IMG/VR virus record: IMGVR_UViG_3300046779_000899
Location: 1 to 56,544 of that record
Length of the DNA stretch: 56,544 nucleotides
Source: a virus
Taxonomy: Duplodnaviria > Caudoviricetes
Reading direction: 5' to 3' (one strand)
Part shown: positions 1-56,544 of the stretch, piece after piece
Numbering within the stretch: the first letter of the stretch is position 1
How the letters are laid out: the number at the start of each line of letters is the position of its first letter
Notes under the pieces: generated by a model
Databases searched by the model: none
What the model saw: only the letters and a program-made list of their open reading frames with translations
Told to the model about the DNA's origin: nothing
Translations under genes and position numbers: made by a program

Positions 1-3000
1 GCTGGTTCAACTAGCCAAGAGTTAGCAGCACTATCGGCACGAGAGCTTGATAAGGTATCTAGCTCACCAATGTTTAAGTTTAAGAAAGCAGTAGAGGATA
101 TCAAGGTTGCTCTTGCACCAGTTGGAGAAATATTCCTACAGATTGCCACACCAGTAATTGAGTTTGGAACCAAGATTCTTAATGCTTTCAACAATCTAGA
201 CGAAAAGACAAAGACCTTCGTTACAGGCCTTATTGCCGTTGTTGGTGGTATTGGTCCAGTATTCCTAATGACATTTGGTCTATTGGCGAACGGACTTGCA
301 AATGTTATTAAAGGTTTTACTTTTGTAAAGAGTGTTTTTAATAAGGCATCTGTATCATCAAATGATCTTGGTTCCCAGCTTTCCTACATGACACAAGAAC
401 AGCTAACTGCATCAGCAGTTGCTGCCTCCCTAGATCAGGTACACAATAATCTAATTCAGACATTCACTTCTGAGGCTGGAGCAATTGACCTATACACTCG
501 TGCTCTACAAAAGGCAAATCAGCAGGCTGCAGCATTTAGTGCACCAGCAGTTGGAAGATCTAGACCAACTCAAAAATTTGCAAGCGGAGGCTTAGTCCCT
601 GGCTCTGGCAATAAGGATACTGTTCCAGCTATGCTTACTCCTGGAGAGTTTGTGGTAACAAAGGATACAGTAGAAAAGAATCCAGGAATTATTGCTGCTC
701 TTGCTACTGGAAAAGTTCAGGGGTTTGCAAATGGCGGATTTGTTTCTGGTGGAGCTGGCGGTAGCAAGAATATCGTCAACATGTTTGCTGAATATGCACT
801 TAGACTTCAGAATCAAAGAGAGAATATGTCTCGTCAGAGCAGCACCTCTTCATTCGAAGAAATTCTTGCACCATTGTCAATGAGAATTGGTGAGGCTAGA
901 GGAATTGTCCCATCTCAATCTCAAGTAAAGAAGGGTGCTTTCGATGATATTGCCACTCAGTATGAGGATCTAACCAAGAAGTTCACTGAGAAGCTAAACG
1001 AAGATTTTGAAAAGACATATGCAGATATTAAAGATGTCAACGAAAGATATAGAAAGTCTTGGCAGTCAGCTGGAAAGACTGTAGAGCAAGAAGTTAATGC
1101 AATTAAGTCAGAAGCTGATCGTGGAGTAGTAAGGAAGACTTTTGGTCTGGATGAAGACTTCTATGGCACTATGCCTACTATGCCACGTCGTGAAGGCGGA
1201 AAGAACCTGGAACGTGCAAGAAAGTCGGCATTCAATCTAAAGGATACTGGAGTTAGATCATACACCTCTGTCTTAGGTGGTGCAAGAGCAATGTTCGAAA
1301 GAAGAACTGGGGCATCAGCTTCTGACAAGCAAATGGGACACGTATTTGAGTCTATGCCAACAGACATTTCTAAGGTACTCTCAGATCCCAAGGTTTCTAA
1401 CGCAGCTAAAAAGGCTGGTGCACTGATTGGTGCTACAGTAACGCAAAATACTACTGACGGAATCAAGGATATTACACGACAAGCATCGCCATCTAGGGAA
1501 GCTTACGAGGCTGGAGAAAATATTGGTAAGGGTGCTCTCCAGGGCATTGAGTCAACAATTGACGATGCCAGAAAAGTTGGAAGAAAGAGTAGACGTGTAA
1601 TTGGCACTCCTAACGGTGCTGGGGGATTTAACATATCTAGACCAGGACAGAATCAGTCATCAAGAATTGCTGATTCACCTCGCACAAGAACTCCAAGACG
1701 TGCATCACGTGAGGGTGATCTTGAAATGAGACAGAGAGAGACTGCTCTGGCACAAAGGGAATTGACTACTTCAGTTACAGATGCTACCACAAAGACTAGG
1801 TCATTTACTGCTGGACTAAGAAATGTGTCTTATGTAGTTTCTGGTCTATCTGGTGTGGCACTAATGTTTGGATCACAATTAGGCGATCTTGGAAATGTTA
1901 TCTTTGGTGCATCTATGGCAGTATCAGCTCTTACAACAGCTGCAGAAATTAACGCTGCTACAGGCTTTATAAGTCTCGGCAAAATGGCAGAGGGTGCGAA
2001 GGGTGTTACAGGATTCCTAGGCAGAATGGTCAACATTGGCGGTAAGGCAGTAATGACTCTAGGAAGATTTGCTGGATGGATTGGCCTAATTGCAACTGCC
2101 ATCTTTGGAGTTGTTTCATTGGTTAATTACATTAATGAACAAAAGGAAAAAGAGAGAGCAAAGATTGAGGGTCTTGGAGATGCAGCAACTCTGACCAAGA
2201 CCAAGCTTGAAGCACTTGGATCATTCTTTGGCAAGCCAGTAACCAACAATGCAGTAGAGAATATTGGAACTTTTGGTGCTGGTGTAGAGCCAATGTCAGC
2301 AGAGAAGCGAAATGAGGTCCAGGATCTTAGGGAAAACGAAGACTTCCAAAAAGAATTCGGCAAGGACATTAAGAGACTTAGCACTGCCACAAAACAAGAG
2401 GCAATTAAAACATTCCAAACAATATCATTGACTCTATTCTCTCAAGGATATGCAAAAGAACAAATTCAGACAGTTATCGATGCCTTGAAAATTGAGGCTG
2501 GAAAAACTAATGTTAAATTTGAAGTGGCTAGCATTGACGTGACCACAAAACAGGGAGCTACAAACTTTAAGCAATCTGCTAACGATATGGTTGATCAGTT
2601 TAACAGGGCTCTGGCTACTGGCAAAAAGACCGTAAAGGTTCCAGTTGTACAGGCCATCGGCGGCGGCAGAGGAAACATGGCCAAGATCACCTACAAGGAA
2701 GAAATTCAAACTACCAAAGAGTATGATCAAGTATTAAAGACTAACTCTGCCAACATTCTAAATAGATTTACCGCACTACAGACAATGCTAGCTCAAGGAA
2801 CAATAACTTCAAAGCAGTATAAGGATAACTGGAATGCTTTGGCAGGAGCAATTGAGAATGGCTCCAACTCAGCAGATTTGGGAAATGCAGTCTTTTCTGG
2901 ATTTACCGCTGAGCTTAAAAAGACCAATCCAGAATTTGCTGCTCTTCTACCAGCAATAACTGGAACTGGAAACCAGATATTAGTTATGCAGGGATTGATG

Positions 3001-4728
3001 GCTGGGGCTATACCAACAGTTGCTCAGCTAGCACAAGTTATCGCAGACCTAAAAACAGTACAGGACTTTGAGTCGGGGAAGAGCGTTGACGTTGGTGCAT
3101 ACGCAAATGCTGTATCAAGAATTAATAAGGTCAAGTCCGCTATCACTGATGCCACAAAGGCACAAGAAAAGGCCAACACAGTTACTAGCGAATATCCAGC
3201 AGGTGGAGACCAGGGTGGAGACAAGAAAAAGTCGCCATATCAAACAGCACTTGAGCAAATTAAGGCCAATACAAAAGAAATCCAGAACCAGATTAATGCT
3301 TTTAGAAAGCTAACCTCAGCAGGGTATTCTACTGAAAAAGCTTTTGAGATGGCCAAGGACCCAATTATTGCAGCTGCACTTGCATCTACAGAGGTTGGAA
3401 GTCCAGAGTGGAAGGCATTGACAAAGGCCATTAAAGAGTCAGAGGCTGCTGCCAAGAAGTTCGAGGCAGTTCAGAAGAAGACTCTAGAAGGGGCAACTGC
3501 AGAATTTGATAAGGCATACGGAAATGTTTCTGAAAAGTTCGCTGCCGAAACTGAGAAGCTTCAGTTAGCCTTTGAAAAGGCTAACCAGGGGGATATGAAT
3601 ACCATCACTCAGGCAGAGTCGGATATCGCAGCACTTGAGTACAAGCTAGATGACTATGACGCACTCATTGGTGATATTGAACTTAAAGAAGAAGAAGTAA
3701 ACAAGAAGTACGATAGCAGACTCGAAGCATTGGACAAGATTGAAGCTGCTAATGCCAGAATTGTTCAACAGCAAAAGGCACAGTTAACAATCGCTGATGC
3801 ATTGAGTCAAGGAGACATTTCGGCAGCTGCTAAGGCAGTTCAGGATGCAAGGCAAGAAGATGCTCAGGCAAGAATGGATGCCCAGAGAACCAATATTGAA
3901 AATGCAAGAACCTCTGAGCTTGGCGGAATCACTGCTGGTGGAAAGACAAGGGCACAGATTGAAAAAGAGGTTCTGGTCGTTCAGGCACAAATTAAGAAGA
4001 TTGAGGAAGAAACTCTAGAGCCAGCACAAGAGAGAGTTCGTATTGCACAAGCAAAACTAGATAAGGATATTGCATCACTAAAGGTAGCTGGAAAAACTCA
4101 GCTAGAGTGGGAAATTGTTGCAAGCAATATTAGAGTAGCAAAGACAGATACGGATGAGTTTGAGAAATCAATAAATGCTGCTCTTACTACTGCAATAAAT
4201 CTACAAAAGGTTCTTGCCAGCTTAACTACACCAGATGTACCTAATGGCCAAAATCCAAATCAGGCAAGAATAGATCAGCTTAACGCAAAAATTAATAGCA
4301 ACCGTGCTGCAGTTAATAAGAGCAAGGGTACTACGGCAAATGACAAGAAGCTGATGAAAGAAAATGAAAAGTTAATTACAGAACTTCGTACACTAACTGG
4401 AGACCCAAATGCTGGCAAGGTTGTCAAAAAGAATATGGGTGGGCTAATTAAGAGGTTGGCTGCTGGCGGATTTGCCATGGGTACAGACACTGTTCCTGCA
4501 ATGCTTACTCCAGGAGAATTTGTTGTTCGTAAGTATGCAGTTGAAAACTTTGGCAAGGATAATCTAAAGGCTATCAATAATGGAACATACTCTGGCGAAT
4601 CAGTGTATAATTATGAATTGAACATAAATATGTCTGGCACAAACCTAAGTGCAGATGACGTGGCAAAGACTGTTATGTCAAAGATTAGACAGATAGATTC
4701 ACAAAGAATACGAGGGAACACTCTATAA
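1..4728 (+). CDS. Tail tape measure protein (5'-truncated)
   Basis: Frame is open from base 1. Very long Ala/Gly-rich helical ORF with hydrophobic segments, coiled coil and two copies of the DTVPAMLTPGEFVV motif; followed by tail genes. Confidence 0.9.
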   Translation, partial: AGSTSQELAALSARELDKVSSSPMFKFKKAVEDIKVALAPVGEIFLQIATPVIEFGTKILNAFNNLDEKTKTFVTGLIAVVGGIGPVFLMTFGLLANGLANVIKGFTFVKSVFNKASVSSNDLGSQLSYMTQEQLTASAVAASLDQVHNNLIQTFTSEAGAIDLYTRALQKANQQAAAFSAPAVGRSRPTQKFASGGLVPGSGNKDTVPAMLTPGEFVVTKDTVEKNPGIIAALATGKVQGFANGGFVSGGAGGSKNIVNMFAEYALRLQNQRENMSRQSSTSSFEEILAPLSMRIGEARGIVPSQSQVKKGAFDDIATQYEDLTKKFTEKLNEDFEKTYADIKDVNERYRKSWQSAGKTVEQEVNAIKSEADRGVVRKTFGLDEDFYGTMPTMPRREGGKNLERARKSAFNLKDTGVRSYTSVLGGARAMFERRTGASASDKQMGHVFESMPTDISKVLSDPKVSNAAKKAGALIGATVTQNTTDGIKDITRQASPSREAYEAGENIGKGALQGIESTIDDARKVGRKSRRVIGTPNGAGGFNISRPGQNQSSRIADSPRTRTPRRASREGDLEMRQRETALAQRELTTSVTDATTKTRSFTAGLRNVSYVVSGLSGVALMFGSQLGDLGNVIFGASMAVSALTTAAEINAATGFISLGKMAEGAKGVTGFLGRMVNIGGKAVMTLGRFAGWIGLIATAIFGVVSLVNYINEQKEKERAKIEGLGDAATLTKTKLEALGSFFGKPVTNNAVENIGTFGAGVEPMSAEKRNEVQDLRENEDFQKEFGKDIKRLSTATKQEAIKTFQTISLTLFSQGYAKEQIQTVIDALKIEAGKTNVKFEVASIDVTTKQGATNFKQSANDMVDQFNRALATGKKTVKVPVVQAIGGGRGNMAKITYKEEIQTTKEYDQVLKTNSANILNRFTALQTMLAQGTITSKQYKDNWNALAGAIENGSNSADLGNAVFSGFTAELKKTNPEFAALLPAITGTGNQILVMQGLMAGAIPTVAQLAQVIADLKTVQDFESGKSVDVGAYANAVSRINKVKSAITDATKAQEKANTVTSEYPAGGDQGGDKKKSPYQTALEQIKANTKEIQNQINAFRKLTSAGYSTEKAFEMAKDPIIAAALASTEVGSPEWKALTKAIKESEAAAKKFEAVQKKTLEGATAEFDKAYGNVSEKFAAETEKLQLAFEKANQGDMNTITQAESDIAALEYKLDDYDALIGDIELKEEEVNKKYDSRLEALDKIEAANARIVQQQKAQLTIADALSQGDISAAAKAVQDARQEDAQARMDAQRTNIENARTSELGGITAGGKTRAQIEKEVLVVQAQIKKIEEETLEPAQERVRIAQAKLDKDIASLKVAGKTQLEWEIVASNIRVAKTDTDEFEKSINAALTTAINLQKVLASLTTPDVPNGQNPNQARIDQLNAKINSNRAAVNKSKGTTANDKKLMKENEKLITELRTLTGDPNAGKVVKKNMGGLIKRLAAGGFAMGTDTVPAMLTPGEFVVRKYAVENFGKDNLKAINNGTYSGESVYNYELNINMSGTNLSADDVAKTVMSKIRQIDSQRIRGNTL

Positions 4729-5390
4729 TGGCAACTAGTCAATACATGTCTGGTAGAAGAAAGTACCAAAGGCCTCAAGCCTTGCTATTTTCTGACAATC
4801 CTGGAGTTGTAGATTCTGGATATCTGGTTCCAGTAGGTTATGAAATTGGAGCAGAGACTCAATCGGTAAATGACCAAAGCCTAATTGATCAGTTTTTAAT
4901 CCTATCAGATGACAATAGAGAAGCCCTATCTATGGCTATCCAAAGAATTGAAAATCGTGAGCGTATGATTAATGGTAGAATGAGATCACACCACATAGCC
5001 GATAAAAGAACAATCTCTGTATCCTGGAAAGACCTTCCATCAAGAGCATTCTCTGGAGATCCAAACTTTAATATTGCTACTGGAAAGCCAGCTCTATATA
5101 ATACTGGAAAGCCAGCTGCCCTAGACAACATTTTTACTACTGATGGTGGTGCAGGTGGGGTTGAGCTAAAGCATTGGTATGATATGCACAAGGGGCCATT
5201 CTGGGTTTTTGTTGCATATGACAACTATCGAGAGCTTGGGCTAAGTAGTCCGTCAGGACAGCAACCTAATTTACAAAAGTATAATGAGGTTATCGAGATG
5301 TATATTACAGACTTTAGCTATTCAGTTCAGAGACGTGGTGGGGCTACCTATGATCTATGGGACGTGTCTATAACGCTAGAGGAAGTATAA
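4728..5390 (+). CDS. Minor tail protein (distal-tail-like)
   Basis: Directly after the tape measure gene (TAATG overlap); beta-rich, ends VSITLEEV. Confidence 0.6.
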   Translation: MATSQYMSGRRKYQRPQALLFSDNPGVVDSGYLVPVGYEIGAETQSVNDQSLIDQFLILSDDNREALSMAIQRIENRERMINGRMRSHHIADKRTISVSWKDLPSRAFSGDPNFNIATGKPALYNTGKPAALDNIFTTDGGAGGVELKHWYDMHKGPFWVFVAYDNYRELGLSSPSGQQPNLQKYNEVIEMYITDFSYSVQRRGGATYDLWDVSITLEEV

Positions 5391-5391
5391 A

Positions 5392-8300
5392 GTGTTTATT
5401 GATAATAGTCTTAAAAATCATCTAGAAACTTCTGGAACTATAAAATCCAAGGCGGTCGTGCTTGCTGAGTGGAACATGAATTCCATGGATAATATAGACC
5501 ATGTTGGCAATTATAGACATAGACCACTAGAAACTAATTCTATTTACAGGACAACAATCAACACCTTTGATGTAAATGATGAGGGAAACTTCTATACAGA
5601 CGCAACCTATTCTGATATTAAAATTGATGGCGGATTTTCAGATACAAATGAGCCAGTAGTTTTTCAGCCAAGAATTGAAAAAGAACAGTCGCTGTACTCT
5701 CTAGAAGACTGCTTTGGAAAGTTTAGGCCAAGATCTGGAATCAATAAGCTCAGGTATTTTGACAATAGGTTTTCTCATCACACAAATATTAGTATGGCCC
5801 AAAGACCAAGGTACTATATGGCAGATAGATATGATCAGTTTAAGTATTGGACATCATATAGGCTAGAGGAGAACATTGAGCGTGGAATTGCAAAAAATGT
5901 TTTAAATGGTCAATTTTTTATAGACGATGCAGCACCATTTGTGGTATACAAAAATGCAGTTCCTGCAAATAGACTTGTTGTCAAAATGCAAACAAATGTT
6001 GGTGATGTTGACCTAGGACCTTTTACTAACTCGTATGGCTCTTTTACAGATCCTCTATATGGCAATGAAAATAAGACAACTCCAATTAAGTGGAAAATTC
6101 AAACACTGCAAGGCGGAGGATGGGTAGATGCAATATCATTTGACGCATCATCAGTCAGGTCTGACGGTTCTCCAATTGTTGGATCAGACGGTTATGTAGA
6201 GATTCAGTTTGGACTGATAGTTCCTAGAGAGTATGCTAGTAACTTTAGACATGCTGGAGATTTACTAGTAGATACCCTACTGCCAAATAATGCATTTGAA
6301 GGTGACGCTTTTCTAGTTAAAGCAAGCGATTCTGAACTTGGGCAGTATTATATTTGGTCAAACGGAGGGTACAGAACCTTCACCCCATCATATGGCTGGA
6401 AACTATATGAAGAGTCTAATACTAGCATCTCTGGACTAGTAGCTAATTTAGTAGATGTCGACAAATATAACGATATTGGTTCTGGACAGACAAAATATAG
6501 AGATCTGGAATATATTTCTGGCATTAGAATTATCGTAGATACCATGAACAAGATTGACTCTACTTTTGACCTTATTGAGATGTCTCCTAGGCTAATTGCA
6601 GATTTATCAGATTCTGTTCTAGACTTTAATATTACTAAGCAGGCATCAGATTTAGGGATAAATGGGTTGCCAGTCGGACAGCTGTTAGCTTCTACTGGAT
6701 CCCTACAGCTATTCGACGAGACCCAGGCTTTTAATCCAAATAACCCGAATAGTTTAATAGCAGGGCACTTGGATAAAAAAATTCAGTTTAAGTTCTATGA
6801 AGGTGTTTTAGAGGTCGCAGATTCTACCAATTACTATGTTCCAATTAAAACGCTATACTCAGAGTCAGCACCAACTTTTGACAACTCTTCAAAAATGGTT
6901 ACGGTTGACCTAAGAGACATGTTCTTCTATTTTGAGTCACTCACCGCACCACAGATTTTTGTGCAAGGTGCATCATTAAGCTATGCAGTTTCGCTACTTC
7001 TAGACAATATAGGGTTCTCAAATTATATGTTTAAAAGGGTACCAGGAGAAGTTGAGGAAATAATTCCAGACTTCTTTATCCCACCAGACAGAACTGTTGC
7101 TCAGATATTACAGGAGATAGCCATATCTACCCAGACCGCAATGTTCTTTGACGAGTATAATAATTTTATCATGATGAGCAAAAACTATATGATGCCATCA
7201 TCAACCGATAGAGCAACAGATTTAACATTGTATGGAAATGACATTCTTTTAGATTCTGATGGAAATGAGTTGCCATATATTGATCACGTAAGCTCAACAT
7301 CCTTGCTGCCAAAATCAAAAGCAGGTGGAGTGTATACTGTAGGCGAAGAAAATGATATCTATGTCTGGTCTGATGATGCAGATGCTTGGGTTGCTGCAGG
7401 AACTTATGTTAGCACTAAAAATCCTGCAAATATTGTAGAGCTAACTTCAGAAACTAACCACATATACAATGGTGGAAAAATTATCTATACCCCTAGATAC
7501 TTGCAAAAGAGCTATGGATCAATTCGCCAGGCATATTTAGTTGACCAGGATAAAACTTGGATTTATAAGCCTGCGTTATTGTGGGAGGTAGCTGGAACAG
7601 AAAAGACTAAGTCTACCAATGGCGAGATATCTAATCAGTCATCATTTGTGCTTGGTGCAATACCACTAAACTCAAAACTTACAAAAGAACTGCCACAGGT
7701 AGTTAATCACAGGCTTATCAATAACACCATTGATTTTGGAGAAGGAATATACTGGATCACAAGATACAATGGATACTTTTACTCAAATGGCGAAGTAATA
7801 AAGTTTGATGCAGTGCAGTATAACGTTCCAAAAAATGTTATTGGTGATTCTGGAATATCTGTAGAAGATAATAACGTTTGGATAACAAGTGCACAAGAAT
7901 ATGAGAATTACTTTTCAAAACTATCGTTTAATGGAAAAATGTATCCAACTGGACTTGTAAGGGTTTATGCCGAGCCTAACTATGAAATAGTGGGCGGAGT
8001 TACAAGACTTAAGAATGGTTCAGTCGCTAAACACGGTAGGGGCCAATTTGGGACACAGGTAGTAGATCATGAAGCAGGGCTAAGTGACTACTGGTCTAAT
8101 CCACAAAATAGAAGGGCATGTACTATGGACTCTTCATACCTATTTTCTGACGCAGACATTCCGTCTACAGCTATCGGCTCGGCTGGTGTAAATAATACAA
8201 TTGCTGCCAAGACAACAGCTAATGGTATTATCAAAAATTTCTTTAGCAGTTCTTACATTGCTGAATCAGAACTAAATAGCCTTAGGGCAACACAGTCTGG

Positions 8301-9831
8301 GACTGTTCAGTCATCAGCACTAGTTCTAAACGGACCATCTTTTACAACAACTGAGGATCCATTAGACTCGGTTTCATATATCTATAAGCCGCTAGACTCC
8401 CAATATAGACACTTTGGAACTAGGATGAGAATTGTCGGTAAAGCTGAAAATAACCTAGACAGACCACAAACTCCAATTGGTAGCACATCATATTATTCAA
8501 CCACAAATAGTAATAGCTCAACAGTAAATGTCGGCGGTGCTTCTGGAGGTCTGGCAGTAATGCTTAACCCAGAAACAAATATAGGATACTACTTTGAAAT
8601 TGCAGCACTAACAGATACTAATCTAGAAAGCTCAAATACTGGAGATAACATTTATAACATAATGTTCTACAAGGTCAAGCAAAAAGCTGGCACTACAGAG
8701 GCCATACCAGTAAGGCTTTGGGCAGGACTAACACAGATTTTGGTTGATAATGGAACATTTGTTGGGCAGTCTAGGGTATTTGGTGAGGCAGCAACTACGG
8801 TATACGATTTAGCAGTTGAGTATGAAAATATTGGATCTACCAGAAAGTTCTACTTATATGTAAATAATAATATTGTTGCAATAGTAGAAGACGATGACCC
8901 TCTGCCAATTTACAACAATATGGCACTATTCGTACGTGGATCAGCTAGATGTATGTTTGAAAATATTTATGCTATTTCAAATAACTATGGCAAGGACGCT
9001 GTCTATACTCTAGATACTCCAGTCAATTCTGTATTCGGAGATGATGAGATAAATGTTAATGAGTCTTTTAGAAAGTACGCAATGAGTGGAATGGTTCAGT
9101 CAACATATCTATCTGGAATAGGATCGTCATCAGCACCAAAATATAATTTATATTTTGAGGAATTTGGAACAATTATGAGAGAGGCTGCATACTTTAACGT
9201 TAGGTATGACAAAGCCTTCCCAGCACTTTTTGCCAAACTGTCACCAACCTTTAATAATATAAAAGGATACACGGTGTCTGGATTTGTTGCAGGGGCGTAT
9301 GGTGCAGAGTTCTTAGTGTTCAACGCTACAGATACGGCCCTCAGCCTTGATGAGTCTAGCGGTAACTACCTAAGAATTCAAGGAGTGACGTTCACTCAAC
9401 AATCTCCAAGTGAATTATCTGTTGACGAGTATTTCTCTAAAAAGAGTGATCTATCAAATCCTCAAATATCAAAATCAAACCTTGTATACTCCCCACTTGT
9501 TTCTCAGCAAGAATATATGGATATAAAATATAGTCGTGCAACTCATGGAAAAAAGGAGTTTTCGCTAGAAGCTCCATACATTCAAACCAGAGACGATGCA
9601 AATACTATGATGGGATGGCTAGCATCTAAAATTATGAAGCCTAGAAAGTCTATTGGTATTAAACTATTCTCTATGCCAATTGTTCAGCTAGGTGATATAG
9701 TAGATATTGAATATATTAGCAACCAGGGATTTGATGAGGTTGGTAGCAACAGATTTGTTGTTTATAATATTCAGTACTCTAATGGGGCCAAGGGGCCATC
9801 CATGACTCTATTTTTAAGTGAGGTAGTTTAA
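5392..9831 (+). CDS. Large minor tail / baseplate-hub-like protein
   Basis: 1479 aa beta-rich ORF, second gene after the tape measure; GTG start. Confidence 0.65.
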   Translation: MFIDNSLKNHLETSGTIKSKAVVLAEWNMNSMDNIDHVGNYRHRPLETNSIYRTTINTFDVNDEGNFYTDATYSDIKIDGGFSDTNEPVVFQPRIEKEQSLYSLEDCFGKFRPRSGINKLRYFDNRFSHHTNISMAQRPRYYMADRYDQFKYWTSYRLEENIERGIAKNVLNGQFFIDDAAPFVVYKNAVPANRLVVKMQTNVGDVDLGPFTNSYGSFTDPLYGNENKTTPIKWKIQTLQGGGWVDAISFDASSVRSDGSPIVGSDGYVEIQFGLIVPREYASNFRHAGDLLVDTLLPNNAFEGDAFLVKASDSELGQYYIWSNGGYRTFTPSYGWKLYEESNTSISGLVANLVDVDKYNDIGSGQTKYRDLEYISGIRIIVDTMNKIDSTFDLIEMSPRLIADLSDSVLDFNITKQASDLGINGLPVGQLLASTGSLQLFDETQAFNPNNPNSLIAGHLDKKIQFKFYEGVLEVADSTNYYVPIKTLYSESAPTFDNSSKMVTVDLRDMFFYFESLTAPQIFVQGASLSYAVSLLLDNIGFSNYMFKRVPGEVEEIIPDFFIPPDRTVAQILQEIAISTQTAMFFDEYNNFIMMSKNYMMPSSTDRATDLTLYGNDILLDSDGNELPYIDHVSSTSLLPKSKAGGVYTVGEENDIYVWSDDADAWVAAGTYVSTKNPANIVELTSETNHIYNGGKIIYTPRYLQKSYGSIRQAYLVDQDKTWIYKPALLWEVAGTEKTKSTNGEISNQSSFVLGAIPLNSKLTKELPQVVNHRLINNTIDFGEGIYWITRYNGYFYSNGEVIKFDAVQYNVPKNVIGDSGISVEDNNVWITSAQEYENYFSKLSFNGKMYPTGLVRVYAEPNYEIVGGVTRLKNGSVAKHGRGQFGTQVVDHEAGLSDYWSNPQNRRACTMDSSYLFSDADIPSTAIGSAGVNNTIAAKTTANGIIKNFFSSSYIAESELNSLRATQSGTVQSSALVLNGPSFTTTEDPLDSVSYIYKPLDSQYRHFGTRMRIVGKAENNLDRPQTPIGSTSYYSTTNSNSSTVNVGGASGGLAVMLNPETNIGYYFEIAALTDTNLESSNTGDNIYNIMFYKVKQKAGTTEAIPVRLWAGLTQILVDNGTFVGQSRVFGEAATTVYDLAVEYENIGSTRKFYLYVNNNIVAIVEDDDPLPIYNNMALFVRGSARCMFENIYAISNNYGKDAVYTLDTPVNSVFGDDEINVNESFRKYAMSGMVQSTYLSGIGSSSAPKYNLYFEEFGTIMREAAYFNVRYDKAFPALFAKLSPTFNNIKGYTVSGFVAGAYGAEFLVFNATDTALSLDESSGNYLRIQGVTFTQQSPSELSVDEYFSKKSDLSNPQISKSNLVYSPLVSQQEYMDIKYSRATHGKKEFSLEAPYIQTRDDANTMMGWLASKIMKPRKSIGIKLFSMPIVQLGDIVDIEYISNQGFDEVGSNRFVVYNIQYSNGAKGPSMTLFLSEVV

Positions 9832-10323
9832 TTGGTAGATGCAGTCCCAACACAATCATTTTTAGAAAATAAAATTTCGCCATCAAGGCCAGCGGTAAAG
9901 ATAGCAACACCAGACCTAATTCTTGAAAACAATGAGCAGGTTGAAATTGAGGTGATGGCTGACCTAATCTTTGAAGATATCGGTGGTCAGGAGATCATCA
10001 ATATCGCCAGGACAGATTTGGTTAATGGGCAAAACATAAAGTATGCCCCAATTAAAAATCTACTAGATATTAACTTTCAGTATAACTCCAAAAATATTAT
10101 GTCTTTAGAGAGTACGTCAGAGACATACTTTAATAACTTTCCTATTCGCTTAGACAACCATATTCCAAATGTTGGCAACGGGCCAAACGGAGAATATTTG
10201 TACATAGATTCACAAACTGGAAATCTTGTCATCAATGTTGTGAATATGCAGCAGGGTGAGCAGGTAGAGGTTCAGATCTTGACGGCTGGCGAACTGATAG
10301 ATGATACAATATATACAGGATAA
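9832..10323 (+). CDS. Putative virion structural protein
   Basis: Tightly packed in the tail operon; TTG start. Confidence 0.5.
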   Translation: MVDAVPTQSFLENKISPSRPAVKIATPDLILENNEQVEIEVMADLIFEDIGGQEIINIARTDLVNGQNIKYAPIKNLLDINFQYNSKNIMSLESTSETYFNNFPIRLDNHIPNVGNGPNGEYLYIDSQTGNLVINVVNMQQGEQVEVQILTAGELIDDTIYTG

Positions 10324-10325
10324 CT

Positions 10326-11483
10326 ATGATTACTAATACTGGAAAAGACATTATTGCCAAATACCTAATTGGCCAGGCACCAGCGTATGCCTCATACATT
10401 GCTGTTGGCTGTGGAGCAAAGCCACTAAGCTCTGACGGAGTGCTAGGGGACTACTCTGACAAGAAGAATTTAGACTTTGAAATGTTCCGTGTACCTATTA
10501 TTTCACGAGGGTATGTAAACGAAGATGACATTTCAAAGGTTGTATTTACTGCAGAACTACCTTCTGAAGAAAGATATGAAATAACTGAAGTTGGAGTTTA
10601 CTCTGCTGGTTCTAACCCAGCTGTAGGGGCATATGACAGTAAAACTCTTTATGCATTTAATAATGAGGCTTGGGAATATCACAGCGTAAATCCAGCCCAG
10701 GCAATAGCAATTCCAACAATCTATGAGCCATTGGATGGAGACTTTAAGGATAATGGAATCCATGATGAGGCAGGATATCCAGCAGAAGGAAAGCCAGTAT
10801 TTCAAACCAATGCAGATAACAGAATTTTTGCAGATATCACAAGAACTGCAAGATATGAGAGATGTAGATTTTTAAATAATATTATTGTTATGTCTGGAGA
10901 CAGTTCTACTCTTACACTGTCTGGGGGACATCTTTCTCCAGATGAAAACTCAAACCACATTCACCTAATTGGTGCCAACCTTAGCCTTAATCAGAATGCT
11001 CCAAATGATGAGCTTAGGCTTGCCTTTTCTGTTATCAATAAGTCGGTAGAGGATCCAGATCCAGACACAGTAAAGATACTTCTTGAGTTTGCATCAACAG
11101 ATGTCCATAATGAAGCTGGCTCTCAGTTTGCTAGATTTGAAGTAGTTCTGGAAAACGGCACTGGCCCAGGGCAGCAAGATTTTTCTACCAATAGGTACGT
11201 GGTGTCCAAGAAACAGCTACAGGAACTATACAAGAGTAATGGGTTTACGTGGAGCACTGTTGATGTTGTTAAGATATATGCCTCAGTTGAAGTAGATGGT
11301 GTGCCATCAGAAAACTATTACGTATGTTTGGATGCACTAAGGCTGCAAAATCTTTCCACTGCTAATCCGCTATACGGACTAACTGGATATTCTGTAATTA
11401 GAAATAAGGATTCTCAAACGATTGTAAAAGCCGCTAACACCACCAACTTCATTGAGTTTAGATTTGCAATGGACGTGCAATAA
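10326..11483 (+). CDS. Putative tail/baseplate protein
   Basis: N-terminus MITNTGK...YIAVGCG...ITEVGVY resembles tail-fibre/baseplate attachment domains. Confidence 0.55.
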   Translation: MITNTGKDIIAKYLIGQAPAYASYIAVGCGAKPLSSDGVLGDYSDKKNLDFEMFRVPIISRGYVNEDDISKVVFTAELPSEERYEITEVGVYSAGSNPAVGAYDSKTLYAFNNEAWEYHSVNPAQAIAIPTIYEPLDGDFKDNGIHDEAGYPAEGKPVFQTNADNRIFADITRTARYERCRFLNNIIVMSGDSSTLTLSGGHLSPDENSNHIHLIGANLSLNQNAPNDELRLAFSVINKSVEDPDPDTVKILLEFASTDVHNEAGSQFARFEVVLENGTGPGQQDFSTNRYVVSKKQLQELYKSNGFTWSTVDVVKIYASVEVDGVPSENYYVCLDALRLQNLSTANPLYGLTGYSVIRNKDSQTIVKAANTTNFIEFRFAMDVQ

Positions 11484-11986
11484 TGGCTGATCAAGGAATC
11501 AAGAATGTCACCATTCTAAATGCCGATCTTCCTATTATTAATGCAAAGATTAACGGCTATGCTGTCCGCTATAGAATAGTGTCTGAAGACAAAAACAGAA
11601 CTTCTCACTGGTCACCAGTTCATTACCTAGATGCTGGATACACATATGTTCCTGGACAGGACCCAGATGTCATAAAGACTGGTAATGCTGTATCTGTAGT
11701 ATGGGACAAGGTAGAGATTCTAAAAAATGGCAACTCTATTGGGAAGATTAGAGACTACGAGCTATGGATAAAATGGGGTAAGTCTGGTAATGGCGACTGG
11801 ATTTACGAGGGTAAGTCTAGTGTAAATAGCCTATTAACCATGATTCCACAAACATATTATGTAAATGGTGTAGAGCAGCTAGAAAAGCCAAACCAGTTTT
11901 CTATAGAGATTTATCTGGAGAGTGTTCCAGTTTCTAGGGATAACACTGGACTGCTTATGTATTCAGCGTCCAACGTAACTGTTTAA
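11483..11986 (+). CDS. Putative structural protein
   Basis: Coupled to the previous gene (TAATG); beta-rich. Confidence 0.45.
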   Translation: MADQGIKNVTILNADLPIINAKINGYAVRYRIVSEDKNRTSHWSPVHYLDAGYTYVPGQDPDVIKTGNAVSVVWDKVEILKNGNSIGKIRDYELWIKWGKSGNGDWIYEGKSSVNSLLTMIPQTYYVNGVEQLEKPNQFSIEIYLESVPVSRDNTGLLMYSASNVTV

Positions 11987-12002
11987 TGGTATAATATAGA
12001 TT

Positions 12003-12449
12003 ATGGCAAAAATTCCGCTACCTCAAAGAGGACAACCAATCGATCTGGCATACCTATATGAGATTGCAAATGCTATCAATAATCTATCTGCACAGATTTC
12101 ACCATCAGCATATAAGTACGTGACCGTAGATACCCCAACATCTGGTAAGCAGAATGTCAAGGCATCTGAGGCAAAAATTATTGGTGGGTACATTGAAGTA
12201 GCTAATAACAGCACTGTTTCTGCCAGTAACGAAAAAGAGTTTTCTTATGCAATTACAGGCGGAGAGTTTAAGTACGCACCAATTGTTACTGCAACCCCAG
12301 TTATGATCGGAACTACAGATGCTGGTAAAAGTGCTAGCGTTATTTTAAAGAATGTAACAACTTCAAAGGTAGAGGGCATTGTTAAGTTCAATGTTTCTGG
12401 AGATGCCAAGGTTGGAATTAACCTGATTATTGTAGGTATTCCTAACTAG
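12003..12449 (+). CDS. Putative tail-associated protein
   Basis: End of the tail module; beta-rich C-terminus (FKYAPIVTAT...INLIIVGIP). Confidence 0.45.
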   Translation: MAKIPLPQRGQPIDLAYLYEIANAINNLSAQISPSAYKYVTVDTPTSGKQNVKASEAKIIGGYIEVANNSTVSASNEKEFSYAITGGEFKYAPIVTATPVMIGTTDAGKSASVILKNVTTSKVEGIVKFNVSGDAKVGINLIIVGIPN

Positions 12450-12457
12450 GAGATATA

Positions 12458-13000
12458 GTGTCTATCAAAAAAGGTAGCATTGAGCAAGAAGGTTATAACT
12501 CTGCTCCAATAATTCCTGGAAGTAAAAAAGTCTGGTTTCTTAATGGAGACCTAGTTCGTGTACACCATCTGAACAAATCAAACGGCATTATGTCTGTTTA
12601 TAATATTATTAAAGATCAGATTGAAAGCTGCTTAATTAGTGATTTTAAGAAAAACCGTGAACGTGCTTTTACTGTCGGAGAGACCGCAACTTTGGTAAAT
12701 AGGCATAAAAAGTACATGCCCAATCTTATGAAACGTGGAGTGATTCCATTTCCTACTGGATCTCAAAAAGGTGGGGCAACTGGCTGGCAGGTAAGAAGTT
12801 ATTATTCAGAGTCGCAAGTTCGTGAAATTCGTGATATACTAGCCTCCTACCATCAGGGTAGACCAAGAGCAGATAAATTAATAACAAATGACATAACTCC
12901 TTCACGTCAGGAGTTGACAAGGCGTATGGGTGATGGTATACTAACCTATACAAGGACAGAAGACGGACGATTCATTCCAATTTGGGGCGAATCTATATAG
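12458..13000 (+). CDS. HTH (MerR-like) DNA-binding protein
   Basis: FTVGETATLVNR...RSYYSESQVREIRDIL pattern. Confidence 0.55.
   Translation: MSIKKGSIEQEGYNSAPIIPGSKKVWFLNGDLVRVHHLNKSNGIMSVYNIIKDQIESCLISDFKKNRERAFTVGETATLVNRHKKYMPNLMKRGVIPFPTGSQKGGATGWQVRSYYSESQVREIRDILASYHQGRPRADKLITNDITPSRQELTRRMGDGILTYTRTEDGRFIPIWGESI
12914..12942 (+). promoter_or_regulatory. Promoter inside the HTH gene 3' end
   Basis: TTGACA-17-TATACT with TG extension. Confidence 0.75.
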
Positions 13001-13015
13001 TTAGGACAAACGGGT

Positions 13016-13207
13016 ATGGACGAAACTAAAATCAATGTGGCACTGGGCTACACTCTAAATTTGGGTAATTTCCAGTCATTACGAATTGACATTGGTATTC
13101 AAGACTCCAAGCGAGATGGAGAAACAACGAATGACGCATTTGAGCGTATCTATAAGTATGTAGAAACCAAGCTGGCAGAGAAGATCGCTGAGAACCAGGA
13201 TAGCTAA
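13016..13207 (+). CDS. Hypothetical protein
   Basis: Own promoter at 12914-12942; coupled to the next gene. Confidence 0.6.
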   Translation: MDETKINVALGYTLNLGNFQSLRIDIGIQDSKRDGETTNDAFERIYKYVETKLAEKIAENQDS

Positions 13208-13518
13208 TGGCTGTAGAACGCAAAGACCGTATGGCTTTGCTTTCTCGCTATAGCAAGCTTCACACTGCTAAGTATAAAGAAAAGCCTTTATTAAATTTAA
13301 ATGTCGAGCAATGGGCTGCTGATGCACTCATTGAGTCGTACGGACTACCATTTTGCTATGACTTGCTAGAGTACTACTTTGATACTGCACAGTCTCCAAC
13401 TTGGAAATACTTTGCCAACTATGCTGATAAGATTGTTGATGCAAGAGAAGACTATAAGAGAGATTTACAAGAGAGGGCCGAGCGTCGCAAGGCAGCAAAG
13501 GCGTGGTTAAATGAATAA
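13207..13518 (+). CDS. Hypothetical protein upstream of helicase (possible loader)
   Basis: Overlaps the dnaB start; function inferred from position only. Confidence 0.55.
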   Translation: MAVERKDRMALLSRYSKLHTAKYKEKPLLNLNVEQWAADALIESYGLPFCYDLLEYYFDTAQSPTWKYFANYADKIVDAREDYKRDLQERAERRKAAKAWLNE

Positions 13519-14731
13519 TACAGAATCAAAACTAATTTCAGCAGTGCTTTCAGACAAGCAGATGCATGTCCTACTTCAGGCTAACGTCGAGACACTATTA
13601 CGTACCCATAACGACATTTGGAACTTTATTCGAAACTATTCAGAGAATAATGGATCAGTTCCACCAGTAAATCTAGTTGTAGAAAAGTTCCGTGACTTTC
13701 AGCCAATACAGGGCGTGGGATCTACCAAGCATCACCTAGAAGAGCTACAGGTAGAATACCTAAACGATAGCCTAAAGGATATCCTTCGATCTGCTGCTGC
13801 AGAAGTGCAGGGTGGCGAAGGCTCAAAGGCCCTAGAAGAGCTAATCACTAAGACATCAGAGCTAAAGAAGAATACCTCAGTTATTCGTGATATTGATGCC
13901 ACTGACCTTGAGTCTGCATTGGCATATTATGAAAACGTACAGAAGCAGAAAGAACTAGGTCAGCTTGGAATTAAGACTGGTCTGGCAGGCTTTGATAACT
14001 ATTTGCCAGCAGGAATTATGCCAGGTCAGCTTGGTGTGTTCCTAGCTTACCCAGGAATTGGTAAGTCGTGGATGGCACTATATTTTGCGGTACAGGCATG
14101 GAAGCAGGGCAAGTCGCCACTAATTATTTCTCTTGAAATGAGCGAGACAGAAGTTCGTAACCGTGTATTTACAATCATGGGTGAGGGACTATGGTCACAC
14201 CGTAAGTTGAGTGATGGACAGATTGACCTAGACGATCTAAAGCGTTGGCACAAGAAGGATCTTGCTGGCAAGCCAGAGTTCCATATTATCTCCAATGATT
14301 CTGGTGGAGAGGTGACTCCATCCGTTATTCGTGGAAAGATTGACCAGTACAAGCCAGATCTCATTATCGTGGACTATCTGCAGCTAATGAGTCCAAACCA
14401 GAAGTCTGACAATGAGACAGTACGCATGAAGAACCTATCTCGTGAACTAAAGCTTCTTGCAATTAGTGAAGAGATTCCAATTATTGCTATCTCGTCAGCT
14501 ACTCCAGATGACGTTAATAAGCTAGACACTGTTCCTACGCTAGGACAGACAGCCTGGTCTCGCCAGATTGCATACGATGCCGACTGGGTCTTAGCATTAG
14601 GTCGTGCGACTAACTCAGATATTATTGAGTGCGTATTCCGCAAGAACCGTAACGGCTTTATGGGTGAGTTTATGGTTCAGGCTGACTTCGACAAGGGCTG
14701 GTACAAATACAAGGACTTTGAAGATAACTAG
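13511..14731 (+). CDS. dnaB: Replicative DnaB-like helicase
   Basis: Walker A AYPGIGKS, ISLEMS, Walker B IIVDYLQLM, IAYDADWV, KNRNG. Confidence 0.95.
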   Translation: MNNTESKLISAVLSDKQMHVLLQANVETLLRTHNDIWNFIRNYSENNGSVPPVNLVVEKFRDFQPIQGVGSTKHHLEELQVEYLNDSLKDILRSAAAEVQGGEGSKALEELITKTSELKKNTSVIRDIDATDLESALAYYENVQKQKELGQLGIKTGLAGFDNYLPAGIMPGQLGVFLAYPGIGKSWMALYFAVQAWKQGKSPLIISLEMSETEVRNRVFTIMGEGLWSHRKLSDGQIDLDDLKRWHKKDLAGKPEFHIISNDSGGEVTPSVIRGKIDQYKPDLIIVDYLQLMSPNQKSDNETVRMKNLSRELKLLAISEEIPIIAISSATPDDVNKLDTVPTLGQTAWSRQIAYDADWVLALGRATNSDIIECVFRKNRNGFMGEFMVQADFDKGWYKYKDFEDN

Positions 14732-14743
14732 TTATAATTGTGT

Positions 14744-15088
14744 ATGATTAGCTTGCATCATAGGCCAATTAAGATGTTCTCTTTAGATGGCGTTATAAGT
14801 GATGAGAGAAACATTGCTAGGTTAAAAATTGAATACATAAGACTATTATTGCTAGAAATGAAGCTAGCTGGGTATGTGCAAAGATTGGATATTGACCCAG
14901 ACTTCACGATAAGCTATAATAATTACAAAGAATCATTTGAATTTAAATTATCAATACATGGAACATATATAGGGAAAAGAAGAAGCGAATGCGTAGTGGG
15001 GATAGACGGAACAAGGGTGATATATACACAGCCGAGCAAGTCAAGCGAGTCCTACTCGGATCAGGAATCACAATTGAATCAGAAGTAG
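14744..15088 (+). CDS. Hypothetical protein
   Basis: ATG 5 nt after TATAAT (14733-14738); its 3' end overlaps the primase ORF by 100 nt. Confidence 0.55.
   Translation: MISLHHRPIKMFSLDGVISDERNIARLKIEYIRLLLLEMKLAGYVQRLDIDPDFTISYNNYKESFEFKLSIHGTYIGKRRSECVVGIDGTRVIYTQPSKSSESYSDQESQLNQK
14892..14920 (+). promoter_or_regulatory. Primase promoter (intragenic)
   Basis: TTGACC-17-TATAAT. Confidence 0.7.
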
Positions 15089-15933
15089 ATTCAGACTACA
15101 TTATATTTTGTCCATTCCACAATAATTCTAGATCTCCAGCAGGAGAAGTCGATAAATCGAATGGCACATTCTTTTGCTTTTCTTGTCAGCATGTTGCAAG
15201 CCTAATAGAGGTTGTAATGCACACATCAGCTAGATCTTATTTTGAAGCCATTCGCTTCATCAAGAGCAAAGAGGCAGAGTCTAATCTGTCACAAGAAATT
15301 GGAAAGCAGCTAATAGCCAAACCCGACTTCGTACAATATGACCAAGTACTAATTAAAAGATTAAACCAGCAGGCTCTTGATTCACCACGAGCCATGCGTT
15401 ACTATGCTGGTAGACTTATCACAGAAGAATCTGTTAAAAAGTTTGGCCTCGGTTTTTCCGAAAAGCAGGACATGGTGACTATTCCAGTCCATTCTCCAGA
15501 TGGTATGGAGATTGGCTTTGTTGGCAGATCTATTGAGGGCAAAGAGTTTAAGAATACTCCAGGACTGCCAAAAAGCAAGACCTTATTCAATATTCATCGA
15601 GTTAAGGCATCTAATACAGTTTATGTGGTAGAATCGTCTTTCGATGCAATTAGATTGGATCAGTGTGGATTCCCAGCGGTAGCAACTTTGGGAGCCAACG
15701 TATCTACATCGCAAACAGACCTACTACAAAAATACTTCAATAATGTAATCGTTATTGCAGACAATGATGAAGCAGGCGGTAATATGAAAGACAGGATCTT
15801 GGAAAGACTTGGCTCACGTGTTACCGTAATTAAGATAGATAAACAATATAAGGATATTGGCGATATGTCTGATGAGGCTATTCTAGAATTAGACACATCA
15901 TTTGACAATTCTATTGCCAGTATGCTACAATAA
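14989..15933 (+). CDS. dnaG: DNA primase (zinc finger + Toprim)
   Basis: CPFH...CFSC zinc finger; VVESSFDA and DNDEAG Toprim motifs. Confidence 0.9.
   Translation: MRSGDRRNKGDIYTAEQVKRVLLGSGITIESEVDSDYIIFCPFHNNSRSPAGEVDKSNGTFFCFSCQHVASLIEVVMHTSARSYFEAIRFIKSKEAESNLSQEIGKQLIAKPDFVQYDQVLIKRLNQQALDSPRAMRYYAGRLITEESVKKFGLGFSEKQDMVTIPVHSPDGMEIGFVGRSIEGKEFKNTPGLPKSKTLFNIHRVKASNTVYVVESSFDAIRLDQCGFPAVATLGANVSTSQTDLLQKYFNNVIVIADNDEAGGNMKDRILERLGSRVTVIKIDKQYKDIGDMSDEAILELDTSFDNSIASMLQ
15902..15931 (+). promoter_or_regulatory. SSB promoter (in primase 3' end)
   Basis: TTGACA-18-TACAAT with TG extension. Confidence 0.7.
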
Positions 15934-15959
15934 AAAACCATTATAAAACAAGGAGAATA

Positions 15960-16613
15960 ATGAGCGTAATTAGAGGGCTAAAAGATATCGGTGCACTAGT
16001 CGATAAGCCAAAATATGAAAGCACAGGAGCAAAGGTTCGTTGGGTAAAGCTAGCTGACGGTCAATCAGCAAAGATCCGCTTTGTTGAGGAGCTTGATTCA
16101 GATTCTGCCAACTACTCTGAAGACCGTGGTCTTTCTGTAGTGATTGCAGAACACACAAACCCAAAGGACTTTAAGCGTAAGGCAGCATGTACCATGGACT
16201 CAGAGGGTCGCTGCTTTGGTTGTGAAATGGCACGTAAGGAGCCAAAGTCTGGATGGCGTTCACGCCTACGTTTCTACTGCAACGTGCTAGTAGATGACGG
16301 CACTGAAGATCCATACATTGCTGTATGGTCTCAGGGTATCTCAAAGCAGTCTGCTTTCAACAACATTCGTGAGTATGCACTAGATACTGGTTCTATCTCG
16401 AACCTGGAGTGGAAGCTAAAGCGTAATGGTCAGGGAACAGAGACCAACTATACTCTTCTACCAAGCAAGCCAGATACTGAGCCTTTTGTTTGGGGAGAGC
16501 ACGAGTTCTTCAACCTAGAGAAGGTTGTTCGTGAAGTTCCTTATGCAGAGCAGGAGTCGTTCTACTTTGGATTCGACACACCATCTGTTACCTCAAGTAA
16601 CATTGACTGGTAA
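15960..16613 (+). CDS. Single-stranded DNA-binding protein (gp32-like)
   Basis: Lies between primase and polymerase; Cys cluster C..CFGC, KRNGQGTETNY, acidic tail; strong AAGGAG RBS. Confidence 0.65.
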   Translation: MSVIRGLKDIGALVDKPKYESTGAKVRWVKLADGQSAKIRFVEELDSDSANYSEDRGLSVVIAEHTNPKDFKRKAACTMDSEGRCFGCEMARKEPKSGWRSRLRFYCNVLVDDGTEDPYIAVWSQGISKQSAFNNIREYALDTGSISNLEWKLKRNGQGTETNYTLLPSKPDTEPFVWGEHEFFNLEKVVREVPYAEQESFYFGFDTPSVTSSNIDW

Positions 16614-16625
16614 GAAATAATTTAG

Positions 16626-16660
16626 ATGGGGGTAGCTATCTGGCTACCCTCATTTATCTT
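16626..16660 (+). terminator. Intrinsic terminator-like hairpin
   Basis: ATGGGGGTAGC / GCTACCCTCAT stem followed by T-rich sequence. Confidence 0.65.
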
Positions 16661-16667
16661 ACACGTA

Positions 16668-16696
16668 TTGACAAGACGTTTAAACTGTGTCATAAT
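16668..16696 (+). promoter_or_regulatory. dnaE promoter
   Basis: TTGACA-17-CATAAT with TG extension. Confidence 0.7.
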
Positions 16697-16729
16697 TTTA
16701 TAAATTGTAAAAGTAGTATAAAGGAAAAT

Positions 16730-19700
16730 ATGAGCTACGTAGGTCTTCACGTCCACACACACTATAGTCTATTCGACGGAATTGCAACTCCTCAGGAATA
16801 TGTAAACCGAGCAGCTGAGCTAGGCATGCCAGCTATTGCAATTACAGACCATGGATCCTTGTCTGGACACAGAGAGATGTTCCGTGCAGCAAAGGAAAAG
16901 GGCATCAAGCCAATCCTTGGTGTTGAGGGATATATTACTAGAGATCGTCTAGATCACGAAGATAAAAAGAGCAAGAATGATCCACTGGATCTAAACTATA
17001 ACCACCTCATTATTCTTGCCAAGAATGATAAAGGGTTAGAGAATCTTAATAAGCTTAATGAGATTGGCTGGACAGAGGGATTCTTCAAGAAGCCACGCAT
17101 TGACTGGGAAGTGCTAGAGAAGTATAAGGATGGACTTATTATTACCTCTGGTTGTCTTTCTGGAGTATTGGCCAAGGCAATCGAGTCTGATAATCTAGCA
17201 TATGCAAAAGAACACATTAAGTGGTGTAAAGAGACTTTTGGCGATGACTACTATATTGAGGTAATGCCACACAACCCAGCTGAGATTAACAACATGTTGC
17301 TAGACTTGGCAGATGAGTTTGGGGTAAAGCCAGTAGTAACTCCAGACTGCCACCACTCAGACCCATCTCAAAAAGAGATTCAGGAGCTAAAGCTTATCCT
17401 TAACTCTTATGCTAATAAGACTGAGAAAGATGTTACATACGAAGAGTCAAAAGAGTATGACAATCTTATGGATCGTCTAGACTACCTATACGGCAAAGAT
17501 CGTCAGATGTCTTTTAACAAGTTTGAGATTCACCTACTATCTGATGAAGAAATGCGTAACTCTATGAAGGCTCAGGGTATCGACCGTGAGGACATGTACG
17601 AGACTACGCTAGAGATTATGAACAAAATTGAAGAATATTCAATTCGTGATAACCAGGACCTTCTACCTGTACAGTATCAGAATCCAGATGCAGAACTCTA
17701 CGAGCTAGCAATTGCTGGTCTAAAGCAGCGTGGCTTAGATACAAATGAAGAGTATCTGGCACGTCTAGACGAAGAGCTAAAGGTTATTAAGGATAAGAAG
17801 TTTGGTCCATACTTCCTTGTAGTTCGATCTATGATTGCCTGGGCTAAGAAAGAAGACATCATGGTGGGGCCAGGACGTGGTTCTGCTGCAGGCTCGCTAT
17901 TATGCTATGCTCTGGGAATTACAGACATTGATCCTATTCAGCATGGACTGTTGTTTTTCCGCTTTATTAACCCAGAGCGTAACGACTTCCCAGATATCGA
18001 TACAGATATTCAGGACTCACGTCGTGAAGAAGTAAAGGACTATCTGGTTCGTCAGTATCGTCACGTAGCCTCTATCGCCACCTTCCTTGAGTTTAAGGGC
18101 AAGGGTATTGTTCGTGATATTGCACGTGTACTTAACATCCCACTAGTTGACGTTAATAAGGTGCTGAAGGTTGTAGATGACTGGGATGACTACTGCACAT
18201 CAAAGCAGGCTGAATGGTTCCGTGAGAAGTATCCAGAGATCGAGTCATACGGAGAGCAGCTTCGTGGACGAATTCGTGGTACTGGCATTCACGCTGCTGG
18301 TGTTGTTACAGCCAAGGAGCCAATCTTTAAGTATGCTCCAATGGAGACACGAACTGCACCAGGAACAAAAGAGCGTATCCCAGTAGTTGCGGTAGATATG
18401 ACAGAGGCAGAGCGTATTGGTCTTATTAAGATTGACGCACTTGGACTCAAGACACTGTCTGTTATTCAGGATACTCTAAAGATTATTCAGGAACGTGAGG
18501 GTAAGACTATTGATTTGCACACCATAAACATGGAGGATGCAAATGTCTATAGAATGCTGTCTGATGGATTTACTAAGGGCGTATTCCAATGTGAAGCTAC
18601 ACCATATACCAACTTGCTAGTTAAGATGGGTGTCAAGAACTTTGCAGAGCTTGCAGCATCTAACGCCTTAGTTCGTCCAGGTGCTATGAATACTATTGGT
18701 AAGGACTATATTGCTCGTAAGCACGGTAAGCAAAACATCGCCTATCACCACACAGTAATGAAGGCTTTTACCCAGGAGACCTACGGATGTATTCTATATC
18801 AGGAACAGGTTATGCAGGCTTGTACAGAGCTTGGAGGCATGACGATGGCTGAGGCTGACAAGGTTCGTAAGATCATTGGTAAGAAGAAGGATGCCAAAGA
18901 GTTCGACCAGTTTAAGGATAGATTTGTCAAGGGAGCATCCCAATACCTATCGCCAAACGTCGCAGAAGAGCTCTGGACGGACTTTGAGGCTCACGCAGGG
19001 TATTCCTTTAACAAGTCTCACGCTGTAGCCTATTCAACGCTTTCTTACTGGACTGCATGGCTAAAGTACTACTACCCAATCGAGTTCATGTATTCATTGC
19101 TCAAGAATGAGGGTGACAAGGATGCCCGTACAGAGTATCTAATTGAGGCTAAGCGTATGGGTATTTCTATTAAGTTGCCACACATCAATGAGTCAGACAT
19201 TGACTTTAAGATTGAGGGCAAGGGAATCCGATTTGGGCTAAGTGCAATCAAGTACATCTCGGACAATATTGCTGGCAAATACATGGAGGCAAGACCATTC
19301 AGCTCATATAAGGAGCTAGAAGAGTTTACCTTTACCAAGGGAAGTGGTGTCAACAGCCGTGCACTTCAAGCACTGCGACTAGTTGGTGCTGCAACGTTTG
19401 AGGATAATCCTAGGAATGACGAAGAGATTCGTGAAAACCTATACGAGTACCTAAACTTGCCAGAATTCAACATGTCTGTTCCTGCACACTACCACGCATT
19501 TATTAATGACGTAGAGGAGTACGAGGAAAAGGGTGCTTTCATTTTGATGGGCATGGTTAAGACTATTAAGCGTGGCAAGGGCTGGTCTAGAGTAGAGATT
19601 CTAGACAAGACTGGCAGCGTTGGGGTATTTGACGAAGAGCAGACTGCAATTGAAACTGGTAAGACATACATTGTTCTTGCTAGCGATAATAGGATTGTAT

Positions 19701-20008
19701 CAGCAGTGCCAGTAGAAGACCTTAAGAATTCAACTAGCGGATTCGTTAAGTTCCTGAACTATAGAATGTTGCCATATAAGGATGACCAGAAGTTTGTGGT
19801 TTCTTTTAAGCCAAGAGTAACTAAGGCAGGAAAGAAGATGGCCTCGCTAGTCCTTGCAGACACTGACCGTGATCTACATTCAGTAACCGTATTCCCAACA
19901 GCATTTGCTAAGGCATACATGAAGATTGAAGAAGGTAATGCCTACAACTTTAAATTTGGACAAACAAAAGACGGAACAGTAATTATGGAGGATGTTGAAA
20001 GTGTTTGA
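16730..20008 (+). CDS. dnaE: DNA polymerase III alpha subunit
   Basis: PHP domain (HVHTHYSLFDG, AITDHG), GPGRGSAAGS, PDIDTD, KIDALGL, FNKSHAVAY, C-terminal OB folds. Confidence 0.97.
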   Translation: MSYVGLHVHTHYSLFDGIATPQEYVNRAAELGMPAIAITDHGSLSGHREMFRAAKEKGIKPILGVEGYITRDRLDHEDKKSKNDPLDLNYNHLIILAKNDKGLENLNKLNEIGWTEGFFKKPRIDWEVLEKYKDGLIITSGCLSGVLAKAIESDNLAYAKEHIKWCKETFGDDYYIEVMPHNPAEINNMLLDLADEFGVKPVVTPDCHHSDPSQKEIQELKLILNSYANKTEKDVTYEESKEYDNLMDRLDYLYGKDRQMSFNKFEIHLLSDEEMRNSMKAQGIDREDMYETTLEIMNKIEEYSIRDNQDLLPVQYQNPDAELYELAIAGLKQRGLDTNEEYLARLDEELKVIKDKKFGPYFLVVRSMIAWAKKEDIMVGPGRGSAAGSLLCYALGITDIDPIQHGLLFFRFINPERNDFPDIDTDIQDSRREEVKDYLVRQYRHVASIATFLEFKGKGIVRDIARVLNIPLVDVNKVLKVVDDWDDYCTSKQAEWFREKYPEIESYGEQLRGRIRGTGIHAAGVVTAKEPIFKYAPMETRTAPGTKERIPVVAVDMTEAERIGLIKIDALGLKTLSVIQDTLKIIQEREGKTIDLHTINMEDANVYRMLSDGFTKGVFQCEATPYTNLLVKMGVKNFAELAASNALVRPGAMNTIGKDYIARKHGKQNIAYHHTVMKAFTQETYGCILYQEQVMQACTELGGMTMAEADKVRKIIGKKKDAKEFDQFKDRFVKGASQYLSPNVAEELWTDFEAHAGYSFNKSHAVAYSTLSYWTAWLKYYYPIEFMYSLLKNEGDKDARTEYLIEAKRMGISIKLPHINESDIDFKIEGKGIRFGLSAIKYISDNIAGKYMEARPFSSYKELEEFTFTKGSGVNSRALQALRLVGAATFEDNPRNDEEIRENLYEYLNLPEFNMSVPAHYHAFINDVEEYEEKGAFILMGMVKTIKRGKGWSRVEILDKTGSVGVFDEEQTAIETGKTYIVLASDNRIVSAVPVEDLKNSTSGFVKFLNYRMLPYKDDQKFVVSFKPRVTKAGKKMASLVLADTDRDLHSVTVFPTAFAKAYMKIEEGNAYNFKFGQTKDGTVIMEDVESV

Positions 20009-20348
20009 TGAAATTGCTAAAGAGCTACATGAGGTAGCACAGGAAAAAGGTTTTTGGGATATGTTGGATGGCCATCTGGCTACCACATCTCAGGAACAAA
20101 GGGATATTTTTATGACCAAGCAACTAATGATGATAGTATCAGAAGCTGTAGAAGTTATGGAAGCAATTAGAAAGTCGCATGGTCCAGAAGCAGTTGCGGA
20201 TGAGATGGCGGATATTATTATTCGCACACTTGATCTATATGCTGGCCTTTTGGATTGGGAGTACACAAATGTATCATTGGACGAGGCATTTGAGAAAAAG
20301 ACTGGATACAACAAGACTCGTCCAGAAAGACATGGAGTGAAATTCTAA
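19992..20348 (+). CDS. MazG-like NTP pyrophosphohydrolase
   Basis: SEAVEVMEA...DEMADIIIR motif. Confidence 0.8.
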   Translation: MLKVFDEIAKELHEVAQEKGFWDMLDGHLATTSQEQRDIFMTKQLMMIVSEAVEVMEAIRKSHGPEAVADEMADIIIRTLDLYAGLLDWEYTNVSLDEAFEKKTGYNKTRPERHGVKF

Positions 20349-20581
20349 TGACCGTAACAGTATACACAAAGCCATCATGCGTACAGTGTGATCAAACCAA
20401 GAGGTTTCTTGACAAGGCTAATATTGAATATAAGACGATTGATATTACAGAAGATCAAGAGGCATTTGACAAGATTATTGGAATGGGCTTTAAGTCAGCA
20501 CCAGTAGTAATGACAGATAAAGACTCTTGGGCAGGATTCAATCCATCTAAGCTTTCTAAGTTAGTAGAGGAGTCGCTATAA
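20348..20581 (+). CDS. nrdH: NrdH glutaredoxin-like protein
   Basis: VYTKPSCVQC, SAPVV, WAGF. Confidence 0.92.
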   Translation: MTVTVYTKPSCVQCDQTKRFLDKANIEYKTIDITEDQEAFDKIIGMGFKSAPVVMTDKDSWAGFNPSKLSKLVEESL

Positions 20582-21594
20582 TGACAACAATCGAAGAGGC
20601 GTTAGCACAGCTAGATCCTAAGATACGCAAGCGTCTGGGGCCTGCTGTAGGTATTAAAACAGAGTTTCAACCTACTCCTAGTCCAGGTCTTAACAAGGCT
20701 TTGGGTGGCGGATTGCCATATGGTAGACAGGTTTTGCTGTGGGGCAGCAAGTCAAGTGCTAAGTCGTCTCTATGTCTACAGACAATCGGTTTGGCTCAAA
20801 AAGAAGGCAAGCTATGTGCCTGGGTAGATGCCGAAATGTCATATGATGAGGAATGGGCAAAGAAGCTTGGTGTTGATACCACGCAGCTAATTTATTCAGA
20901 AGCACGTAGCATTAACGATATGGTTGATGTAACTGTTGCACTGCTGCATGCAGGTGTAGACATGATTGTTATTGACTCAATTAGCTCTTTGCTGCCAGCG
21001 GTATACTTTGAAAAAGATTCTACCGAACTAAAGCAGCTGGACCAGACTAAGCAGATTGGATCAGAATCTAAAGACCTAAAGCATGCTTGGATGATGATTA
21101 ACTATGCTAATAACCAGGAAAAGCCAGCACTAGTTGTTGCCATCTCTCAGGCACGTAATAATATTACTGCAATGTATACGCAGTCTGTACCTACTGGTGG
21201 AAATGCTACGCAGTTTTTCTCATCAACTATTATCAAGCTATTCTCGTCTGGATCAGACAACCAGGCAATTAAGGCTAAGATTAAGGTTGGGGACAAGCTT
21301 ATCGAGCAAAAGGTTGGTAGAAAGATTCGCTGGGAAGTTCAGAACTCTAAGACATCTGCACCAGGAGATAGCGGAGAGTATGACTTCTACTTCAAGGGAG
21401 ACGAGATTGGTATTGATGCAGTAGGAGACCTTGTAGATACCGCAGAACTCCTAGGAATTGTAGAGCGAACTGGTGCCTGGTATATCTTGCCAGATGGCTC
21501 AAAAGTGCAAGGCAGGGATGCATTTGTAAACCATGTTAAGGGTGACAAAGAGCTTCAGGAATCAATCAGGGCAAAGATCAATGGCGAAGTATAA
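20581..21594 (+). CDS. RecA/UvsX-like recombinase
   Basis: LGGGLPYGR, WVDAE, VIDSI, GAWY motifs; variant Walker A GSKSSAKS. Confidence 0.9.
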   Translation: MTTIEEALAQLDPKIRKRLGPAVGIKTEFQPTPSPGLNKALGGGLPYGRQVLLWGSKSSAKSSLCLQTIGLAQKEGKLCAWVDAEMSYDEEWAKKLGVDTTQLIYSEARSINDMVDVTVALLHAGVDMIVIDSISSLLPAVYFEKDSTELKQLDQTKQIGSESKDLKHAWMMINYANNQEKPALVVAISQARNNITAMYTQSVPTGGNATQFFSSTIIKLFSSGSDNQAIKAKIKVGDKLIEQKVGRKIRWEVQNSKTSAPGDSGEYDFYFKGDEIGIDAVGDLVDTAELLGIVERTGAWYILPDGSKVQGRDAFVNHVKGDKELQESIRAKINGEV

Positions 21595-21766
21595 CATTTA
21601 TAGTGGTCAGTTTAAATGCCAAGTTTGTGGCAAGAGCGTGAACTCGCTTAGATCGTATCCAGAAACTAAAGAGCTTACGTGGATGTGCTCTGATAAGCAT
21701 GTTAGCAGGGTAAGCCTAGATACTAAAAAGAGCAAGAAAGATTATGAGCGAAAAGAGCGAGAGTAA
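21581..21766 (+). CDS. Small zinc-ribbon protein
   Basis: CQVC...CSDKH; start reassigned to ATG 21581. Confidence 0.6.
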   Translation: MAKYNIYSGQFKCQVCGKSVNSLRSYPETKELTWMCSDKHVSRVSLDTKKSKKDYERKERE

Positions 21767-22028
21767 ACGTATTGGTGCCAAGCAGCACAAAAACTCTGGC
21801 AGGGGAACTCACAAGGGAGATGCCACATGGGAGAACTTCACGGTTGATTTTAAAGAGGTGGGTAAAAGCTTTACTATTAACCGTGAGGTTTGGGCGAAGG
21901 CTACTACTGATGCTATTAGAAATAACAATGATCCTGCAATTGTGGTTGTTATTGGAGATAGTGGCATTAAAACACGATTAGCTATAATCGAGCTTGGCCT
22001 GCTAGAGCAGCTAATCGATGGGGTATAA
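21744..22028 (+). CDS. Hjc-like PD-(D/E)XK nuclease / Holliday junction resolvase
   Basis: E...NSG...KGD...VDFKE pattern. Confidence 0.65.
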   Translation: MSEKSESKRIGAKQHKNSGRGTHKGDATWENFTVDFKEVGKSFTINREVWAKATTDAIRNNNDPAIVVVIGDSGIKTRLAIIELGLLEQLIDGV

Positions 22029-22035
22029 TAGTAGC

Positions 22036-22671
22036 ATGAACTATGATGAATTGGTAAAGTCTCAGCCATATGTAAGTAACCAAGACTTCGAACCCATAGT
22101 GGTTTCAGATGTTTTGCTGCCAGAACATATTGAAGAGATATACCAAACAATATCATACCTACCAGAAGAAAAGACTAGAGTGCAGCCATGGGCTGGACAC
22201 AAGATATGGGATACTACATTCTCAAAAGAGATCGAGGATAGAATAACCAAAGTCGCACAGTCTGTACTAGGTGATGCTGTAGTTTTAAACTACGACTATT
22301 CTTTCGCTAGATACTCTAGAAAATTTGGCTATGAGTGCAAGCTATTTCCACACTATGACACCAGAGAATCACAGAGAATAACTTTTGACATTCAGTTGAG
22401 AGCTAGTGAACCATGGGCAGTTGTTGTAGAGAACAAGAGATTCCCACTAGAAGATAACCAGGCTTTAATATTTGCAGGCACACAGCAAATTCACTGGAGA
22501 GAAAACATTACAATCTCAGAGGATGCAGAAATCGATATGATATTCTGCCATTTGGAGTATGTAGATTCAAAACCATTAGATCCTGGACAGGATGAAATTT
22601 TACGTGAAAGAGCAGACTTCCTAATGCGAGAGTCTGGGATTGGAAATGAGGTAATCACAAATGAAGTCTAA
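22036..22671 (+). CDS. 2OG-Fe(II) oxygenase-like protein (1 of 3 tandem)
   Basis: PHYD...QIHWRE; leaderless ATG 6 nt after TATAAT. Confidence 0.75.
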   Translation: MNYDELVKSQPYVSNQDFEPIVVSDVLLPEHIEEIYQTISYLPEEKTRVQPWAGHKIWDTTFSKEIEDRITKVAQSVLGDAVVLNYDYSFARYSRKFGYECKLFPHYDTRESQRITFDIQLRASEPWAVVVENKRFPLEDNQALIFAGTQQIHWRENITISEDAEIDMIFCHLEYVDSKPLDPGQDEILRERADFLMRESGIGNEVITNEV

Positions 22672-23242
22672 TGAAGTTAATGAGGTCATTAAGGGCTTGC
22701 TTACTGAGGATGAGGTCAAGGAGATCTATACAGAAGTAGAAAAGTCCTACAATAACTATATTATGGAACATCTTGGTCAGCAAGTGTTTGACTTTAGAAT
22801 GCCAGATTCTGTGATGCACAAAATCCTAAAGGTATGTAAAGAGCTTTCTGGAATAGAAGACTTGATCCTAGAGGCATATCAGTTTGCTAGATATGAAAAA
22901 TTTGTTAGACCAGACGGAGTCGTTTCAATCCCAAAGCTGGCACCACACCACGACACCTTTGATCAGCCAAGATTTACATTTGACTATCAATTAGGGTCAA
23001 ACATATCATGGCCTATCTTTGTAGAGGGCAAAGAGGCTATCTTGGAGGATAATGATGCCCTCACATTTAGTGGCACTCATCAGGTACACTGGAGGCCAGA
23101 ACGAGAGTGGACAGAGGGAGAGTATGTGGATATGATTTTCTGCCACCTGCACTCACCAAGCTCAGAGCCAATAACAAAAGAGCACAATGAATTAATGTTT
23201 GCTAGAGGTAAAGAATACCGTGACAAGGTTGGAATCGAGTAA
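22661..23242 (+). CDS. 2OG-Fe(II) oxygenase-like protein (2 of 3 tandem)
   Basis: PHHD...QVHWRP. Confidence 0.75.
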   Translation: MKSNEVNEVIKGLLTEDEVKEIYTEVEKSYNNYIMEHLGQQVFDFRMPDSVMHKILKVCKELSGIEDLILEAYQFARYEKFVRPDGVVSIPKLAPHHDTFDQPRFTFDYQLGSNISWPIFVEGKEAILEDNDALTFSGTHQVHWRPEREWTEGEYVDMIFCHLHSPSSEPITKEHNELMFARGKEYRDKVGIE

Positions 23243-23244
23243 TT

Positions 23245-23976
23245 ATGACTGTCGCTCCTATGCACAAGTATCTAACTGGCTTTGAGCGTTATAATAAAGC
23301 TTTGCCAATCTATGTAGAAAGACCATTCTCTATATCTGAAGTACAAGAGCTAAGAGACGCTATAGACACAATTCGATCACGTCCACTGGCTTCAGAGGTC
23401 TTGCCAGGGGACAAAGAAGAGTTTACTAGCAGTGTCAGCAGGCTAGATCCTAGAATTATGACTCACATGTCTAGGATGATTATTGAATTTAATTGCCCAG
23501 ATTCTATTGAGACTATCATGGACTCATACTGCAAGCCAATACATAAAGATGAAATAAAGCTTGCACATTACAGCTATATCGACTATAATTTAAAGTACGG
23601 TGATGGAAGGTATGAGCCATCTCTGCCACCCCACATAGATAGTAATGAAAACTTAGTTACATTTAACTATCAACTTGATGGAAATATAGACTGGGAGATA
23701 TATATTGACAATCAGCCATACGACCTTAAAACTGGCGATGCCATTATTTTTAGTGCAGTCAATCAGGTACACTGGAGGCCAAGGCGTGAATGGAAAGAGG
23801 GGGATTTCCTGGAGATTGTAACGTTTGATTACTCTCCACCAACAGATTGGGCATTCACTGGCGAAGACGACCCAATTGATCCAATTAAATACCCAGAACG
23901 CCTCAAGGCTTACCTAGAAGATTTATCTACAAAAAAGCAGTACCAAGATGCCTGGAACATGTATAATAGACTTTAA
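23245..23976 (+). CDS. 2OG-Fe(II) oxygenase-like protein (3 of 3 tandem)
   Basis: PHID...QVHWRP. Confidence 0.75.
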   Translation: MTVAPMHKYLTGFERYNKALPIYVERPFSISEVQELRDAIDTIRSRPLASEVLPGDKEEFTSSVSRLDPRIMTHMSRMIIEFNCPDSIETIMDSYCKPIHKDEIKLAHYSYIDYNLKYGDGRYEPSLPPHIDSNENLVTFNYQLDGNIDWEIYIDNQPYDLKTGDAIIFSAVNQVHWRPRREWKEGDFLEIVTFDYSPPTDWAFTGEDDPIDPIKYPERLKAYLEDLSTKKQYQDAWNMYNRL

Positions 23977-23997
23977 GAATAAAAAAGAAAGAAAATA

Positions 23998-24303
23998 ATG
24001 CAACAAGACAAAACAACAATAGATATGGTGAATGGGCTAGCAGAAATAGCCGATTTCATGAATGACGAAGAGCTGACTCAGGCACTTACCGTCATTGCAA
24101 AATTAATTATTAAACCAGATATTCCAATCAATGTGGCTACGCTAGAGATCGTAAGACTTCAGGCAATTGCTGCTAAGATGGCATTTAGGGCAACCTGGAT
24201 GGTAAACGTTGAAAAGGGAAATCGAGAGAAGAAGAACATATACTTTACGGCTCACGAGGCAATTACAGACCTTGTAGCAGCTCTTAAGTATATTGTTCGA
24301 TAG
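23998..24303 (+). CDS. Hypothetical protein
   Basis: Helical ORF preceding the exonuclease. Confidence 0.6.
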   Translation: MQQDKTTIDMVNGLAEIADFMNDEELTQALTVIAKLIIKPDIPINVATLEIVRLQAIAAKMAFRATWMVNVEKGNREKKNIYFTAHEAITDLVAALKYIVR

Positions 24304-24311
24304 GATTAGTT

Positions 24312-25124
24312 ATGGCTAAGAGTTTACTAAAGCAAGTTCTGCTGGATACAAAGCCAGCAAAGATTAAGAATTCATTTCTTGACACTGACGCATTAATCGA
24401 GAAAATAAATTCTGGTTACATTATTAATCGTGTTGATAAGTTTCAGCAAAAGAAAACTTTTGCACCAAGCACTATCGCATTCTCTCACGGAGAGTGTCCT
24501 CGTTATTGGTATCTAGCATTTACTGGTGCCAACTTTGTAGATAATGCAGATGCCTATGGTGGTGCTAATATGACTGCTGGTACAAAGTCTCACGAGCGAA
24601 TTCAGGAAGCAATGGGCAATGTCCCAGGACTGCTTGTTGATTCAGAGTTCAAGATCACCTATGATGATCCTCCAATCTTTGGGTACGGGGACGTAATGTT
24701 AAACTGGGATGACAATGAGCTACTTGGCGAAATTAAGACAATGCCAAATGAAGGTTTCGAGTATAGAAAAAACAGTGGTAAGCCAAAGCTTGGCCACCTA
24801 GTTCAGCTACTTATTTATATGAAAATAAAGAATAAGGGTAAGGCAGTTCTAATATACGAGAATAAAAATAATCATGATTTGCTGGTTTTTCCAATCGAGC
24901 TAAACCAGTACATGTATGAGTGGGTAGAGAACACATTTGAGTGGATGAGAACGGTACGGAAGGCTTGGGAAAACAAGCAGCTTCCACAAAAGAACTATCG
25001 TTCCAATTCTAAGATATGCAAGACTTGTCCTATTAAGGATGCTTGCGATAATGCTGGGCTTGGAGACATTGAAATTAAATCCTTGGAGCCCTTAGATGAA
25101 GACAAAGCATTGCCAATGGTGTGA
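24312..25124 (+). CDS. Cas4-like PD-(D/E)XK exonuclease
   Basis: CPR...GTKSHERIQ...GYGD...EIKT...QLLIY...CKTCPIKDAC (4-Cys Fe-S pattern). Confidence 0.85.
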   Translation: MAKSLLKQVLLDTKPAKIKNSFLDTDALIEKINSGYIINRVDKFQQKKTFAPSTIAFSHGECPRYWYLAFTGANFVDNADAYGGANMTAGTKSHERIQEAMGNVPGLLVDSEFKITYDDPPIFGYGDVMLNWDDNELLGEIKTMPNEGFEYRKNSGKPKLGHLVQLLIYMKIKNKGKAVLIYENKNNHDLLVFPIELNQYMYEWVENTFEWMRTVRKAWENKQLPQKNYRSNSKICKTCPIKDACDNAGLGDIEIKSLEPLDEDKALPMV

Positions 25125-25395
25125 CAATAATTTTGAGACTGAAATACCATATCAAATATATTGTTCCGTAGCCTGTAGAGATCTTGCTACTAGAGAAAAG
25201 ATTGCAGCAAGATACCATATTGCCAGAAGAAAGAAAAGAACTGGCAAGGTTAGGCTTTGCAATTCATGTGGAAATAATTTGTCTATTTACAACGATGATT
25301 CGCTATGTCAGAATTGTCTTGTAAATCCAAAAGAGGTGTCCAAGATACTACGAGAAATTAAGGGGTTTGCCAATGGCAAGCATAAGGAAGAATAA
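25096..25395 (+). CDS. Zinc-finger protein
   Basis: CQWC, YCSVAC, CNSC, CQNC. Confidence 0.65.
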   Translation: MKTKHCQWCDNNFETEIPYQIYCSVACRDLATREKIAARYHIARRKKRTGKVRLCNSCGNNLSIYNDDSLCQNCLVNPKEVSKILREIKGFANGKHKEE

Positions 25396-25948
25396 TGAGA
25401 AGCCCAAAAATATTTGTGCTATCGATGCTAGCACTAATAGCCTTGCTTTTGCTATCTTTTCTGGTAATACCTTAGTTAGGTACGGAAAGATTAAGTTTGA
25501 GGGTACAAATGCATATCAGAAACTTGGAGATGCAGCAAAGAAGTCAATGCCATTCTTTAAATTGTTTGAGATAGATGCAATTGTGATTGAGCACACTGTA
25601 TTTATTAATAGCCCAAAGACAGCATCTGACTTGGCTTTGATCCAGGGAGCACTGCTTGGTGCTGCCAGAATATCTGGGGTACGTACAGCAGGCTCTATTA
25701 ATCCAATAACTTGGCAAAGCTTTATTGGTAACAATAAGCTGACTGCCAAGGAGAAGCAGGATCTGATGGCTGAGTTTCCAGGTAAGTCCAAGAACTGGTA
25801 TCAAAACAAGTCTCGTGAAATAAGAAAGCAGCGAACTATCAAGTTTGTTAATACTTACTACGATAAAGACGTTCACGATGATGACGTTGCAGATGCCATT
25901 GGTATTGGGCACTATGCAATAAATAACTGGGGAAAGATTGACAAATAA
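25373..25948 (+). CDS. RuvC-like resolvase
   Basis: AIDAST, IVIE, DDVADAIGIG. Confidence 0.8.
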   Translation: MASIRKNNEKPKNICAIDASTNSLAFAIFSGNTLVRYGKIKFEGTNAYQKLGDAAKKSMPFFKLFEIDAIVIEHTVFINSPKTASDLALIQGALLGAARISGVRTAGSINPITWQSFIGNNKLTAKEKQDLMAEFPGKSKNWYQNKSREIRKQRTIKFVNTYYDKDVHDDDVADAIGIGHYAINNWGKIDK

Positions 25949-25966
25949 ATGGCAAAGCTGTATACT
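25938..25966 (+). promoter_or_regulatory. Promoter at the RuvC/HTH junction
   Basis: TTGACA-17-TATACT. Confidence 0.65.
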
Positions 25967-26101
25967 AATGAAGCATGGTTAAAAAAGCGATATTGGCTAG
26001 ATAAGAAAACTCCAGAAGAAATCGCCAAGGAATGCGGAACTAGCGTAGAAACAATCTATGTCTATTTAGCTAAATTTAAACTAAGAAGGTCAAAACGATG
26101 A
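25949..26101 (+). CDS. Small HTH protein (not in ORF track)
   Basis: Manual translation MAKLYTNEAWLKKRYWLDKKTPEEIAKECGTSVETIYVYLAKFKLRRSKR; fills the gap, ATGA overlap with the next gene. Confidence 0.7.
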   Translation: MAKLYTNEAWLKKRYWLDKKTPEEIAKECGTSVETIYVYLAKFKLRRSKR

Positions 26102-26337
26102 GTAGCAATTTAGAGATTCATGTAGATCAGGTAAACCACCCACAACACTACATTTCCGATCCAAGTGGTGTAGAGTGTATTCAGATCACTAGACACAGAA
26201 ATTTTAATATTGGAAATGCCATTAAGTACTTGTGGAGAGCAGGATTAAAGAATGAAGATAAGCATATTGAAGATCTTAAAAAAGCCATCTTTTATATTAA
26301 TGACGAGATTGAACGACTACAAGGACTTAGCAAATGA
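26098..26337 (+). CDS. DUF3310-like protein
   Basis: VNHPQHY...GNAIKYLWRAGLK...EDLKKAIFY. Confidence 0.85.
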   Translation: MSSNLEIHVDQVNHPQHYISDPSGVECIQITRHRNFNIGNAIKYLWRAGLKNEDKHIEDLKKAIFYINDEIERLQGLSK

Positions 26338-26594
26338 CCCAGAAATTAACTCACGAAGATAGCTTTGTAACTGCCGAGGGTTTTCAGATATCACGTGGCG
26401 ACATGATTCGGGTACGTGGGGAATACGGAATTCAGTTTAAGTTTTGGAGTCTAACAACTAATCAGGCCTCTGGAAGTGTCTGGGTAGACTGCTTTGAAGT
26501 TTTCCGTGGACGTGCTGGGGCCTTCAGGTCATTCCGCATAGATCGTATTAAGCGTATCCCACAAAGAGGAAAGAGGGCCAAGCGTGTCGTTTGA
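26334..26594 (+). CDS. Hypothetical protein (SH3-like)
   Basis: Coupled ORF; GDMIRVRG...FRSFRIDRIK. Confidence 0.55.
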   Translation: MTQKLTHEDSFVTAEGFQISRGDMIRVRGEYGIQFKFWSLTTNQASGSVWVDCFEVFRGRAGAFRSFRIDRIKRIPQRGKRAKRVV

Positions 26595-27123
26595 AGAATT
26601 AACAGTAGAACATCTTGATGAAGTTAACAAGGTTGTAGAAAAATACCTTGCAGGAAATGATCCTACCCAAATTTCTAAAGAGCTTGCAATGCCACGGCAG
26701 AGGGTTGTGTCATACATTAATGAGTGGCGTACCATGGCTGCAGATAATGCCGCTATTCGTGCTCGTGCCAAAGAGGCACTGGTGGGTGCAGATACTCATT
26801 ACTCTAAGCTAATTCAGAAAGCCTATGAGGTTATTGATGAGGCAACTACAGTTGCAAACCTGGGTGCAAAGACCGCAGGTATTAAGTTGGTAATGGATCT
26901 AGAGTCTAAGCGTATTGACATGCTTCAAAAGGCTGGGCTACTAGAGAACAAAGAGCTTGCAGAGGAGATGGTTGAAATTGAAAACCGCCAAGAAGTTCTT
27001 GTTAGCATTCTTAAAGATATCGCTGCAGAGCATCCAGAGGTACGGGACAAGATTATGCGTAGGCTGTCAGAGGCCTCCAAAGAAAAAGAAGTAATTACGG
27101 TAGTGGTAAATAACGATGTTTGA
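26584..27123 (+). CDS. HTH/coiled-coil protein, probable terminase small subunit
   Basis: N-terminal HTH; overlaps the large subunit start. Confidence 0.55.
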   Translation: MSFEELTVEHLDEVNKVVEKYLAGNDPTQISKELAMPRQRVVSYINEWRTMAADNAAIRARAKEALVGADTHYSKLIQKAYEVIDEATTVANLGAKTAGIKLVMDLESKRIDMLQKAGLLENKELAEEMVEIENRQEVLVSILKDIAAEHPEVRDKIMRRLSEASKEKEVITVVVNNDV

Positions 27124-28891
27124 TGATTTTTTAGAAGCACTGAAAGCTGATAATTTTGCAGAGCGTCCTGTAGACGCTAAGACATTCGTCGAGGGCGAAG
27201 AGTATCTTAATCAGCCACCGCTATCTCAAATTCAGTATGACATTGTGGAAGCAATGAGCCAAATCTACAAACTAGAAGATCTTATTGAGCTAATGGGGGA
27301 AGAGGATGGAAGGCGTTACTATAAGAAGTATACAAAGAATGAGGTCATTCTACAGCTTGGTAAGGGGTCTGGTAAAGACTTTACTTCAACAGTTGCATGT
27401 GCTTATATTGTGTATAAGCTACTTTGCCTTAAAGATCCTGCTCGTTATTTTGGTAAACCTTCTGGTGACGCTATCGATATTATTAACGTTGCGATCAACG
27501 CACAGCAGGCTAAGAACGTCTTCTTTAAAGGTTTTAAAACAAAGATTGAAAGGTCTCCGTGGTTTGCTGGCAAGTTTAACCCTAAAGCAGAAAGTATCGA
27601 ATTTGATCATTCTATCACGGTATATTCTGGACACTCAGAACGAGAATCACATGAGGGTCTCAACCTCATTCTTGCTGTACTGGATGAGATCTCTGGTTTT
27701 GCTCAGGAGATTGGAACTGGTAACGACCAAGGTAAAACGGCAGATAACATCTATAAGGCCTTCCGTGCGTCCGTAGACTCTCGTTTTCCAGACCTTGGCA
27801 AGGTGGCACTACTATCCTTCCCCCGTTATCCAGGTGACTTCATTTCTACTAGATACGACGACGTTATCGCTGAAAAGGAAGTTGTTCATAAGACTCATAA
27901 GTTTATTATGAATCCAGATCTTCCAGAAAATGCTGAGGGTAACTCATTAGAGATTGAGTGGGACGAAGACAATATCATCTCCTACAAGTATCCAGGAATG
28001 TTTGCACTAAAGAGACCAACCTGGGTAGTCAATCCTACACGAAAGATTGATGACTTTAAGCTAGCATTTTATACAGACATTGGGGATGCCATGCAGCGTT
28101 TTGCATGTGTTCCAACATTTGCTTCTGATGCATTCTTTAAGCAGCAAGACAAGGTTCGTGCCTGCATGACCATCAGGAACCCAATCGACTCTGCCAAAAG
28201 ATTTGATGAAACCTTTAAGCCAGATCCAGAAAAGACATACTATGTGCATGCTGACCTTGCACAGAAGCACGACAAGTGTGCTGTTGCAATTGCTCACGTA
28301 GAGAAGTGGGTGTCTGTTCAGGTCATGAGAGATTATGAGCAGGTAGTTCCAATGGTTGTAGTAGATGCTGTAGTATACTGGGAGCCACGTATTGAAGGAC
28401 CAGTAAACCTATCAGAGGTAAAGCAGTGGATTCAGAATCTTCGTAGACAGGGATTTAATATTGGCATGGTCTCATTTGACCGTTGGCAATCATTCGATAT
28501 ACAGAATGAGTTAAAGTCTGTTGGTATGAGAACTGAAACGGTATCTGTGGCAAAGAAGCACTACGAAGACATGGCTATGCTAATATATGAAGAGCGTCTA
28601 GCAATGCCTGCAATTGATCTTTTGTTTGAAGAGCTAACTGAGTTAAAGATTATGAAGGGAAATAGGGTAGATCACCCTAGAAAGCTTTCCAAGGACCTTG
28701 CAGATGCTGTTTGTGGTGCAGTCTTTGGGGCTATCTCTCACACACCAAAATCTCAAAACCTTGAAGTAGAGGTTCATACTTTTAGAGATAGGCCAAAACA
28801 ACAGCTTGACACCGCAGATAACAATGTGATAAAATATAAACCTATGCCCAAAGAGGTGCAAGATTACTTACAAAGATTTGATTTAATATAA
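27116..28891 (+). CDS. terL: Terminase large subunit
   Basis: GKGSGKD Walker A, AVLDE Walker B, HADLA and KDLADAV nuclease motifs. Confidence 0.9.
   Translation: MFDDFLEALKADNFAERPVDAKTFVEGEEYLNQPPLSQIQYDIVEAMSQIYKLEDLIELMGEEDGRRYYKKYTKNEVILQLGKGSGKDFTSTVACAYIVYKLLCLKDPARYFGKPSGDAIDIINVAINAQQAKNVFFKGFKTKIERSPWFAGKFNPKAESIEFDHSITVYSGHSERESHEGLNLILAVLDEISGFAQEIGTGNDQGKTADNIYKAFRASVDSRFPDLGKVALLSFPRYPGDFISTRYDDVIAEKEVVHKTHKFIMNPDLPENAEGNSLEIEWDEDNIISYKYPGMFALKRPTWVVNPTRKIDDFKLAFYTDIGDAMQRFACVPTFASDAFFKQQDKVRACMTIRNPIDSAKRFDETFKPDPEKTYYVHADLAQKHDKCAVAIAHVEKWVSVQVMRDYEQVVPMVVVDAVVYWEPRIEGPVNLSEVKQWIQNLRRQGFNIGMVSFDRWQSFDIQNELKSVGMRTETVSVAKKHYEDMAMLIYEERLAMPAIDLLFEELTELKIMKGNRVDHPRKLSKDLADAVCGAVFGAISHTPKSQNLEVEVHTFRDRPKQQLDTADNNVIKYKPMPKEVQDYLQRFDLI
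28806..28835 (+). promoter_or_regulatory. Promoter for the surface protein (in terL 3' end)
   Basis: TTGACA-18-TAAAAT with TG extension. Confidence 0.6.
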
Positions 28892-28919
28892 ATCAAAATA
28901 TAGAAAATAAAGGAGAAAA

Positions 28920-29840
28920 ATGACTTCATCAAAGAAGCCACTAATTGCCATTGCCTCTGCACTGGCACTTGCAGGATCTGTTATTCTTACAGGACCTGCT
29001 AACGCAGCCTCAGCTGCACTAACTGTTGCTGGAAGTGCTCCAGCCACCGCTGGTACTTCCTCTGCAACTGCAATTGCTCTCCCAGTACCTGCCGATAATA
29101 GTGTAGACGCTGCGGACGCATTGAAGATTGCTTTGACTGGCGTAACTGCTGGCAGCAATGTTGTAGTGACTGCCGTAAACGCAAAGGTAGTAACTGCAAT
29201 TACAACTGGATCTGCGACTGTCTCAGCAGCCGCTGGAACTAGCTCTGTAACCGTTTCAACTGGAACTGGAACCACTGCAGATGTATTTGTTTACACAACT
29301 ACAACTGACCTGGGAACTGTTTCAGTTACTGCAGACAACACTACTACAGTTTACTATGTCAAGGGTACAGCTGGATCAGCATACAACCTAACAGTTAACG
29401 CACCAGTTGTAGCAAACCTAGGAGCTGCTGTAGAGCTAATTGCCAAGGTAACTGACGTATTTGGAAATGCTGTAACTAACGCATCTATTTCATCTACAGT
29501 TATTCGTGGTACATTAACTACACTAACCTATGATGCAACAGACAAGCGTTATGAGGCAACTCTAACTGCACCAACTACTGCAGGAACTACTGTGATTGCT
29601 AACACAATTACTGCTTCTGCTGTAGCAGGTCTGCCAAAGCCAGCAACTGAGGTTATCTCAAACATTGCTGTTGCAGATCTAGCTGGACAGGTATCTACCT
29701 TGACTGCTAAGGTGGCAGAGCTTGAGGGTAAGCTTGCTCTTGCTGAAGCTGCTGCATCTGGTAACAAGGCTAAGTACAATGCTCTAGCAAAGAAGTGGAA
29801 CAAGAAGTTTCCAAAGTCAAAGGTTGCACTACTAAAGTAA
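28920..29840 (+). CDS. Exported Ig-like/S-layer-like surface protein
   Basis: Signal peptide ending PANA; Ala/Thr/Val-rich beta repeats with TDVFGNAV; coiled coil; basic C-terminus. Confidence 0.65.
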   Translation: MTSSKKPLIAIASALALAGSVILTGPANAASAALTVAGSAPATAGTSSATAIALPVPADNSVDAADALKIALTGVTAGSNVVVTAVNAKVVTAITTGSATVSAAAGTSSVTVSTGTGTTADVFVYTTTTDLGTVSVTADNTTTVYYVKGTAGSAYNLTVNAPVVANLGAAVELIAKVTDVFGNAVTNASISSTVIRGTLTTLTYDATDKRYEATLTAPTTAGTTVIANTITASAVAGLPKPATEVISNIAVADLAGQVSTLTAKVAELEGKLALAEAAASGNKAKYNALAKKWNKKFPKSKVALLK

Positions 29841-29850
29841 GCAACCTATA

Positions 29851-29890
29851 ATGGTAGAGGGGAAGGGAAAAATCTCTTCCCCTTTACTAT
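29851..29890 (+). terminator. 18-bp hairpin after the surface-protein gene
   Basis: ATGGTAGAGGGGAAGGGA-AAAA-TCTCTTCCCCTTTACTAT (with G-U pairs); weak U tail. Confidence 0.55.
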
Positions 29891-29919
29891 CACCAGATTA
29901 TAAAAAGGGGTTAGAATAG

Positions 29920-30313
29920 ATGTCCATAGATATTGTTTATTTCTCAAATTATTCTGGAAATACAAAAAGATTGGTAGAAAAACTAAATGGAACTGCTACT
30001 CGTATTCCTATTGATTGGGATAGTGGTAATCCTACCACTGTTTCTAGCGACTATATTCTTATTGTCCCTACTTATGGTGGGGGTAGTGAAAAGTCTGCAA
30101 TCCCACGACAGGTTCGATCTTTTTTAAATATCGAACAAAACAGAAACTTGTTACGTGGAGTAATAGGTACTGGAAATACAAATTTTGGGGAACATTTTTG
30201 CAAAGCAGCAGAAATGATTTCAGCTAAAACAGGTGTGCCCATCATTGCTAGGGTAGAAATATTCGGCACTGATTCGGACGTTGAAAAAATAAAAGAGAGG
30301 TTAGAGTTACTGT

Positions 30314-30321
<8 letters not shown>
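29920..30321 (+). CDS. nrdI: NrdI flavodoxin
   Basis: [23 protein letters not shown]. Confidence 0.95.
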
Positions 30322-33372
<3,051 letters not shown>

Positions 33373-33386
33373 TCTATAAATTGATT

Positions 33387-33413
33387 GGGTGGCTTCGGCC
33401 ACCCTTTCTTTTT
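33387..33413 (+). terminator. Intrinsic terminator
   Basis: GGGTGGC-TTCG-GCCACCC followed by TTTCTTTTT. Confidence 0.9.
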
Positions 33414-33468
33414 ATAAAAATGGTATAATTATACTGTTAGCCATACCCCACTAACAAGGAGTATTAAA

Positions 33469-35751
33469 ATTAAAACCCCAAGATTTTTTGCAGCGATATC
33501 TTTAATATTTGGATCGCTATTCTGGGCTACCCCAGCTAGTGCATCCACTATGACGCTAGAAGAAGCCCAAGCAGCTCTTGTCATTGCACAACAGGAAGTT
33601 GTTAATGCCACAGAGGCATTAAGCTCTGCCTCAGAGGCAGTTGCTTCTGCCACGGTATCTAGAGATGCTGCACAAGCATCATATAGCCAGGCATTGGAAG
33701 CATATCAAGCAACTGAGCAGGTAATTCCTGGAACATCTTCTACCACAACTCAGAATGTTGTACAGAATGGCACATTTGACAGCACTGCAGGATGGACAAA
33801 CGTTGTTGCAAGTAGCACGGTATATGGAACTGGAGCATCTCCACTTATCTATAATAATACTCTTAAAGGTTCTTATACTGCAGGAATCTACATACAGCAA
33901 ACAGGAACATTTCCAAGTCCAACAAGACAGGTAGCCTTTGCTGTAGACGTTTGGAACTACGACACCAACGAGGGTAATCGCATAAACAACCCAGACTACT
34001 ACCGTATTGAATTCCGCACATATAATGCTGCTGGCACAAGACTAAACTACTACAATCTTGAGTGGTCACAATGGCATGATTGGATTACTAGAGGTGCAAC
34101 ATATACCCTATCTGATGATGCAGTAAGATGGGATATTGGTTTCCGTATGCAGGACCAGGGATACTGGGCAGGAGCGTTTGGTCCAGTTATGGACAATGTG
34201 CGTCTTGAGGCCACTATGGTAACATCTACCCCAGACACTTATACGTATGGTGCAGAGGAAACAGCAGCCAAGGACGCTGCCTACCAAGCTTTGCAAACTG
34301 CACAGGCAGACCTCAACTCTGCCATCTCTGCTCAGACATCTGCCCAGACAAGGCTTAATATTGCAAATTCCGAGGTAGCTAGATTAACAGTTTTGGTAGC
34401 AGAATTAACACCACACCTAAATGCTCCTACAGGACTTACAGCAGTTATCAACGGAGCCAATGTTGATCTATCCTGGACAGCACCGCAGTCCAATCTTTCT
34501 GGGGTAGCTGTAGAGCGTTATGCAATTATGTGGTCTACAACAAACTTTGAGTCTAATGGCTGGGGGTGGTCTCACGATCAAACAACAATCTCTATCCCAT
34601 TAGACATTCTTAGTCAGCATGGTGGATTGGGAAATACATTCCAATTTGCAATTCGTGCAGACAACGATACCTTAGCTATTTATTCAGCAAGATCAAATAT
34701 TGCTTCAGTGCAAACGGTAGAGCCAGATTGGTGGCAAATACAATTTAACGAAGGCGATAGAGTAACTATTGGTGCACCAGAAGGATATGTATTTGGGACA
34801 CCGAGAGCCTGGTACGGATCTCCAACAGACCCAAGCTGTGGAGCTGACGTATCTTCAATTGTTGCTGGATATATTGCTGGCAATGCATCTGGAGATTTCT
34901 ATGCAGACAACGGAGCATTTGGAGATCCATGTGGTGGAGTGTACAAGGTTCTTAGATTAAGCACCCCAATTACGGCTGCTCCTGTTGTAATTGTTCCTAC
35001 ACCAACTCCAGAACCAACTCCAGAACCATCTCCACAACCAAGCCCAACACCTACTGAAACGCCTGTTATAATAGTACCAGAGCCTACACCAGCTCCAACA
35101 CCAGAGCCAACTGTAGAGCCTACTCCAGTGCCAAGTGAGGAGCCAGCTGTTGAGCCAACCCCAGAACCAACCGTTCCATCTGAGGGAGAGCCAACACCGT
35201 CGCCTACGCCTACCGAGACTCCTACTGAAGAGCCAACAGAAGTTGAGCCACAGCCGCTACCAGAACCAGAGCAAACAGAAACCCCAGAACCAGAACCAGA
35301 ACCTGAGTTACGAGTAGAAGAAGCTGTATCAGAGATTGAGAACCTGGTAGAAATAGCCCCAGAAGAGCTTACAGAGGCTCAGGTCGAACAACTTGTAGAA
35401 GCAGCCCTTGTTGTATTTGAAACAGCAGAGCAAGGCTCCCCAGAATATCAGCAGGCTCTTGAAGCACTTGCTGTGGCTGCAGAAGCAGATGATATAGAGC
35501 TACCACAAGAGCTGGCTGCCATACCACTACTTGGTGACGTTGCAGGTGCTGCTCTAGAAATATTTAATAATGTTGGTAACGTAGGTGCAGACATGTCTCC
35601 AGATGTGCGTGAGCAAGCTGAAAAGACTGTTATTGCATCAGTTATCGCTGCTCAGGCAGCAATCGGTGCTGTGGGAGCTGCAACTTCAGCGGCTACATCA
35701 GCAGCAGCATCCGCATCATCAAGTAGCGGTGGAACAAGGAGAATAAAATAA
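33469..35751 (+). CDS. Exported multidomain surface protein (carbohydrate-binding-like, FN3, SUEL-type lectin, Pro/Thr/Glu stalk, hydrophobic C-terminus)
   Basis: APTGLTA...LSWTAP (FN3); YG...C...[12 protein letters not shown] (SUEL lectin); PT/PE repeats. An in-frame signal peptide lies upstream of ATG 33550 and begins at ATT 33469. Confidence 0.7.
34995..35307 (+). repeat. Low-complexity (PT/PE)n coding repeat
   Basis: CCAGAACCA / CCAACTCCA-type iterations encoding [11 protein letters not shown]. Confidence 0.85.
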
Positions 35752-35918
35752 TGAAGAAATTCCTAAATGATATCTTAGGTCAGGCATGGACCCTACTTGG
35801 TATGTTCGTGGCCTGGGTTGTACTAGAAGGATCTGCCAAAACTATTGTTGGCTATTGCATCTTGGGTACGCTAGCCCTATGGGCGGTGACGTATCCATTG
35901 AGAAAGGACGGTGAGTAA
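35751..35918 (+). CDS. Small two-TM membrane protein (not in ORF track)
   Basis: Manual translation [55 protein letters not shown]; TAATG coupling and AAGGAG RBS. Confidence 0.7.
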   Translation: MKKFLNDILGQAWTLLGMFVAWVVLEGSAKTIVGYCILGTLALWAVTYPLRKDGE

Positions 35919-35987
35919 TAGTTATGAACTATTATGAACTACAAGAAAAACTAGAAAAGCTTGACATTTCAGCAGTGGGGTATCAAG

Positions 35988-36194
35988 ATGACTAGACTAA
36001 AAAGGGTAATTGATTATATCAAATACTCAATGGAGCCAGACTCCAAACAACTGAATAAAAAGGCCCTAGAGGCTGCCAAGGATCACTTTAACGGTGTTCC
36101 AAGATATGCTATCTCAATCGATCAATGGATTAGATTTCAGCAAGCATATAAAAATGCATATCGTCACAGATATGCAATTAACCATTTAGATTAA
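35988..36194 (+). CDS. Hypothetical protein
   Basis: ORF from ATG 35988. Confidence 0.45.
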   Translation: MTRLKRVIDYIKYSMEPDSKQLNKKALEAAKDHFNGVPRYAISIDQWIRFQQAYKNAYRHRYAINHLD

Positions 36195-36218
36195 ACCCCC
36201 CAATAGAAAGGATCAAAA

Positions 36219-36491
36219 ATGGAAGAAGAAATGGGAGTAGCAGGAGGACTTGCTACACTTAAAAACGTCATCTGGAGAATTCTAGCTGTCTTTGCAGCAT
36301 CTGGGCTATCTGTCCTGGGTGCTGGTGCTGTGGTAGGCATTGACCTGCTATCTGCTGTATTTATGGCAGGTATCCTAGGAGTGGCCACAGTAGTAGAGAA
36401 GCTAGCCAGAGCCTTCCTAGAAGATGGCAAGCTAACCCTAGATGAGATCAATGCTGCCTTTGCCAAGGTAGACAAGAACGCAGAAGGCTAA
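36219..36491 (+). CDS. Two-TM membrane protein (holin-like)
   Basis: Two hydrophobic helices, then DGKLTLDEINAAF; AAGGA RBS. Confidence 0.6.
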   Translation: MEEEMGVAGGLATLKNVIWRILAVFAASGLSVLGAGAVVGIDLLSAVFMAGILGVATVVEKLARAFLEDGKLTLDEINAAFAKVDKNAEG

Positions 36492-36509
36492 AAACTTTAG
36501 TCCAACCCC

Positions 36510-36566
36510 TTGACGACCCCCTTTAGATGGTGTATACTGTAGAAAAGCTATCTAGAGGGGGTTTTC
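36510..36566 (+). promoter_or_regulatory. Promoter embedded in a terminator-like hairpin that covers the next RBS
   Basis: TTGACG-17-TATACT; arms 36516-36530 and 36548-36562, then TTT. Confidence 0.65.
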
Positions 36567-36568
36567 CT

Positions 36569-36955
36569 ATGGCTACTAAAACAGTTAAATATCCAAAAAT
36601 TCCAACCAAAATTAAGATTGGTGCTCAAGACTGGACAGTCATTGAGAGAGATCGTGCAGACGATGGTTATATTGCAGATGACTCATACGGGTATACTCTG
36701 CAAAAGACAAACGTTATCATAATTGATAAGCATTGTCCACCATCACGTAAACGTCAAACTTTGTTTCATGAAATATTTCATGCCATCAGATTCTCAAACG
36801 GATCTAGCGGCATAAAGCCGAATACAGAAGACGTTCTTCCAGGAGATATAATTGCTACTTGGGAGCACTACTTTATTGCTATGTATGAAGATACTATGCT
36901 AAGTGTTCTTCGTGAAAACCCACAGCTAACAGAATATATTTTAAGTAAAGAATAG
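36569..36955 (+). CDS. HExxH metallopeptidase-like protein
   Basis: QTLFHEIFHAI; start reassigned to ATG after GAGGGGG. Confidence 0.65.
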   Translation: MATKTVKYPKIPTKIKIGAQDWTVIERDRADDGYIADDSYGYTLQKTNVIIIDKHCPPSRKRQTLFHEIFHAIRFSNGSSGIKPNTEDVLPGDIIATWEHYFIAMYEDTMLSVLRENPQLTEYILSKE

Positions 36956-36984
36956 TTGACAAAAAATTATCTTTGGGGTATGAT
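36956..36984 (+). promoter_or_regulatory. Promoter for a leaderless gene
   Basis: TTGACA-17-TATGAT. Confidence 0.7.
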
Positions 36985-36990
36985 ATAACT

Positions 36991-37179
36991 ATGAGCATAG
37001 ATGAAAATGATAAGAGAGATGAAGTCTGGGAATGGCTTCAAATCGGTATAGATAATGGTTGGGTAACAGAGCCATTCTGCTATACTCATGACGGTGATCC
37101 GTACATGACCGAAGAAGAAGAAAAAGAGTGGGAAGACGGAGGAGATCCGTGTGCCCCAGTAATCAAAATTTTAGTATAA
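36991..37179 (+). CDS. Hypothetical acidic protein
   Basis: Leaderless ATG 6 nt after the TATGAT of a TTGACA-17-TATGAT promoter. Confidence 0.6.
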   Translation: MSIDENDKRDEVWEWLQIGIDNGWVTEPFCYTHDGDPYMTEEEEKEWEDGGDPCAPVIKILV

Positions 37180-37195
37180 AAGAAAGTAAAAGGGT

Positions 37196-37999
37196 ATGAA
37201 AAAATTTATTAGTATTGTAGCATCTGCTATTTTTGCAGTATCACTGGCCACCCCAGTACACGCAGAAGAAACAAAGACATTGGCTATTGTTGATAGCTAC
37301 TTTGACCTCTCAAAGCTTTCTGGCAACATTGAGTCAGCCTGTATCGCAGTAGTTGGATGTGAGCTAACTCCAACACCAAAGGCTGGATTTTCAGACGCAT
37401 ACAACCACGGCACAGCAATGGCCGAGATTGCTCTAAAGCAAAATCCAAATGTTAAGCTATTGCTTATTCGAGCAGCTTCAGCAACCAAGAATATTCGAAC
37501 TGGCATTGTCTCCATTGGTACGCTAAATGGAAACGACTTTCTAAAGTCTTTGCAGTATGTTTCTACAAGGTCAGACGTAAATGCTGTATCCTTCTCATAT
37601 AACCTGTCTGGTAACAAGACATGTTCGCTATCTACAACTGGTGGCGTAAATGTTCGAGTCGTAGAACCACAGATCAAGGATGCTATTGTATCTCTTAAAT
37701 CTAAGAATGTCCCAGTATTTTCATCTACTGGAAACAAGGCAGGTGCTGCTGTAAACTATCCAGCATGTATTCAGGAAGTAAACTCTGTTGGGGTTGGAGA
37801 CCTAAATCGTAAGGGTAACATTTCTAGCGTATTTACGTTCGATGCTAATACTGACTACTTCGTAACTGGAACTGTTGCAAACTATAACTCAAAGATCTTT
37901 GGACTAATTCCAAATACCACTTCAGCTGGTAACGTAGCTGCTGCTGCAAAGTATTTGCTAGGATCGCTTGACAGCAAGTTTGTAAACGTGCTACAATAA
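37196..37999 (+). CDS. Secreted subtilisin-like (S8) peptidase
   Basis: Signal peptide ending VHA; AIVDS, NHGTAM, STGN, YPAC, TTSAG. Confidence 0.75.
   Translation: MKKFISIVASAIFAVSLATPVHAEETKTLAIVDSYFDLSKLSGNIESACIAVVGCELTPTPKAGFSDAYNHGTAMAEIALKQNPNVKLLLIRAASATKNIRTGIVSIGTLNGNDFLKSLQYVSTRSDVNAVSFSYNLSGNKTCSLSTTGGVNVRVVEPQIKDAIVSLKSKNVPVFSSTGNKAGAAVNYPACIQEVNSVGVGDLNRKGNISSVFTFDANTDYFVTGTVANYNSKIFGLIPNTTSAGNVAAAAKYLLGSLDSKFVNVLQ
37968..37997 (+). promoter_or_regulatory. Housekeeping-sigma promoter of the first tRNA/ncRNA cluster
   Basis: TTGACA-18-TACAAT with TG extension, 12 nt before tRNA-Asn. Confidence 0.75.
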
Positions 38000-38009
38000 T
38001 ATGTAGCAA

Positions 38010-38081
38010 TCCCCTTTAGCTCAACGGCAGAGCAGAGAGCTGTTAACTCTAAGGTTCCTGGTTCGAATCCAGGGAGGGGAG
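38010..38081 (+). tRNA. tRNA-Asn(GTT)
   Basis: Full cloverleaf; anticodon loop CTGTTAA; TTCGAAT. Confidence 0.95.
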
Positions 38082-38089
38082 CGATGGAG

Positions 38090-38244
38090 ATTAATCACTT
38101 CATTCGTAGGAGGCACTCTACGTAGAAAGCTGCCAGATGTAAGTATCTATAAACTTACCTCGTGGGGTTAGATCCCCTCAGCGGTTAGTTACCGATGTAG
38201 CAATAACTCAGTAGGTGAGGGAGTGATTTACCCAAGATCCTGCA
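38090..38244 (+). ncRNA. Candidate structured ncRNA A
   Basis: No ORF; closing helix plus internal hairpins and a possible pseudoknot (see findings). Confidence 0.5.
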
Positions 38245-38247
38245 CGG

Positions 38248-38322
38248 AGCGGTATAGAGGAGTTCGGAGTCCTCGTAGGCCTCATAAGCCTGAGATCGCA
38301 GGTTCGAATCCTGCTACCGCAA
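38248..38322 (+). tRNA. tRNA-Met(CAT), initiator-like
   Basis: Anticodon loop CTCATAA; A1/A72 mismatch. Confidence 0.9.
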
Positions 38323-38374
38323 CTAATGGTTCCACCTGCACCACTCTTCGGGTATAAGATAAAAGCAGGTAAAT

Positions 38375-38445
38375 GCGGATATTGCATAAAGGTAGTGCTT
38401 CAGTCTTCCAAACTGATGGTGGGAGTTCGATTCTCCCTATCCGCT
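38375..38445 (+). tRNA. tRNA-Gly(TCC)
   Basis: GCGGATA/TATCCGC acceptor, loop CTTCCAA, U73. Confidence 0.95.
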
Positions 38446-38449
38446 CAAA

Positions 38450-38632
38450 CACAGAAACGACGGTTTCTGTGGAGTATGGCTGAATAATCCTCAGAGTCAA
38501 ATGGGGAGGATAAGGCAACTTGGGGACTAGCGTCCAAGCTTAGCAAGCTAAACTGAGGGTGTGCTCAAAAGCGGATCTTACTGGACCGTATTGACTAGGC
38601 ACTGGTGGTAAAAAGCAATCCACCTACTCACA
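38450..38632 (+). ncRNA. Candidate structured ncRNA C
   Basis: At least six helices, including a pseudoknot. Confidence 0.55.
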
Positions 38633-38639
38633 CTACAGA

Positions 38640-38799
38640 CTTACACCTGCGGTTCGTAACTGTTCAGCACCTCGAAAGAGATCAAGTTGTAAGCTATAAT
38701 AGAATACACCACACTTGGTTAATTAAATCTGAGTACAGGCAATAGGTTATCCATGGTGTATCCGTCAAGGTTTGGTCTCCTGCATTGCAAATACGACCA
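38640..38799 (+). ncRNA. Candidate structured ncRNA segment D
   Basis: Three-way junction with GAAA tetraloop, an 8-bp closed domain and a hairpin. Confidence 0.4.
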
Positions 38800-38865
38800 G
38801 GGCTGTATGGTAACTGAAAGCACTTCAGGTGAAGCCATGTCAAACGGTGCAAATCCGACAGCCCA
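38800..38865 (+). ncRNA. tRNA-like RNA without canonical D/anticodon arms
   Basis: GGGCTGT/ACAGCCC-A acceptor-like stem; CGG-TGCAAAT-CCG T-arm-like hairpin. Confidence 0.55.
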
Positions 38866-38869
38866 CTAT

Positions 38870-38943
38870 GGCTCCATAGCTCAGTTGGTTAGAGCACCAC
38901 CCTGTCACGGTGGGGGTCGTCGGTTCAAGTCCGATTGGAGTCG
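38870..38943 (+). tRNA. tRNA-Asp(GTC)
   Basis: Cloverleaf; loop CTGTCAC; G73. Confidence 0.95.
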
Positions 38944-38959
38944 CTCTTTGTACATTGGT

Positions 38960-39092
38960 CTGAACAACCTAGTACTAAGATCGTTATACTGAAATCTGCA
39001 CCGTGGACGCATCAGGAGACGTGGTTCAGCACAATTGACCTGCTCTGCTAACCCACTAGGTATAACAGCTATCAGCTCTTTGCATGGATAGC
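38960..39092 (+). ncRNA. Candidate multiply pseudoknotted ncRNA F
   Basis: Three mutually crossing 6-bp complementarities plus hairpins. Confidence 0.5.
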
Positions 39093-39096
39093 ACAT

Positions 39097-39170
39097 GCTT
39101 CCTTAGCTCAGTTGGCCAGAGCAATCGCCTTGTAAGCGATAGGTCGTCAGTTCGAACCTGACAGGGAGCT
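39097..39170 (+). tRNA. tRNA-Thr(TGT)
   Basis: Cloverleaf; loop CTTGTAA. Confidence 0.95.
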
Positions 39171-39189
39171 CTCAATAGAAAGTGGGACA

Positions 39190-39894
39190 ATGCTAATAGT
39201 TGGCGGTATAGATATTGGAAACAGAATGGACACTAGTCCAAGAATGCTTAATGCAATCTCTCACTTCCAAGTTATTGTAGTAGAAAATATAGAAAGCTTC
39301 AATCGCATGTGCATCGAGCTAGGAATCAATCCTAAAGCCAAACTGATCGAATACTATGCACCTATGGAAGAGTCTAAGGAAAAAGCTGTAGTGCATGAAA
39401 TTCTAGAACACCTAAATCATGGCGATGATGTTCTACTCATGTCTGACGATGGAATGCCAGGCATAGCTGATCCAGGTGGACTTGTAATAGACTTGGCACA
39501 CAGAGTTGGCTACAGGGTTTCGGTATTTCCAGGACCATCAATTGTATCTACATTGCCAGCAGTGCTTGGTGTAGACAGCAGACGATTTACATTTGAGGAT
39601 GAGATCCCATCAGACAGGTCTGAGAGACTACAGCTACTGCAAAAACTGTATGTTGAGGGTAGGGGCGTTGTGTTCATTGTCAAGAATCGTAGAGATGACA
39701 ACTCAAACTTTAAAGAAGTAATTAAAGATATCGCCACAGTAATTCCAGAAGGAAATACTATTGGTATTGGGGTAAACCTAACAATGAAAAATGAGATAAT
39801 TATTAAGTCTAGAGTTGGCGAGCTATATAGTAGAATTGATCACTATAACTTTTCGCAAGAAGATTTTATATCTTTGTATGTAGATTGTAGATAA
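39190..39894 (+). CDS. RsmI-like (tetrapyrrole-methylase fold) SAM-dependent methyltransferase
   Basis: IGNRMDTSPR, LMSDDGMPGIADPG and FPGPS match the RsmI motifs IGNLxDxT.R, SDAGxPxISDPG and PGPS. Confidence 0.8.
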   Translation: MLIVGGIDIGNRMDTSPRMLNAISHFQVIVVENIESFNRMCIELGINPKAKLIEYYAPMEESKEKAVVHEILEHLNHGDDVLLMSDDGMPGIADPGGLVIDLAHRVGYRVSVFPGPSIVSTLPAVLGVDSRRFTFEDEIPSDRSERLQLLQKLYVEGRGVVFIVKNRRDDNSNFKEVIKDIATVIPEGNTIGIGVNLTMKNEIIIKSRVGELYSRIDHYNFSQEDFISLYVDCR

Positions 39895-40553
39895 TGGACA
39901 TCCTTACCGATACTAATTATGATTTTGATATTTGGTACAAGACATATGATCCAAACTTTGTGGAGATGTGTGCCAAATCAAAAGTTCCAGAGAAGTGGGT
40001 ATCATATCAGCCAGTATCTTCTGGAAAATACTCTGACTCAATAATTAAACCAATTAATGCATACGTTCAGAACCTATACCCACCACTAAAGCTTATTGGC
40101 ATATCAGGCAATACTGTAACTCTTAGGCAGCATAATCACGCAGAGATACTTTTGCTAGAGTCCGAGGGCATTCTGAAGGCACTGGACAGGCCATGGATAC
40201 GACAGTTTTATAATTCTAATAATCCAGAGCCAGCTACAGACGATTGCTTTTTAGATGCCTTTGTACTATACATCCCATGGTTTATAGATGAAGATGTCAG
40301 TGTCTCAATTGCTGGAGTAGACGGATCTCCATTTGTCGTATATGACAAGAGCTTTATGTATACCAAGATATCTAATGATGCAAGATATGTAGAGCCAGCA
40401 ATGGTCAAGTTTAGATTTAAAAGAGTCGGAGACCATATGTCTTCAAAATATGTCGGAAAAATCAAAAGAAATACACCTTTATTTGACATGAGCTTTGCGG
40501 CAAATGATATAATTATAGAAAGAGTTAGGAAATTCTATGAAGAAAATAATTAA
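39894..40553 (+). CDS. Hypothetical protein, distant relative of the next two genes
   Basis: C-terminal GKIKRNTPLFDM resembles IKQGTPLIQV. Confidence 0.5.
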   Translation: MDILTDTNYDFDIWYKTYDPNFVEMCAKSKVPEKWVSYQPVSSGKYSDSIIKPINAYVQNLYPPLKLIGISGNTVTLRQHNHAEILLLESEGILKALDRPWIRQFYNSNNPEPATDDCFLDAFVLYIPWFIDEDVSVSIAGVDGSPFVVYDKSFMYTKISNDARYVEPAMVKFRFKRVGDHMSSKYVGKIKRNTPLFDMSFAANDIIIERVRKFYEENN

Positions 40554-41259
40554 GTTTTACCCATTTAACGAAAGCACTTTGCAGTTTGCACCAGAACCTG
40601 TGCCAGCAAGCAAGATGATACCAGAGTGGTATCGCAAACAGCCAGGTATCGTCAAGAACGACAATGCCTACCTTGGTGGTGGTGTAGATGCAACTATTAA
40701 AAAGTGCATGGCTATCTTTGATGCCATTACAGTTGGGTACTATATCCTAGCTCCATGCGATATCTATGTAGATGCAACTGATCCAGAAAAGCTGTCATAT
40801 TCTGTACCAATGAAGATCAAGCAGTTTCAGTCAGACCTGTTTGCAATCCACTCTCCAGAGCAGTACGACCATTACCCAATTGATACTACAATCTATCACA
40901 AGCAGCTGCTAAGAATCTTCCCATTTTGGTCTGTAGAGACTCAGAAGGGCTATAGTGCATTCTACATGCAGCCACTACACAGGGCATTAGACACCCAGGC
41001 TATTCCAGGAATCATTGATACTGATAGATTTGTTTCAGAGGGGCACATGTCATTCCTGATTAAGAAGGGTTTCAAGGGTGTTATCAAGCAGGGTACTCCA
41101 CTTATCCAGGTTGTGCCATTCAAGAGAGACTCATGGACTAGTAAGATTGTTAGCATAAAAGAAGCTCTAAAGGTGCTAACTCTACAACGTTTTATTCTTA
41201 GAAGTAAATTTGTTAATTCATACAAAGATAACTTTTGGTTTAAAAAAGAGTATAAGTGA
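40537..41259 (+). CDS. Conserved phage protein with dUTPase-like beta-clip motifs (paralog 1)
   Basis: IPEWY, TIKKCMAIFDA, PGIIDTD, IKQGTPLIQVVPFKR. Confidence 0.6.
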   Translation: MKKIIKFYPFNESTLQFAPEPVPASKMIPEWYRKQPGIVKNDNAYLGGGVDATIKKCMAIFDAITVGYYILAPCDIYVDATDPEKLSYSVPMKIKQFQSDLFAIHSPEQYDHYPIDTTIYHKQLLRIFPFWSVETQKGYSAFYMQPLHRALDTQAIPGIIDTDRFVSEGHMSFLIKKGFKGVIKQGTPLIQVVPFKRDSWTSKIVSIKEALKVLTLQRFILRSKFVNSYKDNFWFKKEYK

Positions 41260-42026
41260 TTCCATTAAAGATAAAGTTTACTCCAGCATTTAAGAATTAT
41301 TCTGGACATCTGACCCCACCAGAGCCAGCCGTTAAGCACGTTCCAGAATGGTATAGGTCGCTAGCCAAGTTCGATAATTCTAATGATGAGATAACTCTAA
41401 AGCCAGTTAATAATTTAGGCACTGACGGTGCTCAAGTATCTACCAAGATGTGCATGCCGTTCTTTGACGCACTCACAGCTGGATACCAATATGTACTAGA
41501 GGATGATCTGCACGTTGATCTAGACGAAGAGGGCAAGCCCATGATGTGGTGGGCTGGAGATGTTATGCTTGTCGATAAGAGACCAATCGTAGACATTGTT
41601 GTTCCAGACAACTGTCATCCAATTCACTATGGTTGGAGAATGAACTGGTACTACGAGACTCCACCAGGATACTCTGTACTAATTACACACCCAATGAATA
41701 GGTATGATCTACCATTCTATGTTCAGTCTGGAATAGTTGAGTCTGATATATGGGGGCTTCCAGTTTTTGTAGCTTTCTTTCTAAAAAGAAACTTCCGTGG
41801 TGTAATTCCAAAAGGCACACCAATCATGCAGATCATACCATTCAAGCGTGATAACTGGGAGATGCAAGTCGAAGATTCTGAGGAAGCAATTGACAAGCAT
41901 GAATTCATGGCAGAGAACAGACGCTCCATGTTATTTGGATATTACAAAAAGACTGCTTGGAGAAAAAAGATCTTTGGCATTTTTGGAACACATTCAAAGA
42001 ATGTTGAGCATGACGATGAAGATTGA
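41256..42026 (+). CDS. Conserved phage protein with dUTPase-like beta-clip motifs (paralog 2)
   Basis: VPEWY, TKMCMPFFDA, TPPGYS, SGIVESD, IPKGTPIMQIIPFKR. Confidence 0.6.
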   Translation: MIPLKIKFTPAFKNYSGHLTPPEPAVKHVPEWYRSLAKFDNSNDEITLKPVNNLGTDGAQVSTKMCMPFFDALTAGYQYVLEDDLHVDLDEEGKPMMWWAGDVMLVDKRPIVDIVVPDNCHPIHYGWRMNWYYETPPGYSVLITHPMNRYDLPFYVQSGIVESDIWGLPVFVAFFLKRNFRGVIPKGTPIMQIIPFKRDNWEMQVEDSEEAIDKHEFMAENRRSMLFGYYKKTAWRKKIFGIFGTHSKNVEHDDED

Positions 42027-42855
42027 TGCCATAATATTCTCATATAAGAATAGAAATTTGAAGAGGGTAGTTGATGCGTTACTGTCAAATACTACTAATG
42101 AAATTTTTGTAACCGTGTTTGACCAGAATCCTATAGATAGGACAGAGATATTTGCTGATCCTAGAATTGATTATAGTCATGTGGTCTGGGATAAGATTGG
42201 CAGTCCTAGCGAAAGAAAGGGCGACGCTATAAACAAATCGCAGGCTGACTACATTCTGGAGCTATCTGACGATTCCCTGGTGTCTATGGGATGGGACGAA
42301 ATGCTAATTAAGCAAGTAGAGGAAAAATCTTGCATAGTTTCTGGTCGTGGCAAAGTAAATGTTTTTAAAGATGGGTATTTCTTTATTGAAAAAAACAATT
42401 CCCCAGAGGAGCCATCTCAATTAACTAATTATATAGATAGAAACTTTATATTTTCTAGCCAAAGAATTTGGAAGTCTATTCAATATCCGTACTACCTAAA
42501 ATATAATGGTGAGGAAGAGGCTCTAAGCCTAGACTTTTTTATGTCGGGATATGACATCTACTCAGCACCACAAATTACATACGAAGATCTTGGACTAAGG
42601 ACATTCCAAAATCTATATGTTCCATTCTCTAAAGACCACAATTACAATATGGTTGTTGACAAGCTGAATGAGTCAATATCAAAGACCAATTCCCGTAGAT
42701 CTGGCAAAGACTTTTTTCATTTTCACGGTATCGAAGATGCTACCCTAAAGCACCTACCATACCCTACCAACGATGTTCTATATGATCAATACAGGCTTAA
42801 GTTCCAGGACGTGGACGCAAGAAAGTTTATATCTAAAACAAAATCTATCTATTGA
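42010..42855 (+). CDS. GT-A glycosyltransferase, GT60/Gnt1-like
   Basis: IFSYKN start, YILELSDDS (DxD region), NFIFS, YNGEEEALSLDFFMSGYDIYSAP. Confidence 0.6.
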   Translation: MTMKIDAIIFSYKNRNLKRVVDALLSNTTNEIFVTVFDQNPIDRTEIFADPRIDYSHVVWDKIGSPSERKGDAINKSQADYILELSDDSLVSMGWDEMLIKQVEEKSCIVSGRGKVNVFKDGYFFIEKNNSPEEPSQLTNYIDRNFIFSSQRIWKSIQYPYYLKYNGEEEALSLDFFMSGYDIYSAPQITYEDLGLRTFQNLYVPFSKDHNYNMVVDKLNESISKTNSRRSGKDFFHFHGIEDATLKHLPYPTNDVLYDQYRLKFQDVDARKFISKTKSIY

Positions 42856-42878
42856 TATAATTAACATAGGAGGAAAAG

Positions 42879-43478
42879 ATGCACAGAATACACATAATTG
42901 ATAATTTTATTACACCAGAGGATGCTCAGACGCTAATCAATGAGCAGAAAAACCCATCTGAAGTTAACCCATACCCAGAGTATTACAAAGAACGGTTTGG
43001 TGGCACAGCTTTTCCATATAACAAGACGGTAATGGATCTTTTGATTAAGTATGGTCATAAGGCTAATGAAGTTCACAAAGAGCAAAATAGTTTTGTAAAT
43101 CCAATCTATGTTTTTAAGTCATTTGGATCTTGGTGGCAGCCAGGCACTAAGGGTGGCCTACATCTGGATGCACAAGACCCAGAACCCTTTATTGAGTGGA
43201 GCACTATTATCTATCTAAATGATCCTGCAGAGTATGAGGGTGGAGTGATATACTTCCCAAATCAAAACTTTGAATATAAGCCAAGACAGTACTCGGCAGT
43301 ATTCTTCCCATCAGCTGGATCTGAATATATTCACGGTATTACTGAAATTACTTCTGGCACTAGGCACACCGCACTATACATGCATACAAGCATTCCGCAA
43401 TACTTGGATCCAGAGTTTCACCCAGAGGTAGATCGAACCTACTGGCATGCACAGCAGCACCCATACGCTAGGGCATAG
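42879..43478 (+). CDS. Prolyl-4-hydroxylase-like 2OG-Fe(II) oxygenase
   Basis: IIDNFITPED, HLD, IIYLND.YEGG, HGITEITSGTR. Confidence 0.85.
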   Translation: MHRIHIIDNFITPEDAQTLINEQKNPSEVNPYPEYYKERFGGTAFPYNKTVMDLLIKYGHKANEVHKEQNSFVNPIYVFKSFGSWWQPGTKGGLHLDAQDPEPFIEWSTIIYLNDPAEYEGGVIYFPNQNFEYKPRQYSAVFFPSAGSEYIHGITEITSGTRHTALYMHTSIPQYLDPEFHPEVDRTYWHAQQHPYARA

Positions 43479-43479
43479 A

Positions 43480-44892
43480 ATGAGGGTGTTTGGATTTAAT
43501 GAGACATCACACGATGCTGCTTTGGCGGTGATTGAAGATGGCAAGATACTTTTTGCTGGACATGCTGAGCGTTATAGCAAGCAGAAGAATGACTGGTATA
43601 CCAATCAGGGGCTGTGGGATGATGCATATGGGTACGGTCAGCCAGATGCAATTGCATATTATGAAAAGCCATGGCTAAAAAGATTACGACTCTCGATAAA
43701 GGGCGGTGCAGCTGATTGGAAGCCAAAGAATAGATTTGATAAGTCGTTTGAACATCACTACTCTCACGCAGCCGCAGGCTACTTTACTAGTAACTTTGAA
43801 GATGCAACCATTGTTGTCCTAGATGCTATTGGAGAGTTCACAACTTCAAGTGTTTGGGTAGCCAAAGGCGATCAGATTAAGCTGCATAAAAAGTGGTCAT
43901 ACCCATACAGTCTTGGACTATTCTATTCGGCCTTCACACAATTGATTGGCCTCAAGCCAAACGAAGAAGAGTACATCATGATGGGGATGGCAGGCTATGG
44001 CAATCCAGATATTTATCTAGATAAAGTATCAGAATACTTTCCATCAGTTTACTCTCAGAAATATAATTTTCACAAAGGGATCTTAGACTGGAACTCAATC
44101 ATCTTAGAACAAGATAAGTTTGACATTGCAGCAGCAGTTCAAAAGGTATACGAAGACAGGCTATGGGACTTTATGTATATAGCACGTCAGGAGACACAAA
44201 GTGCTAATCTAGTATTCATGGGGGGCTGTGCCCTCAATAGCAAAGCAAACACTGTGCTGTGGGACATCTTTCCTAATGTTTGGATTATGCCTAATCCAGG
44301 AGATGCTGGAAGCTCTTTGGGGGCTGCAGCAGCCCTATACGGAAAGCATTTAGATTGGCAAGGACCGTATCTGGGATACGATCTTGGTGGGGAATATCCA
44401 GTAGACGATATCTTTAATGAGATAATGACAAACAAGATTGCAGCAGTAGCAACTGGAAGAGCTGAGTTTGGTCCTAGGGCATTAGGGAACCGCAGTATCT
44501 TGGCAGACCCACGTGACCCACAGATAAAAGATAAGGTGAATAAAATTAAGCAGAGAGAGTTGTTCAGACCTTTTGCTCCAGTAATCATGGCTGAGCATGC
44601 TTCAGAATGGTTTGATATGAACTATGAGTCTCCATACATGCAGTACACTCCAAAATGCTTAAAGCCAGATCTAATTCCATCTGTAGTTCATGTTGATGGT
44701 ACATCCAGGGTACAGACTGTCACTAGGATGCAACATCCAGGGTTATATGCAGTTCTTGAAAAATTCTATGCAGAAACTGGGGTACCGTTATTGCTAAATA
44801 CTAGCTTGAACATAAAAGGGCAGCCATTGCTTAATGATGAGCAGGACATTGAGGACTGGGAACGTAGATATAGTGCTAGAATTATTAGGTAG
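43480..44892 (+). CDS. O-carbamoyltransferase (NodU/CmcH/TobZ family)
   Basis: HDAA, ERY, HHYSHAA, GGCALN, EFGPRALGNRS, FRPFAP, HVDGTSRVQTV, LNTSLN. Confidence 0.95.
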   Translation: MRVFGFNETSHDAALAVIEDGKILFAGHAERYSKQKNDWYTNQGLWDDAYGYGQPDAIAYYEKPWLKRLRLSIKGGAADWKPKNRFDKSFEHHYSHAAAGYFTSNFEDATIVVLDAIGEFTTSSVWVAKGDQIKLHKKWSYPYSLGLFYSAFTQLIGLKPNEEEYIMMGMAGYGNPDIYLDKVSEYFPSVYSQKYNFHKGILDWNSIILEQDKFDIAAAVQKVYEDRLWDFMYIARQETQSANLVFMGGCALNSKANTVLWDIFPNVWIMPNPGDAGSSLGAAAALYGKHLDWQGPYLGYDLGGEYPVDDIFNEIMTNKIAAVATGRAEFGPRALGNRSILADPRDPQIKDKVNKIKQRELFRPFAPVIMAEHASEWFDMNYESPYMQYTPKCLKPDLIPSVVHVDGTSRVQTVTRMQHPGLYAVLEKFYAETGVPLLLNTSLNIKGQPLLNDEQDIEDWERRYSARIIR

Positions 44893-44904
44893 AAAGTAGG
44901 AGAA

Positions 44905-45549
44905 ATGGAATACGAAGTTTTAGACTTAGGTTTGGTTTACTATAAAAATGTAATACCAGATCCGCAGTTCATTATTGATACAGTTAATGATGTAGATGCA
45001 AGATTTTTGAATAACGAACATGGGGATGCCCATACTGATGTGAAGCCTTGGACAGCTTGGACATATGGCGACATGACCTTTAACTGGCAAAAGTTTTTCC
45101 CAGAATCAAAGCATGTGCGTGAGGATGACTATTTTAAAAATGAGGTACGGCAAGTATCCGATATGCTCTATTCGTCACTAGACAAGGCATATGAGCATTA
45201 TTCTAATGTCATTTACCCATTTGCTGCTAACAATATAAAGAGTCGTGAACAAAGCATTCACCTGCTAAGGTATGAAAAGGGTGGACACCTTCCTGCTCAT
45301 CAAGATCAGGGGGTCAGTAGCCGTGTGCTGTCTAGTGTGATGTACCTAAACGACAACTATGATGGTGGAGAAATAGAGTTTAAGAACTCTAATGTAAAGC
45401 TAAAGCCAGAAGCTGGAAGCATCATATTCTTTCCATCCAACTTTTTGTATATACATGAAGTATATCCAATAACTAATGGGGCAAGATATTCTATGCCACA
45501 CTGGTATCACAATATGAAAAATCTTATTCAGTCTAATGGTGATGAGTAA
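44905..45549 (+). CDS. Prolyl-4-hydroxylase-like 2OG-Fe(II) oxygenase
   Basis: HQD, MYLNDNYDGGEI, HEVYPITNGARY. Confidence 0.85.
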   Translation: MEYEVLDLGLVYYKNVIPDPQFIIDTVNDVDARFLNNEHGDAHTDVKPWTAWTYGDMTFNWQKFFPESKHVREDDYFKNEVRQVSDMLYSSLDKAYEHYSNVIYPFAANNIKSREQSIHLLRYEKGGHLPAHQDQGVSSRVLSSVMYLNDNYDGGEIEFKNSNVKLKPEAGSIIFFPSNFLYIHEVYPITNGARYSMPHWYHNMKNLIQSNGDE

Positions 45550-45601
45550 TCTGGGTTTTGCTCGTTGTGATATAATTAAAATAATCTGAAAGGAAGACTG
45601 T

Positions 45602-46354
45602 ATGTCTAAATATCAATATCCTATTGATGGAGCCATGGGTAAAACATGGAAGATCACTAGCAAGATGGGTTGGAGAATCCACCCAGTAAAGAAAGAAAAG
45701 AAGCACCACAATGGAACAGACATCTGTGGACTTGGTAAGGGTCCATGGTACATCGAAGCATTTGCTGATGGAAAAGTTCTAAAGGCCCAGGCATCTACAG
45801 CACCTGGTGGTGGCTTTGGTCACTATGTTGTTATCCAGCACAAGATTGATGGAGAGTGGTACACATCTCTATACGCACATATGGTTCCTGGATCAATCCA
45901 GGTTAAGGCTGGGCAAAAGGTTACAGCTGGAACCGTACTTGGAAAGATGGGAACATCTGGCATGTCTACTGGAGTACACCTTCACTGGGAGATCTGGAAG
46001 GGTAAGACTCACGGCTGGTCTGCAGATGGTAAGGGATTTGTCGAGCCAGTTGGATTTGTCAAGGCTTTGATGACTGCTCAGAAAGCAAAAGACTTTGCGA
46101 ATGAGGCAACTCCTGAAGATGCCCCACTTGTAGAAGCACCTGTAGTAGCAGCTCCAAAGCCAGTTGTAAAGGCAGCTCCAGTAGTTGCAAAGCCTGCTGC
46201 CAAATCTGCTGCCAAGATCTACAAGGTAAAGTCTGGTGATACTCTAAGCGGTATTGCTGCAAAGAATAAGACAACTGTAGCAGCACTAACTAAGCTAAAT
46301 GGTATTAAGGACGCTAGCAAGATTAGCGTAGGACAGGCAATCAAGCTACCATAA
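45602..46354 (+). CDS. Endolysin: M23 peptidase + LysM
   Basis: HNGTD, YAHM, TGVHLHWE; Pro/Ala/Lys linker; YKVKSGDTLSGIA LysM. Confidence 0.9.
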   Translation: MSKYQYPIDGAMGKTWKITSKMGWRIHPVKKEKKHHNGTDICGLGKGPWYIEAFADGKVLKAQASTAPGGGFGHYVVIQHKIDGEWYTSLYAHMVPGSIQVKAGQKVTAGTVLGKMGTSGMSTGVHLHWEIWKGKTHGWSADGKGFVEPVGFVKALMTAQKAKDFANEATPEDAPLVEAPVVAAPKPVVKAAPVVAKPAAKSAAKIYKVKSGDTLSGIAAKNKTTVAALTKLNGIKDASKISVGQAIKLP

Positions 46355-46530
46355 TGGCTACATACGAATACAAGTGCAAGTCATGCGATGCCTCTATAAC
46401 AGTATCTAGGGGCATCGCTGACAAAGAAATTGTTCCTAAATGTTTAGCTTGCAATACTGACTATAGTAGGGTATACTCTTCTTTAGGTGTTACCTTCAAG
46501 GGTAGCGGTTTTTATAGTACAGACAAATAG
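46354..46530 (+). CDS. FmdB-family zinc ribbon protein (not in ORF track)
   Basis: Manual translation MATYEYKCKSC...CLAC...FKGSGFYSTDK. Confidence 0.85.
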   Translation: MATYEYKCKSCDASITVSRGIADKEIVPKCLACNTDYSRVYSSLGVTFKGSGFYSTDK

Positions 46531-46538
46531 GAGTATTA

Positions 46539-46781
46539 GTGTTTGAGTTAGCAGAGCCAAAGACTTGGGTTCTTACAGCAGCAGACAGATGTGATGCAGA
46601 TTGTTCTGCACAGGCATATGTAAAGGTTACTGGAGTAACTGGAGATCTTTTGTTCTGCTCTCATCACTATGACGAAGTAATGAACAGCACATCTGGGTAT
46701 GAAAAGATGATGAAATTCGCATATGACTTTTTAGATGAACGAGAAAGACTTATCGAAAACAGGTTAGTTGGGGAAAATTGA
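46539..46781 (+). CDS. Small Cys/His protein
   Basis: LTAADRCD..C.AQAY...LFCSHH; GGAG RBS, GTG start. Confidence 0.6.
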   Translation: MFELAEPKTWVLTAADRCDADCSAQAYVKVTGVTGDLLFCSHHYDEVMNSTSGYEKMMKFAYDFLDERERLIENRLVGEN

Positions 46782-47539
46782 TTATCCAAATTATTGGTCT
46801 ACCAGGTAGTGGAAAGACTACTCTGGCAAAAGCATTGCTAGAGAAAATAGATGCTGTGCACTTAAATGCTGATGAGGTAAGAGCAACAGTAAATTCAGAT
46901 TTAGGCTTTAGCATTGAAGATAGAATTGAGAATGCTAGGAGGCTTGGGGCAATTGCCGAACTACTTTCTTCACAAGGTCGAACAGTTATCGTTGATTTTG
47001 TTTGTCCAACAGTAGAGACAAGAAAAGCTTTTGGCTATTCAGATTTTCTAATTTGGATGGATAGAATTGACGAAGGCAGATTTGCGGACACCAACTCTAT
47101 CTGGCAAAAACCAGCAGTCTGCGATCTTAGAATTGTTAATGGTCTTTCTGTGGAAGAAGAAGTAAGTCTGGTCATCAAAGAAGCAGAACTATTTGATTGG
47201 TCTGCCCCAACTACCCTACAGCTTGGTAGATATCAGCCATGGCATGAGGGACATCAGGCACTGAAGGACGAGGCACACAAACGAACAGACCAGGTGCTAA
47301 TTGGGATAAGGAATACGTATGGAACTTCGGAAAAGGATCCGCTCACTTATGAGCAAGTTGAACAAAGGATTGTTGCATATTGGGGAGATTTACAGCAAAA
47401 TACCATGGTCATGAGATTGCCAAACATTACTAACATAGTGTACGGACGTGATGTGGGCTATAAGATTGAAAAAGTTGAGCTGCCACCAGAGATTCAGGCT
47501 ATCTCTGCCACACAAAAACGGAAAGAGCTTGGCATATGA
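46778..47539 (+). CDS. APS-kinase-like P-loop domain fused to an HxGH nucleotidyltransferase domain
   Basis: GLPGSGKT, DLGFSIEDRIEN; GRYQPWHEGH; YGRDVGY. Confidence 0.8.
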   Translation: MIIQIIGLPGSGKTTLAKALLEKIDAVHLNADEVRATVNSDLGFSIEDRIENARRLGAIAELLSSQGRTVIVDFVCPTVETRKAFGYSDFLIWMDRIDEGRFADTNSIWQKPAVCDLRIVNGLSVEEEVSLVIKEAELFDWSAPTTLQLGRYQPWHEGHQALKDEAHKRTDQVLIGIRNTYGTSEKDPLTYEQVEQRIVAYWGDLQQNTMVMRLPNITNIVYGRDVGYKIEKVELPPEIQAISATQKRKELGI

Positions 47540-47739
47540 AGGTTACTAAGGCAAGATCGCTAGCAAAAGCCTTTAGCTATAGAATCTGGGGAACACTCTC
47601 GTCATTCGCTGTAGCTTTTATTTTAACTGGAAGTGCGGAGCTATCTGGCCTTATTGCTTTTTGGGAAACTGTAGTTAAGGTATTTATATATTACGTACAT
47701 GAACGTGGATGGAACTTTATACAATGGGGAAGAAAATAA
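47536..47739 (+). CDS. DUF2061-like membrane protein
   Basis: RSLAKAFSYR...YYVHERGW...WG. Confidence 0.8.
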   Translation: MKVTKARSLAKAFSYRIWGTLSSFAVAFILTGSAELSGLIAFWETVVKVFIYYVHERGWNFIQWGRK

Positions 47740-47740
47740 A

Positions 47741-48247
47741 ATGATTATTCAAATGTTTGGAATGGATGCCCACGCACGTGGGGTAATTGGTAGAGAGGTA
47801 GCCAGACAGTTAGATGCTTGGTACTTAGCTAGCACTGACCTGCCAATGGGACATACACAGCCACAGCAAGCTAGATGGCTCAGGGTAGTGTCTAAGGTAT
47901 TTGATCGCAACTATCACGGTGATATTATCACTAGTGGTTATTTCGCTACTGCCGAGGCTAGAGAACAATATAAGATTGAGCCTGGACGCAAGATGCCAGA
48001 CCTAGCGATCTATGTTGATACTATTGCACACGAAGATTTTGACAAGATCCCAGGGTACATTGAACGTAAGGTTCAGCTTGTGGACAACCACGATAACCAA
48101 GAATTCCAGGAATTAAACTACTGGGAAGAGCCAGACCCAAGTGAATATGACATACATATCACAAGGCTAGGCAATGATGACGATAACTCTGCTGAATATT
48201 GGGCTGAAGTTATTATTAAAAAGGTTGAGGAATTAAGAAATGTTTGA
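47741..48247 (+). CDS. Degenerate paralog of the upstream kinase domain
   Basis: MIIQMFGM aligns to MIIQIIGL but the P-loop GSGKT is lost. Confidence 0.5.
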   Translation: MIIQMFGMDAHARGVIGREVARQLDAWYLASTDLPMGHTQPQQARWLRVVSKVFDRNYHGDIITSGYFATAEAREQYKIEPGRKMPDLAIYVDTIAHEDFDKIPGYIERKVQLVDNHDNQEFQELNYWEEPDPSEYDIHITRLGNDDDNSAEYWAEVIIKKVEELRNV

Positions 48248-48647
48248 ATATTACGTTAAAGAAGTTACAAAAGTTGTAGATGGAGACACTATTGATGTGG
48301 TTATTGATCTTGGTTTTGATATTAGCTTTAGTTCTAGGGTTAGACTAGCTGGAATTGATACTCCAGAATCTAGAACTGCAGACAAGATGGAAAAGGCCTT
48401 GGGACTAGAGTCTAAGAAATTCTTGGCTGATAAAATTAAGTCTGCAAAAAATATTGTTATCAAGACTGAGAAACTGGACAGCTCTGAGAAGTATGGGCGT
48501 ATCCTTGGATGGCTATATCTAGACGGCGATGGAAACTCTGTTAACCATGAGATGATTGAAAAGGGATATGCCTGGGGTTATCTTGGTGATACAAAAGTTA
48601 AAGACTTTGATGCTCTCGCAAAAGCACGAGCAAAATCTGCTAACTGA
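48240..48647 (+). CDS. Thermonuclease (SNase-like)
   Basis: VVDGDT, RLAGIDTPE, KYGRILG, GYA. Confidence 0.92.
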   Translation: MFEYYVKEVTKVVDGDTIDVVIDLGFDISFSSRVRLAGIDTPESRTADKMEKALGLESKKFLADKIKSAKNIVIKTEKLDSSEKYGRILGWLYLDGDGNSVNHEMIEKGYAWGYLGDTKVKDFDALAKARAKSAN

Positions 48648-48673
48648 TAAAAGTACAGTAGTATAATTTTATT

Positions 48674-49108
48674 ATGGAATACCTAATTGGGTTTTTTACA
48701 GGCACTGTGCTGATGATTCTGTCGTACAGATTTATTATTACAAAAAACCTAGTTACAAATAAAAGAATTAAGGTTCCATACTCTCAAAGTAATATTGTCT
48801 CTGTGCTTAAGCCACTCGGTGTCTTGAATTATGTAACAGACAGCAAAGAGCTCAAGAAAACCCAGGCCAGCGAATACGAGAAGTCTCAAACAGTTAGAGT
48901 AATCATGACTGAGAACCAAGCATATTGGATCAAGGACAACGTATTCTATACGGCTGACATAGATGAAAATTTTTATATTAATAATGAATCGACCAGAAGG
49001 GTTGACACAATGAACATGGATAAGGTACAATTAGAAAAGATCATGTTCATCGTAGATAAATTAACTGAGGAGTCCAGAAATGATGATAGCAGTCCAAGGG
49101 ACACGTAG
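48674..49108 (+). CDS. Membrane-anchored hypothetical protein
   Basis: N-terminal TM helix; leaderless ATG 6 nt after TATAAT. Confidence 0.6.
   Translation: MEYLIGFFTGTVLMILSYRFIITKNLVTNKRIKVPYSQSNIVSVLKPLGVLNYVTDSKELKKTQASEYEKSQTVRVIMTENQAYWIKDNVFYTADIDENFYINNESTRRVDTMNMDKVQLEKIMFIVDKLTEESRNDDSSPRDT
49002..49031 (+). promoter_or_regulatory. Intragenic promoter upstream of the SLOG-like gene
   Basis: TTGACA-18-TACAAT. Confidence 0.6.
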
Positions 49109-49430
49109 CTTTAACGACTACACCATCTTCCTTAGAGCTATGGGCACTGCGATGTCCATGATGGATTCAGAAGATGATGAAATTTCGATCTTTACTGCAG
49201 GACCATACCAAGTAAATGCTATGGCTATGGAGTTTTCGAATGTATCTGAGAGAAGCCTGAAGGCACGTGGAAAGAGGATTAAGGTAGTTAAGGTTCCTCC
49301 TACATGGATCGAAAAGAACATTCATGATATCGACTACCTTGCGTTCTTTAGCAAACCAAAGGAGCCAGTCTCGCACCTAGTAGACTTGGCAGACGCTAAA
49401 GATGTTGAGGTAGGAGTATATAGATACTAA
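49080..49430 (+). CDS. SLOG/YspA-like protein
   Basis: IAVQGTRSFNDY N-terminus. Confidence 0.5.
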   Translation: MMIAVQGTRSFNDYTIFLRAMGTAMSMMDSEDDEISIFTAGPYQVNAMAMEFSNVSERSLKARGKRIKVVKVPPTWIEKNIHDIDYLAFFSKPKEPVSHLVDLADAKDVEVGVYRY

Positions 49431-49470
49431 TCCTGTATCTATAAGGCAACAAAATAATAGGAGTGCGATT

Positions 49471-49680
49471 ATGTTAATTAATTCACTTGATAAAATGGAG
49501 CGTATTGTAGAAAACAATAGAGCTCTTTCCTGGGATGGCTGGACCGTAGTGGAAAGCAATTTCAAGGAAAATGGCGTTGTATCTAAAGATGGTGCATACG
49601 TTAATGGTAGATGGATCGTGCAGAGACGTTACGATGCTACCGCTACTGGCTGGGAGATACCAGACAAGTTTGTGAGGTAA
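49471..49680 (+). CDS. Hypothetical protein
   Basis: AGGAG RBS; LSWDGWTVV. Confidence 0.6.
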   Translation: MLINSLDKMERIVENNRALSWDGWTVVESNFKENGVVSKDGAYVNGRWIVQRRYDATATGWEIPDKFVR

Positions 49681-49684
49681 GTTC

Positions 49685-49966
49685 ATGAAGAATGACTGGA
49701 AAGAAAAAGGTTCCTGCCATAATTATGATACTAACTTCTTTTTTGATAAGTACGAAGAAAACATTCAGCTAAGATCTGCAATAGATCAATTATGCTATGA
49801 ATGTCCATTAGTTAGACACTGTTTTGCTGTTGGTGTATCCACAAAGGCCTGGGGCGTTTGGGGTGGGGTATATCTGGAGAATGGAGAAATCTCTAGAGAA
49901 TTCAATAGACACAGAACAAAGGTTCAGTGGGCTGAAAAATGGAAAAACTTAACGATGGATAAATGA
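49685..49966 (+). CDS. whiB: WhiB-family transcription factor
   Basis: W...C...FF...CYECPLVRHC...GVWGG. Confidence 0.88.
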   Translation: MKNDWKEKGSCHNYDTNFFFDKYEENIQLRSAIDQLCYECPLVRHCFAVGVSTKAWGVWGGVYLENGEISREFNRHRTKVQWAEKWKNLTMDK

Positions 49967-50202
49967 TGTATACAGATGCAATGAAAATGGCTTTTCATTC
50001 AATAGTTCCACCTAAGAATTTTGGTGTGCAACTAATAGATAATGATCACTTCATTACAGTAAAGGCTAAAGAGGATATCTTTATGCGATTGCTCGATGAG
50101 GAAAAGCGAGAGGCTATCGAGTACATGATACGTGTTAAGAAGGCTCTAGAAGACAATGGAGCCATCGTACTGATAGTTAGAGAAGGTGGGGTAGAGCAAT
50201 GA
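49963..50202 (+). CDS. Hypothetical protein
   Basis: ATGA-coupled at both ends. Confidence 0.6.
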   Translation: MMYTDAMKMAFHSIVPPKNFGVQLIDNDHFITVKAKEDIFMRLLDEEKREAIEYMIRVKKALEDNGAIVLIVREGGVEQ

Positions 50203-50621
50203 TACTAGACACAATAGCATTAGTATTACTGTCAATAATTGCACTATCTTTCTTAGTTTTAGCACTGCACCAGAGAAAGGGCAGGCTAGAGCTACTAGAG
50301 AAGTATGTTGGGGTTGAGATTGAGAAATCAATAATCTTGGATAAGCTTGACCTAATGATAAAAGAGCTTGAGGCTAAGTCGGTAGAGGAGTCAGACGGCT
50401 TCCTTAAGTTTGTCTCAGACTCTAGGGAGTGGGCATTTGGCTATATCGAAGAGGTTCAGACAGCTCTAAAGGAGTTTGATGATGCAGTATCTGATATCTT
50501 TGAGTATTCAAAAACATACGGATCTATTGATACAGAAAGCCCAAGCAAGGATATGCTCAAAAAGGTATCCGAAGCATATGATAAATTAAAGACAGTATTG
50601 CCAGACGATATGGTACACTAA
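50199..50621 (+). CDS. TM + coiled-coil protein
   Basis: N-terminal TM helix followed by a helical domain. Confidence 0.6.
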   Translation: MILDTIALVLLSIIALSFLVLALHQRKGRLELLEKYVGVEIEKSIILDKLDLMIKELEAKSVEESDGFLKFVSDSREWAFGYIEEVQTALKEFDDAVSDIFEYSKTYGSIDTESPSKDMLKKVSEAYDKLKTVLPDDMVH

Positions 50622-50646
50622 TCTTTAGCAATTCTTATTGGAGGTG

Positions 50647-50823
50647 ATGCATATGCTCGGAATAAAAGACAATTCTGAGATCGACGGATATGGCTACAAA
50701 GTATGTGAAATATCTGGTTGTGAAAATGAGGCTACCGAAATATATGAAGATGAGATAAAGATTATAGATGTCTGCGATACTCACGATAGACTCCTTAATG
50801 CCAATAAGTGGACATTATGGTGA
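50647..50823 (+). CDS. Small Cys/His protein
   Basis: GGAGGTG RBS; CEISGC...CDTH; exact start uncertain (50647 or 50653). Confidence 0.5.
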   Translation: MHMLGIKDNSEIDGYGYKVCEISGCENEATEIYEDEIKIIDVCDTHDRLLNANKWTLW

Positions 50824-50837
50824 TGAAAGGTAAAAAA

Positions 50838-51158
50838 ATGAATAAACAAATGAAAGCAGCACTGGACTCGTACCTAAGAAACTTATTGGGTGTGGGGCTG
50901 GCACTAGTAACTACAACTATGGCCAACGCAGGAGTTGCGTCACCACTGGACTTCACTACAGCTGAATGGCTGACAGTTGCTAATGGCCTTTGGGCTGCAG
51001 CTGTTCCTACACTAATTCGTTGGGTAAATAAGAAAGATCCAGCATTCGGTCTAGTGGCACAAGCTGTTGCAGTATCAGTATCTTCTAAGATTAAGGAAGA
51101 GGCTGCCAAGGCTCCTGCAAAGAAGCCTGCTGCCAAGAAGCCAGCAACTAAAAAGTAA
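50838..51158 (+). CDS. Holin-like membrane protein with PAKK-repeat tail
   Basis: Two hydrophobic helices, NKKDPAFG, then KAPAKKPAAKKPATKK. Confidence 0.6.
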   Translation: MNKQMKAALDSYLRNLLGVGLALVTTTMANAGVASPLDFTTAEWLTVANGLWAAAVPTLIRWVNKKDPAFGLVAQAVAVSVSSKIKEEAAKAPAKKPAAKKPATKK

Positions 51159-51169
51159 ATAATTAAATA

Positions 51170-51202
51170 AGACCTGAGCAAGTCTATAAACTGCTCATTT
51201 TT
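51170..51202 (+). other. Compact pseudoknot/terminator element between convergent genes
   Basis: AGAC-CTGAGCAA-GTCT hairpin; loop TGAGCA is complementary to TGCTCA 51192-51197; then TTTTT. Confidence 0.5.
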
Positions 51203-51925
51203 CTATTCTATGTTTGGCTTAATCTTGCCAAATGTAGGGTCAAACACATACTCTAGCTTTGGCTGATAGTACTTGTTTGGATCTAAGAGATCCTGACGAT
51301 CTTGTCTCTCATCAAAAGTAATCTCATTAAAGAAGCAGACCATGGTAATTCTTGTTCCACTCTTTACTGGATGTACCTTGTGCTCATAGCTGTATCCAGA
51401 TGGGAACATAAACAACTGTCCAGCCTTAGGCTTTACCTTAATTCCAAAGTGTATAAACTCAAGCTCTCCACCCTCGTAATCGTCATTTGGGTAGTAGACC
51501 ATAGATGCAGTTCGTGGGGTGGCAAAGGTATCATCAGAATGCGAACCAAAGAATTCCCCTGGTCCAGTAAACTTGGTAATTCTAAGATCTTCTCTACTCT
51601 TGGGGTCCAGGTTCCAGTGGTACAGGTAAGAGTCAATAACTTCTTCTAGGTTGGCGGTAACTTCTGGATCACTCCATACCCAGCAGGTACGACTCTTCTT
51701 GCCAGTATCCTCATCTAGATAATCTTCTCTAATCCATTTTCTATTTCCTGGTCGGTTCTCTTCCCAGTACTCATCATTCTCAATCTTGTTAAAGAAGTCC
51801 ATAGAGTTAGGCCATACATCGCTATAGATATGCACACCAGGAATTGGGGATTCGTAGGGGAATACATTGTCTTTGCGACTTCTTGTTACCTTCATTGCCG
51901 CATCATCTAAGCGTTCTTTGATCAT
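51203..51925 (-). CDS. Prolyl-4-hydroxylase-like 2OG-Fe(II) oxygenase
   Basis: HSD, YPNDDYEGGEL, HKVHPVKSGTR; own TGCTATAAT on the minus strand near 51950. Confidence 0.85.
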   Translation of the reverse strand: MIKERLDDAAMKVTRSRKDNVFPYESPIPGVHIYSDVWPNSMDFFNKIENDEYWEENRPGNRKWIREDYLDEDTGKKSRTCWVWSDPEVTANLEEVIDSYLYHWNLDPKSREDLRITKFTGPGEFFGSHSDDTFATPRTASMVYYPNDDYEGGELEFIHFGIKVKPKAGQLFMFPSGYSYEHKVHPVKSGTRITMVCFFNEITFDERQDRQDLLDPNKYYQPKLEYVFDPTFGKIKPNIE

Positions 51926-52005
51926 TTTTGCCTTTCAAATTATATAAAAATTATAGCATAAGTGTGATAAGATTATATGGGCAAAGGCTCATTCTGAAGG
52001 GAATC

Positions 52006-52683
52006 ATGAAGACTTTATATTTTATCACTGGCGAAGCATGCGATCTAACTAAAGATATGCGACAGTATGTAGAACTATTTGACGACATTAACAAAGACAT
52101 CGAGGTGGTAGAGCTTGACCTACACAAAGATGCTGAAAAGATTACACCACTAGTTGACGGAAGAGTAATTACATTTACACCAACCTATATCAGTTCTATT
52201 GATGGCAAGACTAAGAGAATTGAGCAGGGACAGATTTGCGAGAATAGACTTCTAAACATGTTCTCTGATAAAGAGTTTAGACCAACCAATCAGTCGTACG
52301 CACCAACAGAAGATATTGTTCACCAGATTAGGGAAGCCAAGAAACTTGTTGACCAAGGATTGGCCAAGCCAGATGGTATGCCAGTAGAGGTAAAGTCATA
52401 CGTAGATACTATCCTAAATGGAGGCTCTATCAAGATCGATGATGTCAAGGACATGTTCCTATTCCTATTCACAGTTCGTAGATTCAGAGCACATGGATGG
52501 GAGCTTCCAGAGAATCTAAGTAATGCCAGAATTATGTGGCAGCTTCACGGTGGAGACCCAGGTTTTAGATGGTCACACAACATTGTGCAGGAAGCAATTG
52601 ACAATGGAGACATTCCATTGGCTGGGCTAGGACCAGAATACTTAACACCAGAGCAGTACGCTGCCAATGGTGAGCAGTATTAA
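52006..52683 (+). CDS. Thioredoxin-like domain fused to a W..GGD.G..WS domain
   Basis: LYFITGEACDLT...TPTYI; IMWQLHGGDPGFRWS; start reassigned to ATG 52006. Confidence 0.5.
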   Translation: MKTLYFITGEACDLTKDMRQYVELFDDINKDIEVVELDLHKDAEKITPLVDGRVITFTPTYISSIDGKTKRIEQGQICENRLLNMFSDKEFRPTNQSYAPTEDIVHQIREAKKLVDQGLAKPDGMPVEVKSYVDTILNGGSIKIDDVKDMFLFLFTVRRFRAHGWELPENLSNARIMWQLHGGDPGFRWSHNIVQEAIDNGDIPLAGLGPEYLTPEQYAANGEQY

Positions 52684-52752
52684 TAGATAAATCTCTTAGA
52701 CTTACTTATTTCCTTTTTGATTCTGTATTTTCTATATTTGGCAATAAGCTTT

Positions 52753-53709
52753 TTAATCATTAAAGAAACCTTTCTCATTGGCTGTCTCTAAGAATTTATT
52801 TGCCCAGAACTCGTGGAACAGCCTACCATGATGACCGTCTCTCTTTCTGTAAGAGCCCTGATTATACTTCTCTGACAGATCTGCATTGTCTAAAAATTCT
52901 TTTTTGCTAAGTGGGACAAAGTTGCTAAATATGTTTGTATTAGTAAAGTTAAAGTCATCCACATCTTCCCATGTTCCCCAAAGAAGCTTTATGTCCGTCT
53001 GTTTGCAATAGTCCTCAAATAGCTTCCAGCCAGCTGCAAAATCAATAAAAACTTTTCTATATTCATTTGGCAGCATTGCCTGTGGGGCAAACTCATCAGA
53101 ACCTTCACGATCGTCCAGGGAGCTTTTCTTTTTGTTCTTTACAAATTCTTCATTGCCCTTAAGTCCTGGGTATTTTTGTTGATAGTGCCAATCATTAATA
53201 TTTTCAGACCATGCGAAAAGTCTTCCTATATTTGGTAGTAGTGCGAATATCATATCTGGCTTACCATATTTCTTAATATAAACCTGAATACTAAGAATAA
53301 TTTTTTGCCATCCATAGCCAGCTTTTCCAATGCTGTAATACCCATCAACATTAGTTATTCTAGCAATCTTTTCATGCAGAATATGTCCCCAAACATCTTC
53401 GACATTTCCGCCCATACCCTCAGTCTCAGAACAGCCAGCAAAAAGAATATGCTTCCCATCATGGCTACTTGTAAAGTCATCACATCTAAAGAAATCATTA
53501 TTATATTTATATACCACAGACCCATCGTCAGCAGCGGACTCATTGGGCATGATTGTCCACTCTCTGATGTCGCTATTACTTAGCTTGTACTGCATATGCC
53601 AGGTATAGTCAAAATCATTAAAGAAGATCTCGTTAACTGTGCTGGAGTAATTTCGATTTGGAATATCAAATCCTAAAAATCTTAGGTCTTTCTCATCTCT
53701 AGTTGACAT
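52753..53709 (-). CDS. SGNH/GDSL-like protein
   Basis: ILFAGCSETEG, SIGKAGYG, RDGHHG; start reassigned to ATG 53709. Confidence 0.55.
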   Translation of the reverse strand: MSTRDEKDLRFLGFDIPNRNYSSTVNEIFFNDFDYTWHMQYKLSNSDIREWTIMPNESAADDGSVVYKYNNDFFRCDDFTSSHDGKHILFAGCSETEGMGGNVEDVWGHILHEKIARITNVDGYYSIGKAGYGWQKIILSIQVYIKKYGKPDMIFALLPNIGRLFAWSENINDWHYQQKYPGLKGNEEFVKNKKKSSLDDREGSDEFAPQAMLPNEYRKVFIDFAAGWKLFEDYCKQTDIKLLWGTWEDVDDFNFTNTNIFSNFVPLSKKEFLDNADLSEKYNQGSYRKRDGHHGRLFHEFWANKFLETANEKGFFND

Positions 53710-53714
53710 AGTGG

Positions 53715-54410
53715 CTAAAGTGCCTTTCTTAGATATATATCGTAGAATCCAATTGGGTGTAATGCAAGTGCATCTACCGACCAATCCTGATTAAAAAATA
53801 AAAACTCGTTTACTGCCTGATATGTTCCATATGGAGCATCCTCAATTACACCATCATAAATTAGATAATCATTTAAACCAATAACTCCACCTGGCTTTAC
53901 CATCTTAGAAGTTTTCTTTAGAACTTCTCTAATCTCTTCTCTACCATTAGTCATGTCAATATAGATATAATCATAGCCAGTTTCATCTGGGAGAATGTAT
54001 GGGGCAAAACCTTTTATAGTTCTAACGTTTCCATATTTAGAAAACAGATCGATAATGTATTGCTCATTTGTTTCTGGGGTAAATAGAAGCTCATGCTTCA
54101 TATTGGTACACTTGCATTCTCCAAACTTTCTCCATGACCAGCACTTTAGATCATTGTTAAAAGGGTCTACTAAAACTATTTCCGATGGGGCTGCCTGCTG
54201 ACAGACAATTTCAGAGTAGTATCCCCAGGCAACACCTATCTCCATATACTTGATACCAGATGGTAGAGTTTTAACGTATTCCTCACGTGAAGAATAGAGC
54301 TTGGCCTTGTCTAGCTGGAACTGAAAGATTGGTCTTGCACTCTCAATATACCCATCATCATTGTCTGGTTTTTCATCGTATTCTAAGAATTTTCCTGGTA
54401 TTTTAGCCAT
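53715..54410 (-). CDS. Class I SAM-dependent methyltransferase (Methyltransf_24-like)
   Basis: MEIGVAWGYYS, LVDPF, YDYIYID, VKPGGVIGLNDY. Confidence 0.85.
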   Translation of the reverse strand: MAKIPGKFLEYDEKPDNDDGYIESARPIFQFQLDKAKLYSSREEYVKTLPSGIKYMEIGVAWGYYSEIVCQQAAPSEIVLVDPFNNDLKCWSWRKFGECKCTNMKHELLFTPETNEQYIIDLFSKYGNVRTIKGFAPYILPDETGYDYIYIDMTNGREEIREVLKKTSKMVKPGGVIGLNDYLIYDGVIEDAPYGTYQAVNEFLFFNQDWSVDALALHPIGFYDIYLRKAL

Positions 54411-54416
54411 ATAATT

Positions 54417-54455
54417 AGTATAGCACAGCAGACTATTTGACTATTATGGTATACT
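54417..54455. promoter_or_regulatory. Back-to-back extended -10 promoters, both leaderless
   Basis: TGCTATACT (minus) and TGGTATACT (plus), each 6 nt from an ATG. Confidence 0.7.
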
Positions 54456-54461
54456 TTTAGA

Positions 54462-54911
54462 ATGGAACAATTACTGGCACAACTAAAGCAGCTTCTTGCA
54501 GACAACGTTGCTCTTAAATTTAAGTCACACGGCTACCACTGGAATGTAGAGGGTGATGAGTTTAAGCAATTCCACGAATTTTTCGGAGAAATTTACGAAG
54601 ACTTTGAAGACGCAACTGATACATATGCAGAATGGCTAAGAATCTTTAAGGCATATGCCCCGTACAGACTAACAGATTTCTTTGATATGGCCACAATTTC
54701 TGAACCAGTAATTGTTGGAGATCCACAGCCAATGCTCGCTGACTTGTACATGTCAATGGAAAAGCACATTGAAGACCTAAAGACTGCAGGAAGTCTGGCC
54801 AATGCTGCTCGTGAAAATGGATTGATGGACTTCCTAGCAGCAAGGCAAACAGCAGCACAGAAGTTCTGCTGGATGCTTCGTGTAAGTATGGAAACAGAGG
54901 AGATGGATTAA
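54462..54911 (+). CDS. dps: Dps / ferritin-like DNA-protection protein
   Basis: HGYHWNVEG..F.QFHEFF...D..AE, KFCWML. Confidence 0.92.
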   Translation: MEQLLAQLKQLLADNVALKFKSHGYHWNVEGDEFKQFHEFFGEIYEDFEDATDTYAEWLRIFKAYAPYRLTDFFDMATISEPVIVGDPQPMLADLYMSMEKHIEDLKTAGSLANAARENGLMDFLAARQTAAQKFCWMLRVSMETEEMD

Positions 54912-55633
54912 TGCCAGCAGGACAAGGTAGATACACAATTGGCGGTAAGGGAACTCACGGCTGTGATGGCTACCCAGTGGTCGGGGGAGAAGGCAAGGTC
55001 CACGGATGCCACGCTACTGAAGAGGCAGCTAGAGCACAACAGGCTGCAATTTATGCAAGCCAGAACTCTGAAAAAGCTGACGAGGCCTGTTGCCCAGATG
55101 ATTCTTTAGATAAGGCAGCTCCTTGCTGGGATGGGTACGTACAAAGAGGAATGAAGCCGAAGGATGGCAAGATGGTTCCTAACTGTGTTCCTGCTGAAAA
55201 AGCAGATGATCTGTTTGAGGATTCTGACGATGTTGAGTATGATACCGATTCTGTTATGAAGGCTGATGGATACTCTCCACCTGCTGGAGCACGTTCTGCT
55301 GCACGTCGTGCAATTAAGTTTAAGGAAGATGGCAAGGCTAATGGTGCTGGAACAGCAGTTGGCTGGACACGTGCAAGACAACTTGCTAACGGAGAGACAT
55401 TATCTCTAAGCACAGTCAAGCGTATGTATTCATATTTCTCACGCCACGAGGTAGACAAGAAGGGTAAGGACTGGGGAAACTCAGCCAATCCATCTAATGG
55501 ATACATTATGTGGCTTGCGTGGGGTGGAGATGCAGGATTCTCTTGGTCTAGAAGAATCGTAGAACGAGAAACGGACAAGTCGCTATTTGCTGATTTCGGC
55601 AAAGACTATTCAAAATCTACAAGAATTATTTGA
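54911..55633 (+). CDS. Modular phage protein with short Cys motifs and a W..WGGD.G..WS domain
   Basis: HGCH..EEAA, CWDGYVQRGMKPKDGKMVPNCVP, KRMYSYFSRH, MWLAWGGDAGFSWS. Confidence 0.6.
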   Translation: MPAGQGRYTIGGKGTHGCDGYPVVGGEGKVHGCHATEEAARAQQAAIYASQNSEKADEACCPDDSLDKAAPCWDGYVQRGMKPKDGKMVPNCVPAEKADDLFEDSDDVEYDTDSVMKADGYSPPAGARSAARRAIKFKEDGKANGAGTAVGWTRARQLANGETLSLSTVKRMYSYFSRHEVDKKGKDWGNSANPSNGYIMWLAWGGDAGFSWSRRIVERETDKSLFADFGKDYSKSTRII

Positions 55634-55658
55634 CTCTCAAATAATATTCTGATACAAT
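55630..55658 (+). promoter_or_regulatory. Promoter for tRNA-Glu
   Basis: TTGACT-17-TACAAT with TG extension. Confidence 0.75.
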
Positions 55659-55676
55659 AATTAACCAAAGATTTCT

Positions 55677-55749
55677 GGTCCGTTGGAGTAGTGGTTATCT
55701 CGTCTCCCTTTCAAGGAGAAGATCACGGGTTCGAGCCCCGTACGGACTG
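55677..55749 (+). tRNA. tRNA-Glu(TTC)
   Basis: Cloverleaf; loop CTTTCAA. Confidence 0.93.
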
Positions 55750-55750
55750 C

Positions 55751-55779
55751 TTGCAATTATAATAAAAGTATGATACAAT
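55751..55779 (+). promoter_or_regulatory. Promoter for the leader RNA and second tRNA array
   Basis: TTGCAA-17-TACAAT with TG extension. Confidence 0.7.
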
Positions 55780-55784
55780 AAAAC

Positions 55785-55953
55785 TATGGAGCTAACTATG
55801 AAGTATAACGCACAATCGCATCAGCGATTTAGTTTGGCGTACTCATGGCACAAAGCCAGTCTCCAACCGAGCATCTAATCTAGCTCATTTAAAAAATAGA
55901 TTATCTAAAAAAACAAAATCAAGTAATATAAAACCAGACTAGTTAGCTCCATA
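55785..55953 (+). ncRNA. End-paired leader RNA containing a short ORF (55786 or 55798 to 55878)
   Basis: Perfect 14-nt inverted repeat TATGGAGCTAACTA / TAGTTAGCTCCATA at the two ends. Confidence 0.55.
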
Positions 55954-55957
55954 CTAA

Positions 55958-56028
55958 TCCTCACTGGTGTAGTGGTAGCACAACAGCTTCCAAACCTGTT
56001 GGTCTGAGTTCGATTCTTAGGTGGGGGG
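55958..56028 (+). tRNA. tRNA-Trp(CCA)
   Basis: Loop TTCCAAA; C-C mismatch at the base of the anticodon stem. Confidence 0.85.
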
Positions 56029-56032
56029 CGAT

Positions 56033-56108
56033 CCTGCTATAGCTCAATTGGTAGAGCGTCTGTTTGAAGCACAGAAGGTTCTTGGTTCAATTCCAAGTGG
56101 TAGGGCCA
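56033..56108 (+). tRNA. tRNA-Phe(GAA)
   Basis: Loop TTGAAGC; encoded CCA. Confidence 0.92.
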
Positions 56109-56109
56109 G

Positions 56110-56181
56110 ACCAATATAGCTCAACGGAAGAGCACTTGCCTACGAAGCAAGTGGTTGAAGGTTCGAATCCTTCTATTGGTA
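56110..56181 (+). tRNA. tRNA-Arg(ACG)
   Basis: Loop CTACGAA. Confidence 0.93.
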
Positions 56182-56186
56182 CTCTA

Positions 56187-56266
56187 CCCTCGTAGTCCCC
56201 AAGGTGGGGAAGCGGTCTGTAAAACCGTCGCCTACGGCATGGTTGGTTCGATTCCAACACGGGGGA
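56187..56266 (+). tRNA. tRNA-Tyr(GTA)
   Basis: Loop CTGTAAA; long variable arm. Confidence 0.9.
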
Positions 56267-56268
56267 CT

Positions 56269-56342
56269 GTGGCACTAGTTCAATGGTAGAACGCTTGGTT
56301 GTGGTCCAAGGAATGAGGGTTCAATTCCCTCGTGTCACCCCA
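56269..56342 (+). tRNA. tRNA-His(GTG)
   Basis: Loop TTGTGGT; C73; encoded CCA. Confidence 0.93.
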
Positions 56343-56415
56343 GGGTCTTTAGCTCAATTGGGAGAGCATCTGGTTTGCAGCCAGAAGGTTAGGAGTTCGA
56401 TTCTCCTAAGATCCA
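56343..56415 (+). tRNA. tRNA-Ala(TGC)
   Basis: Loop TTTGCAG; G3-U70. Confidence 0.95.
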
Positions 56416-56416
56416 C

Positions 56417-56501
56417 GGAAGGTTGCCAGAGTGGACTAATGGACCAGTCTTGAAAACTGTCAGGTGTAACAGCCTCATGGGTTCGAATCCCATACCTTCC
56501 T
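56417..56501 (+). tRNA. tRNA-Ser(TGA)
   Basis: Loop CTTGAAA; long variable arm. Confidence 0.93.
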
Positions 56502-56503
56502 CC

Positions 56504-56544
56504 GCTTCTCTAGTCCAACGGTAGAGACATCAGCTTCAAACACT
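56504..56544 (+). tRNA. tRNA-Leu(CAA), 5' part only (cut by window end)
   Basis: GCTTCTC-TA-GTC...GAC-A-TCAGC-TTCAAAC-ACT. Confidence 0.6.

What the first reader, a model, noticed from the sequence alone, without database searches (positions are those of the whole stretch)
37968..39170. tRNA cluster used as a scaffold for an array of unknown structured RNAs
Seen: five tRNAs take up about 365 of 1,160 nt. Every long spacer is ORF-free, richer in G+C than the AT-rich intergenic DNA elsewhere, and full of helices, whereas spacers within the Trp-to-Leu run of the second array are 0-5 nt. Established: RNase P and 3' tRNA processing release intervening RNA, and GOLLD/ROOL RNAs and theta ribozymes occur next to phage tRNAs. 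Inference: a polycistronic ncRNA cassette releasing five or six discrete RNAs. I cannot match them to a known family from memory. This is a strong candidate for an undescribed system.
Basis: partly seen in the sequence, partly recalled or inferred. Interest (0 to 1): 0.8.

Follow-up and report, generated by a model that had tools for sequence, protein, structure and literature searches.

The report
Phage tRNA operon carrying folded RNAs
The long gaps between five tRNA genes of this uncultured freshwater phage hold a set of conserved folded RNAs; one is the known manA RNA and the others belong to no catalogued family, which suggests that phages use tRNA gene clusters to carry and swap small RNA genes.

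Summary
Observation confirmed; interpretation partly supported. Five tRNAs (Asn, Met, Gly, Asp, Thr; 371 of 1,162 nt) lie behind a near-consensus promoter, with spacers of 165, 51, 423 and 152 nt.

One claim is wrong. The first 182 nt of the 423-nt spacer are the catalogued manA RNA (Rfam RF01745, 72.1 bits against a cut-off of 55.2).

The other spacers match no Rfam family and no GenBank phage. They are still real, conserved RNA modules with compensatory base changes:
- S1, 165 nt
- S2, a 45-nt two-helix element
- S3b, 235 nt, ending in an anticodon-less tRNA-like minihelix
- S4, 152 nt, pseudoknotted

Each recurs in other phage tRNA arrays at different positions. Some are far better conserved than the neighbouring genes, and S3b is present or absent in natural populations.

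Most likely they are exchangeable RNA cassettes, co-transcribed with the tRNAs and released by tRNA processing, as with T4 RNAC and RNAD. Release and function are inferred, not shown. Single-sequence folding energies are not significant.

Earlier notes of this scan describe similar manA and tRNA-mimic cassettes on other DNA.

The parts
37968..37997 (+). Promoter-like site: TTGACA, 18-nt spacer, TACAAT with a TG before the -10 box. It lies inside the 3' end of the upstream ORF, 12 nt before tRNA-Asn.
   Evidence: 11 of 12 consensus matches, the best of 7 sites found (shuffles give a mean of 2.8). The same boxes are kept in relatives L002 and L003. Several other relatives show -10-like boxes (TATAAT) by eye in the printed upstream stretches, which the script's pattern did not match.
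38010..38082 (+). tRNA-Asn (GTT)
   Evidence: 58.1 bits.
38083..38247 (+). S1: a 165-nt uncatalogued structured RNA module. It has a 5' hairpin at 38083-38104, a multibranch core, and the hairpin GGGG/CCCC at 38164-38167 with 38174-38177.
   Evidence: 94% identical to L013:1608-1772 in the spacer alignment, where the flanking genes are 75-80% identical. 87% identical to L039:2931-3096(-), where it lies between tRNA-Asp and tRNA-Thr. Pair count: 95.3% of cells paired and 7 of 43 pairs changed on both sides. Variant contigs in runs X15 and X1 carry matching double changes. No Rfam match.
38248..38323 (+). tRNA-Met (CAT)
   Evidence: 53.9 bits.
38324..38374 (+). S2: a small two-helix element, UAAUGGU-N2-3-P1(6 bp)-ACCAC-P2(4 bp)-nGGGUAUn-P2'-UAAA(A)-P1'. 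It always starts right after a tRNA or the tRNA-like element.
   Evidence: 12 distinct copies. 119 of 120 pair cells are standard pairs, and 8 of 10 pairs show two or more Watson-Crick pair types. A pattern scan found 13 IMG/VR stretches.
38375..38446 (+). tRNA-Gly (TCC)
   Evidence: 66.6 bits.
38453..38634 (+). manA RNA (Rfam RF01745). The match is full length, with one internal hairpin of the model missing.
   Evidence: 72.1 bits against a gathering score of 55.2, E 1.9e-16, model positions 1-192. It is the only copy in the record.
38637..38799 (+). S3b body: domain 1 (38637-38699), domain 2 (38704-38761) and a linker hairpin (38773-38799).
   Evidence: 88% identical over 230 nt to L011:2279-2506, although the neighbouring RsmI-like protein is only 41% identical. 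Also found in L037, L032, L038 and L019, with domains present or absent. Pairs changed on both sides: 3 of 16 in domain 1 and 4 of 24 in domain 2 plus linker.
38799..38866 (+). tRNA-like minihelix at the 3' end of S3b. It has a 7-8-bp acceptor-like stem, a bulged arm in place of the D and anticodon arms, and a 3-bp stem with the T-loop-like loop UGCAAAU. 'AC' follows the stem. There is no anticodon.
   Evidence: 11 distinct copies. 99.6% of 231 cells paired, 8 of 21 pairs changed on both sides, 0 of 500 shuffles reach this, and slid controls give 32-49% paired. Not called as a tRNA by ARAGORN or Rfam.
38870..38944 (+). tRNA-Asp (GTC)
   Evidence: 66.9 bits.
38945..39096 (+). S4: a 152-nt uncatalogued pseudoknotted RNA module. 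Helices: 38957-38959 with 38980-38982; pseudoknot CUGAAC 38960-38965 with GUUCAG 39024-39029; 38983-38990 with 39059-39066; 3' hairpin 39068-39073 with 39087-39092.
   Evidence: Homologues lie in L013, L041, L045 and (distantly) L011, next to different tRNAs. Pair count on 4 sequences: 97.8% paired, 9 of 23 pairs changed on both sides, 0 of 500 shuffles reach this. No Rfam match.
39097..39171 (+). tRNA-Thr (TGT)
   Evidence: 66.7 bits.
39190..39894 (+). RsmI-like methyltransferase gene. It starts 18 nt after tRNA-Thr with no terminator-like site between. It is the syntenic anchor of the array in relatives.
   Evidence: PF00590, E 2.1e-16. 64 homologues. No + strand terminator-like site.

Best explanation
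This is a promoter-driven tRNA operon of an uncultured freshwater phage; its closest complete relative has a 116-kb genome. Every long inter-tRNA spacer is a separate, conserved, structured non-coding RNA cassette. In order: S1 (165 nt), S2 (about 45 nt), manA (182 nt, a known family), S3b (235 nt, a two-domain body with a linker and an anticodon-less tRNA-like 3' minihelix) and S4 (152 nt, pseudoknotted).

Shown here:
- The modules exist on the tRNA strand.
- They keep their helices through compensatory changes.
- They recur in other phage tRNA arrays next to different tRNAs.
- They are gained and lost as units.

Inferred:
- The whole unit is transcribed from the promoter at 37968-37997.
- RNase P cutting at each tRNA 5' end, and at the tRNA-like minihelix, sets the 3' ends of the cassette RNAs.
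- tRNA 3' trimming sets their 5' ends. The cassettes would then be released as free stable RNAs, as in the T4 tRNA region (RNAC and RNAD).

What the released RNAs do is unknown. manA has been reported to self-assemble into RNA cages in vitro. The tRNA-like element may serve as a processing or stability handle, or as a decoy for tRNA-binding host factors.
For: Known family. manA scores 72.1 bits against a cut-off of 55.2. In all 6 records where I found manA it sits inside a tRNA array. These are the window, L013, L025, L030, L041 and Rhodococcus phage Francesca (L004), giving 5 distinct sequences. It starts 3-8 nt after a tRNA or tRNA-model match and ends 1-19 nt before the next tRNA (in the window, directly before S3b).

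Covariation, module by module:
- tRNA-like element: 8 of 21 pairs changed on both sides, 99.6% of cells paired, 11 copies.
- S4: 9 of 23 pairs, 97.8% paired, 4 copies.
- S2: 119 of 120 cells paired, 8 of 10 pairs with two or more Watson-Crick types, 12 copies.
- S1: 7 of 43 pairs, 95.3% paired, 3 copies.
- S3b: 3 of 16 pairs in domain 1 and 4 of 24 in domain 2 plus linker.
- Slid-partner controls give 22-49% paired.

Strand. Invariant G-U pairs, for example columns 16-39 of the tRNA-like element in 11 of 11 copies, fit the + strand only.

Conservation above the flanks:
- S1 is 94% identical to L013 in the spacer alignment, where the genes are 75-80%.
- S3b is 88% identical to L011, where the adjacent protein is 41% identical.
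- manA is 94.7% identical to L030.

Cassette behaviour:
- The syntenic array is Asn-95-Asp-Glu-Thr in L002, Asn-52-Gly-54-Asp-Glu-Thr in L008, and Asn-S1-Met-S2-Gly-manA-Asp-S4-Thr in L013.
- S1 lies between Asp and Thr in L039.
- S4 lies before tRNA-Leu in L045 and between Asp and Glu in L011.
- Contigs of RNA run X15 and DNA run X3 join manA directly to tRNA-Asp, skipping S3b.

Packing. The last helix of S1, S2 and S4 ends 4 nt before the next tRNA and the tRNA-like element ends 3 nt before tRNA-Asp (read).

Transcription. The promoter-like site scores 11 of 12. A 214-nt contig of metatranscriptome run X15 (depth 19) covers tRNA-Asn plus a close S1 variant.

Precedent. [quoted passage not shown]
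Against: - No direct evidence of processing or of separate stable RNAs. The RNA runs were assembled contigs, and DNA can be present in RNA libraries.
- Single-sequence folding energies are no better than shuffles (z -0.5 to -1.8).
- S1 has only three genomic copies. Most of its core is invariant and so says nothing about structure, and the structure I counted was derived from the same alignment.
- The S4 and S3b counts rest on 4-5 related sequences.
- The tRNA-like copies were collected with a pattern that fixed the loop letters, so loop invariance is partly by construction.
- High identity between otherwise distant phages could reflect recent transfer rather than selection.
- No terminator separates the array from the RsmI-like gene, so a leader role for the last modules is not excluded.
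- None of the four laid runs covered 38981-39074. I draw no conclusion from that.
Confidence: 0.65

Rival explanations
1. The spacers are cis-acting parts of the tRNA precursor: structured leaders and trailers that set the order or rate of processing, protect the precursor, or pause transcription. They would be degraded after the tRNAs are cut out and would have no life of their own.
For: S2 is small (about 45 nt), always begins right after a tRNA 3' end, and is the most widespread module (13 IMG/VR stretches). No free ends have been shown.
Against: S1, S3b and S4 are optional. The relatives L002 and L008 carry the same tRNAs flush or with short spacers, so the tRNAs do not need them. The modules sit next to different tRNAs in different phages. 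manA, which travels the same way, is a stand-alone fold that assembles on its own in vitro (preprint 10.64898/2026.07.01.735769; abstract and one passage read).
Confidence: 0.15
2. The modules are selfish or accidental DNA insertions in a recombination hot spot. Their similarity between phages would come from recent horizontal transfer, not from selection for an RNA function.
For: The distribution is patchy and identity is very high between otherwise distant phages (S3b 88% where the protein is 41%). A 5-nt direct repeat, CACTA, lies at both ends of S3b (38631-38635 and 38864-38868). Natural variants lack S3b between those points, with 3 other letters at the joint in run X15 and the letters between not known in run X3.
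Against: Compensatory double changes keep the helices in every module, 99.6% and 97.8% of cells paired in the tRNA-like element and S4. Neutral DNA would not do this. No transposase or homing-endonuclease ORF lies in the spacers. Being mobile and having an RNA function can both be true.
Confidence: 0.08
3. manA and the neighbouring modules are riboswitch-like 5' leaders that control the downstream RsmI-like methyltransferase gene. A cis-regulatory 5'-UTR role was the original proposal for manA.
For: Weinberg et al. 2010 filed manA as a riboswitch candidate in 5' UTRs (PMC2864571, section 'manA and wcaG motifs' read). No terminator lies between tRNA-Thr and the gene.
Against: manA is separated from the gene by S3b, tRNA-Asp, S4 and tRNA-Thr. 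In all 6 records with manA it is bounded by tRNAs or tRNA-model matches, not by a start codon. The same gene follows arrays that lack manA, S1, S3b and S4 (L002, L008).
Confidence: 0.05
4. The spacers are decayed tRNA genes. Their lengths are roughly multiples of 75 nt.
For: S4 lies where tRNA-Glu lies in L002. S3b ends in a tRNA-shaped element.
Against: No tRNA-model match in any spacer at E up to 10. S4 and tRNA-Glu coexist in L011. The tRNA-like element is nearly invariant in 11 copies and its stems covary, so it is under selection as it is.
Confidence: 0.02

Closest known systems
manA RNA motif (Rfam RF01745; Weinberg et al. 2010, PMC2864571)
   Same: Window 38453-38634 is a member, at 72.1 bits over model positions 1-192. 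It occurs in a phage, as do many known members.
   Different: It lies between tRNA genes, not in a 5' UTR. One model hairpin is missing. I also found it in an actinophage tRNA array (Rhodococcus phage Francesca, 72.9 bits, not annotated in the record). It accounts for only 182 of the 791 spacer nt.
Phage T4 RNAC and RNAD (species 1 and 2 RNAs of the T4 tRNA region)
   Same: They are small RNAs of unknown role encoded within a phage tRNA gene cluster and transcribed with it (PMC3014915 and PMC9697503, passages). That RNase P helps mature them is my recollection and comes from no call.
   Different: No sequence similarity. S1, S3b and S4 gave no blastn match in 50,697 phage records, a collection that includes T4-type genomes. 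There are more modules here, of larger size, and they are exchanged between arrays.
YrlA / bacterial Y RNAs with a tRNA-like domain (Chen et al. 2014, PMC4201824)
   Same: Both are modular RNAs in which one domain copies part of a tRNA. M. smegmatis YrlA is cut by RNase P and receives CCA (passages read).
   Different: No Rfam match of any kind in S3b. No Ro60/TROVE gene in the window or in 3 complete or nearly complete relatives. The mimic here is at the 3' end, lacks a D arm and has a 3-bp T-like stem.
GOLLD, ROOL and HDV-like (theta) ribozymes next to phage tRNAs
   Same: The genomic habit is the same: structured RNAs adjacent to phage tRNA genes.
   Different: No match to any of the 4,227 Rfam families except manA and tRNA in 37900-39300 at E up to 10. 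The modules are much smaller than GOLLD or ROOL.

Membership tests
manA RNA (RF01745) | Covariance-model score at or above Rfam's gathering score over the full model | tested here: met
   72.1 bits against 55.2, model positions 1-192, E 1.9e-16.
manA RNA (RF01745) | All consensus helices present | tested here: inconclusive
   The cmscan alignment shows the outer pseudoknot strands and most hairpins. One hairpin (about model positions 100-116) is deleted.
manA RNA (RF01745) | Typical location in the 5' UTR of mannose, nucleotide or photosynthesis genes (a usual context, not strictly defining) | tested here: not met
   It lies 6 nt after tRNA-Gly and directly before S3b. Context as described in PMC2864571.
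manA RNA (RF01745) | Self-assembly into closed oligomers or cages | not testable with these tools
   Reported in vitro for other manA sequences (preprint 10.64898/2026.07.01.735769; abstract and one passage).
Canonical tRNA (RF00005), for the 38799-38866 element | Cloverleaf with D arm, anticodon arm and a 7-nt anticodon loop | tested here: not met
   No ARAGORN call and no Rfam tRNA match at E up to 10. The structure counted has one bulged arm with a 5-nt loop in place of the D and anticodon arms.
YrlA / Y RNA | Match to a curated Y-RNA model, and a Ro60 (TROVE) gene in the genome | tested here: not met
   No Rfam match. TROVE (PF05731) is absent from the window and from 3 of 3 relatives that are 99-100% complete. 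The control rang in 2 of 14 genomes.
T4 RNAC / RNAD | Encoded inside a phage tRNA cluster on the tRNA strand | tested here: met
T4 RNAC / RNAD | Sequence homology to the T4 RNAs | tested here: not met
   No blastn match for S1, S3b or S4 in the phage collection, which holds T4-type genomes. S2 was not searched alone.
GOLLD / ROOL / HDV-like ribozymes | Match to the Rfam covariance model | tested here: not met
   None among the 9 matches at E up to 10.

The most novel reading that the evidence does not exclude
Phage tRNA arrays may act as an exchange platform for a toolkit of structured RNA cassettes that borrow the host's tRNA-processing enzymes for maturation. The toolkit would include a dedicated anticodon-less tRNA-like handle that gives a non-tRNA RNA (the S3b body) a tRNA-type end. 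S1, S2, S3b and S4 would then be four new RNA families with jobs in infection. Possible jobs are decoys for tRNA-targeting host defences or tRNA-binding enzymes, or self-assembling RNAs like manA.
Probability: 0.25. Interest if true: 0.85.

Novelty: new variant of a known kind. Interest (0 to 1): 0.6.

Why it matters
Phage tRNA clusters are usually read only as codon-usage helpers. Here one 1.2-kb operon carries five non-tRNA folds. Four of them have compensatory evidence and no entry in Rfam, and they move between arrays as units together with manA, an RNA recently reported to form capsid-like cages in vitro.

This yields concrete families (S1, S2, S3b with its tRNA-like end, S4) that can be modelled, searched in metagenomes and tested at the bench. 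It also argues that manA in phages is a free-standing RNA rather than a riboswitch.

If the RNAs act against tRNA-directed host defences, or assemble into particles, that would be a new layer of phage biology. If they are only processing spacers, the result is modest.

Tried and rejected
Folding energy. The MFE of each spacer compared with 200 shuffles was not significant, so I did not use it as support.

GenBank phages. blastn of S1, S3b and S4 found no match at E up to 1. The whole-region search gave 762 records. Of the 40 rows listed, all were tRNA matches except the manA-like hit in Rhodococcus phage Francesca.

Relatives through the downstream protein.

Pattern scans that gave chance hits:
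- L040.
- L042, L043 and L044.
- All 4 of 4 hits of the tRNA-like pattern in 185,579 species genomes. None has the stems.
- A second S1 18-mer found only L039 again.

Covariance models:
- R1 (S1) found only its 3 training copies in 308 kb of loci and nothing in 5 whole relatives' records.
- R2 (tRNA-like) found its 11 training copies plus one 16.5-bit match at E 0.22, which I disregard.

Other checks:
- The Glu-Trp spacer of the second array (55751-55957) has no look-alike in the loci held.
- The decayed-tRNA idea is rejected.
- The YrlA idea is rejected.
It overlaps the well-supported helix 38983-38990 with 39059-39066, so I left it out.
- The proposed UGGU/ACCA pseudoknot in S2 is invariant and therefore untestable.

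Sequencing runs. All four laid runs were contigs, with no starts, ends or strand. None covered 38981-39074, and I draw no conclusion from that. Shares under 0.2 were not used as evidence of habitat.

Literature:
- Searches for a published account of manA next to tRNAs or of these modules found none in the listings and passages I read.
Additional file 3 of PMC2864571 and Table S7 of PMC9964418 may list manA contexts next to tRNAs.
Full report
What is there

ARAGORN finds 13 tRNA genes in the window. Five form the flagged cluster on the + strand: Asn 38010-38082, Met 38248-38323, Gly 38375-38446, Asp 38870-38944 and Thr 39097-39171. Rfam confirms all five. They cover 371 of 1,162 nt.

The spacers are:
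- S1, 165 nt (38083-38247)
- S2, 51 nt (38324-38374)
- S3, 423 nt (38447-38869)
- S4, 152 nt (38945-39096)

In the second array the gaps from Trp to Ser are 0-4 nt. A near-consensus promoter-like site lies at 37968-37997, 12 nt before tRNA-Asn (TTGACA, 18 nt, TACAAT, TG before the -10 box, 11 of 12 matches). No + strand terminator-like site follows tRNA-Thr. An RsmI-like methyltransferase gene (PF00590) starts at 39190.

The window is a 56.5-kb IMG/VR virus record that CheckV rates 49% complete. Its closest complete relative is a 116,302-nt genome with terminal repeats. No cultured phage in GenBank has a close homologue of the RsmI-like protein (31% identity at most). The runs that hold most of the stretch are labelled freshwater metagenomes.

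Checking the observation

- G+C of the spacers is 0.454, against 0.412 for the window and for coding DNA. The other 14 gaps of at least 60 nt between ORFs of at least 100 aa have 0.25-0.43, leaving out the 69-nt window start (0.493) and the second tRNA array (0.456).
- The + strand ORFs in the region are 36-79 aa, and each overlaps a tRNA gene or a module boundary.
- On the single sequence the spacers do not fold better than shuffles: z -1.81 for S1, -0.89 for S2, -0.52 for S3b and -0.67 for S4. So 'full of helices' could not be established from this sequence alone.

A known family

Rfam places manA RNA (RF01745) at 38453-38634 with 72.1 bits, where the gathering score is 55.2. The match is full length and one model hairpin is missing. 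A permissive scan of 37900-39300 (E up to 10) gave only manA, the five tRNAs and three sub-threshold chance matches. Nothing fell in S1, S2, S4 or the rest of S3, which I call S3b (38635-38869).

manA was described as a riboswitch candidate in the 5' UTRs of marine bacteria and T4-like cyanophages (PMC2864571, section read). A 2026 preprint reports that manA RNAs form a 60-subunit cage in vitro (10.64898/2026.07.01.735769; abstract and one passage read; the word tRNA does not occur in its text).

Relatives and the cassette pattern

I used the RsmI-like protein as an anchor and patterns read off alignments. This brought in about 30 distinct phage contigs. The syntenic array varies widely:
- L002 and L003 (78% aa): Asn-95-Asp-3-Glu-0-Thr
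- L008, L009, L010 and L016 (about 45% aa): Asn-52-Gly-54-Asp-(3 or 76)-Glu-Thr
- L013 (82% aa): Asn-165-Met-51-Gly-193-Asp-168-Thr
- L011 (41% aa): Asn-654-Asp-156-Glu-14-Thr
- Others have spacers of 390-735 nt.

blastn then maps each window module:
- S1 matches L013 at 94% in the spacer alignment, where the flanking genes are 75-80%. It matches L039 at 87%, where it lies between tRNA-Asp and tRNA-Thr of a 21-tRNA array.
- S2 occurs after tRNA-Asn, tRNA-Met, tRNA-Asp or the tRNA-like element in 12 distinct versions.
- manA recurs in L013 (56.4 bits), L025 and L030 (64.5 bits, 94.7% identical to the window), L041 (64.8 bits) and Rhodococcus phage Francesca (72.9 bits, not annotated there). In every case it lies within a tRNA array.
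- S3b is 88% identical over 230 nt to L011, whose RsmI-like protein is only 41% identical. It recurs in L037, L032, L038 and L019, with domain 1 or domain 2 missing in some.
- S4 recurs in L013, L041, L045 (there before tRNA-Leu) and, more distantly, in L011 between Asp and Glu.

L013 lacks S3b: its manA ends 1 nt before tRNA-Asp. A contig of metatranscriptome run X15 and one of DNA run X3 show the same join of manA to tRNA-Asp. S3b is therefore present or absent in nature.

S1 is rare. Its model found only the three known copies in 308 kb of loci and none in five whole relatives.

Structure evidence

- tRNA-like element (38799-38866). In 11 distinct copies, 99.6% of 231 cells are paired and 8 of 21 pairs changed on both sides. 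None of 500 shuffles reaches this, and slid controls give 32-49% paired. The fold has a 7-8-bp acceptor-like stem, a bulged arm with a 5-nt loop, a 3-bp stem with the loop UGCAAAU, and 'AC' after the stem. It has no anticodon. The loop letters were fixed by the search pattern; the stems were not.
- S4. On 4 sequences, 97.8% of cells are paired and 9 of 23 pairs changed on both sides.
- S2. 119 of 120 cells are paired, and 8 of 10 pairs show two or more Watson-Crick types (script).
- S1. 95.3% of cells are paired and 7 of 43 pairs changed on both sides. All of these lie in three helices; the core is invariant. The structure came from the same alignment. Variant contigs in runs X15 and X1 add matched changes (38166 with 38175, and 38165 with 38176).
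- S3b. 3 of 16 pairs in domain 1 and 4 of 24 in domain 2 plus linker changed on both sides.
- Invariant G-U pairs in each module fit the + strand only.

How it most likely works

Shown: the spacers are independent, selected RNA folds on the tRNA strand. They are packed so that the last helix of S1, S2 and S4 ends 4 nt, and the tRNA-like element 3 nt, before the next tRNA. They are exchanged between arrays as units.

Inferred: there is one transcript from the promoter at 37968. RNase P cuts at every tRNA 5' end and at the tRNA-like minihelix, which fixes the 3' ends of the cassette RNAs. tRNA 3' trimming frees their 5' ends. This is the logic of the T4 tRNA region, which yields RNAC and RNAD, RNAs whose roles are still unknown (PMC3014915 and PMC9697503, passages).

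The only hint of expression is a 214-nt contig in an RNA library that covers tRNA-Asn plus an S1 variant. Function is open. I put about 0.65 on 'released stand-alone RNAs'. The rivals are cis-acting processing spacers (0.15), selfish or neutral insertions (0.08), leaders of the methyltransferase gene (0.05) and decayed tRNAs (0.02).

Comparison with the known

- manA: a member.
- Canonical tRNA, for the mimic: not a member.
- YrlA / Y RNA: works somewhat alike, with a tRNA-like domain that RNase P can cut (PMC4201824, passages). It is not a member: there is no Rfam match and no Ro60/TROVE gene in the window or in 3 complete or nearly complete relatives.
- T4 RNAC and RNAD: the same kind of arrangement, with no sequence similarity.
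- GOLLD, ROOL and HDV-like ribozymes: no match.

Novelty and score

The principle, non-tRNA RNAs carried in phage tRNA clusters, is known, and one module is catalogued. S1, S2, the S3b body, the tRNA-like handle and S4 are uncatalogued families with comparative support, and their cassette-like exchange is notable. Earlier AI notes of this scan report similar manA and tRNA-mimic cassettes in other phage windows. I used them as leads only. Verdict: a new variant of a known kind, interest 0.6.

Noticed in passing
L004:2484-2666 (Rhodococcus phage Francesca, PP978770.1, about 76482-76664): A full-length manA RNA (72.9 bits) lies flush between tRNA-Met and tRNA-Lys of a soil actinophage. The record has no feature there. 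manA is usually described from marine bacteria and cyanophages.
   Followed up: partly
L011:2104-2171, L019:297-365, L018:10145-10211, L027:2164-2230, L031:1761-1828, L030:2237-2304, L029:8170-8237: The long spacers of relatives hold 67-69-nt matches to the Rfam tRNA model (41-46 bits) that ARAGORN does not call. They may be unusual tRNAs or further tRNA-shaped cassettes. In L030 one sits 8 nt before manA.
   Followed up: no
L035:10893-10975: An 83-nt match to the tmRNA family (53.3 bits against a gathering score of 47) lies about 65 nt downstream of a copy of the tRNA-like element, on a contig stretch with no tRNA genes.
   Followed up: no
window 38631-38635 and 38864-38868: The same 5 letters (CACTA) end manA and end the tRNA-like element, which are the two borders of S3b. 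Contigs in runs X15 and X3 lack S3b between these points. tRNA-Met is also followed by ACTA.
   Followed up: partly
window 38248-38322: As read from the sequence, tRNA-Met pairs A1 opposite A72. That is a mismatch at the top of the acceptor stem, of the kind that marks bacterial initiator tRNAs. Not checked further.
   Followed up: no
L039 (IMG/VR contig of 94,807 nt), oriented 4221-6670: This relative has 21 tRNA genes in one run. The run joins what are two arrays 16.5 kb apart in the window (Asn...Thr, then Glu-Trp-Phe...).
   Followed up: no
L013:1415-1534: The closest relative has about 120 extra bases between the end of the upstream gene and tRNA-Asn, where the window has its promoter and 12 nt. 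Not examined.
   Followed up: no
L011:2511-2588, also L019, L031 and L037 after the tRNA-like element: In four relatives a shared stretch of about 80 nt (beginning ACGATTCT) follows the tRNA-like element before the next tRNA. It may be another cassette that the window lacks.
   Followed up: no
   Followed up: partly

Follow-up and report, generated by a model that had tools for sequence, protein, structure and literature searches.

A conserved phage gene module that pairs a GT60-like glycosyltransferase with P4H-like oxygenases and a carbamoyltransferase and that may modify protein

In the Skp1 pathway of Dictyostelium and Toxoplasma, the P4H PhyA acts first and is followed by the glycosyltransferase Gnt1 (GT60), which, in the available part of the published account, acts on hydroxylated proline only (PMC6939170). 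A stretch of 56,544 nucleotides from an uncultured phage (the window; about 49% of a genome) likewise pairs P4H-type oxygenase with a PF11397/GT60-type glycosyltransferase, which has the FIFS...GEE..LS....GYD.YS.P block of the PF11397 family, as in the Gnt1 family of the Skp1 pathway. There are also differences: the window encodes a phage operon, and bacteria do not have Skp1; its glycosyltransferase is shorter (281 amino acids) and has SDD in place of the DAH of the aligned PF11397 protein; and it has two oxygenases, with a carbamoyltransferase, a methylase, and three DUF6065-like proteins as extras. By analogy, we can name only candidates for the donor, the acceptor, and the linkage.

The carbamoyltransferase has both domains of NodU, TobZ, NovN, and GdmN, with strong scores, and by analogy we expect the same carbamoyl-AMP mechanism, but it is about 100-200 residues shorter. 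As the earlier note on this DNA had stated, a phage enzyme with the same two Pfam domains is already published: in the accessible sections of Yang et al. (eLife 2021, PMC8670742), it converts 5-hydroxymethylcytosine (5hmC) to 5-carbamoyloxymethylcytosine in DNA, RNA, and dNTPs. According to those sections, this O-carbamoylation of a hydroxyl uses carbamoyl phosphate and ATP, the enzyme is 63 kDa, and its partner makes 5hmC (PMC8670742); the window's protein has 470-481 amino acids. T4-like cyanophages with Nol-like carbamoyltransferase annotations belong to another phage lineage and have another glycosyltransferase family than the window, and the DUF6065-like trio is specific to the window's block. 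Freeman et al. reportedly described, in 2023, Ser/Thr O-glycosylation of mycobacteriophage virions without oxygenases or a carbamoyltransferase. Virion glycosylation is known in actinobacteriophages, whose glycosyltransferases decorate the phages' own structural proteins in the cytoplasm (PMC12582341, in the part of the article that is available).

By ORF analysis, four neighboring + strand genes at 42010-45549 encode a GT-A glycosyltransferase (42010-42855), a 2OG-Fe(II) oxygenase that we call Oxy1 (42879-43478), a NodU/TobZ-type carbamoyltransferase (43447-44892), and another 2OG-Fe(II) oxygenase, Oxy2 (44905-45549); these frames overlap or are at most 23 nt apart. The earlier note had correctly described four adjacent genes on one strand, but the unit is larger than the four that it proposed. 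The glycosyltransferase family is found in 65 viral loci, of which 50 have enough flank for counting gene presence (these are not dereplicated, and several are near-identical). Three DUF6065-like paralogs, which we call u, a, and b, accompany the glycosyltransferase in 50/50 loci, upstream of it. In 49/50 loci there is an Oxy2-like gene no more than 6 kb from the glycosyltransferase, Oxy1 is present in 44/50, and an RsmI-like methylase is often part of the module too. The carbamoyltransferase is present in only 39/50 loci and is dispensable. The module genes remain adjacent, but their order varies: the carbamoyltransferase may precede or follow Oxy2, and in L057-L061 it is upstream of u. Given 57 close homologs, 65 viral loci, and conserved neighbors, the glycosyltransferase family is not a product of chance. 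The 65 loci may share one phage clade, in which case part of the conservation reflects shared ancestry. In a collection of 50,697 records from cultured phages, we found no relative of the glycosyltransferase.

The best match to a sigma-70-like promoter (TTGACA-18-TACAAT with TG, 11/12 hexamer matches) is at 37968..37997 on the + strand, immediately 5' of tRNA-Asn, and its sequence suggests a possible start of the transcription unit; this evidence is weak because the region has 24 such sites versus 23.7 in shuffles, i.e., no excess. Five tRNA genes (Asn-GTT, Met-CAT, Gly-TCC, Asp-GTC, and Thr-TGT; 38010..39171, +) form an array whose end is 19 nt upstream of the module's first gene. Directly 3' of the module is a gene for a cell-wall hydrolase (Peptidase_M23 and LysM domains with a Pro/Ala-rich linker; 45602..46354, +). 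This gene probably closes the unit, although its membership is uncertain; it is 3' of the module in 7/50 loci. A terminator-like hairpin (46488-46507) lies downstream of it. The module's surroundings in the window are replication and nucleotide-metabolism genes, not virion genes. The phage lineage is of the DnaE type and siphovirus-like; the most likely reading is that the source phage has a genome of roughly 115-125 kb, and its host is probably among the low-GC actinobacteria.

In Pfam, the window's glycosyltransferase narrowly misses both GT2 (22.9 bits, cut-off 23.3) and PF11397 (20.5 bits, cut-off 21). Among 38 members of its family, 19 match PF11397 (best 2.7e-8) and 21 match GT2 (best 5.1e-6). 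A profile of the family matches 457 proteins at E <= 1e-3 and recovers true PF11397 proteins with E down to 1.8e-22. We chose ten distant proteins from the tail of this list, and their best Pfam family was PF11397 for eight (27 to 889 bits) and GT2 for none; the other two had no family. Also, hhalign aligns the family with a true PF11397 protein across 234 columns (97.7% probability, E = 2.4e-12), including the FIFS...YP..LKYNGEEE.LS....G.DIYS.P block. These comparisons support the proposal that the enzyme is GT60-like, and by sequence we consider it to be a full-length yet divergent relative of PF11397 (the GT60/Gnt1 family). The motifs that had suggested this, NFIFS and GEE...S......GYDIY, are present, and the second aligns with the true PF11397 protein, but it ends in GYDIYSAP, with two residues before the proline instead of one. 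Two distant profile matches (1641 and 1344 amino acids) have several PF11397 domains each and a 2OG-FeII_Oxy_3 domain in the same chain, and that oxygenase domain is similar to Oxy2 (E = 1.5e-8); an additional match of 2461 amino acids is labeled a Tpa1-like proline hydroxylase by its source. Compared with the PDB, the AF2 model (pLDDT 89.3) most resembles polypeptide GalNAc-transferases of GT27, which carry out protein O-glycosylation (best E = 4.3e-11); TarP comes next, with an almost equal score. Enzymes with a GT-A fold also modify teichoic acids and the bases of RNA or DNA.

Oxy1 (199 amino acids) has no match in Pfam but matches phrog_61 (5e-14), which is annotated as a 2OG-Fe(II) oxygenase, while Oxy2 (214 amino acids) matches 2OG-FeII_Oxy_3 with 66.3 bits. 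Both keep the HxD...H...R residues: H95, D97, H152, and R162 are invariant in 18 Oxy1 sequences, as are H132, D134, H184, and R194 in 20 Oxy2 sequences. All 9 PDB matches of the Oxy1 profile are of the P3H, P4H, or PKHD type (prolyl 3-hydroxylase 1 at 1.2e-6). The Oxy2 profile has 50 matches, of which 44 are protein prolyl/lysyl hydroxylases (Bacillus anthracis P4H at 1.6e-7), 4 are of the PKHD/PiuC type, and 2 are TET-like (E at least 0.039). The two oxygenases are P4H-like, as previously suggested, although the likeness is modest (best 1.6e-7) and confined to the catalytic core. The carbamoyltransferase scores 181.5 bits for Carbam_trans_C and 141.1 bits for Carbam_trans_N, and its true start is likely near 43480, where its relatives begin. 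Its nearest solved relatives are NovN (3.9e-50), GdmN, and TobZ (1e-38), which O-carbamoylate hydroxyls, some of them on sugars, and these matches uphold its assignment to the NodU/TobZ type. NodU is its best match in NCBIfam, at 165 bits versus an equivalog cut-off of 1000.

Genes a (40537..41259, +) and b (41256..42026, +) encode DUF6065-like proteins that match phrog_7084 (5.7e-43 and 6.6e-35, respectively), and u (39894..40553, +) is a distant paralog of both (hhalign of A3 versus A2, probability 72%, E = 3.3e-5); its Atlas feature neighbors include a DUF6065-bearing cluster. The a family has a set of invariant residues. The b protein scores 17.8 bits against DUF6065 (cut-off 26.6), which 21 of 37 family members do match, and b is among the best-conserved genes of the block (88% identity to the nearest relative, versus 91% for Oxy1). 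The AF2 model of b (pLDDT 79.8) has trimeric dUTPase or dCTP deaminase as every one of its best fold matches in the PDB, all of them weak (E at least 2e-3). The trio counts against a protein target, as it fits no known protein-glycosylation pathway and its weak fold matches are to nucleotide-binding dUTPases. The module's neighbors count against it as well: tRNA genes, an RsmI-like RNA methylase, and, in the window, replication and nucleotide-metabolism genes. The first gene of the module (39190..39894, +) encodes an accessory member, a TP_methylase-family, RsmI-like methyltransferase (Pfam TP_methylase, 60.9 bits). In NCBIfam, the protein scores highest against the 16S rRNA C1402 2'-O-methyltransferase, at 67.9 bits versus a cut-off of 167.9, and such a gene is within 6 kb of the glycosyltransferase in 14/50 loci, with at least 40% identity in 2 of these.

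What we observe directly are the gene families, their intact catalytic residues, the tight packing of the genes, and the conservation of the block. Most likely, the module is a cytoplasmic, operon-encoded tailoring pathway that acts on a phage or host protein. Our specific proposal, that protein is hydroxylated, then glycosylated, and then carbamoylated, is tentative and in our judgment falls a little short of an even chance; we infer the order of the steps, the donor sugar, the acceptor, and the target. Oxy1 and/or Oxy2 would add a hydroxyl to a side chain, with proline or lysine as the likeliest residue, and the GT60/PF11397-like enzyme would move a hexosamine-type sugar from a UDP-sugar to this hydroxyl, or to Ser/Thr. 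In most lineages, the NodU/TobZ-type enzyme would then use carbamoyl phosphate and ATP to form carbamoyl-AMP and would O-carbamoylate a sugar hydroxyl, and in some lineages the RsmI-like methylase would add a methyl group. We guess that u, a, and b might present the substrate or synthesize the acceptor. Tailoring by hydroxylation, sugar, and carbamoyl has no earlier demonstration in any phage, and here the operon is tightly packed, widely conserved, and carried by an uncultured phage. The sole named candidate for the target is a Pro/Thr-rich protein (33550-35751), which the earlier note took for a Pro-rich lectin, but it has a relative in only 2/5 complete module-bearing genomes (CheckV 100%). 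The original interpretation is partly supported: it was right about the enzyme families, but its unit was incomplete and its Pro-rich target is not well supported.

Alternatively, the module might hypermodify DNA: the oxygenases, or some other route, would give 5-hydroxymethyl pyrimidines in phage DNA, the glycosyltransferase would glycosylate these bases as in T4 or base J, and the carbamoyltransferase would cap the sugar or the hydroxymethyl group. We find this very doubtful. The published phage 5hmC carbamoyltransferase is a precedent, but in the accessible sections of that paper it co-occurs with a thymidylate-synthase homolog, and modified contigs carry just 17 of the study's 62 carbamoyltransferase genes (PMC8670742). 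All five complete relatives of the module lack any match to a Thymidylat_synt homolog, ThyX, a C5 DNA methylase, or the dUTPase family. In favor of a DNA role, the fold of u/a/b resembles dUTPase or dCTP deaminase, and genes for RNR, polymerase, and nuclease are near the block. Oxy2-type genes do match Tet_JBP weakly (13-22 bits), but always below the cut-off of 34.9 bits. In the window, PF12851 reaches just 13.7 and 13.4 bits and PF00303 has 0 matches, consistent with the previous finding of no recognizable dCMP hydroxymethylase or TET/JBP gene there. Restriction sites do look purged, as had been noticed: its 56,544 bases contain not one copy of GCGC, CCGG, or CGCG in the window, versus about 100 expected from base composition or 37, 26, and 16 from a Markov model. 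Across the 65 loci, CCGG is missing from 64 and CGCG from 61 (the exceptions have one copy each), and AGCT has 0 copies versus 23-72 expected in many lineages with the full module. Strict site avoidance is not expected under global C or T hypermodification, so its presence in these loci argues against such modification, and cytosine modification is weakened. As the fully purged sites of the window are only pure G/C, the window's own sequence does not speak against thymine (J-like) modification.

It also seems quite improbable that the block is an island for modifying RNA or the translation apparatus, i.e., phage tRNAs (e.g., tRNA-Asn, Asp, or Thr), rRNA, ribosomal proteins, or EF-Tu, in a takeover of translation. 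The tRNA array just before the module would fit, as would the tRNA genes that 17 of 27 examined loci have no farther than about 600 nt from the module edge, with tRNA-Asn(GTT) in 17/17; even the rearranged L057 and L060 keep tRNA-Asn(GTT), with the tRNAs on the opposite side. However, the other 10 of 27 loci have an intact module and no tRNA gene within the stored flanks, and the adjacency may be inherited synteny. NodU/TobZ enzymes have both domains in common with t6A enzymes, and EF-Tu and the ribosomal protein uS12 are hydroxylated by P4H-type enzymes of bacteria and eukaryotes. On the other hand, we know of no RNA-modifying oxygenase or glycosyltransferase in the P4H-like or PF11397 families. 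The first module gene is nearest to RsmI, but it is near the glycosyltransferase in a minority of loci and scores far below the equivalog cut-off. The published phage carbamoyltransferase works on RNA as well, in the accessible part of the source (PMC8670742). Finally, a carbamoylated sugar might be built or decorated on an envelope polymer (for example for superinfection exclusion, as for TarP), a free metabolite, or a nucleotide sugar; this is unlikely, in our view. One of the top fold matches is TarP, a phage glycosyltransferase that modifies wall teichoic acid; NodU is the best NCBIfam match of the carbamoyltransferase, all of whose solved relatives act on small molecules (novobiocin, geldanamycin, and tobramycin), and there is the cell-wall hydrolase gene 3' of the block. 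But none of the eight proteins has a membrane/export-type hydrophobic segment (the highest 19-residue Kyte-Doolittle mean is 1.53), and family searches found no genes for sugar-nucleotide synthesis, a flippase, or polyprenyl-linked enzymes within the block. The relatives of the glycosyltransferase also argue against such a role: they are PF11397 proteins, the characterized ones of which act as protein transferases, with P4H-like domains fused to some of the relatives. In one lineage, the carbamoyltransferase is replaced by a short-chain dehydrogenase 3' of Oxy2, which would suit alternative tailoring of a protein as well as tailoring of a glycan or small molecule, and the block of this lineage adjoins genes for a ConA-like protein and a portal.

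The GT gene lies within a block of seven or eight genes that is retained across related viral loci. The earlier note had proposed a unit of four genes, and these are genuine open reading frames on one strand (+) that almost abut: the glycosyltransferase (GT; 42010-42855), the P4H-like 2OG-Fe(II) oxygenase Oxy1 (42879-43478), a carbamoyltransferase of the NodU/TobZ type (43447-44892, with a start near 43480 in relatives), and a second P4H-like oxygenase, Oxy2 (44905-45549). The enzyme families are also as proposed, but the unit is larger. We found 65 viral loci with the GT alignment and placed the window's proteins on them by tblastn; 50 of these were well flanked, as their sequence extends 3 kb or more on the left side of the GT and 5 kb or more on the right. 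Three genes upstream of the GT, which we call u (39894-40553), a (40537-41259), and b (41256-42026), were each present in 50 of 50 loci. Oxy1 was near the GT in 44, an Oxy2-like gene was within 6 kb in 49 (40 at 40% identity or above), and the carbamoyltransferase was nearby in 39, while the RsmI-like methylase that begins the block in the window (39190-39894) was found in 14 (2 at 40% identity or above); these counts are not dereplicated, as several loci are nearly identical and there are only 42 distinct b sequences among 61. The conservation of the cluster in relatives, which had been suggested as a check, holds for the neighbors of the GT.

The genes remain together in varying order: the carbamoyltransferase can precede Oxy2, follow it, or lie upstream of u (L057-L061). 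Carbamoylation would be an optional final step. In a lineage without the carbamoyltransferase (locus L047, 11867-17672), Oxy2 is followed by a short-chain dehydrogenase, and the block adjoins genes for a ConA-like protein, a portal protein, and a prohead protease. In two lineages, additional ORFs separate b from the GT, and these show no likeness to DUF6065. We found no membrane-like segment in any of the eight module proteins, so the chemistry is probably cytoplasmic.

By Pfam scan, the GT of the window is just under the gathering cut-off for both PF11397 (20.5 versus 21 bits) and GT2 (22.9 versus 23.3 bits). Its 57 close homologs are all metagenomic, and 6 of them have precomputed matches to PF11397. 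We aligned 38 of the 57. When scanned singly, 19 of the 38 match PF11397 at E ≤ 0.01 (the best at 2.7e-8) and 21 match GT2. In the alignment, the first aspartate (D87) of an SDD motif, which is acidic as expected for metal or nucleotide binding by a GT-A fold, is invariant, the second (D88) is at least 90% conserved, and the block YP..LKYNGEEE.LS is conserved as well. The family profile has 457 matches at E ≤ 1e-3 among 1.84 billion representative proteins; among these are PF11397 proteins, with E values from 1.8e-22 to 9.2e-12. We chose ten distant matches, not at random, from the weak end of the best 150 of the 457: PF11397 is the best Pfam family for eight of these ten (27 to 889 bits), GT2 for none, and the other two have no Pfam family. 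Also, hhalign aligns the family with a true PF11397 protein of 321 amino acids over 234 columns (probability 97.7%, E = 2.4e-12), and the motif that had first suggested GT60 falls within this alignment. Thus the comparison of PF11397 with GT2 that the earlier note called for gives homology to PF11397 that is reciprocal and full length, while the window's own protein passes neither cut-off. Judged by its sequence, the GT is related over its full length to the GT60/PF11397 family but has diverged from it, and it is not a formal Pfam member; it would be predicted to use UDP-GlcNAc as the donor and to transfer to hydroxyproline or threonine.

Structure is less specific. Given an AF2 model of the GT (pLDDT 89.3), the top PDB matches from Foldseek are polypeptide GalNAc-transferases (GT27; E = 4.3e-11), and the teichoic-acid transferase TarP comes next, at nearly the same E; as there are 830 fold matches at E ≤ 1e-3, the fold by itself indicates only GT-A. 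Searches of solved structures by sequence, with the single protein and with the family profile, gave no usable match. Among 50,697 phage records, megablast with the four genes first proposed and tblastn with the GT found nothing, so the GT seems to be absent from cultured relatives.

Fusion proteins give independent support for this type of GT and this type of oxygenase acting together. Two of the distant matches to the GT profile (1641 and 1344 amino acids) are single chains in which a 2OG-FeII_Oxy_3 domain accompanies several PF11397 domains, and this oxygenase domain can be aligned to Oxy2 (E = 1.5e-8) and Oxy1 (E = 4.3e-6). In another distant match, PF11397 is combined with O-fucosyltransferase and PLOD-type GT domains, and for one of 2461 amino acids the source gives the name Tpa1-like proline hydroxylase. 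As an aside, the metagenomic giants P0170, P0175, P0184, and P0176 (1344-2461 amino acids) have multiple PF11397 domains joined to 2OG-FeII_Oxy_3, AhpC-TSA, O-FucT, or PLOD-GT domains.

Oxy2 is a clear member of 2OG-FeII_Oxy_3 (66.3 bits versus a cut-off of 27). Oxy1 has no Pfam match at E ≤ 0.01, and it matches phrog_61, which is a 2OG-Fe(II) oxygenase in PHROGs, at E = 5e-14. Both have an invariant HxD...H triad and a later arginine (H132, D134, H184, and R194 among 20 sequences of Oxy2; H95, D97, H152, and R162 among 18 of Oxy1). Of the 50 PDB sequences that the Oxy2 profile hits at E ≤ 0.1, 44 are protein prolyl or lysyl hydroxylases (the best is the P4H of Bacillus anthracis, at 1.6e-7), 4 are of the PKHD/PiuC type, and 2 are TET-like (0.039 or worse). 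The nine hits of the Oxy1 profile at E ≤ 1 are all of the P3H1 (1.2e-6), P4H, or PKHD type. This likeness to protein hydroxylases is modest and confined to the catalytic core; going by it, Oxy1 and Oxy2 may act on peptidyl-proline.

The carbamoyltransferase is above the cut-offs for both Carbam_trans_N (141.1 bits) and Carbam_trans_C (181.5 bits), and it matches NovN in the PDB at E = 3.9e-50, but it is far below the cut-off for the NodU equivalog (165.3 versus 1000 bits). The closest named homolog (45% identity) is from Ralstonia phage RsoM2USA (4038-9614 of locus L001), where three DUF6071 genes and a radical-SAM-like gene precede it. Because this gene neighborhood differs, we set it aside as a guide to the module; it is possibly a different tailoring cassette.

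The three genes upstream of the GT are harder to place. a and b are paralogs within phrog_7084. The b of the window scores 17.8 bits against DUF6065 (PF19541), which is under the gathering cut-off of 26.6, and 21 of 37 family members match DUF6065 at E ≤ 0.05 (the best at 1e-5). At the level of sequence comparison, a and b are distant relatives of DUF6065, not members of it. u is a still remoter paralog (hhalign probability 72%, E = 3.3e-5), and its neighbor cluster in the Atlas carries DUF6065. When b was modeled with AF2 (pLDDT 79.8), the highest-ranked PDB matches were all trimeric dUTPases and dCTP deaminases, and none reached E = 1e-3 (2e-3 or worse), with TM scores of 0.24-0.35 by query and 0.4-0.65 by target. 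The a/b profile had no match among solved structures by sequence, and PF00692 (dUTPase/dCTP deaminase) has no match at E ≤ 0.1 in any of the five CheckV-complete genomes that carry the module, although all five have u, a, and b. A comparison by hhalign with an ORF of phage 80alpha that we assumed to be a dUTPase (its record is annotated "Na/K ATPase") gave a probability of 0.9%. Given the weak fold matches and the failed sequence tests, the trio can be credited at most with a dUTPase-like barrel. Complex prediction for u, a, and b together favors neither a hetero-oligomer nor its absence, as the score of a control was near that of the real set.

Haloarchaeal tailed viruses of the HF2, HRTV, and HCTV types, which are remote from the actinophage lineage, have homologs of phrog_7084 (about 30% identity; 49 records); in HF2 the homolog is a lone gene between ribonucleotide reductase and tail genes, which is uninformative as a clue to function. 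Nor do bacterial DUF6065-like genes help, of which there are 18 loci. In the two genomes examined, a Bradyrhizobium and a Rhodobacterales (L088 and L093, on alphaproteobacterial chromosomes), a convergent TPR-repeat gene lies beside the DUF6065-like gene, without a neighboring GT, oxygenase, or carbamoyltransferase. DUF6065 was not mentioned in the literature we searched.

We infer the class of substrate from these enzyme families. Hydroxylation, glycosylation, and carbamoylation of a protein has, in our view, somewhat less than an even chance of being correct. The target that had been named, the Pro-rich lectin, does not track the module: this protein (33550-35751) has a striking Pro/Thr/Glu stalk, but it has a relative in only two of the five complete genomes with the module, so it cannot be the general target. 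Of the pathway as proposed, then, the enzyme families stand and cytosine modification of DNA is weakened as an alternative, while the four-gene unit and the named target are lost. A fuller scheme is rather doubtful: a bacterial virus would convert proline to hydroxyproline and then to Hyp-O-HexNAc in the eukaryotic style, with an O-carbamoyl (sometimes methyl) group on the sugar; this step would depend on the dUTPase-shaped, DUF6065-like trio as a hetero-oligomeric adaptor or a new enzyme; and, in view of the neighboring tRNA and RsmI-like genes, the target would perhaps be translation machinery of the host and not the virion.

That the module acts instead on a glycan or a small molecule seems unlikely, and we strongly doubt that it acts on DNA. 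PMC8670742 describes a carbamoyltransferase for 5-hydroxymethylcytosine that occurs together with a homolog of thymidylate synthase; of the 62 carbamoyltransferase genes in that study, only 17 are on modified contigs, and the key residues of the enzyme are W408, G421, and R423 (TobZ numbering). Unlike that system, which comes with a dCMP hydroxymethylase, the module has none in the five complete relatives (two of which have terminal repeats) or in the window: a thymidylate-synthase-family gene, ThyX, a C5 DNA methylase, and a dUTPase-family gene are each found in none of the five. Matches to Tet_JBP (PF12851) are all under the cut-off of 34.9 bits (at best 22.1 in relatives and 13.7 in the window) and cover just the C-terminal half of the model; those in the five relatives fall on Oxy2-type genes. 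So the window lacks a recognizable dCMP hydroxymethylase or TET/JBP gene, as had been claimed. The impression that restriction sites had been purged was also right, as GCGC, CCGG, and CGCG have 0 copies each in the window, where about 100 are expected by composition. CCGG and CGCG are missing from almost all of the 65 loci (L002-L066), GCGC is missing in the window's lineage, and in many other lineages with the full module AGCT has 0 copies versus 23-72 expected. Palindrome avoidance this complete points strongly to host restriction systems, and a phage relying on it would be unlikely to carry global hypermodification of C or T. Sparse or site-specific modification, or a J-like route from thymine via these oxygenases, would be compatible with the data.

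RNA or the translation apparatus as the target is quite improbable in our judgment, even though the module starts 19 nt past an array of five tRNAs (38010-39171) and its first gene is nearest to RsmI, if far under the cut-off for that family. Among 27 loci that we picked to cover the types of arrangement, the module is flanked at a distance of about 600 nt or less by tRNA genes in 17; tRNA-Asn(GTT) is among them each time, often together with Asp, Glu, and Thr, and in the rearranged loci L057 and L060 the tRNAs are on the opposite side of the block. On the other hand, the other 10 have no tRNA within the stored flanks, and the adjacency may be inherited synteny.

If modification of a protein is correct, then hydroxyproline-linked glycosylation would occur in phage-infected bacteria, with a new carbamoylated sugar, and there would be a first functional handle on DUF6065. 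To our knowledge, hydroxyproline-linked glycosylation has so far been known from protists, plants, and giant viruses, and we know of no description of an O-carbamoylated (sometimes methylated) HexNAc glycan on any protein. The literature that we searched (on phage, cyanophage, freshwater actinophage, hydroxyproline, PF11397, and DUF6065) does not describe the module. It is common among uncultured phages: one virus collection has 65 loci, and a protein library has 457 relatives of the GT. Because of this abundance, the module may bear on phage-host recognition, virion stability, or the takeover of translation in abundant environmental bacteria. Because the genes are small, soluble, and expressible in laboratory strains, the question lends itself to direct testing.

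The window is a 56.5 kb piece of a large phage, or about 49% of a genome by CheckV's estimate, with a G+C content of about 41%. It encodes a tape-measure protein, tail proteins, a DnaB-type helicase, a UvsX-like recombinase, ribonucleotide reductase, 13 tRNAs, and a DnaE-type polymerase that shares 56% identity with the polymerases of Streptomyces phages of 127 kb. A small Cys-rich ORF (49685-49966), which by eye resembles a WhiB-type regulator, would fit an actinobacterial host. Our scan of the region for promoters and terminators gave total counts that were not above those of shuffled sequences, and the only hints of transcription, both weak, are one 11-of-12 promoter match and one terminator-like hairpin. 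There is a third 2OG-oxygenase-like gene on the minus strand (51203-51925; 240 amino acids), with a weak match to Tet_JBP (13.4 bits), and it has a minus-strand counterpart in two related loci (L002 and L003). Finally, an APS-kinase-like P-loop kinase fused to a cytidylyltransferase/NMN-adenylyltransferase-like domain (phrog_10255) is encoded at 46778-47539, and in 24 of the 50 well-flanked loci this fusion is found no more than 6 kb from the GT.

What the first reader, a model, noticed from the sequence alone, without database searches (positions are those of the whole stretch)
55751..55957. End-paired leader RNA with a short peptide ORF ahead of the tRNA array
Seen: a promoter, then TATGGAGCTAACTA (55785-55798) perfectly complementary to TAGTTAGCTCCATA (55940-55953), which ends 4 nt before tRNA-Trp. 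The helix buries both the leaderless ATG and the GGAG of ORF (MELT)MKYNAQSHQRFSLAYSWHKASLQPSI. Other helices: AATCGC/GCGATT, TAGTTTGG/CCAGACTA, TAATCTA/TAGATTA. The peptide contains W, F, R, Y, H, A, S and L, every amino acid served by the tRNAs visible downstream. Inference: a translation-coupled sensor of host tRNA depletion controlling the array; alternatives are a type I toxin-like mRNA or a 6S-like RNA released by RNase P.
Basis: partly seen in the sequence, partly recalled or inferred. Interest (0 to 1): 0.7.

Follow-up and report, generated by a model that had tools for sequence, protein, structure and literature searches.

The report
Codon-sampling leader ORF before phage tRNAs
In an uncultured freshwater phage, a short conserved gene and folded RNA sit in front of a row of tRNA genes, and the short gene uses at least one codon for almost every tRNA that follows, which suggests a built-in gauge of tRNA supply that has not been described for tRNA genes.

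Summary
Window 55751-55957 is the spacer between tRNA-Glu and tRNA-Trp. It holds an extended -10 promoter, a 30-codon ORF with GGAG and two in-frame ATGs at the predicted 5' end, and a perfect 14-bp helix that joins that end to a site 4 nt before tRNA-Trp.

I found 20 relatives: 10 IMG/VR contigs and 10 metagenome contigs. The ORF is open in 21 of 21 loci, and third codon positions change about twice as often as first or second. The terminal helix is present in 13 of 21 loci, with a C-G to U-A swap and G-U pairs. It is absent in the other 8. Three inner helices also covary.

The key result is that 153 of 156 downstream tRNA genes have a cognate codon in the leader ORF. Random same-length windows of the phage's own genes match this in 12 of 12,574 cases for the window, and in 0 of 12,539 for two larger arrays.

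There is no Rfam, Pfam, PHROG or NCBIfam match, no intrinsic terminator, and no direct evidence of translation or regulation.

Best reading, at about 50%: a translation-coupled leader that gauges decoding capacity for the array's own tRNAs. The type I toxin, 6S-like and mobile-element readings are not supported.

The parts
55630..55658 (+). Upstream promoter-like site (TTGACT-17-TACAAT, TG extension) that serves tRNA-Glu. Transcripts from it would read through into the leader.
55677..55750 (+). tRNA-Glu(ttc), directly upstream of the leader unit
55751..55779 (+). Leader promoter: -35 TTGCAA (55751-55756), TG (55771-55772), -10 TACAAT (55774-55779). The -10 box with its TG lies exactly 6 nt before the first ATG in 21 of 21 family members.
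55785..55798 (+). 5' arm of terminal helix P1. It holds the predicted transcript start (55785/55786), the first ATG (55786), GGAG (55788-55791) and the first base of the second ATG (55798-55800).
   Evidence: Two RNA-library contigs begin at 55785/55786, which is only a weak hint.
55786..55878 (+). Leader ORF: 30 codons from the first ATG, 26 from the second (which has the GGAG at 6 nt), stop TAA at 55876-55878. It holds at least one cognate codon for all 7 complete tRNA genes visible downstream.
55815..55828 (+). Hairpin P2 (ATCGC/GCGAT, loop ATCA) inside the ORF. Two of its pairs show changes on both sides.
55834..55866 (+). Helix P3 inside the ORF (TTGG..ACT..GGC / GCC..AGT..CCAA). The loop covers the most variable codons. 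It includes CTCCA (55861-55865), which can alternatively pair with TGGAG at the 5' end.
55869..55903 (+). P4 (GAGC 55869-55872 / GCTC 55883-55886) plus a possible pseudoknot arm pair TAATCTA (55876-55882, holds the stop codon) / TAGATTA (55897-55903)
55879..55939 (+). A-rich, G-poor linker that shows no conserved pairing apart from P4 and the pseudoknot arms, ending in the conserved ACCA(A/G) motif. Over all distinct linkers G is 4.7% and C 18.8%, against 22.4% and 18.8% for the window.
55940..55953 (+). 3' arm of terminal helix P1; 4 nt (CTAA, 55954-55957) separate it from tRNA-Trp
55958..56544 (+). tRNA array: Trp(cca), Phe(gaa), Arg(acg), Tyr(gta), His(gtg), Ala(tgc), Ser(tga), then the first 41 nt of a 74-nt-type tRNA with anticodon CAA, cut by the contig end

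Best explanation
The spacer is a self-contained leader unit for the tRNA array that begins with tRNA-Trp.

Anatomy:
- An extended -10 promoter fires about 6 nt before an ATG. The transcript therefore begins (U)AUGGAG...AUG, with the Shine-Dalgarno sequence and two in-frame starts at its very 5' end.
- A ribosome can load only while the RNA is still being made. About 150 nt later a distal arm is transcribed that locks the 5' end, the GGAG and both AUGs into a 12-15 bp helix (P1) ending 4-6 nt before tRNA-Trp.
- In the short form that lacks this arm, CUCCA inside the ORF can pair with UGGAG instead.
- The 26-33 codon ORF holds at least one codon for almost every tRNA species encoded behind it. 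It is overlaid by helices P2-P4, whose pairs covary at synonymous sites. A G-poor linker follows.

Inferred mechanism: the transit time of the first ribosome is set by the supply of exactly these tRNAs, whether host or phage. That time decides whether the 5' arm is free when its partner emerges, and whether the linker is covered or bare. This in turn sets how much array RNA is completed, processed by RNase P or kept stable. The unit would work as a leader-peptide style gauge with an 'any of these tRNAs' logic.

Shown: the promoter motif and its fixed spacing, ORF conservation, the RNA helices and the codon-to-tRNA match.
Inferred: translation, the start site, any effect on array output, and the sign of that effect.
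For: 1. The unit stays with the array. In L102/L046 and L086 other sequence lies between tRNA-Glu and the promoter (two ORFs of 297 and 251 aa in L046), yet promoter, ORF and tRNA-Trp remain joined. The -10 box with TG lies 6 nt before the ATG in 21 of 21 loci.

2. Coding signature.
- The frame is open in 21 of 21 loci (17 distinct ORF sequences). Both other frames hold stops in 17 of 17.
- Minimum changes by codon position are 19/17/33.
- Seven codon columns vary only synonymously.
- The stop codon changes from TAA to TGA in L105.
- The ORF length difference in the nucleotide alignment is a 3-nt gap, whereas the linker has 1- and 2-nt gaps.

3. Codon sampling.
- 153 of 156 array tRNA genes have a cognate codon under strict wobble, and 142 of 143 amino-acid types are covered, over all 21 loci.
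- Random windows of the same length from this phage's genes do as well in 12 of 12,574 cases (window, 7 of 7 anticodons), 0 of 12,539 (L092, 16 of 17), 0 of 12,539 (L117, 14 of 14) and 9 of 12,539 (L086, 8 of 8).
- The peptide residues are mostly from the array's amino-acid set, for example 15 of 25 against 31% expected for the window and 19 of 25 against 29% for L108.

4. Changes run together.
- His is missing from the peptide only in L108 and L111, the only two complete arrays without tRNA-His. In peptide sequence L111 differs from L115 by H to D alone.
- F, P and V appear in the peptide together with tRNA-Phe, tRNA-Pro and tRNA-Val.
- No tRNA type lacks its residue in 11 of 11 complete distinct loci. 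Only 1 of 50,000 reshufflings of arrays among loci gives that result, and 2 of 120 within group A.

5. RNA structure.
- 98.4% of cells are paired, against 25-38% when the partners are slid.
- The covariation score is reached by 0 of 500 shuffles.
- Five pairs show changes on both sides, among them P1 8/173 (CG:6, UA:6) and P4 91/102 (CG:5, UA:5, UG:2).

6. The direction of the match fits a gauge. The array is a subset of the peptide, while the peptide is not a subset of the array.

7. Leader-like sequence is present in contigs of three freshwater RNA libraries from three studies, and two contigs of one run start at 55785/55786. This is a weak hint only.
Against: - No intrinsic terminator lies between the ORF and tRNA-Trp, so the regulated step is unknown.
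- P1 is absent in 8 of 21 loci, where the best end-to-end duplex is only -3.1 to -6.7 kcal/mol. The group-B consensus fold shows no covariation.
- Three related arrays join tRNA-Glu to tRNA-Trp by 4 nt with no leader (L005, L007, L014). The unit is therefore dispensable.
- Codons occur once each rather than in runs, which in classical attenuators gives weak sensitivity.
- Three tRNA genes have no cognate codon in the ORF: tRNA-Phe in L120, the CAA tRNA in L092 and tRNA-Arg(tct) in L121.
- The phylogeny-aware test has too few contrasts. His gave 2 pairs the same way. Phe gave 1 the same way and 1 tie. Pro gave 1 pair, the same way in about 60% of pairings and otherwise a tie. Val gave 1 the same way. 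None ran the opposite way, but this is below the 6 pairs needed for p<0.05, and the tree kept the trait's own columns.
- Within group B, 120 of 720 permutations also give no violation.
- In the conserved codon block, third-position enrichment is only p=0.045.
- The ORF uses codons that are rare in this phage (TCG 0.05, CGA 0.06, GCG 0.03, CTC 0.04, CCG 0.04). That could simply reflect stem constraints.
- The loci are related, so the per-locus p-values are not independent.
- Contigs cannot prove transcription, RNA ends or strand. In run X16 the contigs extend upstream of the proposed start.
Confidence: 0.5

Rival explanations
1. The ORF is an ordinary small phage protein gene carried with its own promoter in the tRNA cluster, and its mRNA is stabilised and silenced by 5'-3' pairing. 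The codon match exists because the peptide has to be made when host tRNAs are scarce. On this reading it is a client of the array, not a sensor.
For: - The ORF has a coding signature and conserved SLAYSW and ASL motifs.
- It has its own promoter.
- It is present in some related arrays and absent in others, as accessory genes often are.
- No terminator or other obvious regulatory output is seen.
Against: - A client should use only codons that the phage can read. Here the array is a subset of the peptide and not the reverse: in small-array phages many residues (K, N, I, A, S, L) have no tRNA in the array.
- The ORF uses codons that are rare in phage genes.
- The unit is always fused to tRNA-Trp at a short distance.
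- The peptide matches no protein family, and no genuine relative appears among 1.84 billion representative proteins.
Confidence: 0.2
2. The element is a structured non-coding RNA of about 170 nt, released from the array precursor by RNase P and acting as a stable small RNA or processing scaffold. The open frame is incidental.
For: - Helices P1-P4 show covariation.
- The most variable 'codons' fall in hairpin loops.
- Codon usage is atypical for the phage.
- Another structured RNA sits among tRNAs in this same phage (manA motif at 38453-38634).
Against: - The frame is open in 21 of 21 loci, while both other frames are closed in 17 of 17 distinct sequences.
- Third positions change twice as often as first or second.
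- The stop codon is kept through a TAA to TGA change.
- GGAG lies 6 nt before an ATG in every member.
- A codon-to-anticodon match of 153 of 156 has no meaning for an untranslated RNA.
- No Rfam family matches.
Confidence: 0.12
3. The element is a type I toxin-like mRNA (hok type), held inactive by 5'-3' fold-back pairing.
For: Long-range pairing buries the start site in 13 of 21 loci.
Against: - The peptide is hydrophilic: GRAVY is -0.60 and -0.85, and the best 11-residue window is -0.05, so there is no membrane segment.
- No promoter-like site on the minus strand lies inside 55751-55957.
- The helix is absent in 8 of 21 loci.
Confidence: 0.03
4. The element is a remnant of a small mobile insertion with 14-bp terminal inverted repeats.
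For: The element is present in some related arrays and absent in others, and the window copy has perfect inverted ends.
Against: - There is one copy per record, always at the same place.
- The arms stay complementary through G-U pairs, which pair only in RNA.
- Eight members lack one arm.
- No flanking duplication is evident in the spacer sequences.
Confidence: 0.03

Closest known systems
Ribosome-mediated attenuator leaders of amino-acid operons (trpL, hisL, pheL, thrL, leuL; pheM of pheST). Named from my own knowledge; for pheL I saw only the listing and abstract of PMC3082878.
   Same: A short ORF with its own Shine-Dalgarno sequence lies directly behind the promoter and ahead of the genes served. 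Its codons are chosen for the tRNAs that matter to those genes. Conserved helices overlap the ORF. Only the first ribosome on each transcript can matter.
   Different: - Each of many codon types occurs once, instead of a run of one codon.
- There is no GC hairpin with a U tract.
- The downstream genes are tRNAs rather than enzymes.
- It is phage-borne.
- The output is unknown.
Leader ORFs that control Rho-dependent termination (tnaC, mgtL type; recalled, not tested)
   Same: A leader ORF is followed by a G-poor spacer that retains C, ahead of the first gene. The spacer's C:G ratio is about 4:1.
   Different: Rho dependence cannot be tested here. The spacer is mainly A-rich and, apart from keeping C, has no recognisable Rho-entry site.
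hok-type type I toxin mRNAs with fold-back inhibition (recalled)
   Same: The 5' end pairs with the 3' end and hides the translation start.
   Different: The peptide is hydrophilic, there is no sign of an antisense RNA, and the helix is missing in 8 of 21 members.
Structured RNAs lodged among phage tRNA genes. The manA motif is found in this window (passages of PMC2864571 read). T4 stable RNAs C and D, and GOLLD/ROOL RNAs near tRNAs, are recalled; for PMC12286853 I saw the listing only.
   Same: They lie between tRNA genes and would be cut out by the tRNA processing enzymes.
   Different: This element carries a conserved, probably translated ORF and matches none of the 4227 Rfam models.
T-box leaders
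   Same: They report on tRNA status in cis.
   Different: A T-box binds one tRNA directly through a specifier codon without translation. No T-box model matches here.

Membership tests
Ribosome-mediated transcription attenuator (trpL/hisL type) | A short ORF with its own ribosome-binding site between the promoter and the first downstream gene | tested here: met
   GGAG lies 6 nt before the second ATG. The ORF is 26-33 codons and present in 21 of 21 loci.
Ribosome-mediated transcription attenuator (trpL/hisL type) | A run or cluster of codons for the one amino acid being sensed | tested here: not met
   There is no run. Instead there are single codons of 14-15 amino-acid types that cover 153 of 156 array tRNA genes.
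Ribosome-mediated transcription attenuator (trpL/hisL type) | Mutually exclusive helices that overlap the ORF | tested here: inconclusive
   P1-P4 are supported. The alternative pairings UGGAG:CUCCA and UUGG:ACCAA exist on paper, but without covariation.
Ribosome-mediated transcription attenuator (trpL/hisL type) | An intrinsic terminator (GC-rich hairpin followed by a U tract) before the first gene | tested here: not met
   No terminator-like site on the + strand in 55600-56544.
Rho-dependent leader-ORF switch (tnaC/mgtL type) | A G-poor spacer that retains C, behind the ORF | tested here: met
   The linker has G 4.7% and C 18.8%, against 22.4% and 18.8% for the window. Group-B linkers have no G at all.
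Rho-dependent leader-ORF switch (tnaC/mgtL type) | Termination that depends on Rho | not testable with these tools
   This needs in vitro transcription with Rho, or a Rho inhibitor in vivo.
Type I toxin mRNA (hok type) | A small hydrophobic membrane peptide | tested here: not met
   GRAVY -0.60 and -0.85; best 11-residue window -0.05.
Type I toxin mRNA (hok type) | 5'-3' fold-back that hides the start site | tested here: met
   Present in 13 of 21 loci at -17.6 to -22.0 kcal/mol.
Type I toxin mRNA (hok type) | An overlapping antisense RNA gene | tested here: not met
   The consensus scan finds no minus-strand promoter-like site within 55751-55957. This is a weak test.
6S RNA | Match to the 6S covariance model (long closing helix with a central bubble) | tested here: not met
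   No 6S match, even at E up to 10.
T-box leader | Match to the T-box model (specifier loop, T-box sequence) | tested here: not met
   No match at E up to 10.
Miniature inverted-repeat mobile element | Several copies per genome, with terminal inverted repeats and target duplications | tested here: not met
   There is a single match in the record. The arms are kept complementary through G-U pairs. One arm is missing in 8 of 21 members.

The most novel reading that the evidence does not exclude
The leader ORF is a codon sampler: one test codon for each tRNA that the array can supply. If any one of the matching host tRNAs is lost, for example through an anticodon nuclease of a defence system or through decay of host tRNA during infection, the first ribosome stalls. 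The stall keeps the 5' arm from closing and changes access to the linker, and array output rises. That would be the first attenuation-type control of tRNA genes, and the first phage-encoded sensor of tRNA-targeting immunity, working as an OR gate over up to 17 tRNA species.
Probability: 0.25. Interest if true: 0.92.

Novelty: new variant of a known kind. Interest (0 to 1): 0.8.

Why it matters
Phage tRNA arrays are now seen as countermeasures to host tRNA loss and tRNA-cleaving defence systems (listings and abstracts of PMC10264068 and PMC11464382). How phages control these arrays is essentially unknown.

A leader ORF whose codons mirror the tRNA genes behind it, and shift with them across relatives, would extend leader-peptide sensing from amino-acid operons to tRNA genes. 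It also gives a concrete construct of about 170 nt on which the question can be tested.

In six full-text searches (listings and abstracts only) I found no description of a leader peptide ahead of a tRNA array. Subscription journals and supplementary files were not searchable.

Tried and rejected
- **Rfam.** Only tRNAs match in 55400-56544, even at E up to 10. At gathering threshold the whole window gives tRNAs plus one manA motif elsewhere.
- **Public phage records.** The blastn search with 55600-56100 against 50,697 records hit only tRNA-Glu look-alikes, in 209 records. The tblastn search with the neighbouring 240-aa protein found only partial matches in 34 records, none covering 80% of the query. 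No cultured relative or host is known.
- **Profile search of 1.84 billion representative proteins.** It gave one hit, a 966-aa repetitive protein matched in 11 weak stretches. I read this as spurious, so gene callers have apparently not recorded this ORF.
- **Protein family libraries.** Pfam, PHROGs and NCBIfam gave no family. DUF6527 at E=0.023 is below its cut-off.
- **Pattern scans.**
  - 18 of the 28 hits to the 18-mer were chance.
  - 5 of 15 metagenome hits were chance.
  - 5 of 5 hits in bacterial and archaeal genomes were chance.
- **More distant members.** nhmmer with the ORF alignment over the 80 loci found only the three already known. The peptide-profile scan of IMG/VR returned the same 10 contigs.
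- **Other arrays.** The Met-Ile-Leu-Arg arrays of the same phages have no comparable leader.
- **Truncated arrays.** The metagenome records behind L110, L123 and L119 are not held, so their arrays could not be completed.
- **Misfolding idea.** Folding the 3' part together with tRNA-Trp gave a non-cloverleaf structure with z-score 0.01. I drew nothing from it.
- **Promoter word.** TATGNTACAAT is not enriched in the window: 11 matches against 7.2 expected.
- **RNA libraries.** Parts of the stretch had no contig cover in some runs, which proves nothing.
Full report
**What is there**

The window is an IMG/VR virus contig of 56,544 bases, estimated 49% complete. DNA runs that hold the stretch are labelled freshwater or aquatic metagenomes.

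ARAGORN and Rfam place tRNA-Glu(ttc) at 55677-55750 and tRNA-Trp(cca) at 55958-56029. Phe, Arg, Tyr, His, Ala and Ser follow, then a tRNA cut off by the contig end. The finding is therefore the 207-nt spacer between tRNA-Glu and tRNA-Trp.

The spacer holds the following.
- A promoter-like site, TTGCAA-17-TACAAT with a TG extension, at 55751-55779.
- The ORF 55786-55878, MELTMKYNAQSHQRFSLAYSWHKASLQPSI.
- GGAG at 55788-55791, which lies 6 nt before a second in-frame ATG at 55798.
- The perfect 14-bp pairing 55785-55798 with 55940-55953, which ends 4 nt before tRNA-Trp.

The pairing is not a chance feature. It is the longest perfect inverted repeat within 300 nt in the whole window, one of only 3 pairs found. 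The spacer folds far better than shuffles, with z-scores of -5.1 and -5.7 and 0 of 200 shuffles as stable.

A second promoter-like site at 55630-55658 serves tRNA-Glu. No terminator-like site lies on the + strand between 55600 and the contig end.

**Relatives**

- Of 80 IMG/VR loci that encode a relative of the neighbouring 240-aa protein, 3 hold the spacer element (L006, L022, L046). Three others join tRNA-Glu to tRNA-Trp by only 4 nt and have no such element (L005, L007, L014).
- Pattern scans of IMG/VR gave 10 true loci. These were 10 of 28 hits for the 18-mer, the rest being chance. Two other patterns and a peptide-profile scan returned the same 10.
- One scan of metagenome contigs gave 10 more true loci out of 15 hits.
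- A scan of 185,579 species genomes gave 5 hits, all chance.

The family held here is thus 21 loci, with 20 distinct leader sequences. It has two forms.
- **Group A**: 13 loci including the window, 170-184 nt from the ATG to tRNA-Trp, with the distal arm.
- **Group B**: 8 loci, 131-136 nt, without it.

In L102/L046 two ORFs of 297 and 251 aa lie between tRNA-Glu and the element. L086 has the same upstream sequence. In both cases promoter, ORF and tRNA-Trp stay joined. The unit therefore belongs to the Trp-headed array, not to tRNA-Glu.

**Promoter and start**

A TG-extended -10 box (TAYAMT) lies exactly 6 nt before the first ATG in 21 of 21 loci. This predicts a transcript that starts at or next to that ATG.

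Two contigs of one freshwater RNA library begin at 55785/55786 and run through the leader into tRNA-Trp. In another RNA library the contigs extend upstream. Contigs cannot prove RNA ends, and DNA may be present in such libraries. This is a hint only.

**Is the ORF coding?**

- The frame is open in all 21 loci (17 distinct ORF sequences). Both other frames are closed in 17 of 17.
- Minimum changes per codon position are 19/17/33.
- Seven codon columns (S, L, A, S, A, S, S) vary only synonymously.
- L105 changes the stop codon from TAA to TGA.
- The only length difference inside the ORF in the group-A nucleotide alignment is 3 nt, whereas the linker has 1- and 2-nt gaps.
- In the conserved block, 6 of 10 variable columns are third positions (p=0.045).

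Taken alone this is moderate evidence. Two points weigh against it: the ORF uses codons that are rare in this phage's genes (TCG 0.05, CGA 0.06, GCG 0.03, CTC 0.04, CCG 0.04), and the most variable codons lie in hairpin loops.

The first 18 nt, ATGGAGNTAACTATGAAG, never vary at synonymous sites. That fits a role as ribosome-binding site and helix arm, and a start at the second ATG.

**RNA structure**

For the 12 distinct group-A sequences, RNAalifold gives four helices.
- P1, the terminal helix, 12 pairs.
- P2, AUCGC/GCGAU.
- P3, over the codons for LAYSW...ASLQ.
- P4, GAGC/GCUC.

- 98.4% of cells pair, against 25-38% when the partners are slid by 1-3 columns.
- The covariation score is reached by 0 of 500 shuffles.
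- Five pairs change on both sides: P1 8/173 (CG:6, UA:6), P2 34/47 and 38/43, P3 53/85, and P4 91/102 (CG:5, UA:5, UG:2).
- Several of these changes are synonymous in the ORF and are matched by a change outside it.

TAATCTA, which holds the stop codon and lies in the P4 loop, can pair with TAGATTA downstream to form an H-type pseudoknot. This is 95% paired. L086 and L113 have GTAAC/GTTAC there instead.

P1 is -17.6 to -22.0 kcal/mol in 13 of 13 group-A loci. The same ends give only -3.1 to -6.7 in 8 of 8 group-B loci. In group B the consensus fold instead pairs UGGAG at the 5' end with the invariant CUCCA inside the ORF, without covariation.

The linker between the stop codon and tRNA-Trp is A-rich and nearly free of G: 4.7% G and 18.8% C, against 22.4% and 18.8% in the window, and no G at all in group B.

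**The codon-to-tRNA match**

The count below leaves out ARAGORN's three undetermined '???' genes, in L086, L095 and L102.
- Over all 21 loci, 153 of 156 tRNA genes in the array directly behind the leader have at least one cognate codon in the ORF (strict wobble, counting from the second ATG).
- 142 of 143 amino-acid types are present.
- The misses are tRNA-Phe in L120 (a 1,084-nt contig), the CAA tRNA in L092 and tRNA-Arg(tct) in L121.

Windows of the same length from this phage's own genes, each given an ATG, do as well as follows.

| Locus | Anticodons covered by the leader ORF | Random windows that do as well |
|---|---|---|
| window | 7 of 7 | 12 of 12,574 |
| L092 | 16 of 17 | 0 of 12,539 |
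| L117 | 14 of 14 | 0 of 12,539 |
| L121 | 11 of 12 | 8 of 12,539 |
| L086 | 8 of 8 | 9 of 12,539 |
| smallest arrays (4-5 anticodons) | all | 195-296 of 12,469 |

At the amino-acid level the figures are weaker: 0.019 for the window and 0.0012 for L092.

The peptide is built mainly from the array's amino acids. Examples are 15 of 25 residues against 31% expected for the window, 19 of 25 against 29% for L108, and 25 of 26 against 66% for L092.

These loci are related, so the p-values are not independent.

**Do peptide and array change together?**

- In 11 of 11 complete, distinct loci no array tRNA type lacks its residue.
- Reshuffling arrays among loci reaches that result in 1 of 50,000 trials. 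Within group A it is 2 of 120 permutations, both equal to the true assignment. Within group B it is 120 of 720.
- His is absent from the peptide only in L108 (group A) and L111 (group B). These are the only complete arrays without tRNA-His. The peptide of L111 differs from that of L115 by H to D alone.
- The residue after the invariant Arg is F where tRNA-Phe follows tRNA-Trp, P in L086 and L113 where tRNA-Pro does, and S or Y elsewhere. L120 is the one exception.
- V appears only in the clade that has tRNA-Val.
- A tree-based count of independent pairs gives the following.
  - His: 2 pairs the same way.
  - Phe: 1 the same way and 1 tie.
  - Pro: 1 pair, the same way in about 60% of pairings and otherwise a tie.
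  - Val: 1 the same way.
  - None runs the opposite way. This is too few for significance, and the tree kept the trait columns.

The inclusion runs one way only. The array is a subset of the peptide, while the peptide holds residues (N, K, I, and in small-array phages A, S, L) with no tRNA in the array.

**Reading**

The element combines five things:
- a promoter at a fixed distance;
- a ribosome-binding site and start at the very 5' end;
- a conserved short ORF;
- conserved helices that overlap the ORF;
- a tight physical link to the first tRNA gene.

This is the anatomy of a leader-peptide regulator. Because P1 (or CUCCA in group B) can close over the start site once it is transcribed, only a ribosome that loads during transcription can read the ORF. 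That is the situation in which ribosome speed can steer RNA folding.

The codon content says what that speed would report: the supply of the same tRNA species that the array encodes. I therefore favour a translation-coupled gauge that tunes completion, processing or stability of the array transcript (about 50%).

The output step and its sign are inferred and not shown. There is no intrinsic terminator. The candidates are Rho entry on the G-poor linker, RNase P access to a tRNA-Trp 5' leader that is either single-stranded or held in P1, and protection of the leader RNA's ends.

**Rivals**

- A stand-alone small protein gene whose codons fit the phage tRNA set, about 20%. The direction of inclusion and the rare codons argue against it.
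- A non-coding structured RNA with an incidental frame, about 12%. The frame conservation and the codon match argue against it.
- A type I toxin-like mRNA, about 3%. The peptide is hydrophilic (GRAVY -0.60).
- A mobile-element remnant, about 3%. There is a single copy, and the G-U pairs work only in RNA.

**Known relatives**

- No Rfam family other than tRNA matches.
- No Pfam, PHROG or NCBIfam family matches.
- A profile search of 1.84 billion representative proteins found only a spurious repetitive protein.
- Six literature searches returned nothing on a leader peptide ahead of a tRNA operon or phage tRNA array (listings and abstracts only).
- I read passages of one paper, PMC2864571, for the manA motif.

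**Verdict**

The element is best filed as a new variant of leader-peptide control, attached to tRNA genes. Translation and regulation remain to be shown.

Noticed in passing
window 38453-38634 (+): A manA RNA motif (RF01745, 72.1 bits against a gathering score of 55.2) lies between tRNA-Gly and tRNA-Asp in the first tRNA cluster (38010-39171). The describing paper reports manA mainly in marine metagenomes and in T4-like cyanophages (passages of PMC2864571). Here it sits among the tRNAs of a freshwater phage.
   Followed up: partly
window 38083-38247, 38635-38869, 38945-39096 (+): The first tRNA cluster has further long spacers with no Rfam match at E up to 0.1. Their folds are not better than shuffles, with z-scores of -1.6, +0.2 and -0.8 for 150-nt pieces. 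The spacer after tRNA-Asn begins ATGGAGAT at 38084, like the first 8 nt of the group-B leaders, and opens a 13-codon frame (sequence).
   Followed up: partly
window 56504-56544; L121 908-981; L092 2089-2162; L095 9824-9897 and 10108-10181; L086 2131-2204: tRNA genes with anticodon CAA that ARAGORN calls Leu are only 74 nt long. They therefore lack the long variable arm that bacterial tRNA-Leu has (the arm is recalled). The window ends inside one of them. Their amino-acid identity is open.
   Followed up: no
L022 5797-5888, L046 8319-8411; also seen in L086, L095 and L102: ARAGORN reports tRNA-like genes of about 92 nt with an undetermined two-letter anticodon '(at)' inside the arrays. I left them out of the codon counts.
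   Followed up: no
L046 6115-7756 (same contig as L102): Two ORFs of 297 and 251 aa lie between tRNA-Glu and the leader promoter. From their N-terminal glycine-rich motifs they look like sugar-nucleotide enzymes. That is my own reading and was not tested.
   Followed up: no
L005 6363-6366, L007 5177-5180, L014 6363-6366: Related phages join tRNA-Glu and tRNA-Trp by 4 nt with no leader. Their tRNA-Trp has a different 5' sequence from the tRNA-Trp that follows the leader.
   Followed up: partly
window 54462-54911 (+), 53715-54410 (-), 30314-32428 (+), 13511-14731 (+): Neighbouring genes are a ferritin-like (Dps-type) protein, a weak methyltransferase match below its cut-off, the large subunit of class I ribonucleotide reductase, and a DnaB-like helicase. 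The 240-aa protein just upstream of tRNA-Glu has no Pfam family, but at least 597 relatives in IMG/VR.
   Followed up: no
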